Assembly (NCBI GenBank): GCA_947630725.1
Contig: CANRIS010000005.1
Span: forward strand, 36,887-100,886
Reading direction: 5' to 3'
From: an uncultured Clostridia bacterium
GTDB lineage: Bacteria > Bacillota > Clostridia > Lachnospirales > CAG-274
Length of the DNA: 64,000 bases
The translations under genes and the position numbers were made by a program. Below are positions 1 through 64,000 of the stretch, piece by piece (positions within the stretch are counted from its first letter, which is position 1; each line of letters starts with the position of its first letter). The notes under the pieces were generated by a model. That model was not told the DNA's origin and made no database searches. It saw nothing but the letters and a program-made list of their open reading frames with translations.

Positions 1-39
1 GGGGTTTATGTTTAACTATATGCCGATCAAAAATAATGC

Positions 40-68
40 TTGACTTATAGGATATTTTGAATTAAAAT
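40..68 (+). promoter_or_regulatory. candidate sigma-A promoter for the tyrosine-kinase operon
   Basis: TTGACT (40-45), a 17-nt spacer, then TAAAAT (63-68). It lies about 35 nt upstream of the GTG at 104. Confidence 0.4.
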
Positions 69-103
69 CATAATGTGAAAATTTTATTTTTGGAGGTTAT
101 TTT

Positions 104-886
104 GTGGAAAACAACAATAATGAAGATGTATTGCAGTTGGATATATTTGAAATAGTAAATATTCTTCTCAGATATTCATGGATAATTATATTAAGCGGTA
201 TCGTGTGCCTTGCGGCAACGGTCGTATATACTCTGACCTGCGTTGCTCCGAGCTATACCGCAAATTTGTCCTTTTATGTAAGAAACTCTGAGCTTCAGAA
301 TTCTATTTCGGCTATTTCAACCAGCGAGATCAATGCGGCTATTCAGCTTGCAACAACCTATAAGGTCATTCTGCAGGATGACTCTATTATGGAAAAAATA
401 GGTACGGAGCTTATTGAGGAATTTGGTGAAAACAGAGTAGGGGAGTATTATACCATAGTTGAAAACGGCGCAGGAGAAAAAACAGTCTCCGCAAAGGAAA
501 TAGGCAAGCAGATAAGTATTGAGCCTATTGACGAGACTGAGATACTGAGTGTGACGGCAGTTACGCACGACCCGGAAATCTCCGCCGCAATATGTGAAAA
601 CCTCTCTCAGATAGCTCCCGATGAGCTTAAGAGGATAGTAGGTATAGATTATATCGAATCCATAGGCAGCGTAAAGATCCCGACAGAGCCTTCGGGCCCC
701 AACGCAAAGAAAAACGGCGTCATAGGCTTTGGCGTAGGCTTTCTTGCGGCGGCATTTATAATAATCGTTATAAATGTGCTTGACACGAAGATATATGACG
801 GAGATTTGATAAGAGACAAATATCAGGTTGCGGTACTCGGAGAAATACCCTATTATGATATTAGCTCGACTGTTGCACAAAGATAA
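104..886 (+). CDS. Wzz/CpsC/YwqC-family transmembrane adaptor (tyrosine-kinase modulator), paralog 1
   Basis: GTG start 6 nt after GGAGG (93-97). N-terminal TM helix (YSWIIILSGIVCLAATVVY), a long extracytoplasmic segment, and a second TM (VIGFGVGFLAAAFIIIVINVL). Short cytoplasmic tail ending ...VLGEIPYYD. The gene sits upstream of a BY-kinase. Confidence 0.75.
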   Translation: MENNNNEDVLQLDIFEIVNILLRYSWIIILSGIVCLAATVVYTLTCVAPSYTANLSFYVRNSELQNSISAISTSEINAAIQLATTYKVILQDDSIMEKIGTELIEEFGENRVGEYYTIVENGAGEKTVSAKEIGKQISIEPIDETEILSVTAVTHDPEISAAICENLSQIAPDELKRIVGIDYIESIGSVKIPTEPSGPNAKKNGVIGFGVGFLAAAFIIIVINVLDTKIYDGDLIRDKYQVAVLGEIPYYDISSTVAQR

Positions 887-904
887 CAAAGCAGGCGATT
901 TGTA

Positions 905-1669
905 ATGACAGAAGCTTTTTTGGCAGACATCTGGAGAAGAAAGTTTTTTATTGTATATATGATTTTTTTGGGGGCGGTTTTTGCCCTTGTGCTGAGGTCT
1001 TTTGTACCTCGTGAAAAATATGTATATTCAATGGACTATTATGTTACAAACTCTGAGCTGTCAAAAATAATTGTGGATACAAGCTCTCTGTCCACCGATT
1101 CAAAAATGGCAAGCTCCTGCAGAATAATACTGCGCTCTCCCATGACTATGTCGGCTCTTGGCGAAATGCTTTTGGAGAAATACGGAGAGGACTATCTCAA
1201 AAGGTATTTTACACTGACATATGAGGACGACAAGGTAAGTATTGACGAGGAGCAGCTTTCGGACTGTATAGATATTGAGGTGGTCGATGAAGGAGCCTCC
1301 GCTCTCAGCATTGACGTAACTACCGAAAATATGTATCTGAGTCAGGATATAGGGAACTTTCTTACATTTCTTGCTCCCAACGTGGTCTATTATCTTGTGG
1401 GAGTAGATTATATTTCGCCCTACGAAAACGCAAGGCTCACCGTTGATTTAGGGATTTTTGATTCAAGAAAACTGACGGCGGCGGCAGGAGCGGCGGCAGG
1501 AGCGGTTCTGGCGTATATATTTATACTTATATATAAGCTGTTTGAGGAGCATATTATTTTGGGCAGCGGTGACATACTGCACGAAATGAAGCTGCCTCTG
1601 CTCGGACAGATACCCTATTATGAAATTGAAACCCGGGAAGAATCAAGTATAACGGAAGGGAATAATTGA
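905..1669 (+). CDS. Wzz/CpsC/YwqC-family transmembrane adaptor, paralog 2
   Basis: Same two-TM topology (FFIVYMIFLGAVFALVL ... AAGAVLAYIFILIYKLF). Same tail motif (LLGQIPYYE). Local similarity to paralog 1 (YV.NSEL, VG.DYI). Confidence 0.65.
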   Translation: MTEAFLADIWRRKFFIVYMIFLGAVFALVLRSFVPREKYVYSMDYYVTNSELSKIIVDTSSLSTDSKMASSCRIILRSPMTMSALGEMLLEKYGEDYLKRYFTLTYEDDKVSIDEEQLSDCIDIEVVDEGASALSIDVTTENMYLSQDIGNFLTFLAPNVVYYLVGVDYISPYENARLTVDLGIFDSRKLTAAAGAAAGAVLAYIFILIYKLFEEHIILGSGDILHEMKLPLLGQIPYYEIETREESSITEGNN

Positions 1670-1672
1670 TCA

Positions 1673-2545
1673 ATGAAAAATTTTTTGTCAGGCGTCAAGA
1701 GACGTTTAAGATTGAAAAGAGAAAAAAAGACTGCATCGGGACATCAGATCAGAGGTACAATACTCAATACAAATCCTCCCTTTGCGGTAGTAGAAGCATA
1801 TAAGTCGCTGAGATACAATCTCAAATTTGTGCTTTCAACAAAAAATAAAAACAGTCTTGTTATTTCAAGTCCCTATTCGGGCGACGGCAAGTCTACCATA
1901 CTTGCAAACATAGCCATTTCGATTGCTCAGAACAACGAAAAGGTACTGCTTATAGATATGGACTTAAGAAGACCCACTCAGCACAGACTTTTCAGAATTC
2001 ACAACAAAGCAGGTGTCTCAAACATAATAGGCGACAGGCAGGATATTGAAAAAGTCATACACAGAGGAGTTATCGAAAACCTCGATATACTTACTTCGGG
2101 AGACATACCTCCCAACCCGTCCGAAATGGTTTCTTCAAACAAGGCCAAGGATATTGTAAAGTGGGCTGAAGAACATTATGACTATGTTCTCATAGACGCT
2201 CCTCCCGTAAACGTGGTTTCGGACGCTCTCGCTCTGTCGGATCTCACCGCAGGCATCGTTTTGGTTGCAAGAGTAGGCGTTACACACAAGGAGGATCTTC
2301 AGAGAGCCATCGAGAACATACAGTTTGTAAACTCTGAGCTTCTCGGCACCGTTCTCAATGCGGCTGACGCCGAGGCAAGCAAGAGACAGAGAATAAAGAG
2401 CGGATATTCGGGCTATGGATACAAGTACAAGTATAACTACAACTACAAGTATACCCAAAATTATGCTCTCACAGAAACCGAAATTATGGAGGACGCAAAG
2501 GAGCAGAAGAAAATTAAAAAAGAAGAAAACGCAAATAAAAAATAA
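1673..2545 (+). CDS. CpsD/CapB/YwqD-family bacterial tyrosine (BY) kinase
   Basis: Walker A SPYSGDGKSTILAN, Walker A' VLLIDMDLRRP, Walker B YVLIDAPPV. C-terminal tyrosine cluster YSGYGYKYKYNYNYKYTQNY. Confidence 0.9.
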   Translation: MKNFLSGVKRRLRLKREKKTASGHQIRGTILNTNPPFAVVEAYKSLRYNLKFVLSTKNKNSLVISSPYSGDGKSTILANIAISIAQNNEKVLLIDMDLRRPTQHRLFRIHNKAGVSNIIGDRQDIEKVIHRGVIENLDILTSGDIPPNPSEMVSSNKAKDIVKWAEEHYDYVLIDAPPVNVVSDALALSDLTAGIVLVARVGVTHKEDLQRAIENIQFVNSELLGTVLNAADAEASKRQRIKSGYSGYGYKYKYNYNYKYTQNYALTETEIMEDAKEQKKIKKEENANKK

Positions 2546-2560
2546 GGCGTTTTCAGGGAA

Positions 2561-3262
2561 GTGAAAAAAATGTACATTGATTATCACAGCCATATACTTC
2601 CGCGAATGGATGACGGAGCCGAGGATACGGCGCAGTCTCTTGAAATGATAAAGAGCCTTAAGGCTCAGGGCGTTGACAGAATAATATCTACATCTCATTT
2701 TTATGCCCACAGAGAAAGCGTTGACAGCTTTCTTTCAAGACGCGGAAGAAGGCTTGAGGAGCTGCTTGGGGCAAACCCCGCCATAACGGATATAATCCCC
2801 GGTGCAGAAGTCGCAATAGAAAGGGATCTGTCCGAAAAAAAGGGGCTTGAAAAGCTGACTGTGGGCGACAGCGGATTCATACTTCTTGAGCTGCCCTACA
2901 GACCCTATTCGGGCTGGATGACGGAGGAAATACTTGAAATACAGTTTGGTCTTGGGCTAAAGCCCATAATAGCCCACCTAAACCGCTACGTCTCTACATA
3001 CTCATCGTCTCAGATAAACGATATTCTGAGCCTTTCGGGGGTATTGTTCCAGTTCAACAATGAAGTCTTTCATTCCAGAAGAGATACAGCTTTTTTGCTT
3101 AAGCTCATAAAAAATGATTATCCCGTGGTTTTCGGCAGCGATACCCACAATATGGATAAAAGAGCGCCCAACTTCGATATTTTTGAAAAGGTTATGAAAA
3201 AGAAGCTTCGGGGCGACAAATTTGACGCTTTAATAAAGGATTATTGCAAATATATGCGGTGA
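2561..3262 (+). CDS. PHP-domain protein-tyrosine phosphatase (CpsB/YwqE type)
   Basis: N-terminal metal-binding motif IDYHSHILPRMDDGA, plus STSHFY and GSDTHN motifs. The ATG at 2570 (MYIDYHSH) is an equally plausible start. Confidence 0.85.
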   Translation: MKKMYIDYHSHILPRMDDGAEDTAQSLEMIKSLKAQGVDRIISTSHFYAHRESVDSFLSRRGRRLEELLGANPAITDIIPGAEVAIERDLSEKKGLEKLTVGDSGFILLELPYRPYSGWMTEEILEIQFGLGLKPIIAHLNRYVSTYSSSQINDILSLSGVLFQFNNEVFHSRRDTAFLLKLIKNDYPVVFGSDTHNMDKRAPNFDIFEKVMKKKLRGDKFDALIKDYCKYMR

Positions 3263-3289
3263 TTTTTTTGAAAATTTATTAATTTTGAA

Positions 3290-3318
3290 TTGATTAAAAC
3301 CATATTTTGTGTTATAAT
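3290..3318 (+). promoter_or_regulatory. candidate sigma-A promoter (extended -10) for ABC transporter operon 1
   Basis: TTGATT (3290-3295), a 17-nt spacer, then TGtTATAAT (3310-3318). Confidence 0.5.
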
Positions 3319-3396
3319 TAATCAAAGATATTCATAATGCGTATGCAAGGTAATATCCTTGACTGATTTTATTAAAAAAAAGGAGGAAAACAAAAA

Positions 3397-4212
3397 ATGA
3401 AAAAGTTATTATGTGCAGCTCTTGTCGGCGTTATGATGCTTGGTATGACAGCCTGCGGAGGAACCACCGAGGAAAACACCGAGCCTGACGCAAGCGCAGA
3501 GGAGTCTCAGGGTACCGATGAAACTGCGGAGGATACCGATAAAAAGGTATATATTATAGGTACGGATACCACCTTCCCTCCCTTTGAATTTCAGGATGAA
3601 AACGGCGAACAGGTAGGTATTGATATGGATATACTTGCAGCAGTTGCCGAGGATCAGGGTTTTGAATATGAAGTAAACGTACTTGGTTTTGACGCAGCGG
3701 TTCAGGCTCTCGGCTCAAAGCAGGTTGACGGCGTTATCGCAGGAATGTCGATCACAGAAGAGAGAGCAAAGACATTTGATTTTTCCGACCCTTATTTTGA
3801 CTCGGGAGTTATAATGGGTGTTGCAGCCGATTCTGACATAAAGGGCTATGAGGATCTTGCAGGCAAGAAGGTAGCCGTTAAGCAGGGTACGGAAGGAGCA
3901 GCTTTTGCAGAATCAATAGCTGATGAATATGGCTTTGAGATGGTTACATTTGAGGCTTCCGATATGATGTATCAGGACGTCATCACAGGAAACACCGTAG
4001 CTTGCTTCGAGGATTATCCCGTTCTCGGCTATGCTATCAATCAGGGACTTGCCCTTAAGACTGTAACAGATAAAGAACAGGGTTCAAGCTATGGCTTTGC
4101 TGTTGCAAAGGGAGAGAATGCCGAACTTCTTGAAATGTTCAATGCAGGTCTTGCAGACATTATTGAGAACGGAACATATCAGGAAATCTTAGACACCTAT
4201 ATCTCTGAGTAA
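3397..4212 (+). CDS. polar amino-acid ABC transporter substrate-binding lipoprotein (family 3 SBP)
   Basis: Signal peptide with lipobox LGMTAC. Acidic linker. Family-3 SBP motifs (GTDTTFPPFEF, VDGVIAGMSITEER). Followed by the cognate permease and ATPase. Confidence 0.85.
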   Translation: MKKLLCAALVGVMMLGMTACGGTTEENTEPDASAEESQGTDETAEDTDKKVYIIGTDTTFPPFEFQDENGEQVGIDMDILAAVAEDQGFEYEVNVLGFDAAVQALGSKQVDGVIAGMSITEERAKTFDFSDPYFDSGVIMGVAADSDIKGYEDLAGKKVAVKQGTEGAAFAESIADEYGFEMVTFEASDMMYQDVITGNTVACFEDYPVLGYAINQGLALKTVTDKEQGSSYGFAVAKGENAELLEMFNAGLADIIENGTYQEILDTYISE

Positions 4213-4250
4213 CGGAATCTTATATTTGTTGAATAATTCAGATTGACAAT

Positions 4251-4305
4251 AATGCTTTCGATTAGTCAGACAATGCAGTTTGATAAATCCGAAAGCATTT
4301 TTCTT
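4251..4305 (+). terminator. inter-cistronic hairpin (partial terminator/attenuator) between SBP and permease genes
   Basis: 10-bp stem AATGCTTTCG / CGAAAGCATT (4251-4260 and 4290-4299) followed by TTTCTTT. The loop is long (29 nt), so efficiency is uncertain. Confidence 0.35.
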
Positions 4306-4326
4306 TAGAAACAAGGGGGAAAATAA

Positions 4327-4986
4327 ATGACTTTTTTTGAAATTTTCCAACAGACAATGCCTATGCTCCTTAAGGGCGCAGTCATAACCCTGAAGCTCAC
4401 TGTGGTGACTTTGCCTCTGGCTGTCATATTCGGACTTATTTCGTGTCTGCTGGGTATGACAAAGCATTTTAAATTTATATCCAACATATATATTGCCATC
4501 ATAAGAGGCACGCCCATACTTGTTCAGGTATTTTTTATTTATTTCGGACTTGCTCAGTTTCTCGGCATAAAGATGACAGCATATGTTGCAGGCGTAATTT
4601 CTCTCAGTATGAATGCGGGAGCCTATCTTTCCGAAATTTTCAGAGGCGGCATACAGGCGGTGAGCATAGGTCAGACGGAGGCCGCAAGAAGTCTCGGACT
4701 TCCATATGCAAACACAATGTGGAAGGTCATTCTGCCGCAGGCCATCAGGATAGTTATTCCTTCTGTTGTGAATCAGTTTATAATTACCCTTAAGGACACC
4801 TCGATAATTTCCGTTATAGGACTTATGGACATCACAATGCAGGGAAAACAGGTCATTTCAAGGACTTACAAGTCCTTTCAGATCTGGATACTTGTAGGCT
4901 GCGTATATTTTGTTATATGCTATACTCTTTCAAAAATATCTCGGTATATAGAGAGGAGGCTTTCAATTGGCAAAAATAGAAGTTAA
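4327..4986 (+). CDS. polar amino-acid ABC transporter permease
   Basis: Multi-TM protein with the conserved cytoplasmic loop [25 protein letters not shown]. Flanked by the SBP and ATPase genes. Confidence 0.85.
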
Positions 4987-5695
4987 GGGACTCATAAAGA
5001 AATTTGGAAAGCTTGAAGTTCTTAAGGGTATAAATCTTCAGGTGGAAGAAGGAGAGGTCGTTTGCCTTATAGGGCCTTCAGGCTCGGGAAAAAGCACTCT
5101 TCTGAGATGTATCAACTGTCTTGAATATCCTACCGAGGGCAGCATAACCGTTGACGGACAAAAACTCACAGACAAGAAAGTCAATATAAACAAAGCAAGA
5201 GAAGATATAGGAATGGTTTTTCAGCAGTTCAATCTGTTTCCTCATCTGTCGGTAATAAAAAACATAATGCTTGCTCCGGTTGACAGAAAGAAAATGACAA
5301 AGGAAGAGGCGGAAAGAAAGGGTATGGAGCTTCTGAGCCGTGTAGGATTGGCGGATAAGAGAGATCAATATCCTGCGCAGTTGTCGGGAGGACAGCAGCA
5401 GCGTGTAGCCATAGCGAGGGCGTTGTGTATGGGTCCCGATATAATGCTTTTTGATGAGCCTACCTCCGCTCTTGACCCAGAAATGGTCGGAGAGGTTCTG
5501 GACGTTATGAAGGAACTGGCAAGAGAGGGTATGACAATGGTGGTAGTCACTCACGAAATGGGCTTTGCCAGAGAAGTGGGAGACAGAGTGCTGTTTTTGG
5601 ACGGAGGCTATATAGTCGAGGAGGGGACTCCCGAACAGATTTTTTCAAATCCCCAAAACGAAAGAACAAAGGCATTTCTCGAAAAGGTACTTTAA
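4967..5695 (+). CDS. polar amino-acid ABC transporter ATP-binding protein (GlnQ-like)
   Basis: TTG start 7 nt after GAGGAGG. Walker [10 protein letters not shown], signature [15 protein letters not shown], Walker [13 protein letters not shown]-loop VTHEM. Overlaps the permease gene by 20 nt. Confidence 0.9.
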
Positions 5696-5704
5696 ACATA
5701 TCTT

Positions 5705-5873
5705 AAACATATGGGCGGCGTACTTTTTGTCCTACGGACAAAAAGTACGCCCCTGCCGCCTACGGCGGCAGGGGTAGCTCCGAGACGACTTTGTCGTCTC
5801 GGAGCGCCGCCCCCATACGGCTCCGCCTTTGCGACAGAAGTACCGAAGGTACTTCGGGAACAAAGGCGTGAGC
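5705..5873 (+). repeat. family-1 GC-rich multi-hairpin intergenic repeat, copy A
   Basis: Consecutive perfect hairpins at 5717-5751, 5752-5772 and 5777-5805, plus a closing stem CGCCTTTG/CAAAGGCG. Near-identical architecture at 24192-24334, 24559-24700 and 57251-57423. Confidence 0.85.
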
Positions 5874-5925
5874 AGCTCATTCACTCAATTTACAAAAAAG
5901 TAATACCAAACAAAGGAGAAAGTAT

Positions 5926-7263
5926 ATGCGAAAGAAAATATTTTTTATTATACCTTTTCTTATTTTTGCGCTTCTGTTTAATTCAATATATTGTTATGCT
6001 GAAGGTTCTATACCGATAACTACAGGCAATTTGTCAGAATTTGTGAGTGAAGCGGTTGATTTGGACTTGGTTCCGCCTTCACTTCTTGAAAAACAACCGT
6101 CGGAACCCATAACCAGAAGTGAATTTTGTGACTTGATTTGTTGGGCAGGAACAAGATGGGGTGATGTCTACAAAGAAAATACGTCATCATTATTTACCGA
6201 TACAACCGATCCCAACATTCTTGCTTGCTCTGCACTTGGCATTGTAAGCGGCTATCCGGATGGTACGTTCCGTCCGAATAACCCTATCTCTCGGAACGAA
6301 TCATCGGTTATGCTCTATCGTACGGCACAATGTTATAATATGTGCGAAGATGCTGCGTTATATCCCCATGTATGGAATGACGAAATACCGAAATGGTGTT
6401 ATGAGTTTGTGACTTGGTGTTATTTTAACGGCATTATGGTTGGCACAGGTGATAACTGCTTTGGCGGGGATGGCTCCTACACGAGAGAACAGGCAATCAT
6501 AACGGTTTTGCATCTGGATAAGCTGAATAACGGTGAAGCCCAAAAACGAGAAGAATATTACCCGATCTACAGCTCATGGAACATAGACGGTAATTACGCC
6601 GAAGACGGATCAAATATCTTGACCGATCCTATTGGCGTTGTTGACAGTAGTGGAAGCTTTACTTCTCAGGCCACAGTAGATCCCGATGTATATCATATGC
6701 ATTCGGTAGGTCGCAGCACAAGAGTTGAGAATACTATTTTAGGGAAGGAAGTATACCTGCAGAGCTTGACGAAATTCTTCGATGGCATAATGTGGTTCGA
6801 GGATCTGAATGGAAATTGTGTAGAAGTTCCCGGTGTAGGCAAACGCTTCAGAAGTGTAGAAATATATCATACAACAGGCGGAGATGTGTTTGCAAGCTTT
6901 GTGTTGCTTGAAAATGAAAGTGAGCCTTGGTCACAGCCCTCCTCTGATAATATGGTTCATATGAATCTTACAACGGGGAAACGACTGTCGGCACAGATGC
7001 CCTATTTAAGTCAGCTTGAGGATAACAATCTGGTGTTCTGCGCAGGCGGAAACGGCATCTATGCCATTCAGAATGGCGGCTCTGTATTTGTTTATAATGT
7101 CCGCCCGGAGCCTGTTGAAATAAAACTTACAGAAGAGGCTTGTGAGCTTATGGGCTTTTGCAATGGACTCCTTGTGGTTAAAAACAGATATACAGTTCCT
7201 TTGAACTTATACTATTATACGCCTTTTGGTGATTTGGTGTATACCGCAGTAGAACAATTATAG
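5926..7263 (+). CDS. secreted SLH-domain protein with uncharacterised C-terminal domain
   Basis: SD AAAGGAG upstream. Signal peptide MRKKIFFIIPFLIFALLFNSIYCYA. SLH-like repeats (FTDTTDPNILACSALGIVSGYPDGTFRPNNPISRNE; WCYFNGIMVGTGDNCFGGDGSYTREQA). I do not recognise the roughly 230-aa C-terminal region. Confidence 0.6.
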   Translation: MRKKIFFIIPFLIFALLFNSIYCYAEGSIPITTGNLSEFVSEAVDLDLVPPSLLEKQPSEPITRSEFCDLICWAGTRWGDVYKENTSSLFTDTTDPNILACSALGIVSGYPDGTFRPNNPISRNESSVMLYRTAQCYNMCEDAALYPHVWNDEIPKWCYEFVTWCYFNGIMVGTGDNCFGGDGSYTREQAIITVLHLDKLNNGEAQKREEYYPIYSSWNIDGNYAEDGSNILTDPIGVVDSSGSFTSQATVDPDVYHMHSVGRSTRVENTILGKEVYLQSLTKFFDGIMWFEDLNGNCVEVPGVGKRFRSVEIYHTTGGDVFASFVLLENESEPWSQPSSDNMVHMNLTTGKRLSAQMPYLSQLEDNNLVFCAGGNGIYAIQNGGSVFVYNVRPEPVEIKLTEEACELMGFCNGLLVVKNRYTVPLNLYYYTPFGDLVYTAVEQL

Positions 7264-7368
7264 AAGAATTGCTTTTACATTTTTGACAGTCTGAGAAGTA
7301 TCGGGTGATATAAGCTAAGGCTGTGAAATCATAACCCGATTATATCGCCCCGAATATCATATACAAAA

Positions 7369-7420
7369 AAGAGTATGTATCCGCAGTCAATACCGGATCG
7401 GAAACATACTCTTTGTATTT
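7369..7420. terminator. bidirectional intrinsic terminator between convergent genes
   Basis: AAGAGTATGT ... ACATACTCTT stem (7369-7378 and 7405-7414). A-run upstream and T-rich tail downstream. Confidence 0.6.
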
Positions 7421-7436
7421 TGTTATATAAGCTTTG

Positions 7437-8273
7437 TTATATAAGCTCGTTATAAACCTGCCTGCGTGAAATACCTCTTTCCGCAGCGCATTTTTTTATT
7501 GCCTCTTTTCTTTCGTAACCATTTTCTATGAGCATATTATAATGCTCCTTTATTCCGAGAGTTTCAAATTTATCCGAGGACGGCTTTTCACCGTTGCCGC
7601 CCTTTATCAATATCACAAATTCGCCCCTCGGAGTATTTTCTCTGTAGAATCCAACAAGCTCCCCAAGCTCTCCTCTTTTTACTTCCTCATATTTTTTAGT
7701 CAGCTCTCTCACAACGGCGGCCTCTCTGTTGCCTATACAGCCGAAAATTTCCTCAAGGGTATCCGCAAGATGATGAGGAGCTTCATAAAAAACGGTCGTT
7801 CGAGTTTCGCTTTTGAGCTTTTCCAGAACATCTCTTCTTTTTCGCTTGTTTTCGGGCAGAAATCCCTCAAAAACAAAGCTTCTTCCGCCTATCCCCGAAA
7901 GAACGAGAGCCGACACGGCGGCGGTGGGCCCCGGCACGACTGTGACCTCTATGCCTGCATCCCTGCACAAATTTATAAGTATTTCTCCGGGATCGGATAT
8001 TCCCGGCATACCTGCATCGCTTACAAGAGCAACATTCTTGCCGTCAAGCATCTCAGTCACAAGCTTTTGTCCCTTTTCGTTCTCATTGAATTTGTGGTAT
8101 GAGGTAAGGCGGGTTTTTATATCATAGCTGTTGAGTATCTTCATTGTGTTTCTGGTGTCCTCGGCAGCTATTATGTCGGCCTCCTTAAGTATTCTTAATG
8201 CCCTTAAGGTTATGTCCTCCATATTGCCTATGGGAGTACCGCAGATATATAGCTTTCCTGCCATATTCATCAC
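7437..8273 (-). CDS. rsmI: 16S rRNA (cytidine1402-2'-O)-methyltransferase
   Basis: N-terminal LYICGTPIGNMEDITLRALRILKEADIIAAEDTR, the tetrapyrrole-methylase fold typical of RsmI/YabC. Occupies the yabC position in the conserved block. The start may be the internal Met at 8264. Confidence 0.9.
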   Translation of the reverse strand: MMNMAGKLYICGTPIGNMEDITLRALRILKEADIIAAEDTRNTMKILNSYDIKTRLTSYHKFNENEKGQKLVTEMLDGKNVALVSDAGMPGISDPGEILINLCRDAGIEVTVVPGPTAAVSALVLSGIGGRSFVFEGFLPENKRKRRDVLEKLKSETRTTVFYEAPHHLADTLEEIFGCIGNREAAVVRELTKKYEEVKRGELGELVGFYRENTPRGEFVILIKGGNGEKPSSDKFETLGIKEHYNMLIENGYERKEAIKKCAAERGISRRQVYNELI

Positions 8274-9004
8274 CCGTAATAAATTTTTTTGTATTCTTCC
8301 GTCAGCTCTCCCGACTTGTCGTGTATTATAAAGACGGGCATTATCTTAAGCCCCTCTTTTCCGCCCTTTGCGCCCTCCACAAGAATCATAGAAGGCTCCT
8401 TTTCGGCAGAGGACTGCACAAAGCGAAGTCTTTTCGGCTCTATGGAATGTTTTTTCATAAGTACGAATATTTCAGCAAGCCTTTCGGGTCTGTGAACCAT
8501 AAAAAATCTTCCGCCGAATTTCAGAAGATATGAGGCTGCGCTTATTATTCCATCCAGATCAATATATATTTCGTGTCTTGCGGCGGCTCTTTCGGGGCTT
8601 TCGTTTTTAAGTGCGCCCTCGCATTTCATATAGGGAGGGTTCGTAATTACTGCCTCGGTTTCTCCCGGGGCAAAAAGAGACGGCACATTTTTTATGTCGT
8701 CCTCTATGACCTTTATTCTGTCCGAAACATTGTTGAGAACGACATTTCTTCTGAAAAGCTCGGCATTTTTTTGCATAAGCTCAATGCCTGTTATGCTTAT
8801 GTCATCATAAAGGGAACAAAGCAGCAGCGGTATAACGCCGTTTCCCGAGCCGAGGTCAACTATTCTGTCGCCTTTTCTTATTCTTGCAAAATGGGTGAGA
8901 AGAACAGCATCGGTGCCGAATCTGAAAAGCCTGCTGTCCTGTATTATTCTGAAACCTCCCCGCTGGAGGTCGTCTATTCTTTCAGTATCGCTAAGTTTTT
9001 CCAT
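8270..9004 (-). CDS. SAM-dependent methyltransferase, tRNA1(Val) m6A37 TrmN6/YfiC (YabB) type
   Basis: SAM motif VDLGSGNGVIPLLL and catalytic TNPPYMK. 4-nt overlap with rsmI. Synteny with Bacillus yabB. Confidence 0.7.
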   Translation of the reverse strand: MEKLSDTERIDDLQRGGFRIIQDSRLFRFGTDAVLLTHFARIRKGDRIVDLGSGNGVIPLLLCSLYDDISITGIELMQKNAELFRRNVVLNNVSDRIKVIEDDIKNVPSLFAPGETEAVITNPPYMKCEGALKNESPERAAARHEIYIDLDGIISAASYLLKFGGRFFMVHRPERLAEIFVLMKKHSIEPKRLRFVQSSAEKEPSMILVEGAKGGKEGLKIMPVFIIHDKSGELTEEYKKIYYG

Positions 9005-9008
9005 ACCC

Positions 9009-9851
9009 TCAGCCTTCCGATTTATTGGCTCTTTTCTTTTTTATAATCTCTATTTCATCGGCAGTAAAATAAGCTACATTTGCGTTGTCCTGTTCGTTTT
9101 CTCTTACGGCGGCTCTTATAATGCCTCTGAGGACGTTTACTGACAGAACCTCTCCCGTTCCTACAGACGTTTTTATAATATCGCCTTCCCTGGGCATATT
9201 TTTGTTAAGCTCCTTATATGTATCCTCCTCATATTTAAGGCAGCACATAAGGCTTCCGCAGTTGCCCGATATTTTTGTGGGATTAAGAGAAAGATTCTGA
9301 TCCTTTGCCATTTTGATTGATACGGGAGTAAAATCCCCTAAAAATGTAGAGCAGCACAGGCTCCTTCCGCAGCTGCCTATGCCGTTGAGAAGCTTTGCCT
9401 CGTCTCTTACGCCTATCTGTCTCAGCTCTATCCTTGTGTGGAATATAGACGCCAGATCCTTTACAAGCTCTCTGAAATCCACTCTGCCGTCAGCCGTAAA
9501 ATAGAATATTATTTTGCTTACGTCAAATGTATATTCCACGTTTATAAGCTTCATATCAAGGCCGTTTTTGGCTATGCAGTCAAGACATATGCCAAAGGCC
9601 TCTTTTTCCTTTTCCTTGTTGGCGTGATATATGGCAGTATCGTTTTCGTCAGCCACTCTTACTATTTTTTTGATGGGCTTTACAAGCTCGCTTTCATCTA
9701 TCAGCTTGTTGGGAATGACTACAAAACCGTATTCAACGCCCCTCACAGTTTCGACTATAACTCCCGTACCGGCGCAGAGCTGTTGTCCATCGGGGTCGAA
9801 ATAGTATATTTCTCCTGTTTTTTTAAACCTTATTCCTACTATGGTTATCAT
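9009..9851 (-). CDS. yaaT: PSP1-domain protein YaaT/RicT (stage 0 sporulation / RNase Y specificity factor)
   Basis: Starts MITIVGIRFKKTGEIYYFD. Cys-rich PSP1 C-terminal segment (GSCGRSLCCSTFL, GNCGSLMCCLKYE). Follows holB as in Bacillus. The ORF-track start at 9911 lacks homology, so I prefer the ATG at 9851. Confidence 0.85.
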   Translation of the reverse strand: MITIVGIRFKKTGEIYYFDPDGQQLCAGTGVIVETVRGVEYGFVVIPNKLIDESELVKPIKKIVRVADENDTAIYHANKEKEKEAFGICLDCIAKNGLDMKLINVEYTFDVSKIIFYFTADGRVDFRELVKDLASIFHTRIELRQIGVRDEAKLLNGIGSCGRSLCCSTFLGDFTPVSIKMAKDQNLSLNPTKISGNCGSLMCCLKYEEDTYKELNKNMPREGDIIKTSVGTGEVLSVNVLRGIIRAAVRENEQDNANVAYFTADEIEIIKKKRANKSEG

Positions 9852-9953
9852 CACAAAATTCACCTCACAGCACATAAACACTGTTTTTTTTACAGTATTC
9901 CAAAACGACAAAAAGATAAATGCAGGTTCTGAGGGCTGCCATAAGCAGCCGAC

Positions 9954-10946
9954 CTATTTGCTGTCGCTCCTTTTCATTTCAAAAAGCATCTGTTCGAGAC
10001 AGAGCTGTTTGTTTACATTCATTTCTATATTTGCCTTTGCGTCAGTCAGAGCCTTTTCGCCTCTCAGAAGTCTTTTAAGACTCATTTTTCGGCACAGATC
10101 CTCTATGACGCCTATATAATCCTTTTGTATGACGAGCTGTCTCCCTGCAGTTTTGCATATTATCAGATCTCTGTAAAACATATACATAAGCTCCAAAAGC
10201 TCGCCAAGTCTTTTTTCGACAGAGAGCATATCCTCCATAATGTCATAAAGCCCCATAAAGTCGCATTTCTCTGTTTTTTCGACTGCGCTTATGGCTTTTT
10301 CTCTCAGAACAAAAAAGTCCTCGTCCTCCGAAAGCTTAAGAGCCTGTCCCAGACTTCCGCCTGATGCGCCTGCTATAACGCCTGCCTCCGAGTCCTTGCA
10401 CGCTCCTCTTTTTTTAAGCTCCCTTTCTATAAGCTCCGTACTCAGAGGCGACAGCCTTAATAGAACGCACCTTGACAGAATTGTTTCAAGAAGGGCTTTA
10501 TAGTTTGTTGTAAGAATAATATATATTCCGTAGGAGGGCGGCTCCTCTATGGTTTTGAGGAGGGCGTTCTGAGCCTGTTCGGTCAGCTTATCCCCCTGTG
10601 TAATAACAAAAATCCTGTATTTTGACATATAGGGCTTTACGGACGATCTGTCGATTATTTCGTCTCTCACAACGTCCACACCTATGGTCTGTTTTTCGGA
10701 GGAAATAAAGAAAACATCGGGGCTGTCGCCGCTGTCGATACCCTTGCAGGAGGGGCATTTTCCGCAGGGGCGCACACCTTCTCCACGGCACTGCAAAGCC
10801 TTTGCGAATATTTTGGCAAGGGTTTTCTTGCCTGTTCCCAAGCTGCCGTCAAATATATATGCGTGGCTGATCCTTTGGGAATCTATCATATTCATAAGAC
10901 CCTTTACTACATTTTTGCTGCCCAGAAAATCATCGAAGCCGTTCAT
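9954..10946 (-). CDS. holB: DNA polymerase III subunit delta'
   Basis: HAYIFDGSLGTGKKTLAKIFAKALQC P-loop-like motif. Zn module CRGEGVRPCGKCPSCK. SRC motif (ILSRC). The ATG at 10946 lies 1 nt after the tmk stop. Confidence 0.85.
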   Translation of the reverse strand: MNGFDDFLGSKNVVKGLMNMIDSQRISHAYIFDGSLGTGKKTLAKIFAKALQCRGEGVRPCGKCPSCKGIDSGDSPDVFFISSEKQTIGVDVVRDEIIDRSSVKPYMSKYRIFVITQGDKLTEQAQNALLKTIEEPPSYGIYIILTTNYKALLETILSRCVLLRLSPLSTELIERELKKRGACKDSEAGVIAGASGGSLGQALKLSEDEDFFVLREKAISAVEKTEKCDFMGLYDIMEDMLSVEKRLGELLELMYMFYRDLIICKTAGRQLVIQKDYIGVIEDLCRKMSLKRLLRGEKALTDAKANIEMNVNKQLCLEQMLFEMKRSDSK

Positions 10947-10947
10947 A

Positions 10948-11580
10948 TCAAAGACCTCTCTCGGCAATAAACCTCTCTGCAAGCTCCTCTATTTCAGCTG
11001 CGATCTCATTTGGGGGTCTGTTTGCCTCGATTTTGATAATTCTTTCGTTTTCTCTTTCCGCAAGCTCCATAAAGCCGTTATATACCTTCCAGAAAAAATA
11101 TCCCTTTTGATTTTCCATTCTGTCAAGCTCTCCGTCACTGCGTTTTCTTTCTATTCCCTCAGAAGGTTCAAGGTGCAGAAAAAATGTAAGATCGGGCTTA
11201 AGCCCGCCTGTGGCAAAGCGGTTTATTTCTTCTATGGTGTCTATACCTAAGTTTCGCCCCACTCCCTGATATACCACAGAAGAATCCAAAAATCTGTCGC
11301 ATATGACTACGTTTCCCGCTTTCAGCGCAGGCAGTATTTTTTCTCCCACAAGCTGACATCTGGATGCGGCATAAAGCAGAGCCTCTGTCATATATTTCAT
11401 TTTGTAGTTTTCATTGTCAAGTATGATCTCCCGTATTTTTTCAGAAATATCGGTGCCTCCCGGCTCTCTGAAGCTTACGGCAGAAATACCCTTTTTTCTG
11501 AGACTGTCTAAAAGCAGGGCGGCCTGTGTAGACTTTCCCGCTCCATCGTTTCCCTCAAAGCTGATAAATAATCCCGACAT
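10948..11580 (-). CDS. tmk: thymidylate kinase
   Basis: FISFEGNDGAGKSTQ P-loop, DRF motif (CDRFLDSSVVYQG), about 210 aa. Confidence 0.95.
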   Translation of the reverse strand: MSGLFISFEGNDGAGKSTQAALLLDSLRKKGISAVSFREPGGTDISEKIREIILDNENYKMKYMTEALLYAASRCQLVGEKILPALKAGNVVICDRFLDSSVVYQGVGRNLGIDTIEEINRFATGGLKPDLTFFLHLEPSEGIERKRSDGELDRMENQKGYFFWKVYNGFMELAERENERIIKIEANRPPNEIAAEIEELAERFIAERGL

Positions 11581-11622
11581 ATTTTTACGTTTCCTCTTAT
11601 AAATATTATAAACAAATGATTT

Positions 11623-12090
11623 TTAAGGTATTTTGCACACGTCTACCCATTTTATATATCCCGAATAGCTTTCAAGCTCTTTTATGCTAAGCTCTATGGC
11701 AGAATTTGAGCTGCCGCAGGCAGGAAAAACCGTATCGAACCTTTCAAGAGAGCGGTCGAGATATACCTCTGCGCTTTCGTTTACGGCAAAGGGGCATACT
11801 CCTCCGACAGCGTGACCCGTCAGAGCCTCGGCCTCGTCATATTTAAGCATTTTGGCCTTTGTGCCGAACTCCTCTTTATATTTATGGTTGTCTATTTTTG
11901 CGTCTCCTGCGGTCACCACGAGGATCACCCTGTCTCCTGCGTGAAAGGACAGCGTCTTTGCGATCCTTTCGCCGGGGCAGCCGAGAGCTTTTGCGGCAAG
12001 CTCTACCGTAGCGCTCGACACGTCAAATTCTCTTATTCTGTCCTCGATGCCCAAGCCTCTGAAATATTCTCTGACTTTTTCTATAGACAT
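11623..12090 (-). CDS. YbaK/EbsC-family aminoacyl-tRNA (Cys-tRNA-Pro type) deacylase
   Basis: About 155 aa. YbaK-domain pattern (KTLSFHAGDRVILVVTAGDAKIDNHK ... HAVGGVCPF). Confidence 0.7.
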   Translation of the reverse strand: MSIEKVREYFRGLGIEDRIREFDVSSATVELAAKALGCPGERIAKTLSFHAGDRVILVVTAGDAKIDNHKYKEEFGTKAKMLKYDEAEALTGHAVGGVCPFAVNESAEVYLDRSLERFDTVFPACGSSNSAIELSIKELESYSGYIKWVDVCKIP

Positions 12091-12426
12091 AAATTTATCC
12101 TCCGCAAATATTATGACCGACAGCCGTATTTTTGCCTGTGCAGACTCTGCCCTGTTGGGTACTTTTTGTGTACTGCTTTATACGGGACTTGTGCCCGCAG
12201 AGATATTTTGCGGCCAATCGGTTGTGAGGGCGCTGTGTGAGCGCAGTTATCCCCGATAAGGATTATACACCAAAAACAGCTTGTTTTCAAGCTTATTATA
12301 AAAATAATATAAAGAGCTTATTTATAGTTGATTTTAAGCCGTAAAAAAGAATAAGCATTATTTGTCGGAACAAGCACAAATTCTTTAAAAAATCATAGAT
12401 TATAGAATAAGGCTTTAAGGAAGTGT

Positions 12427-13077
12427 GTGTGCTTGCAGAACTTTTATTCCTCGGGTACATTTCCGCCCACACTGTCAGCCGAAGAAGAGGAGAGATATAT
12501 CGAAGAAATGCAGAACGGATCCTCCGAGGCGAGAAATGCTCTTATAGAGCACAATCTCCGTCTTGTGGCTCACATAACAAAAAAATATCCCAACTACAGA
12601 AGGGAGACCGAGGATCTTATATCAATAGGTACTATCGGACTTATAAAGGCGGTAAACACATTTACGCCCGAAAAAAAGGTGAGGCTTGCCACATATGCCG
12701 CAAGGTGTATTGAAAACGAAATACTTATGTATATACGCCAAAGCAAAAAGCACCATACGGACTGTTCACTACAGGATACAGTGGGCTTTGACAAGGACGG
12801 CAGCGAGATAGCCCTTCAGGACAGAATAGCCGATGTCGGCAGGAGCATAGACGAAGAGGTTGAAACAAAGCTTGAGATAATAAATATAATGGAAAAAATG
12901 AGCAAAAACCTTACTGAAAGAGAAAAGCAGATATTAAAGCTGCGGTACGGGCTTACGGGGGCGAAGGAGCTGACCCAGAGAGAAATAGCAAAAATATTGG
13001 GGATCAGCCGAAGCTATGTAAGCCGTATAGAAAAAAAGGCTCTCTCAAAGCTGGGAGAGAATGAAGAAAATAAATAG
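12427..13077 (+). CDS. sigK: sporulation sigma factor, sigma-K type (sigma-70 family, group 3)
   Basis: FPPTLSAEEEERYI, NLRLVAHITKKY, DLISIGTIGLIKAVNTF, ATYAARCIENEILMYIR and ISRSYVSRIEKKAL. The LVAHI, YAARC and SYVSRIEKKAL variants favour sigma-K over sigma-E. GTG start, or possibly TTG at 12433. Confidence 0.7.
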   Translation: MCLQNFYSSGTFPPTLSAEEEERYIEEMQNGSSEARNALIEHNLRLVAHITKKYPNYRRETEDLISIGTIGLIKAVNTFTPEKKVRLATYAARCIENEILMYIRQSKKHHTDCSLQDTVGFDKDGSEIALQDRIADVGRSIDEEVETKLEIINIMEKMSKNLTEREKQILKLRYGLTGAKELTQREIAKILGISRSYVSRIEKKALSKLGENEENK

Positions 13078-13165
13078 TTTCCATCGGGCTTTTGCCCACT
13101 ACATATAACCAATATTCCGGACGGCAAAAACAGCGGTCTTTTTTTATTGCCCGAAATTTTAAAAT

Positions 13166-13200
13166 AAAAAATCGGCAGCATAGGACACCGCCGATTTTTA
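13166..13200. terminator. bidirectional intrinsic terminator (sigK / glgP convergent)
   Basis: AAAAAATCGGC ... GCCGATTTTTA, a stem flanked by an A-run and a T-run. Confidence 0.6.
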
Positions 13201-13233
13201 TAAAACTTTTTTAAACTGTTTTATTTGTGTTTT

Positions 13234-15708
13234 TTACTCTGCTCCGGGGATATGACGGGGCTGAAGCTCAACGTGAACGGGCTTAAGGTTCCAGATTTCG
13301 TCTGCGTACTGCTTTATTGTACGGTCGGACGAGAACTTTCCGCTCTTGGCAGTATTGAGTATAGCCATCTTTGCCCAATGCTCCTTATCCTTGTATGCCT
13401 TGTCTATTTTAAGCTGAGTTTCCTTATATGCGGCAAAGTCCTTAAGAACAAGATATTCGTCGGGGCGTGCGCCGTTTACGCCGTTCAAGAGAGAATTGTA
13501 TATTTCTCTGAAAAGCTCTGTGTTTTCGTTGAGGGTGCCGTTTACGAGGGCGTTCATAACGACTCTGACATCTCCGTCAATGTTGTATACATCCCATGGG
13601 TTGTAGTTGTTCTTGTTATAAATGTCAATTACCTCGTTGGCTGTGAGGCCGAATATAAATATATTGTCCTCTCCCACTTCTTCAAGCATTTCTACGTTTG
13701 CGCCGTCAAGAGTACCTATGGTGAGGGCTCCGTTAAGCATAAACTTCATATTTCCCGTACCGGAGGCTTCTTTTGATGCCGTGGAGATCTGCTCCGAAAC
13801 GTCTGCCGCAGGTATGAGCTTTTCGGCGAGGGATACTCTGTAGTTTTCGGCAAATACGACCTTTATCTTGCCGTTGATGGCGGGGTCGTTGTTTACCGTG
13901 TCGGCAACCGTGTTTATAAGCTTTATTATAAGCTTTGCTCTGTGATAGCCTGCCGCCGACTTTGCCCCGAATATAAATGTTCTGGGAACCATATCAACAG
14001 TGGGATTTGTCTTTATTTCGTTATAAAGGTAGATTATATGGAGAATATTCAAAAGCTGGCGCTTATATTCGTGAAGTCTCTTTACCTGTATATCGAATAT
14101 AGAATCGGGGTCAATGTCAACGCCATTCGTCTCTTTGAGATATGCTGCAAGCTTAACCTTGTTTTTGCGCTTTATATCCATAAACTTTGAGCGGAAGATC
14201 GGGTCATCGGCATAGGGAACAAGCTTTTCAAGCTCGGATAAGTCTCTGTACCAGCCATCGCCTATTGTTTCGGTTATGAGAGCTGCAAGGTCGGGGTTTG
14301 CGTGGCCGAGCCATCTTCTCTGGGTGATGCCGTTTGTCTTGTTGTTGAACTTTTCGGGATATATGTCATAAAAGTCCCTAAGCTCCTGCTTTTTGAGTAT
14401 TTCGGTATGGAGGGCTGCTACGCCGTTTACCGAATGGGAGCCCACAATGGCGAGCCATGCCATTCTGATCTGACCGTCAGCCACAACAGCCATTTTTCTT
14501 ATTTTTTCTGCGTTGTTTCCAAATTTTTCTATAAGAGATGCGCAGAAACGCTTGTTGATTTCTTCAACTATCATATAAATTCTGGGCAGGAGACGTGAGA
14601 AAAGATCCATAGGCCACTTTTCAAGAGCCTCTGACATTATCGTATGGTTTGTATATGCGCAGGTCTTTTTTGTTATTTCCCAAGCCTGATCCCACGGAAC
14701 ATCGTTTTCGTCTATAAGTACACGCATAAGCTCGGCAACGGTAACGGCAGGGTGGGTGTCGTTAAGCTGAAAGGCTATTCTTTCGGGTATACGGTTCAAG
14801 TCTGAGCAGTTTTCTTTAAAGCGGTTGATGGTACGCTGAACGGTAGCCGAAACAAAGAAATACTGCTGCTTAAGGCGCAGCTCCTTGCCTTCGATATGGT
14901 CATCGGCAGGATAAAGCACCTCTGTAAGGGTTTTTGCGAGGTTTTCTTCTGCGTGAGCCTTCTGATAGTCTCCTGCATTGTATGCGCGCAGGTCAAAGCG
15001 GTTGAGAGCTTCTGCGTCCCAGAGTCTTAAGGTGTTTACCGTATTGTTGTCATAGCCGACTACGGGATAGTCGTAGGGAACGGCAAGTACGGACTGATAG
15101 TTTTCCTGTATGAACTTTACGTTTCCGTCAGGCTGGGGAATAGCCTTTACGCTGCCGCCGAACTTGACCTCTACGGCGTTTTCGGGTCTTCTTACGCCCC
15201 AATAGTCGCCGTCCTTCAGCCAGTTGTCGGGATATTCTACCTGATAGCCGTTTTCTATCTTCTGTTCAAATATACCGTAGTGGTATCTTATGCCGCAGCC
15301 GTAGGCGGGCAGCTCGAGAGTTGAAAGAGAGTCGAGAAAACAGGCTGCCAGACGTCCGAGACCGCCGTTTCCCAGTCCGGGATCTCTTTCTGCGTCTTCA
15401 AGCAGATTATAGTCGATATTGAGCTCCTCAAGAACCTCTTTTACCGTGGTGGTAAGTCCCATATTGAGGATGGCGTTGCCGAGGAAACGTCCCATAAGAA
15501 ATTCCATCGAGAGATAATAGACGATCTTGCAGCCTGTTTCGTCATATGCGTCATGGGTAGCGATCCACTTGTCGGTAACGTAGTCTCTGATCGTAAAAAC
15601 AAGAGCGTCATATATCTGCTTCGGAGAAGCTTTGTCAATGGTTTTTCTCGAGAGAGTCTTTACATTTTCTTTTAACTGAGCTTTAAAGATTTTCTTATTG
15701 ATTTCCAT
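13234..15708 (-). CDS. glgP: glycogen/maltodextrin phosphorylase
   Basis: 824 aa. Pyridoxal-phosphate Lys motif EASGTGNMKFMLNGALTIGTLDGANVE. N-terminal GLGNGGLGRLAACFLDS. Confidence 0.95.
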   Translation of the reverse strand: MEINKKIFKAQLKENVKTLSRKTIDKASPKQIYDALVFTIRDYVTDKWIATHDAYDETGCKIVYYLSMEFLMGRFLGNAILNMGLTTTVKEVLEELNIDYNLLEDAERDPGLGNGGLGRLAACFLDSLSTLELPAYGCGIRYHYGIFEQKIENGYQVEYPDNWLKDGDYWGVRRPENAVEVKFGGSVKAIPQPDGNVKFIQENYQSVLAVPYDYPVVGYDNNTVNTLRLWDAEALNRFDLRAYNAGDYQKAHAEENLAKTLTEVLYPADDHIEGKELRLKQQYFFVSATVQRTINRFKENCSDLNRIPERIAFQLNDTHPAVTVAELMRVLIDENDVPWDQAWEITKKTCAYTNHTIMSEALEKWPMDLFSRLLPRIYMIVEEINKRFCASLIEKFGNNAEKIRKMAVVADGQIRMAWLAIVGSHSVNGVAALHTEILKKQELRDFYDIYPEKFNNKTNGITQRRWLGHANPDLAALITETIGDGWYRDLSELEKLVPYADDPIFRSKFMDIKRKNKVKLAAYLKETNGVDIDPDSIFDIQVKRLHEYKRQLLNILHIIYLYNEIKTNPTVDMVPRTFIFGAKSAAGYHRAKLIIKLINTVADTVNNDPAINGKIKVVFAENYRVSLAEKLIPAADVSEQISTASKEASGTGNMKFMLNGALTIGTLDGANVEMLEEVGEDNIFIFGLTANEVIDIYNKNNYNPWDVYNIDGDVRVVMNALVNGTLNENTELFREIYNSLLNGVNGARPDEYLVLKDFAAYKETQLKIDKAYKDKEHWAKMAILNTAKSGKFSSDRTIKQYADEIWNLKPVHVELQPRHIPGAE

Positions 15709-15798
15709 GGTTTATAAATTCTCCTTAATTATTATTGGCTTAAGACAAAAGTATAGGGCAGGCTTCGGGCAGGCTTATACCTGCCGTCAGGGTCAGCG

Positions 15799-16869
15799 TC
15801 AGGCTGAGGACGCCGCCAGCTTTTCGCTTCTGTCTGCTGTTGTAAGGTTGTCTATGATTTCATCCAGCTCGCCGCCCATAATGCGGTCAAGACTGTGGAT
15901 GGTAAGACCTATTCTATGGTCGGTCACTCTGTTTTGGGGATAGTTGTAGGTGCGTATTTTTTCGTTCCTCATACCTTTTCCCACCTGAGAGCGCCGTTCT
16001 TCGGCTATTTCGGACTGCTTTTTTTCTTCTTCAAGCTTATACAGCTTGCTCATAAGTATTTTCATAGCCTTTTCTTTGTTTTGTCTCTGACTTTTTTCGT
16101 CCTGACACGAAATGACTATGCCCGTGGGGTGGTGGGTCAGTCTGACTGCCGAGTCGGTGGTGTTTACACATTGGCCGCCGTTTCCCGATGCTCTGAAAAC
16201 ATCAAAGTGATAATCCTTGGGGTCGAGCTTTACAGATGTTTCTTCGGCTTCGGGCAGCACAGCCACAGTGACCGTGGAGGTGTGGATCCTTCCTCCCGAT
16301 TCGGTTTCGGGCACTCTCTGCACTCTGTGGACGCCGCTTTCAAACTTAAGTCTCGAATAGGCTCCGTCTCCCTTTACCATAAAGGTTATCTCCTTAAAGC
16401 CTCCCATATCCCCGGGGTTGGTGTTCATAATATCAGTTGAATAGCCCATTTTTTCGGAATACTTTGAGTACATTCTGAAAAGATCGCCTGCAAATATGTT
16501 TGCCTCATCGCCGCCTGCACCGCCTCTTATTTCAACGATGACATTTTTTTCGTCATTCGGATCCCGAGGGATAAGCAGCAGCTTAAGCTCTTCCGAAACG
16601 TGGGAGAGCTTTTCGGTATTTTCGGACAGCTCGGCCTTTGCAAGCTCACGAAAATCATCGTCAAGCTTTTCGGCAAGCATTTCCTTTGCATCGTCAATAT
16701 TCTTTTTTGTGTCTTTGTATTCTCTGTATTTGCAGACAATGGGTTCAAGCTTTTTATGCTCCTTCATAAGGCTCTGCCAAAGGCTGTTGTCCGATATTAT
16801 ATCGGGATCGCCTATTTTGAGCTGAAGCTCCTCGTATTTTTTTTCAATGTCGGCAAGATTTTCAAACAT
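15799..16869 (-). CDS. prfA: peptide chain release factor 1
   Basis: GGQ motif ([19 protein letters not shown]) and PET tripeptide ([16 protein letters not shown]). Preferred start is [15 protein letters not shown] at 16869. The ORF-track extension to 16950 has no RF1 similarity. Confidence 0.95.
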
Positions 16870-17009
16870 ACTTATATCACCTGACGGAATAAGCGGACTA
16901 CTATACCCAAAAATATCTGCGCAGCCGAAGTTCTGCGGCATAGTCTCCATCGCATTTTAATATTTGTGAAGATACCGAGGGGAATATATTTAAAGCTTAT
17001 GCGGGGCGC

Positions 17010-17879
17010 TTATTTATATCCCATAACCACTCTGTCAAGACCTGCAAGATCCTTAAATATTTCTATATCCCTATAGCCTGCGCCGCTCATAAGCTCTCTG
17101 ACGGCTTCGCCCTCGTCATAGCCTGTTTCAAAGGCCAGAAGTCCGTTTTTGTTTATATGGGAAGCTGCGGCATTTATTATTTCTCTGTAGAAGAAAAGGC
17201 CGTCCTTTCCTCCGTCAAGAGCCGACAGGGGTTCATAATTTTTTACATCCTTTTCAAGAAAGGGTATGTCGTCCGATCTTATATAAGGGGGATTCGATAC
17301 TATAAAATCAAAGCTTTCCCGTATATTTTCAAAAAGATCGCTGTGTACAAGGCGGACGTTTGCTTTGTGATCCCTTACATTCTGATCCGCAATAAGCAGA
17401 GCCCTTTCGCTTATGTCGGAGGCGGTCATTTCGAGATCGGGGTCATAGTGGCAGAGACTTATGGCGATGGCTCCGCTGCCGCAGCCCATATCAAGACCCT
17501 TGCGATAACCCCTGCTTTTTGCTGCCTCCAAGACCTTTTCTGTCAGAAGCTCTGTTTCGGGTCGGGGAATGAGGGTAGACTCCTGCACTTTTATGCTTAG
17601 CCCCATAAAATCGGCTTTTCCCAGAAGATAAGCCATGGGGCAGCCCTCATACCGCTTAAGCGTCCAGTATTCTATCTTTCTCATTTCGTTGTCATCGGGT
17701 ATATAGTCGTCCTTCGTATAAAGCTCCGTTCTTGAAAAACCGAGCCACCTCATAAGTATAAGAGATGCGTCCAAAACAGGGGTAGAGCTGTGGCTCTCTC
17801 TGAGCTTTGACGATATGCTCTGCATAAGCTCCCTTACGTTTTTGTTGTTTTTATTTTTCAGGTTCATCTTCCAAAACAC
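17010..17879 (-). CDS. prmC: release factor glutamine N5-methyltransferase
   Basis: SAM motif LDMGCGSGAIA and catalytic VSNPPYI. Lies immediately upstream of prfA. Confidence 0.9.
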   Translation of the reverse strand: MFWKMNLKNKNNKNVRELMQSISSKLRESHSSTPVLDASLILMRWLGFSRTELYTKDDYIPDDNEMRKIEYWTLKRYEGCPMAYLLGKADFMGLSIKVQESTLIPRPETELLTEKVLEAAKSRGYRKGLDMGCGSGAIAISLCHYDPDLEMTASDISERALLIADQNVRDHKANVRLVHSDLFENIRESFDFIVSNPPYIRSDDIPFLEKDVKNYEPLSALDGGKDGLFFYREIINAAASHINKNGLLAFETGYDEGEAVRELMSGAGYRDIEIFKDLAGLDRVVMGYK

Positions 17880-18819
17880 CCTTAAGGCTTGCTATAGCCA
17901 CTTCTATCATTTCATCATCGGGCTCCTTTGTCGTAACAAGCTGCAGAGCCTTTCCCGGGGCGGAAACTATATCTACAATAATGTTGTCGTTTCTTCCCGC
18001 CCACTTTATTACCTCATAGGACAAGCCTGCAACGATGGGTACGAATATTATTCTTGAAAGTATTCTGTAAATTACAACATCCGTTCTCAGAAACAGGAAC
18101 ACAATCATACTTATTATCATAACGAGAAACAGAAAGCTTGTGCCGCAGCGCTTATGGAGCCTTGTATATTGTCTTACGTTTTCAACGGTAAGCTCCTCGC
18201 CGCTTTCAAAGCAGTTTATTGTCTTATGCTCTGCGCCGTGATATTTATACAGTCTTTTTATATCCTTCAGAAACGATGTCAGAAAAATATAGAAAAGGAA
18301 GATGGCTATGCGAACAAAACCCTCTATTATGCTTAATGCCCATGTGTCGGCCTTGACTATTTTGTTTACTCCCGAGCTTACCACAACGGGCAGCACCATA
18401 AAAAGTCCTATGGAGAGAATCAGAGACACAACGACAGATATAAAGAGTATTATGGATGTGAGCTTGTCTCCGAGCTTGTCGATAAGCCATTTTTCGATTT
18501 TTCCCGGCTCCTCATCGGTTTCTTCGGTTATATCCTCAAGACCTGCCATTTCTGCCGAACGGGTGATGACCTTTATGCCTGTGGCGAGACTGTCCACGAA
18601 AGCGACCATACCTCTTATAATAGGGAGTCTCAGAATTATATTTTTTTCTTCGGGGGGCTTTATCTTTGTTTTTTCTATTTTTATATTTTTGTTTTCAATA
18701 TCTCTGACGGCGAGAACATATTCGGTTCTGCCCCTCATCATAACTCCCTCAACGATTGCCTGCCCTCCTATGCCCTTTCCGCATTTGGAGCCGCAGGGTT
18801 TTTTATATTTTGCTCCCAT
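17851..18819 (-). CDS. DUF1385-family membrane protein (YqhQ-like)
   Basis: GGQAIVEGVMMRG N-terminal motif, YHGAEHKTINCFE, and several TM helices. Typical partner upstream of prmC-prfA in Clostridia. Start taken at MGAKYKK. Confidence 0.8.
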   Translation of the reverse strand: MGAKYKKPCGSKCGKGIGGQAIVEGVMMRGRTEYVLAVRDIENKNIKIEKTKIKPPEEKNIILRLPIIRGMVAFVDSLATGIKVITRSAEMAGLEDITEETDEEPGKIEKWLIDKLGDKLTSIILFISVVVSLILSIGLFMVLPVVVSSGVNKIVKADTWALSIIEGFVRIAIFLFYIFLTSFLKDIKRLYKYHGAEHKTINCFESGEELTVENVRQYTRLHKRCGTSFLFLVMIISMIVFLFLRTDVVIYRILSRIIFVPIVAGLSYEVIKWAGRNDNIIVDIVSAPGKALQLVTTKEPDDEMIEVAIASLKGVLEDEPEK

Positions 18820-18961
18820 AATAAAATCACCTTTTTTGAAAATCCATATTCTTTTGAACATATCTTCGCAAATAACTATTATAGCATTTTTTTATCTGTC
18901 AATGATAATGAAATTTTATGATTAATTTTGAAATATATGTACAATTTAGCCAAATATGAGA

Positions 18962-19537
18962 CTATCGGGGAATGAGAGAGGGCTTGTTTTCAAGTATTTC
19001 GCACAGCCTTGAAAATTCTTCGGGCTCTATACAATAGCCCTTGTCTTTTTCGGAGAGCTTTTTCATAACAAAGTCGCAGTCCATCCACACGACCGACTCT
19101 ATTTCTTCGGTCTGAAGAGTCAGCTTGTTTTCGTCTATGCTTCTTTTAAGAAGATATACGTTGGTTATACGGTTTTCTATGAAATTTTTTCCATAGAAAA
19201 AGCCCTCTCTGTGTATCCTTATTCTGAAAAGATATTCAAGCTCCTCTTTGGCTGCATTAAGCCCCAGCTCCTCCTTAAGCTCTCTTACGGCGCTTTCCGA
19301 AAAGGTGCCGCCTGCCTCCATATGACCTGCGGAAGACGTATCGAAACACCCCGGAAAGGAGTCTTTGTTTTTGCTGCGTTTTTGCAGAAGCACCTGTATT
19401 TTTTCTGTTTCGGGGGAGATCCTCGCTATCCATACATGAGAGGTGCCGTGCAGATCGCCGTCTGTATGGACTGTGGTTCTTTCTTTTATTATGCCCGTTT
19501 TTTCTCCTTTTTCGTTGAGTATATCTAAATATTCCAT
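18962..19537 (-). CDS. NUDIX hydrolase
   Basis: Nudix box AGHMEAGGTFSESAVRELKEELGL. About 190 aa. Confidence 0.8.
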   Translation of the reverse strand: MEYLDILNEKGEKTGIIKERTTVHTDGDLHGTSHVWIARISPETEKIQVLLQKRSKNKDSFPGCFDTSSAGHMEAGGTFSESAVRELKEELGLNAAKEELEYLFRIRIHREGFFYGKNFIENRITNVYLLKRSIDENKLTLQTEEIESVVWMDCDFVMKKLSEKDKGYCIEPEEFSRLCEILENKPSLIPR

Positions 19538-19568
19538 ATCCTATACCTCTACATATACATAGTTTTTT

Positions 19569-19806
19569 GGGACACCATCATCAAAATGCAGTCGCATTTT
19601 GATGAGTACCAAATGTGCGTGCCGGGCAAGCCGGCGACTTCATTTGGAGGTAGGAATATAAATTTAAATTTTTCAAAAACTACGTTTTTTCAAATTTAAA
19701 TTTATTCCTCGGACGGGCAGAGCTCGTCCTGCGGATTAAAGTCTGCGACGCTTCTTAGAAATTTAATTTTCGGACACCACCTGCGGATTAAAGTCTGTGA
19801 TGATGC
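19569..19806 (+). repeat. family-2 modular hairpin-mosaic intergenic repeat, copy 1
   Basis: Contains the modules CATCAAAATGC-n-GCATTTTGATG and CCAAATG..GCCGGGCAAGCCGGC..CATTTGG. Also contains an AT-rich long hairpin, GGACGGGCAGAGCTCGTCC, and two CTGCGGATTAAAGTCTG units. The same modules occur at 27692-27894 and 45006-45305. Confidence 0.85.
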
Positions 19807-19970
19807 ATACAATATATTTGTCGAATAACTTTTTTGATTATCAGTCAATTTACTTTTTTAACAGTATAAACAGGACAGCAGGACAATACATATGTACTGT
19901 CCTGCCGTTGGTTTTTATATTATATATTTTATATTTTGTGTGTTGTTATGTCTTGGCAGACGGAATTTTG

Positions 19971-21083
19971 TCAGATAACGGATCCCTTTGCCACAACAGC
20001 AGGCTCATCGGGAGTGCCTATTACCGATTTGCCGTCGGAGATAACGACTTCTTTGTCAAGAATAGCGTATTTTATGGTGCAGCCCTTGCCTACGACCGTA
20101 GATTCGAGAATGATGGAATTTTCAACTACAGCCTCCTGCTGAACAACAACCTTGCGGAAAACGACAGAGTTTTCTATTGTGCCGTCTATGATCGTTCCGC
20201 CTGAAATGAGAGAGTTCTTTACATTTGCGGTTGCGTTGTATTTTACGGGCGGATCGTCCTTGGGCTTTGTATAGATATAGGGCTCCTTAAGAAGGAGGTT
20301 GCGTATATCCTTGTTGAGGAACTTCATATTTGCATCATAATAAGCCTTTGTGCTGTTGAGGGTTACCCAATAGGGCTTATACTCAAAGCCATAAACCTTA
20401 AGGACGTTTCTGCCGGGCTTGATTATATCCTTTACAAGATCATACTTGCCCTGGGGGATAGTCTTTTCGAGAAGATCGATAAGGAGATTTCTCTTTATTA
20501 CATATATGCCCATTGAAGCTGTCGTAGCCTTGGGATTTTCGGGCTTTTCTTCAAAGTCTATTACCTTTCCGTCCTCGTCCATCTGCATAATTCCATAGCG
20601 GCGGGGCTGCTTGCTTGTGCCTGCAAGATCCTTGTAAGCTATGGTAATGTCCGCTCCCTTTTCTTCGTGGAAGCTTATAATGTCGTTGAAGTCCATCTTA
20701 TAGATAGCATCGCCTGATGTTATTACAACATAAGGCTCATTGGACTTTTTGAGATAGGTTATGTTCTGATAGATAGAGTCGGCCGTGCCTCTGTACCAGT
20801 TGTCATCATTGGGTCCTATAAAGGGCGAAAGTATGAAAAGACCGCCTTTTTTTGAACCGAAATCCCACCACTTTGAGGCTGAAAGGTGATCCTGAAGCGA
20901 ACGGAGATTGTACTGAGTGATAACGGCAACCTTGTTTATGCCTGAGTTTGTCATATTTGAAAGCGCAAAGTCGATGGCTCTGTAGCTGCCCCCAACGGGA
21001 ACGGCGGCAACGGCTCTTTCTTTGCACAAATCGCCTAACCTGTCGGAATTACCTCCGGCAAGAATGATACCTACAGCCTTCAT
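19971..21083 (-). CDS. glgD: glucose-1-phosphate adenylyltransferase, GlgD subunit
   Basis: 370 aa. Nucleotidyl-transferase N-domain (VGIILAGGNSDRLG) with a left-handed beta-helix C-domain. The start overlaps the glgC stop (TAATG). Confidence 0.9.
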   Translation of the reverse strand: MKAVGIILAGGNSDRLGDLCKERAVAAVPVGGSYRAIDFALSNMTNSGINKVAVITQYNLRSLQDHLSASKWWDFGSKKGGLFILSPFIGPNDDNWYRGTADSIYQNITYLKKSNEPYVVITSGDAIYKMDFNDIISFHEEKGADITIAYKDLAGTSKQPRRYGIMQMDEDGKVIDFEEKPENPKATTASMGIYVIKRNLLIDLLEKTIPQGKYDLVKDIIKPGRNVLKVYGFEYKPYWVTLNSTKAYYDANMKFLNKDIRNLLLKEPYIYTKPKDDPPVKYNATANVKNSLISGGTIIDGTIENSVVFRKVVVQQEAVVENSIILESTVVGKGCTIKYAILDKEVVISDGKSVIGTPDEPAVVAKGSVI

Positions 21084-22369
21084 TATAATTCCTCCTCCTT
21101 TAATACACAGGATTTTCCGCTGGGAAGCTCTGCTCCCGGGTAGTCCTCGGCTTTTGTTTCGCCGTAGATCACGCAGTTTTTGCCTATTGTGATACCCATG
21201 GGAACATATGAGTCGTTGCCGACAACGGTTATGCCGGTGTTATAGATATTGGGCTTGTCTTCATTTGCAATGTTCTCGCCTACGCCCATAGTTACGTTTT
21301 CGTCAACTACGGTGTTCTGGTCGATGATGCACTTGTATATCTTTGAGTTTGACTTTATGACACAGTTTTCCATAATAATGGAGTCATATACCTCGGCTCC
21401 TTCTTCAATGATAACGTCCTTTGAGATGACCGAATTTTTGACTGTGCCGTAGATCTGGCAGCCCTCGGATATGAGCGAGCGCTTTATATCGCCTGTGACG
21501 GAAGTGAACTGAGGCGGCTGATGGTTGTTCTGAGTATAGATTCTCCAGAATTTTTCATAGAGGTTAAATTCGGGAACGGTGTCTATAAGCTCCATATTTG
21601 CCAGCCAGTATGAGTCAATTGTACCTACGTCCTTCCAATAGTCCTTGAATCTCCATGCGCGCAGGGTAGCTCCTCCGTTAAGGAAGGCGGGGAGGATGTG
21701 CATACCGAAATCGGAGTCGGCATGAACCTTGTTGTCTGCTATAAGCGCTTCTCTGAGCTTGCTCCAGGTAAATATGTAGATACCCATTGAAGCCAGATTG
21801 CTCTTAGGATGTGCAGGCTTTTCTTCAAATTCGTAGATTCTGTCGTTGTCGCTTTCATCGGCGTTCATTATACCGAAACGGCTTGCTTCTTCCCACGGAA
21901 CCTCCATAACGGCTATGGTACAGTCGCACTTGTTCTTCTTATGGAAGCTCAGCATTGCGGAATAGTCCATTTTGTAGATGTGGTCGCCCGAAAGAATGAG
22001 AACATATTCGGGGTTGTAGTGGTCGATATAGCCTATATTCTGATAGATAGCGTTTGCGGTACCCGAATACCAGTCGCCTGCCTCGCCTGTTTTCTGATGG
22101 GGAGCGAGTATTGTTACACCGCCGCTCAGTCCGTCAAGATCCCACGGTGTGCCGATGCCGATGTGCTGGTTGAGCGTCAGGGGTTGATACTGTGTGAGAA
22201 CGCCCACAGTGTCAACTCCGGAATTGATACAGTTACTTAAGGGAAAGTCGATAATGCGGTACTTACCTCCGAATGCAACACCGGGTTTAGCCTTATCTGT
22301 AGTAAGCACACCGAGACGACTGCCCTGACCGCCGGCTAAAAGCATAGCCAACATTTCTTTTTTACGCAT
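21083..22369 (-). CDS. glgC: glucose-1-phosphate adenylyltransferase
   Basis: [40 protein letters not shown]. 428 aa. Confidence 0.95.
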
Positions 22370-22796
22370 TTATATCACCTCGCGAAAGTATTTTATAAGA
22401 GCGCAGTTTTTCTGCCGCCCAAATACAGTACGGTTTAAACAAAAAGGCATTTTTTAAGCCGTACCCTACATCCTTTTAATTATTTTAACACATCTTTTAG
22501 TAAATTACAACAATAAATGTAAAAAAATATAAAAATGTTTGTATATATTTGGTAAGAATATTTGTCCGAAAGCTGTTTACTATATAAAAATGCGGAAGAA
22601 AAATCACAAAAATCACAAATATTTTTATAGAAATCTTATACTTTTGATATTGACATATATCAGTATAATCGGTTAAAATTATAAAAAGTATATGTGCCGA
22701 TACGATTTATGGGACAAACAGCCTTTTTGCATATGAAACGGTAAGGTATTTCATATGACGGCATATAATATATTATATATATCAGGGTGGACAATT

Positions 22797-24158
22797 ATGA
22801 ATCTGAATGAACATAAAAATATACATTTTATAGGAATAGGCGGAATAAGTATGTCGGCTCTCGCCGAAATACTGAACTATGAGGGCTACAGAGTGACGGG
22901 CTCGGACTTTCAGGAGGGAGATATGACAAGGCATCTCCGTTCTGTCGGCATAGATGTAGCCATAGGCCACAGCAGCGAAAATATAAAAAAGGACTGTGAC
23001 CTTATAGTATATAATGCTGCCATAGCCGAGGACAACCCCGAAAGAGCCGAGGGAAGAAAAAGAGGCATAGAGGAGGTCGGCAGAGCCGAGCTTATAGGAT
23101 TTCTTATGAAGGAATACGACTGCCCCATATCGGTTGCAGGCACTCACGGAAAGACCACCACAAGCTCTATGATTTCGGAGGTGCTTATGGCGGCGGGAGT
23201 GGATCCGACTGTGAGCATAGGGGGGATATTGCCGTCAATACACAGCAATTATCGTCTGGGATCGAGAAAATATATAGTGCTTGAGACCTGTGAGTACAGA
23301 GACAGCTTTCTCAAATTCAATCCGTACTGCGCAGTTATACTCAATATAGACAGAGACCATACCGACTATTTCAAAACAATGGATCAGATGTATGAGTCTT
23401 TCAACAAATTCGTAAACAGGATAGGCGGTTTTTTGGTAATAAACAGGGATATTGACCGCTTTGACAAGGTAGTCGAAAATTTTAAGGGCAAGATAATAAC
23501 CTACGGAAAAGAAAACGCCATGTGGACTGCCGAAAATATTGTTATGGAAAAGGGCTACGGAAGATATGACGCTTGTTTCAACGGCAGGAAGGCGGCTTCG
23601 ATAGAGCTTTCGGTACCCGGTATGCACAATGTGTATAACAGCCTCGGAGCAGTTGCTCTTTGTTCGGAGCTGGGAGTGGTTTCGGAGGTTATTGAAAAGG
23701 GGCTTAAGCATTTTTCGGGAACAGGCAGACGCTTTGAGAAAAAGGGTGAGTATGAGGGAGTTCCCGTAGTGGACGACTATGCTCACCACCCGACCGAAAT
23801 AAAGGCTACACTCAACGCCGCAAGGGAAATGGGGTATAAAAGGATAGTTGCGGCTTTTCAGCCTCATACCTATACGAGGACGAGAGATCTTTTCGACAGG
23901 TTTGCTGACGCTCTTAAGCTTGCCGACAAAGTATATCTTCTGGATATATATGCAGCGAGGGAAAAGGATCCCGGCGATATTCACTCAAAGGATCTTGCGG
24001 ATGCTCTTTGCGCAGAGGGAAAGGATGCGGTTTATTCCGAAAGCTTTGACGCCTGCGTATCATCGCTTAAGTCGGAGCTGAGAGAGGGAGACATATTCCT
24101 CACAATAGGAGCGGGAACAGTATATAGGATAGGCGACAGCCTTGTGGGAAAAGAATAA
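22797..24158 (+). CDS. murC: UDP-N-acetylmuramate--L-alanine ligase
   Basis: IHFIGIGGISMSALAEIL Rossmann motif and GTHGKTTTSSM P-loop. Start taken at MNLNEHK (ATG 22797), after the GGTGG SD-like motif. Confidence 0.95.
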   Translation: MNLNEHKNIHFIGIGGISMSALAEILNYEGYRVTGSDFQEGDMTRHLRSVGIDVAIGHSSENIKKDCDLIVYNAAIAEDNPERAEGRKRGIEEVGRAELIGFLMKEYDCPISVAGTHGKTTTSSMISEVLMAAGVDPTVSIGGILPSIHSNYRLGSRKYIVLETCEYRDSFLKFNPYCAVILNIDRDHTDYFKTMDQMYESFNKFVNRIGGFLVINRDIDRFDKVVENFKGKIITYGKENAMWTAENIVMEKGYGRYDACFNGRKAASIELSVPGMHNVYNSLGAVALCSELGVVSEVIEKGLKHFSGTGRRFEKKGEYEGVPVVDDYAHHPTEIKATLNAAREMGYKRIVAAFQPHTYTRTRDLFDRFADALKLADKVYLLDIYAAREKDPGDIHSKDLADALCAEGKDAVYSESFDACVSSLKSELREGDIFLTIGAGTVYRIGDSLVGKE

Positions 24159-24191
24159 AATAAATTGCTCCCAAGCCTACGGGACGGGGCT

Positions 24192-24334
24192 GCTCACACC
24201 TTTGCCACGGCAAAGGCGGAGCCGCAAAGGGGGCGGCGCTCTGAGCCGCGAAGCGGCTCAGAGCTGCCCCTGCTGCCGCAGGCAGCAGGGGCGTACTTTT
24301 GTCCTGTGGACAAAAGTACGCCGCCCGAATGTTG
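24192..24334 (-). repeat. family-1 multi-hairpin repeat, copy B
   Basis: Reverse complement of the copy A/D architecture. Shortened last hairpin (CCTTTGCC-ACG-GCAAAGG). Confidence 0.85.
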
Positions 24335-24413
24335 GATCTGTGGAGAAGTAAGGCTTTGACATAAAACCGCAGGACGCGCATGGCGGAGCGTGAAAATACT
24401 TGTTTATGACAAA

Positions 24414-24456
24414 GACACACCTTTAGCCGGAAAAAGAAAAAAGGCGTGTCCTTTTT
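24414..24456 (+). terminator. intrinsic terminator closing repeat unit B
   Basis: GACACACCTTT ... AAAGGCGTGTC stem (one mismatch) followed by CTTTTT. Confidence 0.55.
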
Positions 24457-24558
24457 ATATAGCAATAAGTTTCTTTCTTTTACATACAATGGGACGTTAC
24501 TTAGGGGACTTATGAAAAGTGCAGGGGCAAAGGAAATTTATAGTAAAGACAGGGGCTT

Positions 24559-24700
24559 GCTCACACCTTTGCCGTGGCAAAGGCGGAGCCGCAAGGGGGC
24601 GGCGCTCTGAGCCGCGAAGCGGCTCAGAGCTGCCCCTGCTGCCGCAGGCAGCAGGGGCGTACTTTTGTCCTGCGGACAAAAGTACGCCGCCCGAATGTTG
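24559..24700 (-). repeat. family-1 multi-hairpin repeat, copy C
   Basis: Near-identical to copy B. It is part of a second unit of about 270 bp (24552-24820). Confidence 0.85.
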
Positions 24701-24778
24701 GATCTGTGGAGAAGTAAGGTTTCAGCATAAAACCACAGGACGCGCATGGCGAAGCATGAATATATTTGTTTATGACAA

Positions 24779-24820
24779 AAACACACCTTGAACGGAAAAA
24801 AGAAAAAGGTGTGTTTTTTG
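24779..24820. terminator. bidirectional intrinsic terminator (repeat unit C / MATE gene)
   Basis: AAACACACCTT ... AAGGTGTGTTTTTT. A-run and T-run on either side. Lies 30 nt beyond the MATE stop. Confidence 0.6.
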
Positions 24821-24850
24821 TATATATATTTTAGGCTGTATGAGAGGCGG

Positions 24851-26203
24851 TTATTTGCCGTCCGAGGGGAGAGTCTTGAAAAAGTGTATAGTCATGGGAG
24901 CGACCGTCAGGAAGGTGAAAAAGTCGCTCAGGGGCTGCGCCATTTGTATTCCAAGCAGACCGATGGTGTTTCCCAGAATAAAGAGTATGGGCAGGAAGAA
25001 CAGTCCGCTTCTGAGAAGTGAGGATATTGTGGCTTTGATAACCTTTCCGGTACTCTGGAAGGTCATATTGCTCATTACTCCGAGGGGCTGAAAAAACAGT
25101 CCCACGCATTGAAATCTGAAAGCCGTTGTGCCTATCGCCAGAACCTCGGGGTCTTTTCTGAAAAGGCCTATGAGAACGGGCGCAGCGAACATACCTACGA
25201 CAGCGAAGGTGCCAAGAAGAACCTCACCCGCTCCCAGAGTGAAAACAAAGGCTTTTCTGACCCTTGAATATTTTTTCGCTCCGTAGTTGTAGCCGCATAC
25301 GGGCTGAAAGCCCTGTCCTATGCCGAGGGATACGGCAAATATGAAGAAAGCGAGCCTTGACACTATGCTCATTGCCGCAACAGCCGTGTCGCCGTAAACA
25401 GCCGCAAAGTTGTTGAGCTGCATAGTTGAAATGCTCTGAAGTCCCTGTCTAGCCAAGGACGGAAAGCCTGTTGTGCATATTCTCGAAAGCTTTGTAAAAT
25501 CAAGTCTGAAATGTCTTATGCTGAGCCTGCTTTGGGTCTTGCCTCGGAGAAAGAATGACAGAAGTATGCCGAAGCTGATAAGCTGCGAAAGGCAGGTGGA
25601 TATGCCTGCTCCCGATATGCCGAGGCCGAGACCGAAAATAAGTATGGGATCGCCAACGAGGTTCAGGACTGCGCCCGAAACAAGGCCGATCATTGCGAGG
25701 TTTGCTTTTCCCTCAAATCTGAGAATATTGTTCATAACGAAGCTTGTTACCATAAATGGCCCCGAAATGATTATATATGTAACATAGTCGGACGCATACG
25801 GCAGTATTGTTTCGGTGCTGCCCAGAAGTCTGAGGAAGGGTTTAAGAAATACAAAACACAGTATTCCCATAACGAGACTTATGCAAAAAGCCATAACGAA
25901 AGATATTGTGGCGTATTGTCCCGTGCTTTTTTCGTCTCTGTCGCCAAGACTTCTTGATATGAGGCTGCCTGCGCCCTGGCCGAAAAGAAAGCCTATGGCC
26001 TGAAGTACAGCCATAAAACCGAAAACTATACCAACGGCTCCGCTGGCGCTGGTGCCAAGCTGACTGACAAAATATGTGTCCCCAAGATTGTATATGTTTG
26101 ACACGAGCATACTTATTGTAGTGGGTATGCCGAGCTTTATTACCAGAGGGGCAACGGGAGCCTCGGTCATTATTCTGTATTGTCTTTCATCTTTCTTTTT
26201 CAT
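24851..26203 (-). CDS. MATE-family efflux transporter
   Basis: 450 aa with about 12 predicted TM helices. Typical MATE N-terminus (PVAPLVIKLGIPTTISMLVSNIYNLGDTYFVSQLG). Confidence 0.85.
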   Translation of the reverse strand: MKKKDERQYRIMTEAPVAPLVIKLGIPTTISMLVSNIYNLGDTYFVSQLGTSASGAVGIVFGFMAVLQAIGFLFGQGAGSLISRSLGDRDEKSTGQYATISFVMAFCISLVMGILCFVFLKPFLRLLGSTETILPYASDYVTYIIISGPFMVTSFVMNNILRFEGKANLAMIGLVSGAVLNLVGDPILIFGLGLGISGAGISTCLSQLISFGILLSFFLRGKTQSRLSIRHFRLDFTKLSRICTTGFPSLARQGLQSISTMQLNNFAAVYGDTAVAAMSIVSRLAFFIFAVSLGIGQGFQPVCGYNYGAKKYSRVRKAFVFTLGAGEVLLGTFAVVGMFAAPVLIGLFRKDPEVLAIGTTAFRFQCVGLFFQPLGVMSNMTFQSTGKVIKATISSLLRSGLFFLPILFILGNTIGLLGIQMAQPLSDFFTFLTVAPMTIHFFKTLPSDGK

Positions 26204-26458
26204 AAAACATCATTTCTCCTCAAAAAAGCGCAGCCGTATACGAAAAGGTACAAACAAGTGTTTTGGCCGCAGCGGTACATATCTGAATAATAGTCACAAG
26301 CTTATATTTTATTAATAATTATAACATTATATTTTGGCTTTGCAACAAAATTTTGTATTAAAACCGTTTTTTTCTTGTGGGTATTCATTATCCGCCGAGA
26401 GCTTTTTGGGTAAAAGCAGAGGAAAACGCTTGGGGAAGATGGTTATTGCTTATTTCTC

Positions 26459-26487
26459 TTGACAGATTTTTTGACTGAAAGTATAAT
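26459..26487 (+). promoter_or_regulatory. consensus sigma-A promoter upstream of argF
   Basis: TTGACA (26459-26464), a 17-nt spacer, then TATAAT (26482-26487). An inverted repeat CCTTATA-n11-TATAAGG lies just downstream (26491-26515). Confidence 0.6.
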
Positions 26488-26537
26488 AGCCTTATAAGCA
26501 AAAATTATATAAGGATATAAATATTCAGGAGGAAGCT

Positions 26538-27479
26538 ATGAGTATAAATCTCTACAAAAGGAATTTTCTGACCCTTAAGGACTATTCTAAGGAAGAAATT
26601 CTCTATCTGCTTGAGCTTGCTAAGGAGCTTAAAACTAAAAAACAGCACAACATTTTTGAAAAGAACCTTTCAAACAAAAACATTGCGCTTATATTTGAAA
26701 AAAATTCCACAAGAACACGCTGCGCCTTTGTTGTAGCCTGCAATGACGAGGGAGCGCACCCCGAATTTCTCTCCAAGACAGACATACATCTGGGAGGCAA
26801 GGAGGATACCAAGGACACCGCAAGAGTTCTGGGCAGAATGTTTGACGGAATAGAGTTCAGAGGCTTTTCGCAGAAAACCGTTGAGACTCTGGCGCAGTAC
26901 AGCGGAGTACCCGTGTGGAACGGTCTCACGGACGAGGATCACCCCACGCAGGTTCTTGCGGACTTTCTAACGATACAAGAGAATTTCGGCAGGCTTGAAA
27001 ATATAAACCTTACCTACATAGGCGACGGAAGAAACAATATGTCTAACGCTCTTATGATAGGATCGTCAAAATGCGGCATAAATTATAAGGTGGTTTCGCC
27101 GAAGGAGCTTTTCCCGAGTGAGGAGCTTGTGGAAACGTGCAGGCTCTGGGCAAATGAAAGCGGCGGAAGCATAACAGTCACAGACAATATGGACGATGTG
27201 GCAGGCTCGGACGTTATATATACCGATGTGTGGGTATCAATGGGCGAGGAGGCAAAGTCCGCCGAGAGATATGCGCTGCTTACACCCTACAGGGTAGATT
27301 CGGACGTTATGAAAAAAGCAGGCAACGGCTGTATTTTTATGCACTGTCTGCCTGCGGTAAAGGGCAACGAGGTCACGGAGGAGGTCTTTGAAAGTCCCGC
27401 TTCAGTCGTTTTTGACGAGGCTGAAAACAGAATGCATACCATAAAGGCTGTTATGGTGGCTACGCTTGCCGACAACTGA
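26538..27479 (+). CDS. argF: ornithine carbamoyltransferase
   Basis: STRTRCAF carbamoyl-phosphate motif, [19 protein letters not shown] and HCLPA. Confidence 0.9.
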
Positions 27480-27527
27480 CGCCGTATATTTTCCGAAACT
27501 TAACTGAAACTTAAAATATACATTACA

Positions 27528-27565
27528 GGATCCGTTTATATAAAGTATATTCGGATCCTTTTTTG
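27528..27565 (+). terminator. intrinsic terminator after argF
   Basis: GGATCCG ... CGGATCC stem followed by TTTTTTG. Confidence 0.65.
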
Positions 27566-27691
27566 TATTTTGATTATATAATTAATGATTTGTCGGTAAA
27601 TAGGACATACTTATTTTATTAAAGAAACAGACTGTTAAAAAAGTAAATCTGTTTATAATAATAAAAATATTCGACAAATATATTATATACA

Positions 27692-27894
27692 GCGTCGCAG
27701 ACTTTAATCCGCAGGTAGTGTCCGAAAGAAATCGGATTGCCCGAAGGGCAACTTTTCCGCAAGGAAAAGCACTGAGCGTAAGCTTTGCCCGCCCTTTATC
27801 CAAATGAAGTCGCCGGCTTGCCCGGCACGCACATTTGGCCTCATCAAAATGCGGCTGCATTTTGATGACAGCGTGTAGATTTTTCGACACGCTG
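27692..27894 (-). repeat. family-2 modular hairpin-mosaic repeat, copy 2 (inverted)
   Basis: Its reverse complement carries CAGCGTGTCG..CGACACGCTG, the CATCAAAATGC hairpin, the CCAAATG..CATTTGG module and one CTGCGGATTAAAGTCTGCGACGC unit. The central module is replaced by three different small hairpins. Confidence 0.85.
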
Positions 27895-28057
27895 AAAGAA
27901 GACATGAAGATATTTTTGTGATATGCCGCAGGGCTGTCGCATAATATCAGGCGGTGCAGCCGCAGGACGAATATCATTGTCCTTATAATGCACCAAAAAT
28001 AGACAATTCAAATAATCATAACCTTTTTTTTTGAAAAAAATATGTCTATTATTACAA

Positions 28058-28086
28058 TTGACAAAATCTAAACAATATGAGATAAT
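28058..28086 (+). promoter_or_regulatory. candidate sigma-A promoter (extended -10) upstream of pckA
   Basis: TTGACA (28058-28063), a 17-nt spacer ending in TGa, then GATAAT (28081-28086). Confidence 0.55.
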
Positions 28087-28116
28087 TGATTTAAAATTTT
28101 TTTAGGAGGTATAACT

Positions 28117-29814
28117 ATGTCTACGAAAGCTTATTATCCGATAAATGAAATAGGACTTAATAAAGCAGGCTTTTCAAAGACCAGATCCATTATAGAGGCA
28201 GCTTTTTACGGAAACAATGTAGTAAAGGTTAACACCCTTAAGGAGGCCTATGAGCTTGCTAAAAATTCTCCCGGTACGGTTGTAACGGATATGCCCGTTT
28301 ACAGAGGAGAGGAGTTCGGCCTTGAGCCTGACGCAAAGGTCCTTCTTTTTAACGATGGCGCCATTACGGGACGTTATGCAACTGCCCGCCGTATCTCGGG
28401 CGAACCCGGCGTTGACTGCGCAGCCCTTGACCTTGTGGCTATGGACGCTATCTATGAAACACGCTGGAAAACAATGTATCACGCAGAGGTTTTTGTGGGT
28501 CTTGATCCCGAATTTATGGTAAAGGCTCATCTTCTTATCCCCGAGGGAGAAGAAAATATACTTTATAACTGGATGCTCAACTTCCAGTATATGTCGGACG
28601 AGTATGTAAAGATGTACAAGAAGTCCAAACCCGTTGGAGACGGAAAAGAAGCAGATATATACATCTTCTCCGATCCTCAGTGGAACGGCTCCGACAGACC
28701 CAACGTATCTCTTGACTGTCTTTCGGATCCCCAAAAAAAGACTCTCTGCTACTTCAATACAAACACAAACTGCGCTTGTATCCTCGGTATGAGATACTTC
28801 GGAGAGCATAAGAAGGGTACCCTCACAATGGCATGGGCTATCGCAAACCGCAACGGCTATGCGTCATGCCACGGCGGACAGAAGGAATATACCCTTGCAG
28901 ACGGCAGCAAGTATGTTGCATCAGTATACGGTCTTTCGGGCTCAGGCAAGTCTACTCTCACACACGCAAAGCACAACGGCAAGTATGAGATCAAGGTTCT
29001 TCACGATGACGCTTTCATTATAAACACAGACACCTGCGCATCAATAGCTCTGGAGCCGACATATTTTGATAAGACAGCCGATTATCCTACGGGCTGCCCC
29101 GACAACAAGTATCTGCTGACAGCTCAGAACTGTTCAGCTACGCTTGACGACAAGGGCAAGATCCAGCTTGTAACGGAAGATATAAGAAACGGAAACGGAC
29201 GTGCCATAAAGTCAAAGCTTTGGTCGCCCAACAGAGTTGACAGAATCGACTCTCCCGTAAACGCTATCTTCTGGATAATGAAGGATCCTACGATCCCGCC
29301 TGTTGTAAAGCTCAAGGGCGCATCGCTTGCATCCGTAATGGGCGCAACGCTTGCCACAAAGAGATCTTCCGCAGAGAGACTTGCACCCGGCGTTGACCCC
29401 AACAAGCTTGTGGTTGTACCCTATGCAAACCCCTTCAGAACCTATCCTCTTTCAAACGACTATGACAAGTTCAAGAAGCTTGTTGAAGAAAAGAACGTAG
29501 ATTGTTATATTATTAACACAGGCGACTTTATGGGCAAGAAAGTAAAGCCCTCCGATACTCTCGGCATTCTCGAAGCTATCGTAGAGAAAAAGGCTCAGTT
29601 CAAGCAGTGGGGTCCCTTCTCAGATATAGAAATTATGGATTGGGAAGGCTTCATACCCGATATGGACGACAAGGACTATGTTGCTCAGCTTAAGGCTCGT
29701 ATGAACGACAGAGTAAACGAGATTAAGGAATTTGCAGTGGCTAAGGAAGGCTATGACAAGCTTCCCGATGATGCACTTGCGGCAATTCAGAAGGTAGTGG
29801 ATGAGCTGGGCTGA
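28117..29814 (+). CDS. pckA: phosphoenolpyruvate carboxykinase (ATP)
   Basis: 565 aa. Kinase-1a P-loop [20 protein letters not shown] pattern (HDDAFII, GNGRAI). Confidence 0.9.
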   Translation: MSTKAYYPINEIGLNKAGFSKTRSIIEAAFYGNNVVKVNTLKEAYELAKNSPGTVVTDMPVYRGEEFGLEPDAKVLLFNDGAITGRYATARRISGEPGVDCAALDLVAMDAIYETRWKTMYHAEVFVGLDPEFMVKAHLLIPEGEENILYNWMLNFQYMSDEYVKMYKKSKPVGDGKEADIYIFSDPQWNGSDRPNVSLDCLSDPQKKTLCYFNTNTNCACILGMRYFGEHKKGTLTMAWAIANRNGYASCHGGQKEYTLADGSKYVASVYGLSGSGKSTLTHAKHNGKYEIKVLHDDAFIINTDTCASIALEPTYFDKTADYPTGCPDNKYLLTAQNCSATLDDKGKIQLVTEDIRNGNGRAIKSKLWSPNRVDRIDSPVNAIFWIMKDPTIPPVVKLKGASLASVMGATLATKRSSAERLAPGVDPNKLVVVPYANPFRTYPLSNDYDKFKKLVEEKNVDCYIINTGDFMGKKVKPSDTLGILEAIVEKKAQFKQWGPFSDIEIMDWEGFIPDMDDKDYVAQLKARMNDRVNEIKEFAVAKEGYDKLPDDALAAIQKVVDELG

Positions 29815-29861
29815 CAGCTCTGAGACTGCGTTGAATAAAAGACGACGGATCTGAAGTTTAT

Positions 29862-29910
29862 GGGCTGCCGCAGAATACTCGGTTGAGATATTTATCGGCA
29901 GCCCTTTTTT
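29862..29910 (+). terminator. intrinsic terminator after pckA
   Basis: GGGCTGCCG ... CGGCAGCCC stem followed by TTTTTT. Confidence 0.7.
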
Positions 29911-30137
29911 GCATAAATATGCGATTCGGTGCGATAGGACACAAACGGCAGCCATAGCCGAAGCCGATCTCTTTATTATCCCTTTTTAAAAGGAAGAAAA
30001 GATCATAAAAAACTATATCGCAGGCCAAGTGGGATCGGCATATTTTATAAAAGAATTAAAAAAACAAAAATAATTTTTAACATTTTAAAGAACATTCAAT
30101 ATTAAATGAAGAACGATAAAGTTTCGGAGGTGGTTTT

Positions 30138-31511
30138 ATGGATACACTCAATAAAATCAACGCCCTTAAGGAGCTTAAGGCGGAGGAGCCTACGGCAGCA
30201 AGAGTCAGGCTCGAAAAATTTTTTGACGCAAACAGCTTTGTGGAACTTGAGGGCTTTGCAGACGGAGCAAACGTCATTACAGGCTACGGCAGCGTAAACG
30301 GCAGGCTCTGTTTTGCATATTCGCAGAATGGCCCCGTAAACAAAAAGCACGCCACAAAAATAGCCGATCTCTACAGCAAGGCTATAAATATGGGCGCTCC
30401 CGTTACGGGCATACTCGATTCAAACGGAATAGAGCTTAAGGACGGACAGGAGGCTCTTGAAGCCTATGGTATACTTTTCAAAAATATGTCAGAGGCCAGC
30501 GGTCTTATACCTCAGATCTCTGTTATTCTGGGTGACTGCCTCGGCATAGCTACTTATATTCCGCTCCTTTCCGATTTCAGAATAATGATGGAAACAAACA
30601 GCAATATGTTTATGACAAGCCCCGCAGCCCTTGAGGGAGCTGACGGCATTAAGCTTGACTATAATGATTTCTGCTCGGGAGAGGCTCACGCAACAAAGAC
30701 GGGTCTTGTCCACAGAGCATACAAAACAGAGGAGGACTGTCTTAACGCAGCTTGTCAGCTCATCGATCTTCTTCCTCTCAACAACTCGGATATTGCCGAG
30801 GAACAAAGCAACGCAGACCTGAACAGAGAGGACGAGGCTCTCAACACTATCATTGCCGATGAAAGCTCTCCTATAGATATGAGCTACATTATTTCCAGCA
30901 TATCGGACGACTACAGATATTTTGAGCTGCAGCCCCGTTTCGGCGAAGAGATCATATGCGCCTTTACAAAAATAAGCGGAAAGACTGTGGGCGTACTTGC
31001 AAACAACGGCGCTCTCGGCATACAGTCAACACAAAAGGCAGGCAAGTTTGTAAAGATCTGTGACGCTTTCAACATACCTATAGTTACTCTTACGGATATA
31101 GCCGAATATCAGAAAACAAGCATCGGAGCGCAAAATATTCTCATAAGCTTTTCCGCTCATCTTCTTCTTGCGTTTACAGAAGCCTCTGTGCCTAAGATAA
31201 ATATTGTTGTAAGAAGAGGCATAGGCAGCGGTTATATGCTTATGAATTCAAAATATATAGGAGCGGACATCGTTCTGGCATGGCCCACGGCGGAAATATC
31301 GCTCCTCAACAAAAAAGGCTATGTGGATATAATGCATCAGGCCGATTCGGCTGAGTATGAAAAGGAGTCGTCTCCTTACACATCTGCCTCAAAGGGATAT
31401 ATTGACGATATAATCATTCCTGCGGCAACAAGAAAGCATATTATAGCTGCTCTTGAAATGCTCTGCACAAAGAGAGTAAGAGCACTTCCCAAGAAGCATA
31501 ACAGTGTATAA
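30138..31511 (+). CDS. acyl-CoA carboxyltransferase-family subunit (12S / MmdA-like, divergent and short)
   Basis: Two crotonase-like carboxyltransferase halves (GYGSVNGRLCFAYSQ...; GVLANNGALGIQSTQKAGKFVKICDAFNIPIVTLTD...ASVPKINIVVRRGIGSGY). 457 aa, versus roughly 510 aa typical for the family. Confidence 0.7.
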   Translation: MDTLNKINALKELKAEEPTAARVRLEKFFDANSFVELEGFADGANVITGYGSVNGRLCFAYSQNGPVNKKHATKIADLYSKAINMGAPVTGILDSNGIELKDGQEALEAYGILFKNMSEASGLIPQISVILGDCLGIATYIPLLSDFRIMMETNSNMFMTSPAALEGADGIKLDYNDFCSGEAHATKTGLVHRAYKTEEDCLNAACQLIDLLPLNNSDIAEEQSNADLNREDEALNTIIADESSPIDMSYIISSISDDYRYFELQPRFGEEIICAFTKISGKTVGVLANNGALGIQSTQKAGKFVKICDAFNIPIVTLTDIAEYQKTSIGAQNILISFSAHLLLAFTEASVPKINIVVRRGIGSGYMLMNSKYIGADIVLAWPTAEISLLNKKGYVDIMHQADSAEYEKESSPYTSASKGYIDDIIIPAATRKHIIAALEMLCTKRVRALPKKHNSV

Positions 31512-31529
31512 AGATAAGAGGGTGAGTAT

Positions 31530-31946
31530 ATGAATCTGAATCTTTTGGCCGTAAATCTTGATAATTTCGGCGTGGCTGACGGCGCAGTCGTTGCGGTCAC
31601 GGGTATACTTACGGTTATATTTATTCTGGCTCTCATTGCTTTTGTTATATCTGTTGCGGCAAAAATAATATATTATTTTGAGCATAAGGACGAAAGGCAG
31701 ATATTGAGAAAGGCCGCAAAGCCCGAGGCTCCCGTTCAGGCTCCGCAGACAGTTGAGGAGGAGACGGCAGAAGCTGTGACCGACTCCGTTTCGGACGATT
31801 TGGAGCTTATAGCGGTCATAACGGCCGCCATAGCTGCAGGCAGCGGCGTTTCTTCGGACAGACTTGTTGTCAGAAGTCTCAGAAAGTCGTCAAATTGGCA
31901 GAATGAAGCCATTCAGGAGCAGATTAGCCGTACTATAGTTGTTTGA
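31530..31946 (+). CDS. OadG/MmdD-family small membrane subunit of Na+-translocating decarboxylase
   Basis: Single N-terminal TM helix, Ala/Pro/Glu-rich linker, and C-terminal ELIAVITAAIAA motif typical of OadG-like subunits. Confidence 0.65.
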   Translation: MNLNLLAVNLDNFGVADGAVVAVTGILTVIFILALIAFVISVAAKIIYYFEHKDERQILRKAAKPEAPVQAPQTVEEETAEAVTDSVSDDLELIAVITAAIAAGSGVSSDRLVVRSLRKSSNWQNEAIQEQISRTIVV

Positions 31947-32123
31947 TAGTTTATTAATATTAATAAGGAAAAAACAGACCGTTTGTATAAATGGCTTTTG
32001 GATTTTAGCCGAATGTTTTTGAAAAATATCTTATTTTAAGGTCAGGCCGTCTGAGACGACTGCGGTTTTCGGACTGCTCTGACAGCGCTTTTATAACAGC
32101 GTAGCTTTAGGAGGTTATTTATT

Positions 32124-32516
32124 ATGTTAAAAAATTACAGAGTTACAGTAAACGGAACATCCTATGATGTTGTGGTAGAAGAGCTTGACGATGCAGCCGC
32201 AGGCGCTGTCCGCACAATGCCCGCAGCTCCGGCTCCCACACCTACACCTGCCGCTCCCGCAGCGGCACCCGCACCCGCACCTGCGGCACCCAAGGCAGGA
32301 GCAGGCACTCCCGTAAAGGCTCCCATGCCGGGAAACATACTTGACGTAAAGGTAAAAACAGGCGATAAGGTAGCTGCAAATGACGTTGTGGTTATACTTG
32401 AAGCCATGAAGATGGAAAACGAGATAGTAACCCCTGTCGGCGGAACGGTAACATCTGTTGTTGTTTCAAAGGGACAGACGGTCAACTCGGACGATATTCT
32501 TATCACCGTTGAATAA
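32124..32516 (+). CDS. biotin carboxyl carrier subunit (1.3S / MmdC-like)
   Basis: Biotinylation motif EAMKMENEI. Ala-Pro-rich linker (PAAPAPTPTPAAPAAAPAPAPAAP). 130 aa. Confidence 0.9.
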   Translation: MLKNYRVTVNGTSYDVVVEELDDAAAGAVRTMPAAPAPTPTPAAPAAAPAPAPAAPKAGAGTPVKAPMPGNILDVKVKTGDKVAANDVVVILEAMKMENEIVTPVGGTVTSVVVSKGQTVNSDDILITVE

Positions 32517-32648
32517 TCGGCGGCTCGCAAAGCGTTTTTAGGGCGTCTTAAAAAGCGGCGCTTTATATCGGGCTTTTGTCTCTTTGAGGCTTAAGCGGCA
32601 GGGCGCTTTGAACAGAATATCCTAACAGTTTTAAACGGAGGTAATATT

Positions 32649-33812
32649 ATGGCCTTTTTAAACAGTCTCTATGAGATTTTTTCGGGACTGATCGCCGACT
32701 CAGGCTTTTTGCTGTTTTTTGAGGGAGACGGCTACAAATATATTATAATGATACTGGTTGCGTTGTTTTTTATCTATCTTGCGATCGTTAAGAAGTATGA
32801 GCCTCTGCTGCTTTTGCCAATAGCCTTCGGTATGCTTCTTGCAAACCTCCCCGGAGCGGGACTTATGAATCCTCCCCAGGACGGAGCCATAGGCGGACTT
32901 ATATGGTATATTTATCAGGGAGACGCTCTCGGTCTTTTTCCGCCTCTTATCTTTCTTGGAGTAGGCGTTATGACCGACTTCGGACCGCTTATTGCAAACC
33001 CAAAGAGCCTTCTTTTGGGAGCGTCGGCGCAGCTCGGCATATTTGTAGCATTTTTGGGCGCGCTTCTTCTGGGTATGAGCCCTCTGGAGGCAGCCTCGAT
33101 AGGTATTATAGGCGGAGCGGACGGCCCCACAGCCATATTCACCACCACAAAGCTCGCTCCTCACATTCTGAGTACCGTAGCTGTGGCTGCATATTCGTAT
33201 ATGGCTCTTATACCCATCATTCAGCCGCCTATTATGAAGCTTCTGACCACAAAGAAGGAGAGAGCTGTCAAAATGGAACAGCTCAGACCCGTATCCAAGA
33301 CGGAAAAAATAATTTTCCCCATTCTGGTATCGATTCTTGTTATACTGATACTTCCCTCGACAGCTTCTCTTATAGGTATGCTTATGCTTGGCAACCTGCT
33401 TAAGGTCTGCGGAGTTACCGAAAAAATAGCTCACCACGCCTCTGAGGCTCTTATGTATATACTGAGTCTCTGTATAGGCTTATCCGTAGGAGCAACCACA
33501 AATGCAGCCACCTTCCTTACGCTGGACACCCTTAAGGTTCTTATTCTCGGACTTTTTGCGTTCTGTGTATCAACTGTCGGCGGTGTCCTTTTGGGAAAAC
33601 TTATGTGCAAGCTTTCGGGAGGAAAGATAAATCCCCTCATAGGCGCTGCGGGAGTTTCGGCTGTGCCGATGGCAGCAAGAGTTGCTCAGAATGTAGGTAA
33701 GGAAGAAAATCCCAACAACTACCTCCTTATGCACGCTATGGGCCCCAATGTGGCAGGAGTAATAGGTTCGGCAGTTGCCGCAGGTATTTTCTTAGCGCTT
33801 TTTCAGAGTTAA
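32649..33812 (+). CDS. Na+-translocating decarboxylase beta subunit (OadB/MmdB/GcdB family)
   Basis: 387 aa, polytopic. Conserved segments IGIIGGADGPTAIF and GAAGVSAVPMAARV. Confidence 0.9.
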   Translation: MAFLNSLYEIFSGLIADSGFLLFFEGDGYKYIIMILVALFFIYLAIVKKYEPLLLLPIAFGMLLANLPGAGLMNPPQDGAIGGLIWYIYQGDALGLFPPLIFLGVGVMTDFGPLIANPKSLLLGASAQLGIFVAFLGALLLGMSPLEAASIGIIGGADGPTAIFTTTKLAPHILSTVAVAAYSYMALIPIIQPPIMKLLTTKKERAVKMEQLRPVSKTEKIIFPILVSILVILILPSTASLIGMLMLGNLLKVCGVTEKIAHHASEALMYILSLCIGLSVGATTNAATFLTLDTLKVLILGLFAFCVSTVGGVLLGKLMCKLSGGKINPLIGAAGVSAVPMAARVAQNVGKEENPNNYLLMHAMGPNVAGVIGSAVAAGIFLALFQS

Positions 33813-33830
33813 TGGAGGATATATAAAGAT

Positions 33831-35234
33831 ATGAGCAATAAAAAAGTAAAATTTTGCGACTGTACTCTCCGTGACGGTCAGCAGTCGCTTATAGCCACAA
33901 GACTTTCTATAAAGGATATTCTTCCCATAGTGGGAAAAATGGACAAGGTAGGCTTCGGAGCTATGGAGGTCTGGGGCGGAGCAACCTTTGACTCGTGTCT
34001 CAGATTTCTTAACGAGGATCCGTGGGAAAGACTTCGCCTCATAAGGAAGGAAGCCCCCAACACAAAGCTCCAGATGCTTTTGCGCGGACAGAACATTCTG
34101 GGTTATCGCCACTATTCGGACGATGTTGTAGAAATGTTCGTAAGAAAAAGTATTGAAAACGGTATTGATATTATAAGGATATTCGATGCCCTTAACGACC
34201 CCCGAAACCTTGAACCTGCGGTAAAGTACTGCAAGAAAGAGGGCGGTCATGCTCAGCTTGCCATTTCGTATACGCTGAGTGATTTCCATACGGAAAAATA
34301 TTATGTAAAGCTTGCCAAAAAATACAGAGATATAGGCGCAGACTCTATCTGTATAAAGGATATGGCGGGACTTCTTCTCCCCATGCCTGCATATAGCCTT
34401 GTAAAGGCCATAAAGAAAGAGGTAGGACTTCCTCTTGAAATACACAGCCACTATACCAGCGGCGTGGCGTCTATGACATATCTTAAGGCTATCGAGGCAG
34501 GCGCAGATATAATAGATACCGATATGAGCCCCTTTGCTATGGGTACGTCTCAGCCCTCTACCGAGGTTATGAACGGCGCCCTCAAAGGCACGTCATACGA
34601 TCCCGGTCTTGATCAGGAGCTTCTTAAGGAAATTTCGGATTATTTCCTGCCTATAAGAGAGAAGGCTCTCGAAAGCGGACTTCTCAGCACAAAGGTGCTT
34701 TCGGTGGATATAGCCACACTCCTTTATCAGGTACCCGGAGGTATGCTTTCAAACCTTGTTTCGCAGCTTAAAAAGGCTAATGCAGAGGACAAGTACAGAG
34801 AGGTTCTTGAAGAAGTGCCGAGAGTAAGAGCCGACCTCGGTTATCCTCCTCTTGTAACACCTTCAAGCCAGATCGTAGGCACACAGGCTGTTCTCAACGT
34901 AATTATGGGAGAGCGCTATAAGATGACTACAAAGGAGACAAAGGATCTCGTAAGAGGTATGTACGGCAGAACGCCTGTTCCCATTTCCGACAAAATAAAG
35001 AAGAAGATAATAGGCGATGAAAAGGTAATAAGCTGCCGTCCCGCCGATCTTCTTAAGCCTGAGCTTCCTGCTGCGGAAGAGGCAGTAAAGGGCTATATGG
35101 AGCAGCCCGAGGACGTTCTGAGCTATGTTCTCTTTCCGCAGGTTGCCATGGACTACTTCAAGTTCCGTCAGGCACAGAAATACGGCGTAGACGAGAACCT
35201 CGCAGATGTTGAAAAGGGCGTTTATCCGGTCTGA
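33831..35234 (+). CDS. oxaloacetate decarboxylase alpha / transcarboxylase 5S-type carboxyltransferase (no biotinyl domain)
   Basis: N-terminal FCDCTLRDGQQSL (HMGL-like TIM barrel) and HSHYTSGVA metal site. It ends without a biotin-attachment AMKM motif. Confidence 0.85.
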   Translation: MSNKKVKFCDCTLRDGQQSLIATRLSIKDILPIVGKMDKVGFGAMEVWGGATFDSCLRFLNEDPWERLRLIRKEAPNTKLQMLLRGQNILGYRHYSDDVVEMFVRKSIENGIDIIRIFDALNDPRNLEPAVKYCKKEGGHAQLAISYTLSDFHTEKYYVKLAKKYRDIGADSICIKDMAGLLLPMPAYSLVKAIKKEVGLPLEIHSHYTSGVASMTYLKAIEAGADIIDTDMSPFAMGTSQPSTEVMNGALKGTSYDPGLDQELLKEISDYFLPIREKALESGLLSTKVLSVDIATLLYQVPGGMLSNLVSQLKKANAEDKYREVLEEVPRVRADLGYPPLVTPSSQIVGTQAVLNVIMGERYKMTTKETKDLVRGMYGRTPVPISDKIKKKIIGDEKVISCRPADLLKPELPAAEEAVKGYMEQPEDVLSYVLFPQVAMDYFKFRQAQKYGVDENLADVEKGVYPV

Positions 35235-35259
35235 TATATAATATGATTTAAAAATAATC

Positions 35260-35291
35260 AAAAGCAGAGCTTTTCGGAGTTCTGCTTTTTT
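35260..35291 (+). terminator. intrinsic terminator after the decarboxylase cluster
   Basis: AAAAGCAGA ... TCTGCTTTTTTG. Confidence 0.55.
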
Positions 35292-35471
35292 GTAATTTTT
35301 AACAATTATTTTAAAAAACTATGGAAATATTGTTAGGATTGTGATAAAATATTGTTATCGGAGCAATACATACGGCTCATCATACTGTAAAAATGCGAAA
35401 ATGCCGAATTTCGCAAAAAAATCACCGAGGCTTTCGGCGTTTTCACTGAATCAAAAAACGGAGGTATTAAT

Positions 35472-36806
35472 ATGGCAATCAAACTTAAAATGGCAGGAGT
35501 AAAGAACTTTGTAAGAGACGAAGAATATGCAAAAATCTCTCATATGGCGAAGGTAGCTGACGAGCTTGTATATTCAAAAGAGGGCGCAGGAAACGACTTC
35601 CTCGGCTGGGTAAACCTTCCCTTTGACTATGACAAGGAAGAATTTGAGAGGATCAAGGCTGCCGCAAAGAAGATACAGTCGGACAGCGAGGTTCTTGTTG
35701 TTATAGGTATAGGAGGCTCCTATCTTGGCGGCAGAGCGGCTCTTGACTTTATCAACGGTATGTTCTACAACAGCAAAAAGCACCCCGGACTTCCCGATGT
35801 TTATTTTGTAGGCAACAACATAAGCTCTGAATATCTCACCGACATAGTTGAAATGATAGGCGACAGGGATTTCTCCATAAATGTCATTTCAAAATCGGGC
35901 ACAACGACAGAGCCTGCCATTGCGTTCAGAATTTTCAAAAAGCTCCTTGAGGACAAATACGGCAAGGAAGAGGCTGTAAAGAGAATATACGCCACCACCG
36001 ACAAGGCAAGAGGAGCGCTCAAAAACTTCTCCGATAAAGAGGGATATGAGACATACGTTATCCCCGATGACGTAGGCGGAAGATTTTCGGTGCTTACTCC
36101 CGTAGGTCTTGTTCTTATGGCTGCGGCAGGCATTGACATTGACGCAGTTATGCAGGGCGCAGCAGACGCAGCAAAGAAGTATAAGGGCATTGACAACGAC
36201 TGTGCAAAATATGCCATAACAAGAACGCTGCTCAACAAGAAGGGCAAGGTTATCGAAATACTTGCAAACTATGAGCCTTGTCTCACTATGTTCGGCGAAT
36301 GGTATAAGCAGCTCTATGCAGAGTCAGAGGGCAAGGATCAGAAGGGTACGTTCCCCGTATCGGCAAACTTCTCCACCGACCTCCACTCCATCGGACAGTT
36401 TATACAGGACGGCACAAGAAATATGTTCGAGACAGTCCTTTGGGTAAAGAATTCAAAGAAGGATCTTGAAATAATATATGATGAAGAAAACATTGACGGT
36501 CTTAACTTCGTGGCAGGCAAGACCATGCAGTATGTAAATTCAAAGGCATACGCAGGAACATATCTGGCTCACATTGACGGCGGAGTTCCCACAATGGTTA
36601 TAGAGATAGAGGACACAAGCGCTTACAGCTTTGGCGAGATAGTTTATTTCTTTGAAAAGGCTCTTGCCATAAGCGGTTATCTTCTGGCAGTCAATCCCTT
36701 CGACCAGCCCGGCGTTGAATCCTATAAGAAGAATATGTTCGCCCTTCTCGGAAAGCCCGGCTATGAGGCAGACAAAGAGGCTCTTGAAGCAAGACTTATC
36801 GACTGA
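35472..36806 (+). CDS. pgi: glucose-6-phosphate isomerase
   Basis: 444 aa, short bacterial PGI. Motifs [14 protein letters not shown] and [10 protein letters not shown]. Confidence 0.95.
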
Positions 36807-36846
36807 TCGTTTACCTGCTATGCGCGCCGCTTAAAACAGGCATATA

Positions 36847-36875
36847 CCCCGACCACTTTTCGGTCGGGGTTTTTG
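36847..36875 (+). terminator. intrinsic terminator after pgi
   Basis: CCCCGACC-ACTTTTC-GGTCGGGG followed by TTTTT. Confidence 0.8.
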
Positions 36876-36963
36876 GCTTTTTATGAACAAAAAAAGAATA
36901 GTATCTTTCGGAGGTTTTGCCGTATAATATTATTATACATATATTATAAAGGAAAATAATAGT

Positions 36964-37734
36964 ATGCGCAGATATGCTTTATGTTTTTTTGCGGTTATGG
37001 CAGCAGTTCTGGGGCTTGGCTTTATAAAGGGCAGAGCCTATACATATTCGGGGGAGGAGATAAAAAAAGCCGCCGAAAGAGTCGTGGCATCTCCCGTATA
37101 CGGAGAGATAAAAAAAGGCTCCCGTCTTTATACAAAGGCCTGCGAGGACAGCGGATTTTCGGAGGCGGACAAAAAGCTCAGGGCGGAGATAATAAGGGAT
37201 TTCAGCACAGAATGGTATCTTGTGGCGTTGGAGGATAAAAGCCGTGTGTGGGTCAGGGGCGAGGATATAAACATACCTGCCGAGGGGCTTGCCTCAGAGG
37301 ATATGCTTACGGACAGAGAAATAGAGTGCTTTATAAATACAGGCGGTTTCAGCAGCAGGACAGACAGGTTCATATGGGTAGATATATACAGACAGCAGGT
37401 GTATATACTTAAGGGAAGAGCCGAAAATTTTACGCTCGAAAAAAGAATGGCCTGCGCAACGGGCAGAAACGTATCTCCCACCACAAGAGGGCTTTTTGAG
37501 ACTTCGGATAAGGGAGAGTGGTTTTATTCCGCAAGGCTTAAAAGCGGAGCAAAATATTGGGTGAGATTCAACGGCTCTTATCTTTTTCATTCTGTGGCGA
37601 TGGACAAGGAGGGACACGTTACCGATCCCGTTCTGGGAGAAAAGCGCAGCAGCGGCTGCGTCAGAACAAGCCTTGAAGACGCAGAGTACATATATAACAC
37701 AACCGAAAAAGGTACCGCCGTGTTTATAAACTGA
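36964..37734 (+). CDS. L,D-transpeptidase (YkuD domain) with N-terminal SH3-like region
   Basis: Signal/anchor sequence. Catalytic motif HSVAMDKEGHVTDPVLGEKRSSGCVRT (His ... SxGC[IV]R). Confidence 0.8.
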   Translation: MRRYALCFFAVMAAVLGLGFIKGRAYTYSGEEIKKAAERVVASPVYGEIKKGSRLYTKACEDSGFSEADKKLRAEIIRDFSTEWYLVALEDKSRVWVRGEDINIPAEGLASEDMLTDREIECFINTGGFSSRTDRFIWVDIYRQQVYILKGRAENFTLEKRMACATGRNVSPTTRGLFETSDKGEWFYSARLKSGAKYWVRFNGSYLFHSVAMDKEGHVTDPVLGEKRSSGCVRTSLEDAEYIYNTTEKGTAVFIN

Positions 37735-37763
37735 GATAAATTGTAAAATAGTGAAAAAAAGAC

Positions 37764-37792
37764 TTGCATTTTAAATCCAAGTGTGATAAAAT
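37764..37792 (+). promoter_or_regulatory. candidate sigma-A promoter (extended -10) for ACT-hom-lysC
   Basis: TTGCAT (37764-37769), a 17-nt spacer ending in TGa, then TAAAAT (37787-37792). Confidence 0.5.
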
Positions 37793-37832
37793 CTCTCTGT
37801 TAAAAACAAATGTATGTCAAGGGTGTACAATT

Positions 37833-38273
37833 ATGAAGGACAATTCAAAGTATTTGATCGTTGACAAAAGCGTGCTGCCGGAGGTTTTTCTTAAAGTAAT
37901 AGAGGCAAAAAAGCTTGTCTCCTCCGAGGGGAAATCCGTTTCGGAGGCTGCCGCAATGGTGGGCATAAGCCGCTCGGCATTTTATAAATACAGAGACAAC
38001 GTATTTCTTCTGGGAGAAAATTCGAGGGGCAGCACAGTTATTTTTGCTTTGGATCTGGACGACAGACCCGGCCTTTTGTCAAACGTGCTTAATACCATAG
38101 CTGATTTCGGAGCAAACATACTTACCATAAATCAGACGATCCCCATTAACGGGGTCGCCAATGTGACTATAAGCGCCGAAATGAGCCGCTTATCCGTTGA
38201 CATAGAATATCTTATGCAAAAAATTAAGGAAAGCGAGGGTGTTCTCACCCTCAAAACAATTGCGCGGGAGTGA
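37833..38273 (+). CDS. ACT-domain protein (UPF0735 / PheB-like)
   Basis: N-terminal HTH-like segment (SVSEAAAMVGISRSAFYKYR) plus an ACT domain (VIFALDLDDRPGLLSNVLNTIADFGANILTINQ). Start taken at ATG 37833, because the ORF-track TTG at 37764 coincides with the -35 box. Confidence 0.7.
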   Translation: MKDNSKYLIVDKSVLPEVFLKVIEAKKLVSSEGKSVSEAAAMVGISRSAFYKYRDNVFLLGENSRGSTVIFALDLDDRPGLLSNVLNTIADFGANILTINQTIPINGVANVTISAEMSRLSVDIEYLMQKIKESEGVLTLKTIARE

Positions 38274-38280
38274 ATTATAT

Positions 38281-39522
38281 ATGGCAAAAATCGCTATAAT
38301 GGGCTATGGAACCGTTGGCTCGGGTGTTTATGAGGTCATAAAGACAAACAGCGGGATCGTAAACACAAAGGCAAAAGAGGACATTGACGTCAAATATGTG
38401 CTTGATCTGAGAGATTTTCCGGGAGATCCCGTTGAGGAGGTTCTTACCCACGACTTTAACGATATTCTGAACGATGACGAGGTTTCGGTGGTCGTAGAGG
38501 TTATGGGAGGTATAAATCCTGCCTATGAATTTACAAAGGCTCTTCTCGAAAAAGGAAAAAGCGTCTGCACCTCCAATAAGGAGCTTGTTGCCGAGCACGG
38601 CGCAGAGCTTATAAGGATCGCCGAAGAAAAAAATATAAACTATCTTTTTGAAGCCAGCGTAGGAGGGGGTATACCTATTCTCAGACCCCTTATATCCTCC
38701 ATTACAGCCGACAGGATTCAGGAAATAAAGGGTATTCTGAACGGTACCACAAACTATATGCTTACGAAAATGTCAAAAGAAGGTCTTGAGTATGACGATG
38801 TTCTCAAAGACGCCCAGAACAGGGGCTACGCCGAAAGAAACCCTGCGGCTGACGTGGAGGGCTATGACGCCTGTCGTAAAATATCCATACTTATGTCCCT
38901 TGCTCTCGAAGCGCAGGTAGACTACAGAGACGTATATACCGAGGGAATAACTGCCATCACAAAGACCGATATAGACTATGCCAAGGCAATGGGAAAGGCA
39001 ATAAAGCTCCTTGGCTACGGACGCACCACCGATGAAGGAAGCTGGGCTTTTGTTGCTCCACACCTTGTGAATGAGACAAGCCCTCTTTATATGGTGAACG
39101 ATGTGTTCAACGGCATCTGCATAACCGGAAATATGCTGGGACAAGTTATGTTTTATGGCAGAGGAGCAGGCAAGGAGGCTACCGCAGCCGCTGTCGTCTC
39201 TGATGTTGTGGATGCGGTCAAGCACAAAAACACTCACGTCATAATAAACTGGGCAGAGGGAAAGTATGAGCTTTGTCCCATTGACGTTCTCGTGACCGAA
39301 AAGCTTGTGAGAGTTGAGGCCGAAAACAGAAACAGAGCCAAGGCTGCCGTGAGGGCTGTTTTCGGAGAGGTCAGCTTTGTTGAGCTTCCGGGACACGATG
39401 ATGAATTCGGCTTTGTGACTCCGAGAAGCACCGAGGCCGAAATTGACGAGAAGCTTGGACTTCTGCTGAACAGTGACGTAATTGACAATATAATCGGTAC
39501 AATAAGAATAGAGGTGCAGTAA
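38281..39522 (+). CDS. hom: homoserine dehydrogenase
   Basis: KIAIMGYGTVGSGV NAD(P) motif, SVGGGIPI and GILNGTTNYMLT, with a C-terminal ACT domain. Confidence 0.9.
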   Translation: MAKIAIMGYGTVGSGVYEVIKTNSGIVNTKAKEDIDVKYVLDLRDFPGDPVEEVLTHDFNDILNDDEVSVVVEVMGGINPAYEFTKALLEKGKSVCTSNKELVAEHGAELIRIAEEKNINYLFEASVGGGIPILRPLISSITADRIQEIKGILNGTTNYMLTKMSKEGLEYDDVLKDAQNRGYAERNPAADVEGYDACRKISILMSLALEAQVDYRDVYTEGITAITKTDIDYAKAMGKAIKLLGYGRTTDEGSWAFVAPHLVNETSPLYMVNDVFNGICITGNMLGQVMFYGRGAGKEATAAAVVSDVVDAVKHKNTHVIINWAEGKYELCPIDVLVTEKLVRVEAENRNRAKAAVRAVFGEVSFVELPGHDDEFGFVTPRSTEAEIDEKLGLLLNSDVIDNIIGTIRIEVQ

Positions 39523-39526
39523 GCAA

Positions 39527-40750
39527 ATGTTATTAGTAATGAAGTTCGGCGGTACTTCCGTTGCCAACGCCGAAAGGATAAACAATGTCGCAGGAAGAAT
39601 AAAGAGAAAGTACGACTCGGGAAACAAAGTAGTCGTTGTGCTTTCGGCTCAGGGAGACACCACAGACGACCTTATTGACAAGGCTCACGAAATAAACAAA
39701 AATCCCTCAAAGAGGGAGATGGATATGCTCCTCGCCACGGGTGAGCAGCAGTCGGTGGCTCTTATGTGTATGGCTCTGGAGGCAAAAAAGGTTCCCTGCG
39801 TGTCGCTCAATGCAGACCAGTGCCGCATTTATGCCACAAGCGATTATTCAAACGCAAGAATAAAGGATATAAACACCCAGAGGCTCAAAAATGAGCTTGA
39901 CGCAGGCAAGGTCGTTATCGTTACGGGATTTCAGGGCATAAACAGAAAAGGCGATGTTGTGACATTGGGCAGAGGCGGTTCAGATACCTCCGCAGTCGCT
40001 CTTGCAGCAAAGCTCAAAGCAGATCTCTGCGAAATATATACCGATGTTGACGGAGTATATACGGGAGATCCGAGGATCATAAAATACGCAAGAAAGTTAG
40101 ACGAAATATCCTATGACGAGATGCTTGAGTTTGCGTCTCTTGGAGCGCAGGTGCTTCACAACAGATCGGTGGAGCTTGCAAAAAAATACAATGTAAATCT
40201 TGTCGTAAGGTCAAGTCTTTCAAACGCAGAGGGAACTATCGTTAAGGAGGGTGCAAAAGTGGAAAGTATGCTGATAAGCGGCGTAGCCGTAGATAAAAAT
40301 GTTTCGAGAATTTCTATAATAGGTGTGGACGACAAGCCCGGTACGGCATATAAGCTGTTTTCGGAGCTTGCGAAAAAGAATGTGAGCGTTGACATCATAC
40401 TTCAGTCGATCGGTCGTGACGGCAAGAAGGATATATCCTTCACCATAGCCCGTTCTGATGTAAATGACGCTATGAGCGCCATTGAAAGCGTAAAAAGCAG
40501 AATAAACTATGAGAGCGTGGATCATAAGGAAAATGTCGCAAAGGTATCTATCGTAGGCGCAGGTATGGCGACAAACGCAGGCGTAGCCGCTCTTTTCTTT
40601 GAGGCAACATACAGCGCAGGCGTAAACGTAAATATGATTTCTACCTCCGAAATAAAAATATCAATTCTTGTGGACGAAAAGGATGCGGACTATGCCGCAA
40701 ACGCTATCCACGACAAGTTTATGCTTCAGGCATCGGCCATAAGACACTGA
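39527..40750 (+). CDS. lysC: aspartate kinase
   Basis: VMKFGGTSVAN, GRGGSDTSAVALAA and tandem C-terminal ACT domains. 407 aa. Confidence 0.9.
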   Translation: MLLVMKFGGTSVANAERINNVAGRIKRKYDSGNKVVVVLSAQGDTTDDLIDKAHEINKNPSKREMDMLLATGEQQSVALMCMALEAKKVPCVSLNADQCRIYATSDYSNARIKDINTQRLKNELDAGKVVIVTGFQGINRKGDVVTLGRGGSDTSAVALAAKLKADLCEIYTDVDGVYTGDPRIIKYARKLDEISYDEMLEFASLGAQVLHNRSVELAKKYNVNLVVRSSLSNAEGTIVKEGAKVESMLISGVAVDKNVSRISIIGVDDKPGTAYKLFSELAKKNVSVDIILQSIGRDGKKDISFTIARSDVNDAMSAIESVKSRINYESVDHKENVAKVSIVGAGMATNAGVAALFFEATYSAGVNVNMISTSEIKISILVDEKDADYAANAIHDKFMLQASAIRH

Positions 40751-40804
40751 CATCAATATCGTGCGGTATCCTACAGTATCGCACAGGCGGTTATAATTTT
40801 TCAT

Positions 40805-40844
40805 AAAAAATCAGGCTCCGACAGAAATGCCGAAGCCTTTTTTA
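40805..40844. terminator. bidirectional intrinsic terminator (lysC / pfk convergent)
   Basis: AAAAAATCAGGCTCCG ... CGAAGCCTTTTTT (one mismatch in the stem). Confidence 0.55.
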
Positions 40845-40892
40845 TTGTTGTGATTATTGTTGTTGTAAAGTATCTATGAGGGACTTATGCTT

Positions 40893-42110
40893 TCAGCAGT
40901 CCTTTACGGTGATATGTCTGGGAAGTCCGTTTACCATTATGGGCTGAAGCTCTCCTGCAATGAGGGGACGAAGGTATTTTACTGCCTCGTCTGATATGCC
41001 TGTTCCGTCATTTATGATCCATTCCATGGGAACATTCTTGACTTCGTTCGCAATAGCGTTTACATCGTATGTTTCTGTTGTCATAATATAAGGCTCTGTG
41101 GAAAGTCTCTTGAATATAACGACCTTGCCTGTCTGACCCTCATCGGCAGCCTCTACAGCCATAGCGCCTGCTGCGTATGCCTCGTTGATGTCCGTAAGAG
41201 ATGCAATGTGGTTTGCGCATCTCTGCATTGTCGAAAACTCAATTGCTCTTGTCTTGCAGCCAAGCTCTGCCGCAAGAAGATTTGAAAGATAGGACGCTGT
41301 GCCGCTGAGAGCAACGTGTCCGAATGAGTCTACCATTCTGTCTGCTGCCGACATCTCGCAGATATATTTTCCGTCAGCGGTGTGGATACCCTCGGAAACA
41401 GCTATCACGAGAGAGCCCTTCTTTGCGTGCAGCTCTTTTACCTTTGCGACAAATTTGTCAATATCAAAGGGAACCTCGGGGAGATAAATAAGGTCTACGC
41501 CTTCGCAGTCCTCTCCCTTTGCCAGTGATGCAGCCAGAGTGAGCCAGCCTGCGTCTCTGCCCATGATCTCAACTACCGAAACGGTTGCGTGGCTGTATAC
41601 AAGACCGTCGCGTATAACCTCCTTAAGGGTGGAGCCGATGTACTTTGCTGCTGAGCCATAGCCCGGTGTATGATCGGTAACGGCAAGATCGTTGTCTATT
41701 GTCTTGGGTACTCCCATAAAGCGTATGGGCGAACCGATCTTGTTTCCGTATGCCGAAAGCTGCTTGATTGTATCCATTGAGTCGTTTCCGCCGATGTAGA
41801 AGAATGCTCCTATTTCAAGCTCGTTGAGGATCTTGAAAACCTCATCATAATCCTCGGGTTTGATCTTTCTGCGGCACGAACCGAGAAATGACGATGGAGT
41901 CCTCTTGAGAAGCTCTACGTCAAGATCGTTTTTGATCCTGTCGGTCATATCAATATATTGACGATGAAGAAGTCCGTCAATACCGTTGAGCATACCGTAA
42001 ACCTTGCCTTGGTTTTTGTCGAGAGCTGTCTTGAAAACACCCGCAAGACTTGAATTGATGACAGATGTGGGGCCGCCCGACTGACCTACAATAATATTTC
42101 CTAATGACAT
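40893..42110 (-). CDS. 6-phosphofructokinase, probably pyrophosphate-dependent (group with GGxDS / PKTIDND signature)
   Basis: Start MSLGNIIVGQSGGPTSVINSS at ATG 42110, after GGAGGTG. Motifs YIGGNDSMDT and GVPKTIDNDL. The 79-codon upstream extension in the ORF track has no PFK similarity. Confidence 0.85.
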   Translation of the reverse strand: MSLGNIIVGQSGGPTSVINSSLAGVFKTALDKNQGKVYGMLNGIDGLLHRQYIDMTDRIKNDLDVELLKRTPSSFLGSCRRKIKPEDYDEVFKILNELEIGAFFYIGGNDSMDTIKQLSAYGNKIGSPIRFMGVPKTIDNDLAVTDHTPGYGSAAKYIGSTLKEVIRDGLVYSHATVSVVEIMGRDAGWLTLAASLAKGEDCEGVDLIYLPEVPFDIDKFVAKVKELHAKKGSLVIAVSEGIHTADGKYICEMSAADRMVDSFGHVALSGTASYLSNLLAAELGCKTRAIEFSTMQRCANHIASLTDINEAYAAGAMAVEAADEGQTGKVVIFKRLSTEPYIMTTETYDVNAIANEVKNVPMEWIINDGTGISDEAVKYLRPLIAGELQPIMVNGLPRHITVKDC

Positions 42111-42192
42111 AGTATTTTGCACCTCCGATTTTTCATTTGAGAAAACACCCTTTAACAAACCGATGTTTTCCTTTGTTTTCACTATCGAAAAC

Positions 42193-42221
42193 ATTATACC
42201 AAATATTTGAAATATTTGCAA
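42193..42221 (-). promoter_or_regulatory. candidate sigma-A promoter (extended -10) for the phosphofructokinase gene
   Basis: On the minus strand: TTGCAA (42221-42216), a 17-nt spacer ending in TGg, then TATAAT (42198-42193). Confidence 0.55.
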
Positions 42222-42420
42222 CATATTATACAAAAAAATTTTAACTTCTAAGGTGAAATTTATAAAAAATTTCACGGAGGGCTTGTTTTTGATGTGTTTT
42301 GTCGGACATATGCAAGCTTTATGTAATAAAAGTCCTGTTTTATTCATAACATTAGTTTAAGGAAGTATCAGTCAGATCGCTTAAAGCAGATGCTGTATTA
42401 ATCTTTATAGGAGGCCGGTT

Positions 42421-43899
42421 ATGGAAAATTATGAAATATACAAGGATATCGAAAGACGCTGCGGAGGCAATATCTATATAGGGGTGGTGGGGCCTGTAAG
42501 AACGGGAAAATCTACGTTTATAAAATCCTTTATGGACAGACTCATACTCCCCAACATACAGGATCCCAACGAAAAGCAGCGCACACGAGACGAGCTGCCC
42601 CAGAGCGGAGACGGCAAGACCATTATGACAACCGAACCTAAGTTTATACCCGGTGAGGCGGTAAAGGTTACGCTCGGTGACGGAACGGAGCTTTCAGTCC
42701 GTATGATAGACTGCGTGGGTTATATGGTGGAGGGAGCCTCGGGACATATGGAGGGAGACTCTCCCAGAATGGTGAACACCCCGTGGAGCAGCGAAAAAAT
42801 ACCCTTTGAAGAGGCTGCCGAAACAGGCACAAAAAAGGTTATAGAGGAGCATTCTTCAATAGGCATACTCGTCACAACGGACGGAACGGTGACCGACCTG
42901 CCTGCGCAGGCCTATGCGGAGGCCGAAAAGAGAGCCGCCGAGGAGCTTTCTGCGCTGAACAAGCCCTTTGTTATGCTCCTCAACACAAAATATCCGTCCT
43001 CGGCTGATTCAAAGGCTGCTGCGGAGGAAATGTCGGAGAAATATTCAGTGCCTGTGATACCCGTAAACTGCAAGAATCTTAAGGGCAGCGACATAGAGGA
43101 CATACTTAACAGCGTGCTGTATGAGTTTCCTCTTACCGAAATAAGCTTTTCTTTTCCCAGCTGGACGGAGCCTCTGCCCAACGACAACGGCCTTAAGGCA
43201 GGCTTTATAGAGACTATACGGGAGGCCTGCAGCGATATATCCAAGCTTAAGGACGTAAAAAACATAATTCCTCTTATTTCAGAAAATGAAAATCTGAAAA
43301 AATGTTACATAGACAAAATATCCCCTGCGGACGGCAGCGCAAAAATAGACATAGCGCTGAAGGACGATCTTTTCTATAAGGTACTGAGCGAAACAACGGG
43401 TACGGAGATAACCTCCGACAGTATGCTTATTTCTACGATAAAACAGCTTTCGGAGGCAAAGGCCGAATATGACAAAATCAAAAACGCTCTGAACGAGGCC
43501 AACGCAAAGGGCTATGGCACAGTTTCGCCACAGCTTTCGGAGACTGTGCTTGACGAGCCGTCACTTATAAAGCAGGGCAGCCGCTACGGCATAAAAATGA
43601 AGGCTAAGGCGTCAAGTCTTCATATAATAAAGGCGCCTATCGAAACCGAGGTTTCTCCCATAGTCGGCACCGAACAGCAAAGCAGGGAGCTTTTGGAATA
43701 TCTGAGGGATCAGTACGAAAACGACAGAGAAAAAATCTGGTCTTATAATATTTTCGGAAAAACCCTTGCCGATCTTGTGAACGAGGGGCTTAGCGGAAAG
43801 CTTATGAATATGCCCGAAAATGCTCAGCAAAAGCTTTGTCTCACCGTGGAAAAGATTGTCAATCACGGCTCGGGCGGGCTTATATGTATACTTCTTTGA
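42421..43899 (+). CDS. spoIVA: stage IV sporulation protein A (spore-coat basement-layer ATPase)
   Basis: 492 aa. N-terminal IYIGVVGPVRTGKSTFIK Walker A. Length and C-terminal pattern are typical of SpoIVA. Confidence 0.9.
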   Translation: MENYEIYKDIERRCGGNIYIGVVGPVRTGKSTFIKSFMDRLILPNIQDPNEKQRTRDELPQSGDGKTIMTTEPKFIPGEAVKVTLGDGTELSVRMIDCVGYMVEGASGHMEGDSPRMVNTPWSSEKIPFEEAAETGTKKVIEEHSSIGILVTTDGTVTDLPAQAYAEAEKRAAEELSALNKPFVMLLNTKYPSSADSKAAAEEMSEKYSVPVIPVNCKNLKGSDIEDILNSVLYEFPLTEISFSFPSWTEPLPNDNGLKAGFIETIREACSDISKLKDVKNIIPLISENENLKKCYIDKISPADGSAKIDIALKDDLFYKVLSETTGTEITSDSMLISTIKQLSEAKAEYDKIKNALNEANAKGYGTVSPQLSETVLDEPSLIKQGSRYGIKMKAKASSLHIIKAPIETEVSPIVGTEQQSRELLEYLRDQYENDREKIWSYNIFGKTLADLVNEGLSGKLMNMPENAQQKLCLTVEKIVNHGSGGLICILL

Positions 43900-44101
43900 G
43901 AATGGGAACAAATATCTGCGGCAAAAATAAAAAAAACATTGACTTTATCGCAATAATGTGGTAATGTGGTAGAGTAATGAATTTTTATAAGAAAGCACTG
44001 ATCGGATTTTTGGGGTGATATGAGGGTATGACGCCCACATATGCGGATCATGGTTTTATCGGTGCTTCCCCAACTATTTTGTTTTCAGGAGGAAACTACA
44101 T

Positions 44102-44935
44102 ATGAAAAGATTTTTAAGCGCTGCGCTTATACTTACAATGGCATTTTCGTTCTGTGGCTGCGGAAATGGAGAAGTTGAGATAGTCAATGAGTCCGATGGC
44201 GAGACAGAGCAGACAGAGCAGGCCGAAAACGAAGAGTCCGAGGAGATCACAAGCTTTATTGTCGGTCTTGACGATACGTTTGCGCCTATGGGCTTCAGAG
44301 ACGAAAACAACGAGCTTGCGGGCTTTGATATTGAGCTTGCAAAGGCTGCTGCCGAGGCTATGGACTGCACCGTTGAATTTCAGCCTATCGACTGGGACAC
44401 AAAGGAAACCGAGCTTGAATCGGGCAAGATCGACCTTATCTGGAACGGCTTTTCTTATACGGACGAAAGAAACGAGTCTATGACTCTTTCGGCTCCTTAT
44501 CTTGACAACAGAATGATAATCATTGTTCCCACAGACTCCGATATAACGGCAAAAGCTGACCTTGTTGGCAAGACCGTAGGACTTCAGGACGGTTCTTCCG
44601 CTGCTGACGCCGTAGAGTCTGACGAGATCTCGGCTGAGATCGGAGAGATCGTTCCCTACGATACAAACGATCAGGCTTTCACAGATCTTAAGACAGGCAG
44701 AATTGACGCTGTTGTAGCTGACGAGGTGCTTGCAAAGTATTATATCGAAACATCGGGATCGGATTTTACTATTCTTGACGAGGACTTCGGCTCAGAGGTT
44801 TATGTTATCGCAGCAAAGAAGGGCAACACGGCTCTTATGGATAAGCTTGACGCAGCTCTCACAGAGCTTGGCGAGAACGGTACCGCTGCCGAAATATCCG
44901 AAGAGTGGTTTGGCGAAAACATCTATATCCACTGA
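44102..44935 (+). CDS. polar amino-acid ABC transporter substrate-binding lipoprotein (operon 2)
   Basis: Lipobox FSFCGCG. Acidic linker. Family-3 SBP motifs (GLDDTFAPMGF, IDLIWNGFSYTDER). Confidence 0.85.
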   Translation: MKRFLSAALILTMAFSFCGCGNGEVEIVNESDGETEQTEQAENEESEEITSFIVGLDDTFAPMGFRDENNELAGFDIELAKAAAEAMDCTVEFQPIDWDTKETELESGKIDLIWNGFSYTDERNESMTLSAPYLDNRMIIIVPTDSDITAKADLVGKTVGLQDGSSAADAVESDEISAEIGEIVPYDTNDQAFTDLKTGRIDAVVADEVLAKYYIETSGSDFTILDEDFGSEVYVIAAKKGNTALMDKLDAALTELGENGTAAEISEEWFGENIYIH

Positions 44936-45005
44936 TTTATTGAGGATACCGATACTACCCGTTAATCCGGATTGCAAAAAAGGACTTGGGAAACTCTCAA
45001 GTACG

Positions 45006-45305
45006 CAGCGTGTCGGGAAAAGCCGACACGCTGTCATCAAAATGCGGTCGCATTTTGATGAGGCCAAATGTGCGTGCCGGGCAAGCCGGCGACTTCATTT
45101 GGATAAAGGAATATAAATTTCAATTTGTTCCAAAAACTGCGTTTTTTCGCAAATTGAAATTTATTCCTCGGACGGGCAAAGCTCGTCCTGCGGATTAAAG
45201 TCTGCGACGCATCTCATCCTGCGGATTAAGGTCTGCGATGCATCTCATCCTGCGGATTAAAGTCTGCGATGCATCTTGTTTTGCGGATTAAAATCTGCGG
45301 CGAAT
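45006..45305 (+). repeat. family-2 modular hairpin-mosaic repeat, copy 3 (inside ABC operon 2)
   Basis: All modules are present in the same order as in copy 1. It ends in about 4 tandem 31-bp units. Confidence 0.85.
45187..45305 (+). repeat. 31-bp tandem repeat (about 3.8 units)
   Basis: CCTGCGGATTAAAGTCTGCGACGCATCTCAT at 45187, 45218 and 45249, with a degenerate unit at 45280. Confidence 0.9.
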
Positions 45306-45470
45306 ATTATATGATCCATATCCAAATTTCAAAAAAAGGACTTGGGAAATTCTCAGGTCCTTTCTTTAACTGAACAGATAGGTTTCATTATTCTCGGGCG
45401 GAGCAGGGATACCGTTGAACGATAATAACGACAAAAGAAAAACAGAAACAGAAGAACAGGAGGGCGTTTT

Positions 45471-46124
45471 ATGGCGAATCTGAAAGAATGGATACCGCTT
45501 ATGCTGCAGGGCTGCGGCCTTACCGTAAAGCTTTTTTTTATTGTTATACTGCTGTCCTTGCCTTTGGGACTTGCCGCAACCTTTTTGTATACGGGCAAAA
45601 ATGTTGTAATAAGAAAGATAATGGGGTTTTATATACTTATTATGAGAGGAACGCCCCTTCTTTTGCAGGTGTTTTTTATATATTTCGGACTTCCCTTTGT
45701 GCCGAAGATAGGACAATATCTGACTATAAACGACAGATTTATAGCTGCCTGCACAGCATATGTGCTGAATTATGCGGCTTATTTTGCTGAAATTTTCAGA
45801 GGAGGGCTTTTGTCTGTTGACAAGGGACAATATGAGGCGGCAAAGGTACTCGGAATGTCGGAGTCACAGACTACGTTTAAGATAGTTCTGCCTCAGATGA
45901 TAAGAATATCGCTGCCTGCGGTTTCAAACGAGGCGATCATACTTATAAAGGATACTGCCCTCGTTACGGCAATAGGACTTGCGGATCTTCTTAAGGTGAC
46001 AAACAATATAGTAAACAGAACAACCAACATAACTGCCTTTATTGTGGCGGCTTGTTTTTATCTTGTGATGAGTTATCTGCTTACCGTTTTCTTCAGAAAC
46101 TTAGAGAAGAAATTCGCTTTTTGA
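45471..46124 (+). CDS. polar amino-acid ABC transporter permease (operon 2)
   Basis: Multi-TM protein with loop motif GQYEAAKVLGMSESQTTFKIVLPQM. Confidence 0.85.
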   Translation: MANLKEWIPLMLQGCGLTVKLFFIVILLSLPLGLAATFLYTGKNVVIRKIMGFYILIMRGTPLLLQVFFIYFGLPFVPKIGQYLTINDRFIAACTAYVLNYAAYFAEIFRGGLLSVDKGQYEAAKVLGMSESQTTFKIVLPQMIRISLPAVSNEAIILIKDTALVTAIGLADLLKVTNNIVNRTTNITAFIVAACFYLVMSYLLTVFFRNLEKKFAF

Positions 46125-46139
46125 GAGGGGTGAGGCATT

Positions 46140-46883
46140 ATGAGTATGATAGAGGTCAGAAATATAAAAAAGAGCTTTGGAGATCTTGAAGTATTGAAGG
46201 ACATAAGCTTCAGTGTGGAAAAGGGTGACGTTGTGGCTATACTCGGCCCCTCGGGTTCGGGCAAGAGTACAATGCTGCGCAGCCTTATAGAGCTTGAAAC
46301 GGTAGACGCAGGAGAAATAATAATAGAAGGCGACACACTGTGCAGCGACGGCATTTATGTCCCCAAAAAACAGAGGAAAAAAATACTCGACAAAATGGGA
46401 ATGGTTTTTCAGCACTTCAACCTTTTCCCTCATATGAATATAAAGGACAATCTTTTGTGCGCTTGTCTGTGCGCAAAGCAGGCAGGAAAAAAAGAGCTTG
46501 AAAAACTTGCCTCCGAGCTATTGGCAAAAGTGGATTTATCTGATAAAATAAATGCAATGCCTTCGCAGCTTTCGGGAGGACAGAAGCAGAGAGTCGCCAT
46601 AGCCAGAGCGCTTATGAGACAGCCCGATATAATGCTTTTTGACGAGCCTACATCGGCTCTCGACCCGGAGCTTACAAAGGAGGTATTGAATGTTATAAAG
46701 CAGCTTTCGGAGGAAAAAATGACTATGCTCATAGTCACTCACGAGATAGGTTTTGCGGTAGAGGCCGCAAACAAAATAATTTTTCTTGACGAGGGACACA
46801 TCGCCGCTATGGGAAGCCCCGAGGAGGCGCTTTATAACAACGACAACGAAAGAATAAAGGCTTTTCTTGAAAAGGTGGTATAA
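46140..46883 (+). CDS. polar amino-acid ABC transporter ATP-binding protein (operon 2)
   Basis: Walker [10 protein letters not shown], signature [15 protein letters not shown], Walker [13 protein letters not shown]-loop VTHEI. Confidence 0.9.
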   Translation: MSMIEVRNIKKSFGDLEVLKDISFSVEKGDVVAILGPSGSGKSTMLRSLIELETVDAGEIIIEGDTLCSDGIYVPKKQRKKILDKMGMVFQHFNLFPHMNIKDNLLCACLCAKQAGKKELEKLASELLAKVDLSDKINAMPSQLSGGQKQRVAIARALMRQPDIMLFDEPTSALDPELTKEVLNVIKQLSEEKMTMLIVTHEIGFAVEAANKIIFLDEGHIAAMGSPEEALYNNDNERIKAFLEKVV

Positions 46884-46925
46884 AGAGCATAAAGCCTGTA
46901 TGATAGGAAATCGGAGGAATTTGTT

Positions 46926-47771
46926 ATAGACGGCACATTATATCAAAAGACAAAAGCTATAATAACTGAATATGATTTTTATTTCAAGAAAAATTTCGGG
47001 CAAAATTTTCTCATAGACGACAGAGTCCTTGAAAAAATAATTGCCGCAGGAGAAATTTCTTCCGATGATGTTGTTCTTGAAATAGGTCCCGGAATAGGCA
47101 CCCTGACGCAGGCTATTGCAAAAAAAGCAAAGCAGGTGGTGGCTGTCGAAATAGACAGGACGCTTATGCCCGTTTTGGAGAACACACTCGCAGATTATGA
47201 CAATATAAGGCTCATAAACGGGGATATTCTCAAAACGGATATAGGCGAGATAGCGCAGGAATACGGAAGCCCTCTTAAAGTAATGGCGAATCTGCCTTAT
47301 TATATAACTACGCCCGTTATTATGGATATTCTGGAAAAGGAGGCTCCCGTTTCGGACATAGTGGTTATGATACAAAAGGAGGTCGCTATGCGTATGCAGG
47401 CGAAGCCGGGTACAAAGGACTATGGCTCCCTGAGCCTTGTTACGCAGTATTTTGCCGAGCCTTATCTTGCGGCGAACGTACCGAGAAACTGCTTTATGCC
47501 AAGACCCAATGTGGATTCGGCCGTTATAAGGCTGACTCCGCATAAGAAAAAGCCCATAGAGACAGAGGACACGGAGGGCTTTTTCAGATTTATAAAGGCG
47601 GCCTTTTCCAAGAGGAGAAAAACCCTTGTAAACTGTATCTGTTCTTCGGGGGACTTCGGATATACAAAGGAGGAGTTCGGCAGACTTCTCTCAGAAGCGG
47701 GATATGACGAAAGAATAAGGGGAGAGGCTCTTGCGCCGGAGGATTTTGAAAAAATATTCAGCCTTATGTAA
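46926..47771 (+). CDS. rsmA: 16S rRNA (adenine1518/1519-N6)-dimethyltransferase, apparently with a non-canonical (ATA) start
   Basis: The open frame 46893-47771 encodes ...TKAIITEYDFYFKKNFGQNFLIDD...VLEIGPGIGTLT...NLPYYITTP. The first in-frame ATG/GTG/TTG is GTG 47136, downstream of the SAM motif. GGAGG at 46913-46917 sits 8 nt before ATA 46926. The 5' end is therefore uncertain. Confidence 0.75.
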   Translation: MDGTLYQKTKAIITEYDFYFKKNFGQNFLIDDRVLEKIIAAGEISSDDVVLEIGPGIGTLTQAIAKKAKQVVAVEIDRTLMPVLENTLADYDNIRLINGDILKTDIGEIAQEYGSPLKVMANLPYYITTPVIMDILEKEAPVSDIVVMIQKEVAMRMQAKPGTKDYGSLSLVTQYFAEPYLAANVPRNCFMPRPNVDSAVIRLTPHKKKPIETEDTEGFFRFIKAAFSKRRKTLVNCICSSGDFGYTKEEFGRLLSEAGYDERIRGEALAPEDFEKIFSLM

Positions 47772-47823
47772 TGAGAGACATTTCTGCGGCATATATTATA
47801 AAAAAATATGTCGGTGATGATAT

Positions 47824-49002
47824 ATGATATTTTCAAGGGATTACAGTCGGGCTATACTGACCCTCAGACAGGAGGAGGGAGGCTTTTCCGCTGAAAACGG
47901 CGTATTCGGGAGAGCTGTGGTAGAAATAAGAAACGGCAGAGCAAGAGTGATGGTATATGCCCAAGGACTGAAAAGCGGCAGTATGTGCAGTCTGTATTTT
48001 ATATGCAGAAAGAAGGACGACTTTGTGCCTCTGAAAGCCGTTCTGGTGAATACAAAAAACGGCAGAGCCGAGGTAAAGTGGGAATTTAACCCCGATAATA
48101 TACTCGGCAGCGGACTCAGAATAGAGGACGCGGCGGCAATGGCGGTACTTACCGAAAAGGGGGAAGCTGTTCTTGCGGCATATTTTGACAAGCCCGTAAA
48201 CTGGAGGGCGCATAGTGCTTACAGCGTGGAGGCAGCCTCCGAAGCGATCTGCGAGACTGCAAAGGAGGATAAGGCAGACGGCGCTGACTGTGCCGACAAT
48301 GGCGAAAATAAGGAATCTTCGGCAAAATCTGCTGAAACCGAAACATCGGAAGTATCACAGGAAGTACCCGAAAACGATGGGTCGCAGACTGTAGGTACGG
48401 AAAACAATACGGCAAATAATGCCGAGAGTAATACCGAAAACAATACCGAAAACAATACCAAAAACAATACCGAAAATAATGACGTATCGGATAATGGGGA
48501 TACTGCGAAAGGCATTCTCGATTTTACAAAGGCGGTTAACCGTTTCAGAAAGGATCTGGATGAGCTTAGGCGATACGCATATATGGAAAAGCTCGACAGG
48601 CAGGAGGCGGAACGCCGAAAAACGCCATGTATGACTGATATGGAGTATCTCTTTGAAAACAGGGAGGAAATACGCCCCTTTGAGAACAATAGCGGAAGAT
48701 ACAGAAAGATCGGACTGAGAGATCTGAGCCTTATAGACAGGTATGTATATAAGTATGAAAACAATCCTACTGTCATTCGCCGTTGGCTTAAGTATGGGTA
48801 CATTGTTTTGGGAGAAAAGGACGGGGAGCTGCTTTTGCTTTTGCCCTGCGAAAAAAATAAAGAACGAGCGGATGCGGAAATAGGATTTGACGGATTTATG
48901 GACTGCGGCGGCGGTTTCGGGTACAGTGTTCTGAAGATAAAAAAGGAGAATGGAGCTTGGTATGAGGATACGAAAGAAAAACTGGACGCAAGACGAGCTT
49001 GA
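47824..49002 (+). CDS. hypothetical protein (N-domain, acidic/Asn-rich low-complexity linker, C-domain)
   Basis: 392-aa ORF with no family recognised. Central ENNTANNAESNTENNTENNTKNNTENN region. The 3' end overlaps trmB by 41 nt. Confidence 0.55.
   Translation: MIFSRDYSRAILTLRQEEGGFSAENGVFGRAVVEIRNGRARVMVYAQGLKSGSMCSLYFICRKKDDFVPLKAVLVNTKNGRAEVKWEFNPDNILGSGLRIEDAAAMAVLTEKGEAVLAAYFDKPVNWRAHSAYSVEAASEAICETAKEDKADGADCADNGENKESSAKSAETETSEVSQEVPENDGSQTVGTENNTANNAESNTENNTENNTKNNTENNDVSDNGDTAKGILDFTKAVNRFRKDLDELRRYAYMEKLDRQEAERRKTPCMTDMEYLFENREEIRPFENNSGRYRKIGLRDLSLIDRYVYKYENNPTVIRRWLKYGYIVLGEKDGELLLLLPCEKNKERADAEIGFDGFMDCGGGFGYSVLKIKKENGAWYEDTKEKLDARRA
48430..48477 (+). repeat. 12-bp in-frame tandem repeat (4 units) inside the hypothetical CDS
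   Basis: AATACCGAAAAC x2, AATACCAAAAAC and AATACCGAAAAT, encoding NTEN repeats. Confidence 0.9.
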
Positions 49003-49618
49003 AAACAGCAAATTTCTGATAAGACAGCCCGATGAATACAAGGGTCGCTGGAAGGAAAAATTCGGCAGCGAGAACCCTCTGCACGTAGAGATCGGCTGCG
49101 GAAAGGGCAAGTTTGTTGCCGAGATGTCAAAGGCCAATCCCTGCATAAATTATATAGGCATAGAAAAATTCACGCTTGTCGCAGCGAGAGCCATAAGAAA
49201 ATGTAAGCTTTTGGAGGCAGGCGACAACGTGTTTATTATGTCTGTGGACGCAGAGGAGATCGAAAATATTTTTGACCCCGGAGAGGTGAGCAGAATATAT
49301 CTCAATTTTTCCGACCCGTGGCCAAACAGAAAAAAATGGATCAAAAAAAGACTTACGAATGAGAAATTTCTTCAGAGATACGAAAACATATTCGGAAATA
49401 AGGGAGAAATATTTTTAAAAACAGATAACAGAGAATTTTTTGAGTTTTCGCTTCAGTCCTTTTCGGAAAAAGGCTGGATACTTAGGAATATAAGCCTTGA
49501 TCTTCACAACAGCGGTTTTGAGGGAAATATAATGACCGAATATGAATCGAAATTTTCGGAACAGGGAATGCCCATATACAGGCTTGAGGCATATTATAAT
49601 AAAAAAGAAGAAAAATAA
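48962..49618 (+). CDS. trmB: tRNA (guanine46-N7)-methyltransferase
   Basis: MRIRKKNW start. LHVEIGCGKGKFV SAM motif. FSDPWPNRKKWIKKRL. Confidence 0.9.
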   Translation: MRIRKKNWTQDELENSKFLIRQPDEYKGRWKEKFGSENPLHVEIGCGKGKFVAEMSKANPCINYIGIEKFTLVAARAIRKCKLLEAGDNVFIMSVDAEEIENIFDPGEVSRIYLNFSDPWPNRKKWIKKRLTNEKFLQRYENIFGNKGEIFLKTDNREFFEFSLQSFSEKGWILRNISLDLHNSGFEGNIMTEYESKFSEQGMPIYRLEAYYNKKEEK

Positions 49619-49666
49619 AAAATCGGGCTTGCGGCTGTTTTTCCGCTCTGCTGCCCGATTTTTTTG
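49618..49666 (+). terminator. intrinsic terminator after trmB
   Basis: AAAATCGGGC ... GCCCGATTTTTTTG. Confidence 0.7.
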
Positions 49667-49884
49667 TAAATTAAATTTTGAGTTCGTTCTGTTAACCGAT
49701 ATTTTTTTGGCTGCCAAACCCTGAGTTCATGGAAAGAAATGCTTTCGCATTTCTCCCTACTCGAATTGTAATTTTATTGTCTTGCCGATATGAGCGCCGA
49801 CTGCCGTACTGCGGCTTTTGGCGCTTATAGGCATAAGCTTGTGTATGTGTATGCCTGACGTTTTTGACGCAGGCTTTTAGTTTT

Positions 49885-50754
49885 TCAGTATATTTTTATG
49901 GAATATTCCGCCTCGAAGGTCTTGCCCGAATCAAGGCTTTGCTCTCCGTATTTATCCTTAAGCTCTCCGCTAAAGCCCATATTGTCGCAGCGTCCTATCC
50001 ATGGTTCGAGACACACATACGGAGCGCCCGAACGGGGTTTTGACCAAAGTCCGAAGGAGGGAAAGCCATCACATTCCAAAGTTATATATGGGCTGCCATC
50101 GGGATAGAGAACAGAGGCTCTTTTTATCTGAAAATCGTCAAATATAAGGGCATCGTTGTCGAACAGGTTTTTGCTTATCCTGAATTTTGCGGGTATTGTG
50201 TGAGGATTTTTGTAGTCAACAGATCCTGTGGCTCCGTCAATAAGAACATAGCTGAGACTGCCTTCCCCAAGGCTTATATAATAGTCCGTCTGCTTTGTAT
50301 CGGGCAGTATGGGGCAGTTGAACGCAGGATGAGCGCCTATAGAAAAATACATAATATCTTCTCCGATATTCTTTACGTCCCAATGTACTCTTATGGAGCT
50401 TTCTTCAAGAGTATGCGTTATTTTGAGTTCAAAATCAAAGGGGTATACTTTTTTTGTATTGTCATCGGATCTGAGGATATGTATTATTTTTTTGCCGTCA
50501 TTTTCTGAAAATTCAAACATACTGTCCCTTGCGAAGCCGTGCTGTCCCATAGGGTATTTTATGCCCTTGTGAGTATAAAAGCCTCCGTTTACCTTTCCCA
50601 CGAAAGGAAAAAGCACGGGAGCGTGGCGGCTCCAATAGGCTGCATCGGCCTGCCACAGCACCTCATATCCCTTTTTCTTATCAAAAATGCCTGACAGCTC
50701 TGCGCCGAAGTCCGAGACCCTGACCTTTAAATATTCATTTTCCAAAATTCTCAT
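49885..50754 (-). CDS. aldose 1-epimerase-family protein (LacX-like)
   Basis: 289 aa. Motifs PVLFPFVGKV, GQHGFARD and IGAHPAFN, typical of the short aldose-epimerase family. Confidence 0.8.
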   Translation of the reverse strand: MRILENEYLKVRVSDFGAELSGIFDKKKGYEVLWQADAAYWSRHAPVLFPFVGKVNGGFYTHKGIKYPMGQHGFARDSMFEFSENDGKKIIHILRSDDNTKKVYPFDFELKITHTLEESSIRVHWDVKNIGEDIMYFSIGAHPAFNCPILPDTKQTDYYISLGEGSLSYVLIDGATGSVDYKNPHTIPAKFRISKNLFDNDALIFDDFQIKRASVLYPDGSPYITLECDGFPSFGLWSKPRSGAPYVCLEPWIGRCDNMGFSGELKDKYGEQSLDSGKTFEAEYSIKIY

Positions 50755-50785
50755 AATAAACCCTCCCTTTAAAATTTTTATACAG

Positions 50786-50814
50786 CAAAAATCCTCTCTT
50801 TATACAGAGAGGAT
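50786..50814 (-). terminator. intrinsic terminator after tRNA-Thr
   Basis: Minus strand: ATCCTCTCT-GTATAA-AGAGAGGAT followed by TTTTG. Confidence 0.7.
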
Positions 50815-50820
50815 CTTACG

Positions 50821-50892
50821 AGCTGAAGAGCGGAATTGAACCGCCGACCTACGCACTACCAATGCGTTGCGCTACCCCTGTGCCACTTCAGC
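50821..50892 (-). tRNA. tRNA-Thr (anticodon GGU)
   Basis: The minus strand reads GCTGAAG-TG-GCAC..GCGC-A-ACGCA-TTGGTAG-TGCGT-AGGTC-GGCGG-TTCAATT-CCGCT-CTTCAGC-T. This gives a 7-bp acceptor stem and a 5-bp anticodon stem with a U33-GGU-A37 loop. The T-loop is TTCAATT, and CCA is not encoded. There is one A-C mismatch in the D stem. Confidence 0.85.
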
Positions 50893-50902
50893 AAACAAAC
50901 GT

Positions 50903-50931
50903 ATTATATCATTATAAAGCCGTTTCGTCAA
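50903..50931 (-). promoter_or_regulatory. candidate sigma-A promoter for tRNA-Thr
   Basis: Minus strand: TTGACG (50931-50926), a 17-nt spacer, then TATAAT (50908-50903). It lies about 10 nt before the tRNA 5' end. Confidence 0.6.
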
Positions 50932-51266
50932 GACCTTTTTTTCATTTTGATAAATTTCAGGCATACCGATCCGAAACGGCGGTATCGTTTTGGGAATATA
51001 TGACTTTTTTTAACCGGATTTTTAATAGAGTGAGGTCGTTATTATGACTGATGAGAAAGGGCGCAGAGATCCTTCGCCTGCATATGGCAGAACAAAAAAC
51101 TGTTGAAAAAATTTTTTTACGGTTGTAAAATATATTTTGGAATATTTAATATTTAATATTTAACCTTATACGAACGAGAGTCGGAGGACGATATAATAAT
51201 GAAATCAGGCTTTTATGCCGTGGATACTGTGACGGAGGACGAGGGTCGCCAAAGGAGGATAAGCAT

Positions 51267-52487
51267 ATGAATACAACACCCAATTCAAACAGACTGCATA
51301 TAGGAATATTCGGCAACAGAAACGCAGGAAAGTCCACCCTTATAAATGCCCTGACATCTCAGAAGCTTGCCATAGTTTCGGATGTTCCGGGAACAACTGC
51401 CGACCCCGTATCGAAGGCTATGGAGCTTTTGCCTGTGGGACCCGTTGTCATAACCGACACGGCGGGGTATGACGACACGGGCGAGCTTGGAAGTCTCCGC
51501 ATGGATAAAACCTTGGAGCAGCTTGACAGGACGGAGCTTGCCATTATGGTTATTGACTGCACAAAAGGCATAACGGAGCGGGACAGAGACTTTTTTTTAA
51601 AGCTTAAGGAAAGAAAAATACCGACCATAGCGGCGTTTGGAAAGGCCGATATTTCGGACGGCTGCGACACGGGATTTTTCAAGGACAACGACACGGATTT
51701 TTGCTTTGTAAGCGGAAAGGACGGCAGGGGAATATCAGAGCTTAAGGAGCTTATTATAAAGCATTCAAAGGGGCTTGTGAAGGAAACATCGGTTGTTGAA
51801 GGGCTGATAGAGGACGGCGGCACGGCTGTCCTGGTGGTTCCCATAGACTCGGCTGCGCCAAAGGGCAGACTCATACTCCCTCAGCAGCAGACCATAAGGG
51901 CTATTCTTGACAAAAACGGGTTTGCGGTCGTTACAAAGGAAACAGGGGTTAGGACTGTTCTTGAAAATATGAAGAAAAAGCCCGATGTGGTTATCACTGA
52001 TTCGCAGGCGTTTGCAAGGGTGGCGGCAGACGTGCCCGAGGATATTCCTCTGACGTCATTTTCGATACTTTTCGCAAGGTACAAGGGAGAGCTTGAACCG
52101 CTTATAAAGGGCATAAACAGTACAGCGAAGCTAAAAAAAGGCGACAGCGTGCTTATATGCGAGGGATGTACCCATCACCGTCAATGTGATGATATAGGAA
52201 CGGTAAAGATACCCGGGCTTCTGGAAAAAATGCTTGGTTTTATGCCGCAGCTTTCTTTTGTCAGCGGAAGTGAATTTCCAAAGGAGCTTGAAAAATATTC
52301 TCTCATAATCCACTGCGGAGGCTGTATGCTTAATCAGGCTGAGATGAAATCGAGAATAAGGAGGGCTGTGGAGTGTGGGGTTCCCATAACAAACTACGGT
52401 ATGCTTTTGGCCTATGGAAACGGCATATTTGAAAGAGCGCTTAAGCCTATACCTGAGGCATATGAGCTTTATCTTAAGGGAAAATAA
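51267..52487 (+). CDS. hydF: [FeFe]-hydrogenase maturation GTPase
   Basis: GTPase motifs GNRNAGKSTLINAL and DTAG. C-terminal FeS-binding CxH...HCGGC pattern (CEGCTHHRQC ... IIHCGGCMLN). 406 aa. Confidence 0.85.
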   Translation: MNTTPNSNRLHIGIFGNRNAGKSTLINALTSQKLAIVSDVPGTTADPVSKAMELLPVGPVVITDTAGYDDTGELGSLRMDKTLEQLDRTELAIMVIDCTKGITERDRDFFLKLKERKIPTIAAFGKADISDGCDTGFFKDNDTDFCFVSGKDGRGISELKELIIKHSKGLVKETSVVEGLIEDGGTAVLVVPIDSAAPKGRLILPQQQTIRAILDKNGFAVVTKETGVRTVLENMKKKPDVVITDSQAFARVAADVPEDIPLTSFSILFARYKGELEPLIKGINSTAKLKKGDSVLICEGCTHHRQCDDIGTVKIPGLLEKMLGFMPQLSFVSGSEFPKELEKYSLIIHCGGCMLNQAEMKSRIRRAVECGVPITNYGMLLAYGNGIFERALKPIPEAYELYLKGK

Positions 52488-52666
52488 TGCCGTGGGCTTT
52501 TGTTATCATAAGAGGGACAATTTGAAACAATACCGAGGCTGAGCTTTTGAAAAAGCGATTCCTCAGACCGGCGCCTGTTTGCAGAAAATGCGGATAAACG
52601 CAAATATAATTGATTAATTTCCGTCAGTCAATGATATTCGTACTCCGCTTACGCTGCGTAACTCAT

Positions 52667-52780
52667 AACCGACAGCTTCTGACGAAGCCCTTGTATTCGG
52701 ATGGGAGCTTGCATCTCCCACCGAATACAATAGTAAGTACCCACCGCCTAAAGAGGCGGCGGCGGACTTACTTGTCGGTT
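52667..52780. other. candidate structured element: compact four-way junction (114 nt)
   Basis: Closing stem AACCGACA/TGTCGGTT (52667-52674 and 52773-52780) encloses three hairpins. These are 52675-52688 (5 bp), 52691-52730 (10+6 bp) and 52732-52772 (7+5 bp), with linkers of 0-2 nt. The strand and the nature (RNA or DNA) are unknown. Confidence 0.35.
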
Positions 52781-52880
52781 AAATAGTGTCAAATTTAAAA
52801 AAAACTATGTTCGCCCTCTTGATAAATGAAAATAATTTGTTATAATATATACTATATAGATTGTTAAAGGAGGTTTTCCT

Positions 52881-53393
52881 ATGCCGAGAGTTGCTATTCT
52901 TATGGGAAGTGATTCGGACTTACCTGTTATGGCGGACTGTGGAAGGATTCTTGACTATTTTGGCATAGACTATGAGGTGACTTTGGTTTCAGCCCACAGA
53001 ACGCCTCATCGTATGGTGGAGTATGCCGAAAAAGCAAAGTCAAGAGGTATAAAGGTAATTATTGCCGGGGCAGGCGGCGCCGCCCATGTGGCAGGAGTTA
53101 CTGCTGCTCTGACCACGCTGCCGGTCATAGGGGTTCCCATAAAAACAAATACGCTGAATGGGCTGGATTCCCTGTATTCTATCGTACAGATGCCATCAGG
53201 CATACCCGTAGCGACTGTTGCTATAAATGCTGCTAAAAATGCCGGTATTCTTGCAGCGAAAATTTTGGCTGTGTCGGACGACACTCTCACAAAAAAGCTT
53301 GAAGAATATCAGGAAAGTCTCAACAGCAGCGTTCTTGAAAAAGCCCAAAAGCTTGAAGATTTGGGATATGAAGAATATATGAGACAAATGTGA
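52881..53393 (+). CDS. purE: 5-(carboxyamino)imidazole ribonucleotide mutase
   Basis: [23 protein letters not shown] and [10 protein letters not shown] motifs. 170 aa. Confidence 0.9.
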
Positions 53394-53417
53394 AGGTAAA
53401 AAAAACAGGAGGTACTG

Positions 53418-53801
53418 ATGGATTATAATAAAATTATCGGCGCCAATATCAGGTATGAGAGAAAGCTCAGAGATATGACAATTGAAGAGTTGGCCGAGGT
53501 CATAGGTATGGCTCCCGGTTTTCTTGGGCTGATCGAAAGAGGCCAGAGAGGCACCACTATCAAAAATCTTTGCAAGCTGGCGGATTTCTTTTCGCTTACT
53601 CTTGACGATATGATTAAGAGGAGTCTGGAGGGATTTGCAGAGGGCAACAGAAAAACACCAAAGGAGCTTAAGCTTATGACTGCTATGAGCCTTATTGAAA
53701 ATATGGACGAGAAAGAGCTTGACTTTGTGGTGGAAATGATGAAAAGACTTATGAGATTCAGAGAAACCGACCCGGAGGACGAATTTGATCTTAAATATTA
53801 A
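53418..53801 (+). CDS. XRE-family helix-turn-helix transcriptional regulator
   Basis: N-terminal HTH_3 pattern (IGANIRYERKLRDMTIEELAEVIGMAPGFLGLIERGQRG). Confidence 0.8.
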   Translation: MDYNKIIGANIRYERKLRDMTIEELAEVIGMAPGFLGLIERGQRGTTIKNLCKLADFFSLTLDDMIKRSLEGFAEGNRKTPKELKLMTAMSLIENMDEKELDFVVEMMKRLMRFRETDPEDEFDLKY

Positions 53802-54053
53802 TTCTTCTTTATCGACGGAAGAATTATTTGCATTGAAAAATTGAAGTTTATAAAACAGGTATGACCGACAAATATATTTAAAGATATGTTCATAAGTATG
53901 TTCCGCTGCCCTATAGGGTGGTCGGCGCATACTTTTGTGTTATGCGGAAATATCCGAGACCTTCGGCTGAAAATACCTTCTACGAAAATTCTGCAAATTT
54001 TGAAAAGCCTCGGTTTTAGATATGGCATATGTCGAAAGGGGAGAAATGTGAAA

Positions 54054-54956
54054 ATGAAAAAAGGCAAAGAAAAAAGTATATTAATACTGTTGCATATTAT
54101 TGTTGTTCTGATTATAATGTCTCTTGCTTTTTCTTTGAGCGGCTGTATTGCAAACGGCATTTCAGCCATAACGGGCGGTAATGTATACATAAGCAGTATA
54201 GCTTATGCAGTATTATGTATAGGTATCGCATTATCCGCAGGACTGTTATACGCTAAGTATGTTTTGCATTTTACCTTTGAAGAAGTGGGGGTATGCCTTA
54301 AAGCGCCGCAGTTAAAGTGGGTTGTCGTGGGATTTGTTTTGCCGTTGGCAATAGCGGCGTTTTATATTATTTTTATTGACGGCAGCCTTATTAAAAATGA
54401 AAACGCCGTAAAAATATCGCCATATCTGTTCAATGCAATATTTATGGTAGGACTTACCGCAGGGGTCTGCGAGGAATTTGTCTTCAGAGGGCTGATAATG
54501 CGTACGCTTGAACGCTGCTGGAACAGTGTTGTGGCGGTGCTGGTTCCGTCCGTTGTATTTGGCTTTATGCACGCTTTTAATAAGGATCTGGGGCTTGTTG
54601 ATTTTCTGCTGCTTATGGTGGCAGGCACCTCTGTGGGAATAATGTTTTCGCTGATAGCTCTGCAAAGCGGAACAATATGGTCGGGCGCAGCAGTACACGC
54701 AATATGGGACGCAATTATAGGTCAGCTGATATTTATCACCGAGACTGCCGACAGTGGAACGGTTACAAATTATTTGTACAAATATGAGTTGTTAAGCAAA
54801 AATATTTGGCTGACGGGCGGAAGGTTTGGCGTAGAGTCGGCTCTGCCTGCCGTCGTAGGATATATATTGGTTTCCCTTATGGCTCTTGCCTTGATTCGGA
54901 AATTCCCAACGATCCGCAATAATCCCGAAGTGCAGGAAAATTCGGTATCCCCATAA
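54054..54956 (+). CDS. CPBP-family intramembrane glutamic protease (CAAX/Abi-like)
   Basis: Motif 1 EEFVFRGLI, motif 2 FGFMHA, motif 3 HAIWD. Multiple TM helices. Start taken at ATG 54054 (or GTG 54048) after AAGGGGAG. The longer ORF-track start at 53886 has no support. Confidence 0.8.
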   Translation: MKKGKEKSILILLHIIVVLIIMSLAFSLSGCIANGISAITGGNVYISSIAYAVLCIGIALSAGLLYAKYVLHFTFEEVGVCLKAPQLKWVVVGFVLPLAIAAFYIIFIDGSLIKNENAVKISPYLFNAIFMVGLTAGVCEEFVFRGLIMRTLERCWNSVVAVLVPSVVFGFMHAFNKDLGLVDFLLLMVAGTSVGIMFSLIALQSGTIWSGAAVHAIWDAIIGQLIFITETADSGTVTNYLYKYELLSKNIWLTGGRFGVESALPAVVGYILVSLMALALIRKFPTIRNNPEVQENSVSP

Positions 54957-55097
54957 AATAAAGCTTTGTTTTATTAAATAGCCGTTTTTAAAAAGTTTTC
55001 ATAAAAAAAGTATAGGACAGGGCTGTTATATTCATATGACTATATCTGATATTATATATAGGCTGCTTTTTGTTATATTCGGGGCTTGCATATCTTA

Positions 55098-55139
55098 AAT
55101 CGGCATAAAATCAATATCGTTAAGGTTTTGCCGATTTTT
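55098..55139 (+). terminator. intrinsic terminator downstream of the CPBP gene
   Basis: AAATCGGCA ... TGCCGATTTTT. Confidence 0.55.
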
Positions 55140-55371
55140 GCGCAGAGCCTTGTCACAGTGACGGAAAGCGGCTTTTTTATGTGTACGCAGCACAGGAGGG
55201 ACGCAGGTGGGCAGCATTTTTCGCATATTGTTCTGTTTGTCGGTCGGTTATTTTTTAATGATCTTCATTTTTTTTACAATAAAAAAAGGTGTTTTTTAAG
55301 CATTGGGTATGGTATAATGATAATAAGAAAATAATTCTGACCGAGACAATGTCGGCAGAGAAAGGAAGGAT

Positions 55372-57249
55372 ATGATGAAAAAAAGAATTATAGCTTTGAT
55401 TCTTGCCCTTGTCTTTTCGCTGCAATGCTTTTGCACGATAACGGCTTGGGGAGAGGAGGAAATGCGCGGCGTATGGGTGTCTACCGTGCTGAACCTTGAT
55501 TATCCGAAGGCTCCCACCACCGATCCGTCAACGCTTAAGCAGCAGGCAGACAGCATAATAGATGGCTGTGACAAGATGGGCTTTAACAACATATTTTTGC
55601 AGGTAAGACCCTGTTCGGACGCATTCTACAAGTCCGATACATATCCTTGGAGCGCATATCTGACAGGCTCGCAGGAGACCGCTCCGCAGGACGACTTCGA
55701 TCCTCTTGAATACTGGATCGAGGAGGCTCACAAAAGGGGAATAAAGCTTCACGCATGGATAAATCCCTACAGAATAACAAAAACGAACGACACGGACGAC
55801 AGAGAATACAAGTCGTTGGCAAGAAACAATCCTGCGAGGCTTCACCCCGAATACATAATAAAGTACAGTGACGGACAGTATTATTTTGACCCCGGTCTGC
55901 CTGTGGTCAGGAGACTTCTTGTTGACGGCGCAGTTGAGATCGTTGAAAACTATGATGTTGACGGAATACATATGGACGACTATTTTTATCCCGGCACGGA
56001 CTTCGGAGACAGTATGACGTTTGCAAAATACGGCTCAGGCTTTACGTCCATAGACGCATGGAGGAGAAATAATGTGGATCTGCTTGTAAGAGAGCTTGAC
56101 ACTAAACTCCATGAGGCTGACAGTGATATAGACTTTGGCATCTCTCCTGCGGGTATCTGGGCAAATAAGTCCACTTCTCCCGATGGATCTGACACGGGAG
56201 GAAACGAGTCCTACACAAGCCATTATGCCGATACGAGAAAATGGGCTCAAAACGGCTGGGTGGATTATATAGCGCCGCAGATATATTGGAACATAGGCTA
56301 TTCTGTGGCTGACTACAAGATTCTTGCATCATGGTGGGCAAATCAGGTGAAGGACTGCGATACAAGACTTTATATAGGAATGGCTACATACAGATCATCG
56401 GGGGCGGCGCAGAACAGCGTATGGTACGGCACCGATGAAATAAAAAGACAGCTTGAACTGAACAGGCAGACCTATGGTGTTGACGGAGAAATACATTTTC
56501 GCTATGGACTTATTGATTCAAACGAGCCTATGAAAAGCTTTCTGACATCGTTTTACGGAGACACGCCTCCCGAAATACTTCACGACAAGCAGTCTGACGA
56601 CAAAAAAGAGAAACAAACCGAGACAACTACCGAAGCGGCTCGAAAAAATACCTCCACAACGGAAAAAGCTCCCGAAACAGACGATATTCCGCCCAAAATC
56701 AATTTCAAGGATATGACGGACTATTACAACTGGGCAAAAGAAGCCGTAAACACTCTGACTGAAAAAAGAATAGTCAGCGGAGTTGGGCATGAGCGTTTTG
56801 CGCCGGGGGACAATGTAAGGCGCTGTGATTTTCTGCTTATGCTTGTAAATGTGCTGGATCTTGAGGGAGAGTATGAGGACAATTTCTCGGACGTAAGCCC
56901 CGACAAGTATTATGCCGATGCTGTCGGATTGGCAAAATCTCTGGGTATAGTCAGCGGAAAGGGCGGAAACCGTTTTGATCCCGAGTCGTATATAACAAGA
57001 CAGGATATGATGGTAATGGCTGAAAAAGCCCTGTCCCTTAAGGCAAACCTTGCCGATGCAAACCTGAACACACTCAACAGATTTTCAGACAGCAACAAAA
57101 TGGCTGACTACGCAAAACAAAGCGCCGCTAATCTTGTGCTTATAAAAATAGTCAACGGCAGCAAGGGCAGACTTAACCCCGAGGGCAATACAACCCGTGC
57201 CGAATCGGCGGTTATAATTTATAATATATATAAATTGTTTGACGTCTGA
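55372..57249 (+). CDS. secreted glycoside-hydrolase-like family 10 (GHL10/YngK-type) protein with three C-terminal SLH domains
   Basis: Signal peptide. MRGVWVSTVLNLDYPK and HAWINPYR motifs typical of GHL10. Three SLH repeats in the last 180 aa or so (FKDMTDYYNWAKEAVNTL..., FSDVSPDKYYADAVGLAKSLGIVSG..., FSDSNKMADYAKQSAANL...). Confidence 0.8.
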   Translation: MMKKRIIALILALVFSLQCFCTITAWGEEEMRGVWVSTVLNLDYPKAPTTDPSTLKQQADSIIDGCDKMGFNNIFLQVRPCSDAFYKSDTYPWSAYLTGSQETAPQDDFDPLEYWIEEAHKRGIKLHAWINPYRITKTNDTDDREYKSLARNNPARLHPEYIIKYSDGQYYFDPGLPVVRRLLVDGAVEIVENYDVDGIHMDDYFYPGTDFGDSMTFAKYGSGFTSIDAWRRNNVDLLVRELDTKLHEADSDIDFGISPAGIWANKSTSPDGSDTGGNESYTSHYADTRKWAQNGWVDYIAPQIYWNIGYSVADYKILASWWANQVKDCDTRLYIGMATYRSSGAAQNSVWYGTDEIKRQLELNRQTYGVDGEIHFRYGLIDSNEPMKSFLTSFYGDTPPEILHDKQSDDKKEKQTETTTEAARKNTSTTEKAPETDDIPPKINFKDMTDYYNWAKEAVNTLTEKRIVSGVGHERFAPGDNVRRCDFLLMLVNVLDLEGEYEDNFSDVSPDKYYADAVGLAKSLGIVSGKGGNRFDPESYITRQDMMVMAEKALSLKANLADANLNTLNRFSDSNKMADYAKQSAANLVLIKIVNGSKGRLNPEGNTTRAESAVIIYNIYKLFDV

Positions 57250-57250
57250 T

Positions 57251-57423
57251 CAACATACGGGCGGCGTACTTTTGTCCTGCGGACAAAAGTACGCCCCTGC
57301 CGCCGCAGGCGGCAGGGGCAGCTCCGAGCCGACCCTTTGGGTCGGCTCGGAGCGCCGCCCTCTTGCGGCTCCGCCTTTGCGTACGACAGTACCGAAGGTA
57401 CTGTCAGATGCAAAGGCGTGAGC
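57251..57423 (+). repeat. family-1 multi-hairpin repeat, copy D
   Basis: Starts 2 nt after the stop of the preceding gene. Same hairpin series as copy A. Confidence 0.85.
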
Positions 57424-57478
57424 GCCAACACGGTCTGCAAGCGACCGAGATGCCTGCGGAAATAAGAGGAAAATAAAA

Positions 57479-58273
57479 ATGCTTTATATTACGACTGCGC
57501 TGTATGATGAGGCAAGCCCTTACATAGAACTTTTGGGGCTGAAAAAGGACGTTAGCTTCAATAAAATAAGAGTATATTCAAACGAAAATGCCGTTCTTGC
57601 CGTTACGGGGACAGGCGTTTTTGCCGCGGTGTCATCTCTTAGCTATGTGCTGGGCAGAATACAGCCATCAAGGGGAGATGTTTTTCTCAATGTAGGCATA
57701 TGCGGCGGCAGGGGCGTTACAAACACTTATGTGTGCAGAAAGCTTTCGCTTTTTGGAGATAAAAGGGCATATTTCTGTCCCGATATGATATATATGACAG
57801 ACTTTGATGAGGCTGAGCTTGTGACATATCCAAAGCCGGTAGGTGAAATTCCCAAAGGGGTACTTGTAGATACGGAAGCTTACGGACTGGCTTTTGCAGC
57901 GTCGGCATTTTTTTCTCCCCATAGAATGTTTTTTATAAAGACAGTTTCGGACGAGGGGGATCACGACAGGATCACACATGGATATATAAGGGAGCTTATG
58001 GAAAAAAATGCTGAAAAAATAGCAGCTTTCGCACTGTCCATACCCCATGAGGAGGCTTTGGAGGAGCTTTCATCCGATGAGCTGTGCGAAATTGAAAAGC
58101 TCCGTATGAGTACAACGCAGACAAAAATGCTCAAAGACTGTCTTTATTATTACAGGCTGAGGGGAGGAGACGTTCTTAAACTTCTCAGAGAACTTCCCGA
58201 AGTAAAGACAAAGCAGGAGGGACGTGAGACTCTTGACAGAATCAGAAGGATCGCCGCAGGCTCGGTTATATAG
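57479..58273 (+). CDS. nucleoside phosphorylase/nucleosidase-superfamily (PNP_UDP_1, Pfs-like) protein with C-terminal helical extension
   Basis: VLAVTGTGVFAA, NVGICGG and VDTEAYGLAFAA resemble the MTA/SAH-nucleosidase fold motifs (GIAGG, DMEs/a). I do not recognise the 75-aa C-terminal region. Confidence 0.45.
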   Translation: MLYITTALYDEASPYIELLGLKKDVSFNKIRVYSNENAVLAVTGTGVFAAVSSLSYVLGRIQPSRGDVFLNVGICGGRGVTNTYVCRKLSLFGDKRAYFCPDMIYMTDFDEAELVTYPKPVGEIPKGVLVDTEAYGLAFAASAFFSPHRMFFIKTVSDEGDHDRITHGYIRELMEKNAEKIAAFALSIPHEEALEELSSDELCEIEKLRMSTTQTKMLKDCLYYYRLRGGDVLKLLRELPEVKTKQEGRETLDRIRRIAAGSVI

Positions 58274-59261
58274 TCATTTTTCGCATATATATGTAGAAAA
58301 AAACCTTGCAGGCAGCAAAAGGGCGGAAAATATAATAAACAAATTTCCAAAGGCAAATGTTATAGAAATAAATCATTATAAGGACATATTCAACAGAAAA
58401 AATCAGTCGTTTTCGGCTCAGAAGGCATCTCAGTCCCTTATTCTGGGAGAAAAACACGCCGATCTTGTATATAAGGGCGCTCCCTTCTGTCAGGATTTCG
58501 GAAACAGCGAATTTTATTATACCTCCCTTGTTATGGGCTGCGTATATGACTGCGAATACTGTTATTTAAGGGGTATGTATCCGGGAGGAAATATGGTCGC
58601 CTTTTTAAACGCCGAGGATTTTCTTGACGAGGTCAAAAAAGTGTCCTGCGGCAAAAAAATTTTCCTATGCATATCCTATGATACCGACCTTGCCGCTATG
58701 GAAAGCGTTTTCGGCTTTTGCGCTCTCTGGCACAGCTTTGCCGAAAAAAACAGAAATATAACAATAGAGCTGAGGACGAAATGCGCCGAACTGGGATTTC
58801 TTAAAAAACTAAGACCCCTTGAAAACTATATAATAGCCTTGACCCTTTCTCCCGAAAAAAACGCCGTCCGCTACGAAAAAAAGGTGCCGTCTCTCGAAAA
58901 AAGGCTTGAAGCGGGAAGAATGGCGGCGGAGCTCGGACATCCCCTTAGACTGTCCTTTGATCCCATGCTTAAAACAGACAACTTTGACGAAACCTACAAA
59001 GACTTTATACAAAAATGCTTTTCAAGCTTGCCTGCGAATAAAATAAAGGACATAGGCTTCGGAGCCTTTCGTATAAGTCCCTCTTATCTTAAGGCTATGC
59101 GAAAAAATTATCCCTCCTCAGCCATAGCCCTTTATCCCTATGAGCTTCAGGACGGGGCATACTCCTACGATAAGACCGAAAGAGACTATATGACCTCAAA
59201 ACTTATGAAGTATATAGAAAAATATATAAACAATGATAAAATATACTTATGGGATACTTGA
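58224..59261 (+). CDS. splB: spore photoproduct lyase-family radical SAM enzyme
   Basis: FSHIYVEK...VIEINHYKDIFNR... then the radical-SAM cluster motif GCVYDCEYCYLRG (Cx3Cx2C). About 340 aa. The start (GTG 58224 or TTG 58233) overlaps the upstream gene. Confidence 0.7.
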   Translation: MRLLTESEGSPQARLYSHFSHIYVEKNLAGSKRAENIINKFPKANVIEINHYKDIFNRKNQSFSAQKASQSLILGEKHADLVYKGAPFCQDFGNSEFYYTSLVMGCVYDCEYCYLRGMYPGGNMVAFLNAEDFLDEVKKVSCGKKIFLCISYDTDLAAMESVFGFCALWHSFAEKNRNITIELRTKCAELGFLKKLRPLENYIIALTLSPEKNAVRYEKKVPSLEKRLEAGRMAAELGHPLRLSFDPMLKTDNFDETYKDFIQKCFSSLPANKIKDIGFGAFRISPSYLKAMRKNYPSSAIALYPYELQDGAYSYDKTERDYMTSKLMKYIEKYINNDKIYLWDT

Positions 59262-59361
59262 TTTATAATTTAAAAAATGTTAATATGATTATTAAATACC
59301 TATAATTGATTATTTATTACCTATTACCTATTACTTATTTATTTAATGGAGGTATACTGCT

Positions 59362-61422
59362 ATGAACTATAACAGCTATCCTTTATATGACTACTTTAAT
59401 ATTGACGCCGTTTTTTCTGACGAGACCCCTGAGTTTCTGAATCTCCGGAATACTTCCGAAATTGGCTGTATGGTGAGCGTTGCGCTGAGAACATGGCACG
59501 ACAATGCCGACAGTTGTTATGTCGTGGCAGGGGAAAAACAGTATTTTATGCACAACAAGCATACCGAAGGCGACTTTGATTACTACAGGGCAAGTTTTTT
59601 TGTGAGAAATACCACAGACTATTATTTCATTATAAAATTTCACGGAAAAACCTATTATTACAACAAGCTTGGTCTCAGGGACAAGCTGAAGAGCGAATAT
59701 AACTTTGTGGTGATCCCCGGCTTTGAGACTCCCGATTGGGCAAAGGGAGCCGTTATGTATCAGATATTTACCGACAGATTCTGCAACGGTGACGACAAAA
59801 ATGATGTCGTTACAAACGAGTATGTCTACATGGGAAGAGCAGCTACAAAAATCGACGACTGGAACACTCCTGTCACATCCGATGACATATGCAAGTTTTA
59901 TGGAGGGGACCTTGCAGGAGTAATTAAAAAACTGGACTATCTTAAGGATCTGGGCGTAGACGCAATATACTTTACCCCTCTTTTTGTGTCTCCAAGCTCT
60001 CACAAATACGATATACAGGACTATGACTATATAGATCCCCACTTCGGAGTCATAGTCGAGGACGGAGGAAAGCCTCTTTCAAAGGATTTCTACAACAACC
60101 GCTATGCTACGATGTATATTAAAAGAACTACCGACAAAAAGAACCTCGAAGCAAGCAACAAGCTTATGATAAGGCTTATAGAGGAGGCTCACAAAAGAGA
60201 TATAAAGATTATACTTGACGGAGTTTTCAATCACTGCGGAGCCTTCAACAAATGGATGGACAGAGAGGGCTTTTACAGCAGAAACGGATACCCCGAGGGA
60301 GCATATATAAGCGAAAACAGCATATATCACAGCTATTTCAAATGGTTTGACAAAAACTGGCCGGGAAACGACTGCTATGACAGTTGGTGGGGTCACGACA
60401 ATCACCCGAAGCTCAATTATGAAGGCTCTGAGGAGCTTAAAAAATATATTATAGATATAGGAGTTAAGTGGGTATCGCCGCCCTATAATGCAGACGGCTG
60501 GAGACTTGACGTGGCAGCCGATCTGGGCAGCACTCCCCAGTATAATCATATGTTCTGGCAGGATTTCAGAAAGGCGGTAAAGCGGGCTAACCCCGAGGCT
60601 ATTATACTTGCCGAGAATTATGGAGATTCAAAGCCGTGGCTTTCGGGCGGAGAGTGGGATACCGTTATGAACTATGACGCTTTTATGGAGCCTGTGACGT
60701 GGTTTCTGACAGGTATGGAAAAGCACAGTGAGGAGCGCAGGGAAGAGCTTTATAACAATTCAATGAGTTTTGAAAGCTCTATGCGTTTTCACGGCGCAAG
60801 AATGGGCTGGCAGTCTCTTTCAACGGCTATGAACGAGCTTTCAAACCACGACCACAGCAGATTTCTCACAAGGACAAATATGCGGGTCGGCAGACTTCAC
60901 ACAGTCGGAGGCCCTGCTGCCGACATAGGCATAAACAAGGGAATAATGAAAGAGGCCATAACCCTACAGATGACCTTTCCGGGAGCACCTACAATTTATT
61001 ACGGAGACGAGGCGGGGCTTACGGGTTGGACCGATCCCGACAACCGTCGTCCCTATCCGTGGGGAAAAGAGGATAAGGAGATTCTCGGCTTCTATAAAAA
61101 AATGATAGCCATACACAAAAAATACTCCTGCCTTAAGACAGGCTCTCTGGACTATCTGTATATGCAGTACGGCGTTATTGTATACGGAAGATTCAATAAG
61201 GACGAAAGTATCGTGGTATATCTTAACAACAACCGCCACGAAACCGAAATAGAGATACCTGTGTGGAGGATAAATGGCAGATGCGGACAGGTTTATAAGA
61301 GAATAATCATATCTGACGAGACATCTTATTCCGATGATGAGGTTATCTACAACATAGAATCGGGAATAATAAAGGTGTCGCTTCCGGGATATTCCTCTGC
61401 CGTATATGTCAGGGATAACTGA
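59362..61422 (+). CDS. GH13 alpha-amylase-family enzyme (neopullulanase/cyclomaltodextrinase-like), no signal peptide
   Basis: GH13 regions I DGVFNH, II GWRLDVAAD, III ILAENYG and IV LSNHDHSR. N-terminal extra domain. 686 aa. Confidence 0.85.
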   Translation: MNYNSYPLYDYFNIDAVFSDETPEFLNLRNTSEIGCMVSVALRTWHDNADSCYVVAGEKQYFMHNKHTEGDFDYYRASFFVRNTTDYYFIIKFHGKTYYYNKLGLRDKLKSEYNFVVIPGFETPDWAKGAVMYQIFTDRFCNGDDKNDVVTNEYVYMGRAATKIDDWNTPVTSDDICKFYGGDLAGVIKKLDYLKDLGVDAIYFTPLFVSPSSHKYDIQDYDYIDPHFGVIVEDGGKPLSKDFYNNRYATMYIKRTTDKKNLEASNKLMIRLIEEAHKRDIKIILDGVFNHCGAFNKWMDREGFYSRNGYPEGAYISENSIYHSYFKWFDKNWPGNDCYDSWWGHDNHPKLNYEGSEELKKYIIDIGVKWVSPPYNADGWRLDVAADLGSTPQYNHMFWQDFRKAVKRANPEAIILAENYGDSKPWLSGGEWDTVMNYDAFMEPVTWFLTGMEKHSEERREELYNNSMSFESSMRFHGARMGWQSLSTAMNELSNHDHSRFLTRTNMRVGRLHTVGGPAADIGINKGIMKEAITLQMTFPGAPTIYYGDEAGLTGWTDPDNRRPYPWGKEDKEILGFYKKMIAIHKKYSCLKTGSLDYLYMQYGVIVYGRFNKDESIVVYLNNNRHETEIEIPVWRINGRCGQVYKRIIISDETSYSDDEVIYNIESGIIKVSLPGYSSAVYVRDN

Positions 61423-61828
61423 AATTTCAGCAACGGTCAACACCGGAAAAAGGGAGGAGCATTTTTCCGATACACATCAGAGCTATATAAATTCAGCCTT
61501 TGAACTTGGCATAGTGAGCGGAGTAGGAGAGGGGAGGTTTGCCCCCGACAACAACATAACAAGGCAGGAGGCTGCCGTTATGCTCAGAAATCTTGCAAAT
61601 GTCATAGGAATAGACACGAATGTGCGCAGGACTGAAAAATTTGTGGACGAAAGCTATTTTGCGGATTGGGCAAGGGATGCTGTTTATACCGTTTCGGCAA
61701 TAGAAAAAGGCGATGTCTGCGTTATGACAGGCACGGGAGAGGGAAAATTTTCTCCGTGGATGAACTACACAAGAGAACAGGCCATCGCAACTATGCTCAG
61801 ACTGTATGACTGTAAACCTATCGGCTGA
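61406..61828 (+). CDS. orphan two-SLH-domain fragment (possible gene remnant)
   Basis: Encodes FSDTHQSYINSAFELGIVSGVGEGRFAPDNNITRQEAA and FVDESYFADWARDAVYTVSAI...GEGKFSPWMNYTREQA. It has no signal peptide and no SD before ATG 61406. It overlaps the last 17 nt of the GH13 gene in another frame. Confidence 0.4.
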   Translation: MSGITEISATVNTGKREEHFSDTHQSYINSAFELGIVSGVGEGRFAPDNNITRQEAAVMLRNLANVIGIDTNVRRTEKFVDESYFADWARDAVYTVSAIEKGDVCVMTGTGEGKFSPWMNYTREQAIATMLRLYDCKPIG

Positions 61829-61943
61829 TCTATCGGCTGATTCCGAAATTTACGGGAATATAATTTAAATATAATTAAATATAATAAAAAAGGGCGAGAG
61901 CAAAGCGGCTCTGTCCTTTTTGCGTTTTATTTTGGTTTATGTT

Positions 61944-62762
61944 TTATGCCTTTTTTTCTTTCTTCTTTTTTTTGTTGTCTGAGCTCAGCTTTTTGATAGA
62001 TACCTTGTCGCCCTTGAATTCGATTTTTGCCCCGAATCTTTCGCCTATGGCTCTTATCATAAAGACGGGCAGAACGAGCATTCTCTTAAACCTTGATGGC
62101 TGTGTTATGAGCCTGTAGAACCATTCCAGTCCGTGATTTCTATAAAATTCAGGGGCTCTTTTTGTGTTTCCGCTCAGAACGTCAAAGCTGCCGCCAACGC
62201 CCATTATAATTATGGAGTTAAGCTCGTCCTTGTGCCTTGCGATCCACTTTTCCTGCCGCGGAAAGCCAAGCCCCACAAGCAGCACCTCGGGGTTGAGACT
62301 GTTTATTTCGTCTATGATTTCTCTTTCTTCGGGGGAGTTGTCCTTGAAATATCCGTGATGTACCCCCGTGACAGAAAGACCTCTGTATTTTCTCTGCATT
62401 TTCCGGCTTGCTTTTTCAGCCACGCCTTCGGCTCCGCCCAAAAAATACACGGTGTTTACGGTTGTTTTTATTTTTGAAAAAATCTCCTCTATGAGGTCAC
62501 AGCCCGCCACTCTCTCTTTTATGGGGTTGGGATAAAATTTTGACGCTTTTACTATGCCTATGCCATCGGGAATAAGGAGATCGCCGCCTTTCAATACCTC
62601 CATAAACTCCTTGTCCTTCTGAGCCGCCATAACCATTTCGGGATTAGGTGTAAATATGACTGTTTTCTTCCTTTCGTCCAAAGCGATCAGGGTTATGCCC
62701 AACGCCTCGGTCATACTCATATTGTTGAAAGGGATACCCATTATACTACAGATTCCGGACAT
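61944..62762 (-). CDS. tagA: WecG/TagA/CpsF-family glycosyltransferase (ManNAc transferase type)
   Basis: LLIPDGIGIV, GVHHGYF and LVGLGFPRQEKW motifs of the family. Lys-rich C-terminal tail. Confidence 0.8.
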   Translation of the reverse strand: MSGICSIMGIPFNNMSMTEALGITLIALDERKKTVIFTPNPEMVMAAQKDKEFMEVLKGGDLLIPDGIGIVKASKFYPNPIKERVAGCDLIEEIFSKIKTTVNTVYFLGGAEGVAEKASRKMQRKYRGLSVTGVHHGYFKDNSPEEREIIDEINSLNPEVLLVGLGFPRQEKWIARHKDELNSIIIMGVGGSFDVLSGNTKRAPEFYRNHGLEWFYRLITQPSRFKRMLVLPVFMIRAIGERFGAKIEFKGDKVSIKKLSSDNKKKKKEKKA

Positions 62763-62774
62763 ACTTTCATCTCC

Positions 62775-63881
62775 TTAAGTTTTTTTGATAAGCTCCTTAA
62801 GAAGCTTGTCATTTTTTTTGGCTTTTGTTATAAGAGGTTTTGTTGTTTCTTCCAGCAGTTTTTTATATTCGTCATATTTAGCCATAAGGTTTTCGGAGAG
62901 CTTTATTATTTCGGCTCCCGTCAGCCTCTCTGTCCTTATATCGCAGACGGCTTTCATTTTGAGGATCCTGAGATAATATTCCACCTTGGGGTCGTATATT
63001 ATGCCCAACATAGGCACGTTCATAACGCTGCCGAATATGAGCGAATGGAGCCTCATACCGAGAATAAGCTTCATTCTTCCTATGACTGCCATAACCTCCT
63101 TCGGCTTGTAGGAGCGTGAAAGTATAAAGCAGTCCTCCTCCATATGATCCCTTACTTTTTTGGATATTTCTATATCCTCTTTATACTGCATAGGTATAAA
63201 AAGCACGGTGTTTCCGCCTCTTATGAGACCATCGCAGGCTATAGCCATTTCTCTTATAAAGTCGTCGCCGTATTTGGCTTTTTTCCATTCCCTTATACAT
63301 ACGCCTATGATTGGCTTGTCCATAGGCACTCCCTCGAATGAGAGTATATCCAAGGCTCTTTTTTCGGATTCGGGTCTGAGGTTGAAAGCGGGATCGGCAG
63401 TAACATAGGTGGGCGGTTTTGTGACACCCATACTTATAAGGTCGTTGAGGGACAGATCCTCTCTCAGGGTTATTACATCGGCCTTGTTGACTACCTTGCA
63501 TATACGCTTTCGGTTTTTCTCCTTTGTGACGGGGCCGATGCCGTTGGCATATATCATAACCTTTTTTCCCATAAGCTTTGCGGCTCTAATTATGCCCAGA
63601 TAATACAGCAGAGATCTTGTGCTGGTGACATCCTGAAGCAGAGTGCCTCCTCCCGAGAGAACGACCTTGCTTTTAAGCAGAGCAAAAAACACTCTGAAAG
63701 GATCGAACTTTCGGACGGCTTTTATGTCGTATTCTTTTTCGGTGAATTTCGGATCATAGGAAAGAGCGGTGATGCGTACATCCAAATTCATTTTTTCAAC
63801 GCCCTCTTTTATGGCAAGGAGGGTCGCCTCATCGCCGCAGTTGCCGTATCCGTGATACCCTGTAATAAGTAAATCTGTCAT
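62775..63881 (-). CDS. csaB: polysaccharide pyruvyl transferase CsaB
   Basis: Start MTDLLITGYHGYGNCGDEATLLAI (ATG 63881), typical of the CsaB N-terminus. About 368 aa. Adjacent to tagA, in a genome segment that encodes SLH proteins. Confidence 0.8.
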   Translation of the reverse strand: MTDLLITGYHGYGNCGDEATLLAIKEGVEKMNLDVRITALSYDPKFTEKEYDIKAVRKFDPFRVFFALLKSKVVLSGGGTLLQDVTSTRSLLYYLGIIRAAKLMGKKVMIYANGIGPVTKEKNRKRICKVVNKADVITLREDLSLNDLISMGVTKPPTYVTADPAFNLRPESEKRALDILSFEGVPMDKPIIGVCIREWKKAKYGDDFIREMAIACDGLIRGGNTVLFIPMQYKEDIEISKKVRDHMEEDCFILSRSYKPKEVMAVIGRMKLILGMRLHSLIFGSVMNVPMLGIIYDPKVEYYLRILKMKAVCDIRTERLTGAEIIKLSENLMAKYDEYKKLLEETTKPLITKAKKNDKLLKELIKKT

Positions 63882-64000
63882 AATGCTCTCTCTTTTCTCT
63901 GTTGAGGCTGTCGTCTCACAGCCGACATATCTCTGCGGCAGAACCTTCTCTGTAGGGAGAAAACGGGTTTGTCTGCGCAAAAAGCTTTGTTTTTATTAAA

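Follow-up and report, generated by a model that had tools for sequence, protein, structure and literature searches.

A putative family of dispersed GC-rich palindromic intergenic repeats in an uncultured Clostridia bacterium

A 64,000-nucleotide stretch of DNA from an uncultured Clostridia bacterium (hereafter, the window) contains four copies of a structured element, designated Family 1, which we interpret, with moderate confidence, as a lineage-restricted family of dispersed GC-rich palindromic repeats, similar to REP/BIME and BOX elements in how they work and not homologous to them. Structured repeats of the REP/BIME type are well known in Proteobacteria and in a few Firmicutes; to our knowledge, they have hardly been described in uncultured Clostridia of the gut or rumen type. 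Judged by sequence comparison, Family 1 is a previously undescribed repeat, with no sequence relative in the collections searched.

Copies, genomic setting and predicted fold

The positions and strands of the four copies proposed in a preliminary description of this DNA were all recovered, with A and D on the plus strand and B and C on the minus strand (Table 1). A covariance model built from these copies (R1) scored them at 163–187 bits on the 64-kb window and detected nothing further, and two subsequences of the element, of 18 and 15 nt, both matched exactly the four copies, with only about 0.03–0.09 chance matches expected. The elements have a G+C content of 60–67%, as compared with 40–49% for the window, which is ordinary core housekeeping chromosome of a spore-forming member of the Clostridia, with genes including murC, glgCD, prfA, holB, tmk, spoIVA and hydF, together with oxaloacetate decarboxylase genes and amino-acid ABC transporters. 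Genes of transposases, integrases, phages or plasmids were not found in the 64-kb window, and a RAYT or Y1 transposase was found neither among its 57 ORFs nor in the gene table of a related genome, L211 (see below). Copies A, B/C and D lie 18–33 kb apart in unrelated contexts, and the family is thus not the product of one local duplication, an origin that had been considered earlier. Likewise, the earlier proposal that the element does not act as a peptide agrees with our results, since Family 1 is intergenic and its frames are open in nearly all six cases only because it is GC-rich.

Copy A is located between a GlnQ-type ABC ATPase gene and an SLH-domain gene, starting 10 nt past the stop codon of the former and ending 53 nt 5' of the start of the latter; copy D follows the stop codon of a GHL10/SLH gene by 2 nt, with 56 nt between its end and the next gene. 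For these two copies, both neighbouring genes are co-directional with the element, the spacers would otherwise measure about 60 nt, and neither a promoter-like site nor a sense-strand terminator was predicted within them. The convergent genes murC (+) and MATE (−) flank copies B and C, which are in the orientation of MATE and antisense to murC, with copy B ending 34 nt past the murC stop codon and copy C located downstream of MATE. The sequence of copy D is identical in a contig from an ENA assembly (L124). As regards murC itself (ORF 22755–24158), the probable start of translation is 22797 (MNLNEHK...) instead of the first ATG (22755), and the product recorded as a called gene is the shorter one only.

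The order of modules is the same in every copy, consisting of a 5' (C)AACAT, a closing stem with three hairpins, a linker of 7–8 nt, and a 3'-terminal hairpin. The 7-bp closing stem (GGGCGGC/GCCGCCC) encloses three perfect hairpins with 3-nt loops, making up a four-way junction, in which hairpin 1 has 12–13 bp, hairpin 2 has 12 bp and hairpin 3 has 12–15 bp. In the 3' hairpin, GCTC-CGCCTTTGC is paired with GCAAAGGYG-T-GAGC. The base of this hairpin (GCTCCGCC ... GGYG-T-GAGC) is conserved below a variable upper part, and only copies A and D have an additional hairpin nested in its loop (GTACC-GAA-GGTAC). The predicted folds contained all the hairpins of the preliminary description, although the insert that had been given as 3 nt in B and C is in fact a 4-nt centre.

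Predicted fold energies of the four copies ranged from −105 to −136 kcal/mol, with z values of −10 to −17 against dinucleotide shuffles. Folding is just as good for the complementary strand, with z values of −10 to −17 on both strands, and whole-element folding energies did not consistently favour either of them. Mutually exclusive folds had been suggested through the pairing of CGGAGC with GCTCCG; this helix costs +27.5 kcal/mol and has an equilibrium probability of about zero, so that an RNA switch through CGGAGC/GCUCCG is ruled out on energy. The earlier statement that the hairpins are not simple terminators holds for the sense strand, but not entirely for the complementary strand, where the sequence TACTTTT(T)G after hairpin 2 passes a loose terminator scan.

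Table 1 Positions of the Family 1 copies, of their parts and of other features in the window and in L211
Feature	Position	Strand	Remarks
Copy A	5705..5873	+	169 nt; covariance model, 186.7 bits
Copy B	24192..24334	−	143 nt; short form without nested hairpin; 162.6 bits
5' flank of copy B	24335..24470	−	duplicated with B core
Copy C	24559..24700	−	142 nt; 167.4 bits
5' flank of copy C	24701..24835	−	83% identity to B flank
Terminator-like hairpin	24400-24450 and 24765-24815		GACACGCCTTT ... AAAGGTGTGTC; T runs on both strands; duplicated with B and C
Copy D	57251..57423	+	173 nt; 181.4 bits
Copy D, four-way junction domain	57259..57360	+	predicted fold and consensus structure
Copy D, closing stem	57259-57265 with 57354-57360	+	
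Copy D, hairpin 1	57266-57292	+	
Copy D, hairpin 2	57293-57319	+	
Copy D, hairpin 3	57321-57353	+	
Copy D, 3' module	57368..57423	+	GCTCCGCCTTTGC ... GCAAAGGCG-T-GAGC
Copy D, nested hairpin	57385-57405	+	GACAGTACC-GAA-GGTACTGTC
Second repeat family, 19.7 kb	19578-19812		2 tandem units
Second repeat family, 45.2 kb	45034-45312		4 tandem units
tRNA gene	50821-50892	−	ordinary; 58 bits
T-box leader upstream of leuA	L211 18945-19190	+	ordinary; 132 bits

Stem conservation and loop inversions

Each of the paired differences between copies listed in the preliminary description is present. Covariation was computed on an alignment (A2) in which 99.1% of the pair cells were standard pairs, as compared with 40–53% when the partners were slid, and in which the five long helices contained no broken pair. 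Double changes occurred in three aligned pairs (C-G to U-A twice, and C-G to A-U once), and paired indels were found as the extra T:A pair in hairpin 1 of copy A, at the tip of hairpin 3, and in the nested hairpin. The three pairs with double changes compare with 1.9 in shuffles, and 81 of 500 shuffles reached the observed value; covariation is thus genuine but thin, and its statistics are weak with three independent copies. The distribution of variable columns was clearer, with 10 of 110 paired columns being variable versus 21 of 32 unpaired columns (Fisher p 3e-10).

Three of the loops are exact reverse complements between copies: the loop of hairpin 1 is GCA in C and TGC in D, that of hairpin 2 is TGC in B/C and GCA in D, and at the centre of the 3' hairpin B has CGTG where C has CACG. 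Inversion of the spacer together with homogenisation of the arms is described as a signature of DNA-polymerase template switching between the arms of inverted repeats, a process reported in the same sources to create and maintain perfect hairpins and to generate apparent compensatory substitutions in one step (PMC8604942, PMC8794818). The preliminary description had concluded from the paired differences that selection acts on the fold. With three inverted loops and weak covariation, this step is unsafe when taken from the paired differences alone, because template switching yields compensatory changes in one mutational event; the constraint on the stems itself is nevertheless backed by the contrast between paired and unpaired columns and by the comparison of copies B and C. 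Stems are far less variable than loops, and the differences between the B and C cores are all at unpaired positions, indicating that the stems are constrained, or homogenised, in place.

Copies B and C are contained within one local duplication, in which around 130 nt of the 5' flank were duplicated along with the core (Table 1), and the window therefore holds three independent loci instead of four. The similarity between both units ends exactly at the 3' end of the element. Identity is 83% in the flank and 97% in the core, where all four differences occur at unpaired positions and none in stems (p 6e-5). That the core is better kept than the flank suggests a host-level function or local gene conversion, and not a purely selfish element. 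The duplicated flank starts with the terminator-like hairpin of Table 1, whose copy in the C unit is just past the MATE stop codon, and the approximately 90 nt that follow this hairpin are 83–86% conserved between the B and C units.

Stems that are fixed, loops and junctions that are free, triloops, and helices with perfect Watson-Crick pairing are typical of palindromic repeat DNA, and this conservation pattern is the opposite of that of riboswitch- or ribozyme-like RNAs. Together with the Rfam results (see below), it rules out a riboswitch, ribozyme or tRNA-like reading of the cloverleaf.

Relatives and distribution

A search of the whole window against Rfam 15 at the gathering threshold gave no match for Family 1 and identified only the tRNA gene, and a permissive E-value search with copy D, B/C and L211 returned only sub-threshold matches to generic hairpins of the miRNA type; in this check no family matched, in line with the earlier remark that the element was not recognised as a named one. 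One exact two-block signature, AAGTACGCCCCTGCN{35,65}AGCGCCGCCC, had 0 matches in 185,579 species-representative genomes. An exact 20-mer had three matches in JGI metagenomes, all of them by chance, a 14-mer had 120 chance matches in viral contigs, none of which was supported by blastn, and two specific scans of the viral contigs gave 0 matches. Likewise, blastn comparisons with plasmids, phages and E. coli genomes yielded nothing. These collections were scanned with exact signatures, so diverged relatives may exist elsewhere. Six-frame translations of the window copies, and of an L211 element (b3), had no match among 5.8 billion proteins; this route is blind to the copies, since b3 went unmatched despite carrying a called ORF of 63 aa. 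That gene call, in the public annotation of L211 (14504-14695), is a spurious ORF across a GC-rich repeat.

The nearest relatives in the genome collection were uncultured Lachnospiraceae/Clostridiales MAGs, with no more than 70% MurC identity, and R1 had no match over 1.33 Mb around murC in 80 Clostridia genomes. No elements were detected with R1 in the 8.5 kb adjoining the window or in 11.6 kb of a relative at 73% (L215, GCA_947627855.1), nor were any seen in about 50 kb from relatives at 68–70%. There are elements in L211, the other relative at 73%, and none in the L215 stretch or in the 68–70% relatives, indicating that their distribution is patchy.

The source organism was otherwise seen only in low-coverage ENA and Logan assemblies, and its contigs repeatedly end inside the element in independent assemblies (ENA ERZ27249xxx; Logan DRR855144/149). 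Palindromes alone can break short-read assemblies; an assembly artefact as the origin of the element is ruled out by its identical sequence in independent ENA and Logan assemblies. Empty sites were sought by exact-protein look-ups, and the element was at the same places in every strain, even in a strain with a 98%-identical MurC (L209). The 3' stem is preserved in the orthologous copy B of this strain by changes, G.U pairs among them, and with GCTCCGCC replaced by GCTCATGCC this copy loses the bulge and gains two wobbles. In the same strain (L209 1899-1922), a Logan contig ends in the Illumina adapter AGATCGGAAGAGCGTCGTGTAGGG right after a partial copy B.

L211 is a locus of MAG GCA_947632615.1, from the same study, with a MurC 73% identical to that of the window. 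Here, R1 produced a weak match at 12019-12138 (29 bits, E 3e-6), and the 13-mer CGGCTCCGCCTTT is common to the window copies and to L211:12100, at the homologous position. The 21 kb of L211 contain six GC-rich clusters of perfect hairpins, whose upstream hairpins, with perfect stems of 25 and 37 bp among them, are unrelated in sequence to Family 1. Most of these clusters end in a 3' module in which (G)G(C)TCCGCC is followed by a hairpin that may have any sequence and length, and then by GGYGG(G)GCA, and the part that they share with the window is the 3' module, as delimited in copy D; in one element, CCTCC ... GGAGG replaces CCGCC ... GGCGG. Paired changes in both hairpins separate b1, b2 and b3, which form one L211 subfamily. 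Additionally, the G.T wobbles of the 3' module are all on the strand carrying TCCGCC (copies B and C of the window; a2, b2 and b3 of L211; and copy B of L209). Family 1 belongs to a wider modular superfamily, of which the 3' module is the common denominator.

Three consecutive perfect GC-rich hairpins occur at L211 17677-17855, of which two have 25- and 37-bp stems with loops of 3–4 nt, and contigs of two other assemblies end inside these hairpins. In bacteria, perfect palindromes of this length are normally unstable. The exact 9-mer CTTAAACAT is found once in the window, at the 5' end of copy A (5691-5710), where it is preceded by a near-copy, TTTAAACAT, overlapping the glnQ stop codon, and once in L211 (3575-3583), 3 nt past the 3' end of b1; it may be a target or linker motif, on a post hoc observation.

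The window also contains a second, unrelated composite intergenic repeat family, present at two sites (Table 1) and without matches in Rfam at the gathering threshold. Its elements comprise, in this order, a hairpin TCATCAAAATGC..GCATTTTGATGA, a hairpin CCAAATG..CATTTGG, a long AT-rich hairpin, and tandem 31-nt units (CCTGCGGATTAAAGTCTGCGAYGCATCTCAT).

Interpretation and comparison with known systems

As a family of dispersed palindromic repeats, the Family 1 elements would have multiplied as DNA, most likely mobilised in trans by an enzyme recognising the 3' hairpin folded in one strand, by analogy with the Y1/HUH transposases that recognise REP and IS200/IS605 hairpins. We infer mobility only from the dispersal of the elements, since neither an empty site, a target-site duplication, a terminal inverted repeat nor an associated transposase was found. 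Their perfect stems would be kept by replication template switching within each palindrome, combined with selection against mismatched arms. If co-transcribed, the element must, according to the predicted folds, form an extremely stable structure 3' of the upstream cistron. For copies A and D, just past stop codons, a structure of −116 to −136 kcal/mol would then be a barrier to 3'-to-5' exonucleases, or a processing boundary between cistrons, which would be a role neither of a terminator nor of a ligand- or catalysis-type RNA.

This possible role in RNA could also be the only one. Family 1 would then be a host-selected cis-acting RNA, acting as a 3'-UTR or intercistronic stabiliser or as a processing signal, which was copied a few times and is not mobile. 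The co-orientation of copies A and D with their genes, starting 10 and 2 nt past stop codons and ending 53–56 nt before the next start codon, fits this proposal, as do the stems of B and C, kept in situ while the flank decays, and the G.U pairs on the sense strand. We nonetheless consider it unlikely: copy B is antisense to its nearest gene, murC, and two to three of the six L211 elements are antisense to both flanking genes; the loops and junctions are unconstrained; and three unrelated loci in 64 kb, together with a diversified superfamily in a second genome, resemble proliferation.

Two further proposals place the function in single-stranded DNA. According to the first one, which is speculative and in our opinion quite unlikely, the elements belong to an undescribed ssDNA mobilisation system of Clostridia, in which the 3' hairpin module would be the recognition site and the upstream hairpins would be freely exchanged as cargo. 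The module would be made up of TCCGCC, then a variable stem, then either GGYGGGGCA or GGYGTGAGCA, and would contain a bulged base as well as wobbles on one strand. If true, this would represent a new superfamily of mobile elements with a logic like that of attC or IS200/IS605 and no known enzyme.

The second proposal, distinctly improbable, is that each copy is the folded ssDNA site of a still-active recombinase or transposase, with the 3' hairpin, including its conserved base and bulged T, serving for recognition and strand selection, in the manner of an integron attC site or of an IS200/IS605 end (a PATE-like element). Several features favour such a site: subterminal hairpins occur at asymmetric ends that have neither terminal inverted repeats nor a target-site duplication; the base of the 3' hairpin is conserved across two genomes and its upper stem freely variable; wobbles and bulge are confined to one strand; AACAT precedes all copies; and the single exact occurrences of CTTAAACAT in the window and in L211 each abut an element. 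The CTTAAACAT observation is, however, post hoc, the R boxes of attC are absent at the ends, and neither tnpA, tnpB, an integrase nor a RAYT gene was found in the 64-kb window or in the 21 kb of L211.

Termination is suggested by the location of every copy downstream of a gene, and hairpin clusters are reported to be able to induce intrinsic termination (PMC8355165). Family 1 elements could thus be clustered-hairpin terminators or insulators that stop or pause the polymerase without a canonical U-tract, and on the complementary strand hairpin 2 and TACTTTT(T)G face murC in copy B. We find this very improbable, since a U-tract is missing from the sense strand of copies A and D and the genes located about 55 nt downstream of them have ribosome-binding sites and no predicted promoter, so that termination would silence these genes. 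Besides, canonical terminators are found elsewhere in the window (36846, 45006), and one adjoins C and B. Finally, a family of free-standing genes for a structured small RNA, with a four-way junction and its own promoter, would agree with the very stable predicted structure and the conserved architecture, but is hardly credible with no promoter-like site upstream of any copy and no terminator after it, with A and D abutting stop codons, with no Rfam match, and with a combination of conserved stems, unconstrained loops and junctions, triloops and perfect Watson-Crick helices that is atypical of tertiary-structured RNAs.

Under the palindromic-repeat interpretation, Family 1 and the L211 clusters would indicate that some lineages of this kind are colonised by fast-evolving, modular, GC-rich palindromes, which break short-read assemblies at every copy and can pass for structured RNA genes. 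Their 'compensatory' substitutions could arise by template switching and not by selection, which calls for caution in covariation-based discovery of RNAs. A new mobilisation enzyme would be indicated should the 3' module turn out to act as a recognition site.

Among known systems, the REP/BIME elements of Proteobacteria are described as GC-rich extragenic palindromes, often located just downstream of genes and inside operons, and as composite mosaics with stems kept by paired changes and resembling the subterminal hairpins of IS200/IS605; the roles proposed for REP in these sources include mRNA stabilisation, termination and supercoiling (PMC3733652, PMC3333891, PMC2817692). Family 1 is similar in also consisting of GC-rich extragenic palindromes whose stems show paired changes. 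It differs from REP, a single imperfect palindrome of 20–40 bp, in having units of 143–173 nt with four to five perfect hairpins in fixed order and a four-way junction formed by a long-range closing stem. REPs alternate in orientation within BIMEs and carry a GTAG or CGTC tag at one end; in Family 1, GTAG occurs in copy A only (GGGGTAGC; GGGGCAGC in the others) and CGTC only inside hairpin 3 of A, indicating that there is no conserved tag. The copy number of REP/BIME is above 100 per genome; for Family 1, 4 copies were counted in 64 kb and none in the 8.5 kb adjoining it. Moreover, blastn revealed no sequence similarity of Family 1 to any E. coli genome.

The BOX elements of Streptococcus pneumoniae (boxA-boxB(n)-boxC) and the bcr1 elements of the Bacillus cereus group are intergenic repeats of Firmicutes, of around 100–250 nt, which are modular, with a variable number of internal modules, have very stable predicted structures, are co-transcribed with their neighbours, and whose function is debated. 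Both are richer in AT and have imperfect stems, and the ends of bcr1 are MITE-like, with TTTAT duplicated at the target. Compared with these general descriptions, Family 1 is GC-rich, with perfect stems and triloops and with no terminal inverted repeat or target duplication seen. As for MITE features, its ends, (C)AACAT and GTGAGC(A), are not inverted repeats, and there is no consistent direct repeat in the flanks of A, B, C and D that could be a target-site duplication: CAACA is on both sides in D only, and A has a one-sided duplication of TTAAACATAT.

A similar behaviour is described for the mitochondrial GC clusters, double-hairpin elements and repetitive hairpin-forming elements of fungi and sponges, which invade AT-richer intergenic regions, are modular and patchy among close relatives, and whose mechanism of spread is given as unknown in these accounts (PMC2800124, PMC4478555). 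They reside in organelle genomes and bear no sequence relationship to Family 1, so that the analogy is one of behaviour only.

The ends of IS200/IS605, their ORF-less derivatives (PATEs) and integron attC sites function through a hairpin folded in one DNA strand, with extrahelical bases marking the strand. Family 1 resembles them in its conserved hairpin foot, variable stem, asymmetric ends and lack of target duplication. Its copies also have subterminal hairpins and a constant AACAT 2 nt before the first stem, and neither tnpA nor tnpB was found in the DNA covered. Unlike them, it has a five-hairpin architecture and no transposase or integrase gene nearby. The attC R boxes (RYYYAAC/GTTRRRY) are absent, as the 3' end is GTGAGCA in the window or GGGGCA in L211, and not GTTRRRY, and RYYYAAC fits B/C only (ATCCAAC).

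Intrinsic and hairpin-cluster terminators are likewise GC-rich hairpins located downstream of stop codons. In the test for intrinsic terminators, none was found on the sense strand of A and D, and the complementary strand gave a weak match to hairpin 2 followed by TACTTTT. Unlike terminators, Family 1 lacks a sense-strand U-tract, has a conserved sequence across unrelated genes, and precedes genes without predicted promoters of their own. Family 1 therefore departs from REP, MITEs, terminators, attC sites and the families of Rfam, and is best described as a structured palindromic intergenic repeat outside any named family.

Follow-up and report, generated by a model that had tools for sequence, protein, structure and literature searches.

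Insertion sequences of the IS1182 family recognise stem-loops rather than sequences (PMC5678879, PMC4923244, PMC3098183): IS1272 and TnSha1 of the staphylococci insert at terminator stem-loops and delete them (PMC5678879, PMC4923244), and ISCbo5, a family member in Clostridium botulinum group III and C. novyi, is located within hairpins at gene ends (PMC3098183). In the IS1272 model, joining at the feet of a cruciform with duplication of the stem-loop by gap repair ("pathway b") was drawn by the authors as a possibility only (PMC5678879). A modular build of repeated DNA is exemplified by the BOX elements, which are arranged as boxA-boxB(n)-boxC (PMC3049150).

The stretch analysed here (the window; 64,000 nucleotides, G000:C5:36887-100886) is part of G000, a 2.9-Mb draft genome with 42.8% G+C in 83 contigs, and had been described preliminarily as carrying three copies of a mosaic of hairpin modules a to f. 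All three copies are present where they had been placed, and the sequences given there for modules b to f are correct; the proposed limits, however, had missed both ends of the element, i.e. the inverted repeats, a tail of ~65 nt and the long target duplications. With the ends included, the elements are very probably gene-less MITEs with IS1182-type ends that insert at terminator hairpins, the whole hairpin being duplicated on both sides. They are small, non-coding and dispersed, carry inverted repeats, are flanked by duplications that differ from site to site, and have an autonomous insertion sequence (IS) with matching ends. Rfam 15 returned hits at chance level only (gathering threshold for the window; E-value mode for copy 3 and for copies from nine relatives), the plasmid and phage collections contained no sequence match, and exact module c was without a match in 185,000 species genomes. 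Since neither Rfam nor the plasmid and phage collections contained a match, the sequence family is new, although its kind is not: the element adds a well-supported case to a class of mobile DNA already on record.

BLAST and pattern scans over the whole of G000, including the genome-wide BLASTN comparison proposed earlier, returned 62 merged loci, of which 10 lie at contig ends where the repeat itself broke the assembly; in total, these amount to ~50 elements in many module combinations. The repeat breaks assemblies of these gut Clostridia genomes, and a firm annotation for it is now given. The copies are 92-98% identical in pairwise comparison across ~200 nt, range in size from 265 to 540 bp and share the module order A-B-C-D-E-F in all elements found in G000. 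Modules are gained, lost and repeated throughout this genome (A, D and X are optional, Y occurs zero to three times), and the one to four F units counted in the window likewise describe the genome-wide range; more than 25 kinds of module string resulted, an unusually pronounced mosaicism. The main strings are L-B-C-D-(E)F-R (~270 bp), L-B-C-D-X-Y-F-R (~400 bp) and L-B-C-D-(E)F-Y-F-R (~390 bp). The earlier characterisation as a dispersed, non-coding hairpin mosaic in both orientations was borne out. The open reading frames spanning the window copies (including 27582-27977) had no Pfam match, and a promoter scan detected no consensus promoter within the element. A canonical copy of 273 nt is predicted to fold into six successive hairpins, A to F (-103 kcal/mol on the sense versus -94 kcal/mol on the antisense strand; z-scores -9.5 and -8.0, respectively).

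The full element opens with CAGCGTGTCGAAAAA, a left inverted repeat that doubles as the 5' arm of hairpin A, and continues with hairpins B, C and D, the optional module X (~75 nt, between D and E), hairpin E, F, an optional module Y (~100 nt, three hairpins) with another F, the tail and the right repeat TTTTTTGACAGTCTG. The tail, which follows the last F, is AT-rich (consensus GCTGTATATAATATATTTGTCGAATATTTTTCTTATTATAAGTAGATTTACTTTTTTGACAGTCTG), and its final 15 nt, CAGACTGTCAAAAAA, are the inverted complement of the opening 15 nt of module a. Common ends of the form CAGnnTGTC were observed directly, both inverted repeats being present in 16 G000 copies; the reverse-complemented right end reads CAGACTGTCAAAAAAG and agrees with the left end at ~11 of 15 positions. 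This imperfect agreement, together with the many G000 copies that have a degenerate right end or lack A, weighs against the MITE reading. The motif AGTCTG is common to F and the right end; the resemblance is weak, and that F might be an internal copy of an element end is speculation. An outward promoter in the tail was considered and rejected: relatives show no conservation of the TATAAT-like sequence with which the tail begins, and the scan yielded no consensus site.

Copy 1 (19570-19868, plus strand; G000:C5:56464-56751) is truncated at its left end and has a degenerate right repeat. Module a, described as absent from this copy, is indeed missing as a full module, but a degenerate remnant of A, GGACACCA, is kept at 19570-19577, followed by the B hairpin (19578-19605), C (19609-19647), D (19653-19708), E (19711-19729), F (19730-19751), a second F (~19781-19803) and the tail with the degenerate right repeat (19804-19868), the AT-rich part terminating in TTTACTTTTTTAACAGTATA. 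Its right end adjoins the terminator hairpin of a minus-strand glgC-like gene; on the left side no clear duplication survives. Copy 2 (27628-27894, minus strand; G000:C5:64514-64780, string LBCYFR) is complete with 267 bp and has the order A-B-C-Y-F-tail: it is without D, the ~100-nt three-hairpin Y replaces the short e, and a single F is present between the inverted repeats CAGCGTGTCGAAAAA (at 27894) and TTTTTTAACAGTCTG (ending at 27628). Copy 3 (45006-45329, plus strand) comprises A-B-C-D-E and four F units and has a non-canonical right end without the canonical inverted repeat, yet it is bracketed by a hairpin duplication, a combination that speaks against the MITE reading. The left repeat of this imperfect 31-nt duplication (44975-45005, plus strand; CAAAAAAGGACTTGGGAAACTCTCAAGTACG) is the terminator hairpin of an SBP gene, and its direct repeat on the right (45330-45360, plus strand; CAAAAAAAGGACTTGGGAAATTCTCAGGTCC) is a complete hairpin with the T-run kept. 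The four F units of copy 3 (45189-45302) form a minisatellite-like array with a 31-nt period (CTGCGGATTAAAGTCTGCGAYGCATCTCATC). On the sense strand of the element, modules C and Y contain weak terminator-like hairpins trailed by T-rich runs (window 27811-27827 and 27732-27752, minus strand), and one more was seen at L016 869-885, again on the sense strand. No empty site was found for the three window copies, which are occupied in every other readable sample: the sites of copies 1 and 3 are each occupied in two further samples (metagenome assemblies in the case of copy 1), and the contigs of four other samples break inside copy 2.

In many cases an entire host hairpin is repeated directly on both sides of the element, as can be read from the flanks: the offsets from both element ends are 0 and 0, and the duplication, 20-35 bp in length and varying with the hairpin, starts and stops at the hairpin feet. 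In G000, the alignment score of an element's own two flanks averaged 12.4 versus 7.4 for flanks taken from different elements, and reached at least 18 in 9 of 23 cases (control maximum 16); among the perfect duplications are those of 31 nt at C1:125.6 kb and of 30 nt at C19:30.6 kb. When a degenerate E+F pattern was run against all species genomes, 113 loci were located in ~20 MAGs of uncultured Clostridia from rabbit, ruminant, bird and human gut. Among 27 full elements from ~20 other genomes, 22 had a flank score of at least 15, as opposed to 0% of the cross-controls, and every duplication was a hairpin. Insertion at palindromic or stem-loop targets, a trait of the IS1182 family, is a property of these elements as well: both they and the parent IS occupy hairpin-forming sites, for the most part terminators at gene 3' ends. 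A first hairpin counter was discarded as too permissive (32% of random sites scored), and an energy comparison gave only a modest signal (p = 0.009).

One insertion site was directly observed in both states. At G000 C19:30586-30978, in the interval separating a thioesterase gene from the gene for CTP synthase, ERZ27249610 carries the element and ERZ27249352 lacks it: a single 30-bp hairpin (AAGAGCCTTTCCCGAAATATATGAAAAGCT) is present at the empty site, and two copies of it around a 396-nt insert at the occupied one. The empty allele could in principle have arisen by deletion between the two 30-bp repeats instead of being ancestral, which counts against the MITE reading; the pair reveals the structure of the insertion whichever allele came first. 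A synteny-based empty site at C19 was not obtained from the sister species, the left flank being non-syntenic there. Comparably, an A-less relative of the element lies between two genes in G008 and G001, and G002 to G006 lack it at this locus.

The parent IS was found by searching G000 for the inverted-repeat pair at wider spacing. It extends over 1527 bp (C11:59603-61129), its ends CAGACTGTCAAAAAG and CAGACTGTCAAACAA match those of the MITE, and its open reading frame matches NF033551 (IS1182; E 8.5e-76) and Pfam DDE_Tnp_1_6, so that the transposase family is directly evident. Both assembled transposase genes of G000, this copy and the one on C53, are pseudogenes with a common frameshift and in-frame stop, and a truncated fragment scored 255.8 bits, just under the NF033551 cutoff of 270; no intact copy was found in G000, a point against the MITE reading. 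At least five copies or fragments of the IS occur in this genome (C11, at ~601-2127 of locus L021, G000:C11:59003-61729; C53, C32, C64 and C15), those other than the C11 and C53 copies ending at contig breaks. Several of them adjoin a GC-rich hairpin, CCCGCCTnTTTAGGCGGTGGG, that may be part of the other repeat ("family 1") of the genome. At G000:C24:36848-36950, a MITE is cut off behind module C and fused to the IS end that carries the hairpin (TGTCAAACAACCTCTGTTCC...GGAACAGGGGTTGTT), a MITE-IS junction or recombinant.

An intact IS was present in a sister genus (G015), encoding 475 aa without stops (417.2 bits against the NF033551 cutoff of 270) between the ends CAGTCTGTCAAAAAAG and TTTATTGACAGACTG. 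On either side of it stands the 25-bp hairpin ACCGCCGCATTTATAATGCGGCGGT, duplicated perfectly, and a MITE adjoins this same hairpin on the other side; IS and MITE hence share both their ends and the unusual type of duplication. The order at this locus (L057, G015:C1:106925-110896, reverse ~880-2625) is a tandem of MITE, hairpin, intact IS and the same hairpin, one terminator having been used by two elements with successive copies of the 25-bp hairpin as a result. The MITE would probably be mobilised in trans by the IS1182-family transposase. The empty and occupied alleles together with the intact parent IS provide clean evidence of whole-terminator-hairpin duplication of IS1182 type.

According to the mechanism proposed here, the transposase would recognise the extruded stem-loop or cruciform rather than a sequence, the transposon 3' ends would join at the 5' feet of the extruded cruciform, and gap repair would then copy the whole stem-loop, as in pathway b of the IS1272 model (PMC5678879), so that the hairpin and not the enzyme would set the length of the duplication. 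The duplication data fit this pathway, their length following the hairpin and their limits being the hairpin feet. The T-run would stay with the downstream hairpin copy and termination should persist, which would make terminators safe havens: since the terminator with its T-run would survive downstream of the insert, insertions would do little harm. The module mosaic would most likely stem from exchange or nested insertion at internal hairpins, from loss of perfect palindromes such as A, and from slippage among the F units.

The genomic setting of the elements was compared with this target preference. All elements are intergenic relative to the crude gene calls; the flanking genes are divergent in only 4 of 45 cases in G000, and in the other genomes 28 elements lie between convergent and 9 between divergent genes, a distribution that fits terminator targeting. 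Of 49 G000 cases, 36 have the left end turned towards the 3' end of a co-oriented gene (p = 0.0014), compared with only 47 of 78 in the other genomes (47:31, p = 0.09), where orientation in tandem gene contexts was 16:15. Two G000 elements are located directly 3' of tRNA genes (C2:38614-39014 and C3:51016-51260), with no clear duplication seen; the acceptor or T-arm of the tRNA may have served as hairpin target in both. The family is a natural data set for target choice by structure-directed DDE transposases.

The elements agree with IS1272, TnSha1 and ISCbo5/ISBma2 (C. botulinum group III and C. novyi; PMC3098183) in the IS1182 transposase (NF033551, here in the partner IS), in the hairpin targets at gene ends in intergenic DNA without a sequence consensus, and in the sub-terminal hairpins at the IS ends; they differ from the IS of this family in lacking a transposase and in having a modular hairpin interior. 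The target hairpin is deleted by IS1272 and duplicated as a whole here; that the best-studied relative removes its target without duplication is an argument against the MITE reading. Correia elements have a TA target duplication and 26-bp inverted repeats, whereas the elements described here have hairpin duplications of 20-35 bp and the CAGnnTGTC ends. REPs are units of 20-40 nt tied to RAYT (Y1) transposases; the units found here measure 265-540 bp and have inverted repeats and duplications of DDE type. With the REP/BIME repeats of Proteobacteria they nevertheless share the hairpin mosaic at gene 3' ends, stems kept by compensatory change and a conservation in place that suggests a possible host-level role. 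The candidate assignments to omega-RNA, TnpB, REP or RAYT systems were set aside in view of the DDE-type inverted repeats and the IS1182 partner.

That the elements belong to the BOX family of Streptococcus or the Correia family of Neisseria, a likeness raised in the preliminary description, draws on their modular, hairpin-rich build, in which the number of an internal unit varies; kinship, however, is scarcely credible. The host is an uncultured gut Clostridia lineage, the ends, duplications and partner IS are all of IS1182 type, and the duplicated hairpins of 20-35 bp are unlike the TA of Correia. We know of no inverted-repeat or hairpin-duplication signature for BOX. The BOX elements of S. 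pneumoniae and S. suis are likewise composite, with fixed outer and variable inner modules, predicted stem-loops and intergenic position (PMC3049150), but have no known partner transposase and are apparently dormant (PMC3049150), in contrast to the present elements with their IS1182-type partner. Judged by host phylogeny and the IS1182-type ends, membership in BOX is very unlikely. The resemblance to BOX and Correia is an analogy only, confined to the modular and hairpin-rich build: since the ends match those of an IS1182-family IS, the element is a MITE of a hairpin-targeting transposon family and no BOX or Correia relative.

A further reading concerns the interior of the element and is compatible with its being a MITE: the hairpin core (B to F) could have a host-level or cis-acting role of its own, transposition having merely delivered it, for example as a REP/BIME- or BOX-like or protein-binding element, an mRNA 3'-end element or a sub-terminal transposition site. 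We consider this possible, though the balance is against it. In its favour, E+F (~45 nt) is the sole part conserved outside the species, in 13 of 24 genomes of the same family from ~10 genera, and is absent from the IS; a search of 16 other families of the order yielded no instance. The unit consists of CCTC, a covarying 8-bp hairpin around GGGCAAAGC and then TGCGGATnnnAGTCTGCGACGC. The elements of G014, G015 and G020 share the inverted repeats, the A hairpin, a B-like hairpin and E+F with G000, differ from it in their middles and have perfect hairpin duplications. Pairing in the E stem is kept by compensatory changes (such as GGACG/CGTCC, GGGTG/CACCC, AGGCG/CGCCT, AAACG/CGTTT): 93% of the cells are paired and four of the eight pairs have changed on both sides, which was equalled in 0 of 500 shuffles. 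Moreover, G000 copies agree at 96-99% in modules B, C, D and F, compared with 76% for the tail and right repeat and with duplications that differ by 0-20% (tail and duplications together being put at 10-25% divergence); in species of the same genus, the cores are 81-93% identical to the G008 copy (cross-species BLAST), with degenerate ends. This contrast between core and tail could reflect constraint on the core, hairpin-centred concerted evolution, or a tail that tolerates change or changes fast. Against such a role, quasi-palindrome template switching can produce compensatory change in DNA palindromes mechanically, and concerted evolution could keep the cores alike; the E stem also shows both G.T and A.C intermediates. 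That the core, above all the 45-nt E+F, is kept by selection independent of the IS1182-type ends is put forward as a doubtful, tentative suggestion; E+F could act in cis as a portable module, serving as a sub-terminal site for transposase or host factor or else as a REP/BIME-like host element. If so, MITE lineages in ~10 genera of gut Clostridia would have kept E+F while swapping all other modules and even losing their ends. The family also suits the question why the hairpin interiors of MITEs outlast the ends in conservation.

A role as strand-specific RNA was rejected for the core: the orientation bias of 36:13 in G000 is weak elsewhere (47:31, and even in tandem contexts), which together with the coexistence of G.T and A.C intermediates argues against it. 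Much the same holds for the wider reading of the elements as repeated genes for a structured non-coding RNA (guide, omega-like or small regulatory), to which the very stable fold, somewhat better on the sense strand, and the helices covarying across genera might point. No Rfam family came at or near threshold for G000 or for the copies of nine relatives, an internal consensus promoter was not found, ~50 copies occur in both orientations with variable module content, and the inverted repeats, duplications and empty site account for the spread without an RNA role. IS1182 transposases are DDE enzymes for which we know of no RNA guide, and this reading is distinctly improbable. For the MITE itself, a nested rearrangement is visible when orthologous copies from two close species, L177 (G001) and L054 (G008), are compared: in the G001 copy of the A-less relative, a nested module of 175 nt replaces the 5' half of hairpin E and the hairpin is re-created (GCGAcgaaagcTCGC), as would be expected if modules were exchanged, or one was inserted, at a hairpin inside the element.

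Follow-up and report, generated by a model that had tools for sequence, protein, structure and literature searches.

A hairpin-mosaic, MITE-like element bracketed by a duplicated inter-cistronic hairpin in an ABC-transporter operon of an uncultured Clostridia bacterium

In an operon for a polar amino-acid type ABC transporter of an uncultured Clostridia bacterium, the SBP gene and the permease gene are separated by 535 nt, and the corresponding gap in a paralogous operon (4213-4326) is 114 nt. What occupies the longer gap, and how did it come to be there? The window analyzed here is the whole stretch of 64,000 nucleotides that contains both operons, corresponding to positions 36887-100886 of contig C5 of the host genome (2.9 Mb, 83 contigs, 42.8% GC). 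An initial annotation of the window, made without database searches, had placed the SBP stop at 44935 and the permease start at 45471 and had given both gap lengths, all of which were correct according to the ORF list and the sequence. It had also proposed that a member of a repeat family, named family 2, was inserted into an original inter-cistronic hairpin with duplication of a 28-bp target. The 535-nt gap consists of perfect hairpins in a chain together with a 31-nt tandem array, and as RNA it is predicted to fold with -191 kcal/mol (z = -8.8 against shuffled sequence). The coordinates of the features are collected in Table 1.

Table 1. Features in and around the SBP-permease gap (positions of the window)
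Feature	Position	Strand	Description and basis
SBP gene (SBP_bac_3)	44102..44935	+	Polar amino-acid type ABC transporter; upstream of the insertion; ORF list; Pfam PF00497, 132 bits
Left target-site duplication copy	44965-45002	+	38 nt, ATCCGGATTGCAAAAAAGGACTTGGGAAACTCTCAAGT; empty-site comparison (L056, L089), repeat search, fold
Family-2 modular MITE-like element	45003..45319	+	317 nt; hairpin chain; no ORF (only spurious short ones)
Module A	45006..45033	+	Left TIR CAGCGTGTCG... folded back as a perfect hairpin; 12/15 positions match IS end CAGACTGTCAAAAAA
Modules B, C, D	45034-45061, 45062-45102, 45110-45167	+	Three hairpins common to most family members; inverted repeats, module map
E-F core	45168..45210	+	TCGGACGGGCAAAGCTCGTCC TGCGGATTAAAGTCTGCGACGC; two hairpins conserved across genera
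F hairpin tandem array	45182..45299	+	Period 31 nt, 3.8 copies (TRF, repeat search); 3 copies in L091
AT-rich tail, truncated	45303..45319	+	AATATTATATGATCCAT; the family's canonical 3' end ...TTTTTTGACAGTCTG is missing
Right target-site duplication copy	45320-45358	+	39 nt, ATCCAAATTTCAAAAAAAGGACTTGGGAAATTCTCAGGT; 38/39 identical to the L056 empty site
Intact 13-bp inter-cistronic hairpin	45335-45363	+	AAAGGACTTGGGA AAT TCTCAGGTCCTTT; ancestral, single copy in G001 and G003-G009; fold
Permease gene (BPD_transp_1)	45471..46124	+	ABC transporter; downstream of the insertion; ORF list and profile match
ABC ATPase gene	46140-46883		ORF list and profile match

Empty and occupied sites of the insertion

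A repeat search of the window returned a direct repeat at 44976-45002 and 45332-45358 with 93% identity, a pattern that occurred twice in the window against an expectation of 0 from 100 shuffles. Local alignment of the left and right repeats scored 45, compared to a maximum of 24 in 200 shuffles, and no further copy was present anywhere in the 2.9-Mb genome even with 5 mismatches allowed. Empty sites were searched for in 40 relatives. The orthologous operon was found in all nine other species of the genus, and both genes were readable in eight of them (G001, G003-G009). In all eight, the gap measured 60-90 nt and carried one hairpin and no element, the single hairpin of G005, for example, being AAAGGGCTTGGGAAGTTCTCAAGTCCTTTCTTT. 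Metagenome contigs of the same species, obtained by exact-protein look-ups, supplied two more empty sites. One of them, L056 (96.5-97.6% identity), has a 173-nt gap containing ...TTAATCCAAATTGCAAAAAAAGGACTTGGGAAATTCTCAGGTCCTTTCTTTAACTG..., which matches the right repeat at 38 of 39 positions, and the other, L089 (~99% identical to the window), corresponds exactly to the left repeat of the window joined to its right flank. An empty site in orthologous operons, which had been suggested as a check, was thus present in 8 of 8 same-genus species and in both conspecific contigs, and these ten empty sites support the proposed insertion with target duplication into the original inter-cistronic hairpin.

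The empty-site comparison also corrected the extent of the duplication. The repeat is direct, as had been described, but it is 38/39 nt and not 28 bp long, reaching 10 nt further left, and the element between its borders accordingly spans 45003-45319 rather than 45006-45305. Two other readings of the repeat were rejected. The 28-mer does not belong to the element itself, since it is unique in the genome, is single at the empty sites, and is replaced by different flanking duplications at other copies of the family. An inverted duplication of a palindrome was rejected on alignment of the 19-nt core by hand, with 5 mismatches for the reverse complement vs 2 for the direct alignment.

On the upstream side the joint falls 14 nt short of the 5' foot of the 13-bp hairpin, and on the downstream side it falls 6 nt inside the 3' arm, so that the left copy has only the inner 8 bp of the hairpin, and the right copy together with its flank makes up the whole of it. 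That the full hairpin occurs only in the right copy (45335-45363) was therefore recognized correctly in the initial annotation, whereas the loss of the 3' arm from the left copy is partial: according to the fold, this copy has retained the 5' arm, the loop and the inner 8 bp, and only the outer 3' arm is gone. The sequence following the right hairpin (CTTTCTTTAAC), which had been called a T-rich tail, is moderately T-rich, but it did not pass a simple terminator scan. One joint inside the stem and one 14 nt upstream of it form a less tidy arrangement than the foot-to-foot pattern at other copies of the family.

The left and right copies differ at 5-6 of 38-39 positions, though the strains differ from each other by only 1-3.5%. 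Compared with the ancestral-type sequence, the left copy has 5 differing positions, and 2 of these changes (AATCCAAATT to AATCCGGATT, and CAGGT to CAAGT) produced perfect palindromes, which may be the signature of hairpin-templated correction.

The element is present with the same junctions in L051, L053 and L055 (98.5% identity) and in L090-L092. Since occupied and empty strains belong to one species, the element is polymorphic within that species. In the 654-nt permease gene, L089 differs from L090 at 4 positions and from the window at 7, and the window differs from L091 at 10 and from L056 at 11. L089, an empty strain, therefore groups among the occupied strains by this measure, although these differences are few and the picture might be obscured by recombination between strains. 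The simplest reading is that there was one insertion in an ancestor of these strains, probably followed by precise loss in the L089 line by recombination from repeat to repeat; long flanking repeats permit such precise loss of an element.

This copy has only the left TIR. The right TIR is absent, and the element ends with ...GATCCAT instead of ...GACAGTCTG. Its tail sequence is unique in the genome, and the same truncated tail was observed in every strain whose contig reaches the right junction (L090-L092), among which no full-length tail was found. Because the right TIR is missing, normal two-ended transposition would need either a later deletion of the tail, possibly along with the start of a longer right repeat, or the use of a cryptic end. 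The truncated end is common to all sampled strains and is thus old, and this copy is now probably immobile.

Head-to-tail arrays of internal hairpins were also noted, comprising the F unit at 45182-45299 and further arrays at C27:2-180 and C1:105548-105688, in addition to a G unit of ~61 nt that is repeated up to 3x. Such arrays could be footprints of an excised hairpin-duplicating element, or the result of plain slippage.

Family 2 and the IS1182-family insertion sequences

A blastn-short search with the modules located family 2 at about 57 dispersed loci in the 2.9-Mb genome. Elsewhere in the genome its members are 0.2-0.45 kb in size and consist of hairpin modules throughout, with no transposase gene. 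Their architecture can be written as A-B-C-D-(H)-E-F-(G-F)n-tail, in which H and the G-F units are optional; module A of the family is CAGCGTGTCGAAAAATCGACACGCTG, and the AT-rich tail of ~65 nt ends in TTTTTTGACAGTCTG. The two ends of the family, 5' CAGCGTGTCGAAAAA... and 3' ...TTTTTTGACAGTCTG, form an imperfect inverted repeat (CAGCGTGTCGAAAAA / CAGACTGTCAAAAAA).

Flanking duplications were sought by comparing 120 nt upstream with 200 nt downstream for 40 testable copies, together with shuffled controls. In 11 of the 40, direct repeats of 21-39 nt (78-100% identical) stood far above the controls, and three further degenerate or short-contig copies had flanking duplications of the same kind. 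The two other window copies, at 19578-19865 and 27628-27894, have none, in agreement with the initial annotation, which had suggested looking at the rest of the family. In each case the duplicated sequence is a terminator-like hairpin peculiar to that locus, directly adjoining (C)AGCGTGTCG at the left side and GACAGTCTG at the right, and the right copy is followed by a T-run in 10 of the 11 cases. Duplications were thus detected in only about a third of the testable copies; none was detectable at the remaining ones, which may represent a replacement or blunt outcome, or may simply be old. According to a crude ORF-based gene call, a gene 3' end adjoins 39 of the 42 copies having genes called on both sides, and 30 of 38 copies have the same orientation as the upstream gene. 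Together, the duplicated hairpins and the placement at gene 3' ends indicate that family 2 lands on terminator-like hairpins and often duplicates them. MITEs of the same architecture, with an A hairpin, a variable middle, the E-F core, an AT-rich tail and the GACAGTCTG end, were found in other genera (L057, L065, L071 and L072), with hairpin duplications of 25 nt in L071, 30 nt in L065 and 35 nt in L072.

As a separate observation, two copies of family 2 (C6:55335-55599 and C30:8691-9044) abut, on their upstream flanks, GC-rich hairpin repeats (GGCGTGCTTTTGTCC...GGACAAAAGCACGCC and CTGCCGCC...GGCGGCAG), which are probably the 'family 1' elements of the window. Hairpin repeats seem to attract one another into clusters.

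The ends of family 2 match those of an insertion sequence in the same genome. This IS, at C11:59603-61129, is 1527 bp long with the ends CAGACTGTCAAAAAA...TTTGACAGTCTG, and a second copy (C53:111-1585) is 98% identical to it. The 14-mer TTTTTGACAGTCTG marks the ends of the IS as well as those of family 2, and the copy in the operon matches with its left end only. The product of both IS copies was identified as an IS1182-family transposase by NF033551 (338 bits, cut-off 270) and also by Pfam DDE_Tnp_1_6. The initial statement that no transposase is nearby therefore holds for this contig, but not for the genome, in which an IS with matching ends is present on C11 and C53. Both copies share a frameshift (after ...CHDNCRQA) and an in-frame TAA (after ...RFNEEII), so that both assembled copies are probably dead; the shared defects mean either that a defective IS was copied or that recoding is involved. 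Fragments of the IS are present at five contig ends, where further copies of this IS1182-family element break the assembly.

Transposase homologues were found in 11 of 72 genomes of the bacterial family. One of them, in a genome of a sister genus (G015), is an intact 475-aa IS1182-family transposase (417 bits, cut-off 270) encoded by an IS with the ends CAGTCTGTCAA.../...TTGACAGACTG, which has a perfect 25-nt duplicated hairpin, ACCGCCGCATTATAAATGCGGCGGT, on both sides. This shows that an autonomous relative leaves the same footprint as the MITEs.

We consider it very likely that the element is a non-autonomous MITE using the transposase of an IS1182-family IS. The pairing of transposase and MITE is suggested by about 15 nt of end similarity and by the shared footprint, and an IS1182-type enzyme would have moved this copy in trans. 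In the proposed mechanism, a DDE-type transposase would recognize the TIRs of the element and aim at hairpin- or cruciform-forming DNA, here the conserved inter-cistronic hairpin of the operon; both ends of the element would be joined to the two target strands 38-39 nt apart; and gap repair would then copy this 38-39-nt stretch onto both sides of the element. The length of the duplication would be set by the size of the hairpin instead of a fixed stagger, with joining at the feet of the extruded cruciform.

Hairpin targeting is known for the IS1182 family, some members of which target palindromes (PMC4923244, PMC5678879). Insertions of IS1272 and TnSha1 are found in hairpins that share no sequence consensus and are mostly terminators, and part of the stem-loop is deleted (PMC4923244). 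In the proposal of Wan et al. 2017, the 3' ends of the element act on the feet of a cruciform that has been extruded, and hairpin replacement is the outcome when the 3' feet are attacked (PMC5678879). Family 2, together with its proposed IS partner, resembles the staphylococcal elements IS1272, TnSha1 and TnSha2 in several respects: an IS1182-family DDE transposase with ~16-bp TIRs (PMC4923244, PMC5678879), hairpin-forming inverted-repeat targets without a primary-sequence consensus, mostly terminators just downstream of genes, and the existence of non-autonomous derivatives mobilized by one IS. It differs in that no target duplication is made by IS1272 and TnSha1, which delete the stem-loop or replace it, whereas here all or most of it is duplicated, and in being a gene-less hairpin mosaic of 0.2-0.4 kb in an uncultured gut-type lineage of Clostridia. 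Duplication of a whole stem-loop was modelled as one outcome of joining at the cruciform feet (PMC5678879, Fig 13 pathway b), where it was drawn as theoretical only; here such duplications are seen as footprints, and our data fit this duplication branch of the model. IS1182-family elements of Clostridia, namely ISCbo5 and ISBma2 of C. botulinum group III and C. novyi-NT, are described as surrounded by a hairpin; ISCbo5 lies in hairpins at gene ends, and all insertion sites but one are gene-end hairpins, probably terminators (PMC3098183). Unlike family 2, these are full-length ISs and not MITEs, and that paper contains no analysis of duplication length and no intra-operon case.

Two side observations concern the IS itself. 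In C20:8280-8326, a 47-nt mini-element consists of the left-end hairpin of the IS between two terminal repeats (CAGACTGTCAAAAAGGCTCAGAAGTACTGGGCTTTCTTGACAGTCTG), which is the same build as module A. At two loci (C25:205-300 and C24:37040-37172), another repeat (CCACCTGCTATGCAGGTGGAGCCCAAAAGCTTAAGCTACAAGCAAAAAGCCTCCTG...), starting with a hairpin, flanks IS ends.

To our knowledge, the IS1182 catalogue of ISfinder / Siguier et al. 2015 describes no MITE partner with a conserved internal core, and the direct repeats of the family are reportedly 0-60 bp long there, a range that includes the 21-39 nt duplications of family 2.

The conserved E-F core and alternative origins

In other species it is the E-F core, not the element as a whole, that is conserved. 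This ~46-nt core is present in 39 of 72 genomes, representing 11 of 15 genera; it was usually 85-97% identical and occurred in many copies, and neither the ends of the element nor the genes around it are as well conserved. Among 20 distinct variants of the core, compensatory changes affected 4 of the 8 pairs of the E stem, which was reached by 0 of 500 shuffles, and the F stem was invariant with a variable loop. Conserved G.U wobbles, two in F and one in E, mean that the E-F fold exists on one strand only. The core was also considered as a subterminal part of IS1182-type ISs and rejected in this role, as it lies inside none of 12 IS loci, the sole match being to a neighbouring MITE. Against Rfam, the window matched tRNA only at the gathering threshold, with no match to the element, and only chance-level matches appeared at E <= 1.

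The conservation of the core, the covariation in the E stem, the two F wobbles and the 30/38 co-orientation could together point to the E-F double hairpin as a selected, strand-specific structured module, acting as a 3' UTR or inter-cistronic RNA or as single-stranded DNA and spread by the MITE to the ends of dozens of genes in at least 11 genera. We hold this reading only tentatively and judge it rather unlikely; under it, the core could be a stabilizer, a processing site or a protein-binding site.

The hairpin mosaic also calls to mind host repeats of the REP/BIME or BOX kind, disseminated through recombination or through a single-strand transposase of the Y1 (RAYT / IS200) type, with the flanking repeat arising from slippage or template switching at a hairpin. 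Like BOX of Streptococcus pneumoniae and BIME of enterobacteria, family 2 is built as a chain of hairpin modules whose internal units vary in number, is intergenic and would often be co-transcribed with neighbouring genes. The one-strand fold of the core with its conserved wobbles would suit a substrate of RNA or single-stranded DNA, four Y1_Tnp genes are present in the genome, and this copy is without a right TIR. However, none of the four has an F or E-F module in its vicinity, contigs C15, C41, C42 and C79 being free of family-2 loci. Y1 transposases make no target duplication, whereas 11 of 40 testable copies have one whose borders fall exactly at the terminal repeats, and hairpin-length duplications are likewise no feature of BOX and BIME, the ends of which do not match an IS1182-type IS. 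As the termini of family 2 do match such an IS, and an intact IS1182-family IS shows the same footprint, we regard this origin as quite improbable.

Retroposition, in which an RNA copy would be reverse-transcribed at a nick in the hairpin (target-primed), would produce variable duplications and 5'-truncated copies. Duplication lengths do vary (21-39 nt), several copies lack 5' modules (GT, GFT, GGF and EGF architectures), co-orientation with the upstream gene is strong, at 30 of 38 copies, and the fold is strand-specific. On the other hand, the TIRs of the element match a DDE-type IS, this copy is truncated at its 3' and not its 5' end, there is neither a poly-A-like nor a primer-binding tail, and the autonomous IS leaves the same footprint, all of which makes retroposition very improbable. 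Hardly more credible is a tandem duplication of the hairpin region that was already there when the element inserted by any means, leaving the repeat uninformative on mechanism, because even though the two copies differ more than expected if young, none of the examined genomes and contigs has two hairpins without the element, all ten empty sites are single-copy, and the same bracket surrounds more than ten other copies at unrelated hairpins.

Consequences for the operon and for annotation

By its ends and its footprint, then, the element appears to be a non-autonomous partner of the hairpin-targeting IS1182 family. As elements of this family have already been published as hunters of hairpins and terminators, it belongs to a known kind, and its behaviour is a known one that brings in no new principle. 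What is particular to this copy is its site within an operon, the occurrence of empty, occupied and probably reverted alleles, the missing right TIR and the conserved E-F core.

Inter-cistronic hairpins in ABC operons commonly let the binding-protein message outlast or outnumber the permease message, and the hairpin found genus-wide between the SBP and permease genes would be a structure of this usual kind. The insertion leaves an intact hairpin on the permease side and a weakened one on the SBP side, and brings in ~320 nt of stem-loops that are very stable and lie in sense orientation. Simple scans detected no convincing promoter inside the insert and only weak terminator-like sites. The element would be co-transcribed with the operon and could alter the ratio of SBP to permease, as the initial annotation had also suggested, and altered transcript processing or read-through across the insert is plausible. 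The two cistrons need different dosage, and the very stable structure of ~320 nt that separates them is found in some strains and not in others, which makes the locus a natural experiment.

For annotation, elements of this kind account for a large proportion of the long intergenic regions with many hairpins in this family of gut Clostridia, and duplicated terminators in these genomes are to be read as footprints of transposons rather than as regulatory inventions. The published cases of IS1272 involve hairpin deletion only. The natural series available here, comprising one site with empty, occupied and probably reverted alleles, more than 10 other sites in the same genome, and an intact IS with the same footprint, supports the view that IS1182-type enzymes recognize the shape of the DNA and that duplication size is determined by the hairpin.

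Two further observations may be added. In L080 (G015:C1, 2915-3020), the intact IS lies at a hairpin abutting the end of an inverted MITE with an F hairpin, which is an example of nesting. In the paralogous ABC operon of the window, the gap that separates the SBP gene from the permease gene (4213-4326) likewise holds a hairpin, AATGCTTTCG...CGAAAGCATT followed by TTTTC, and carries no repeat element.
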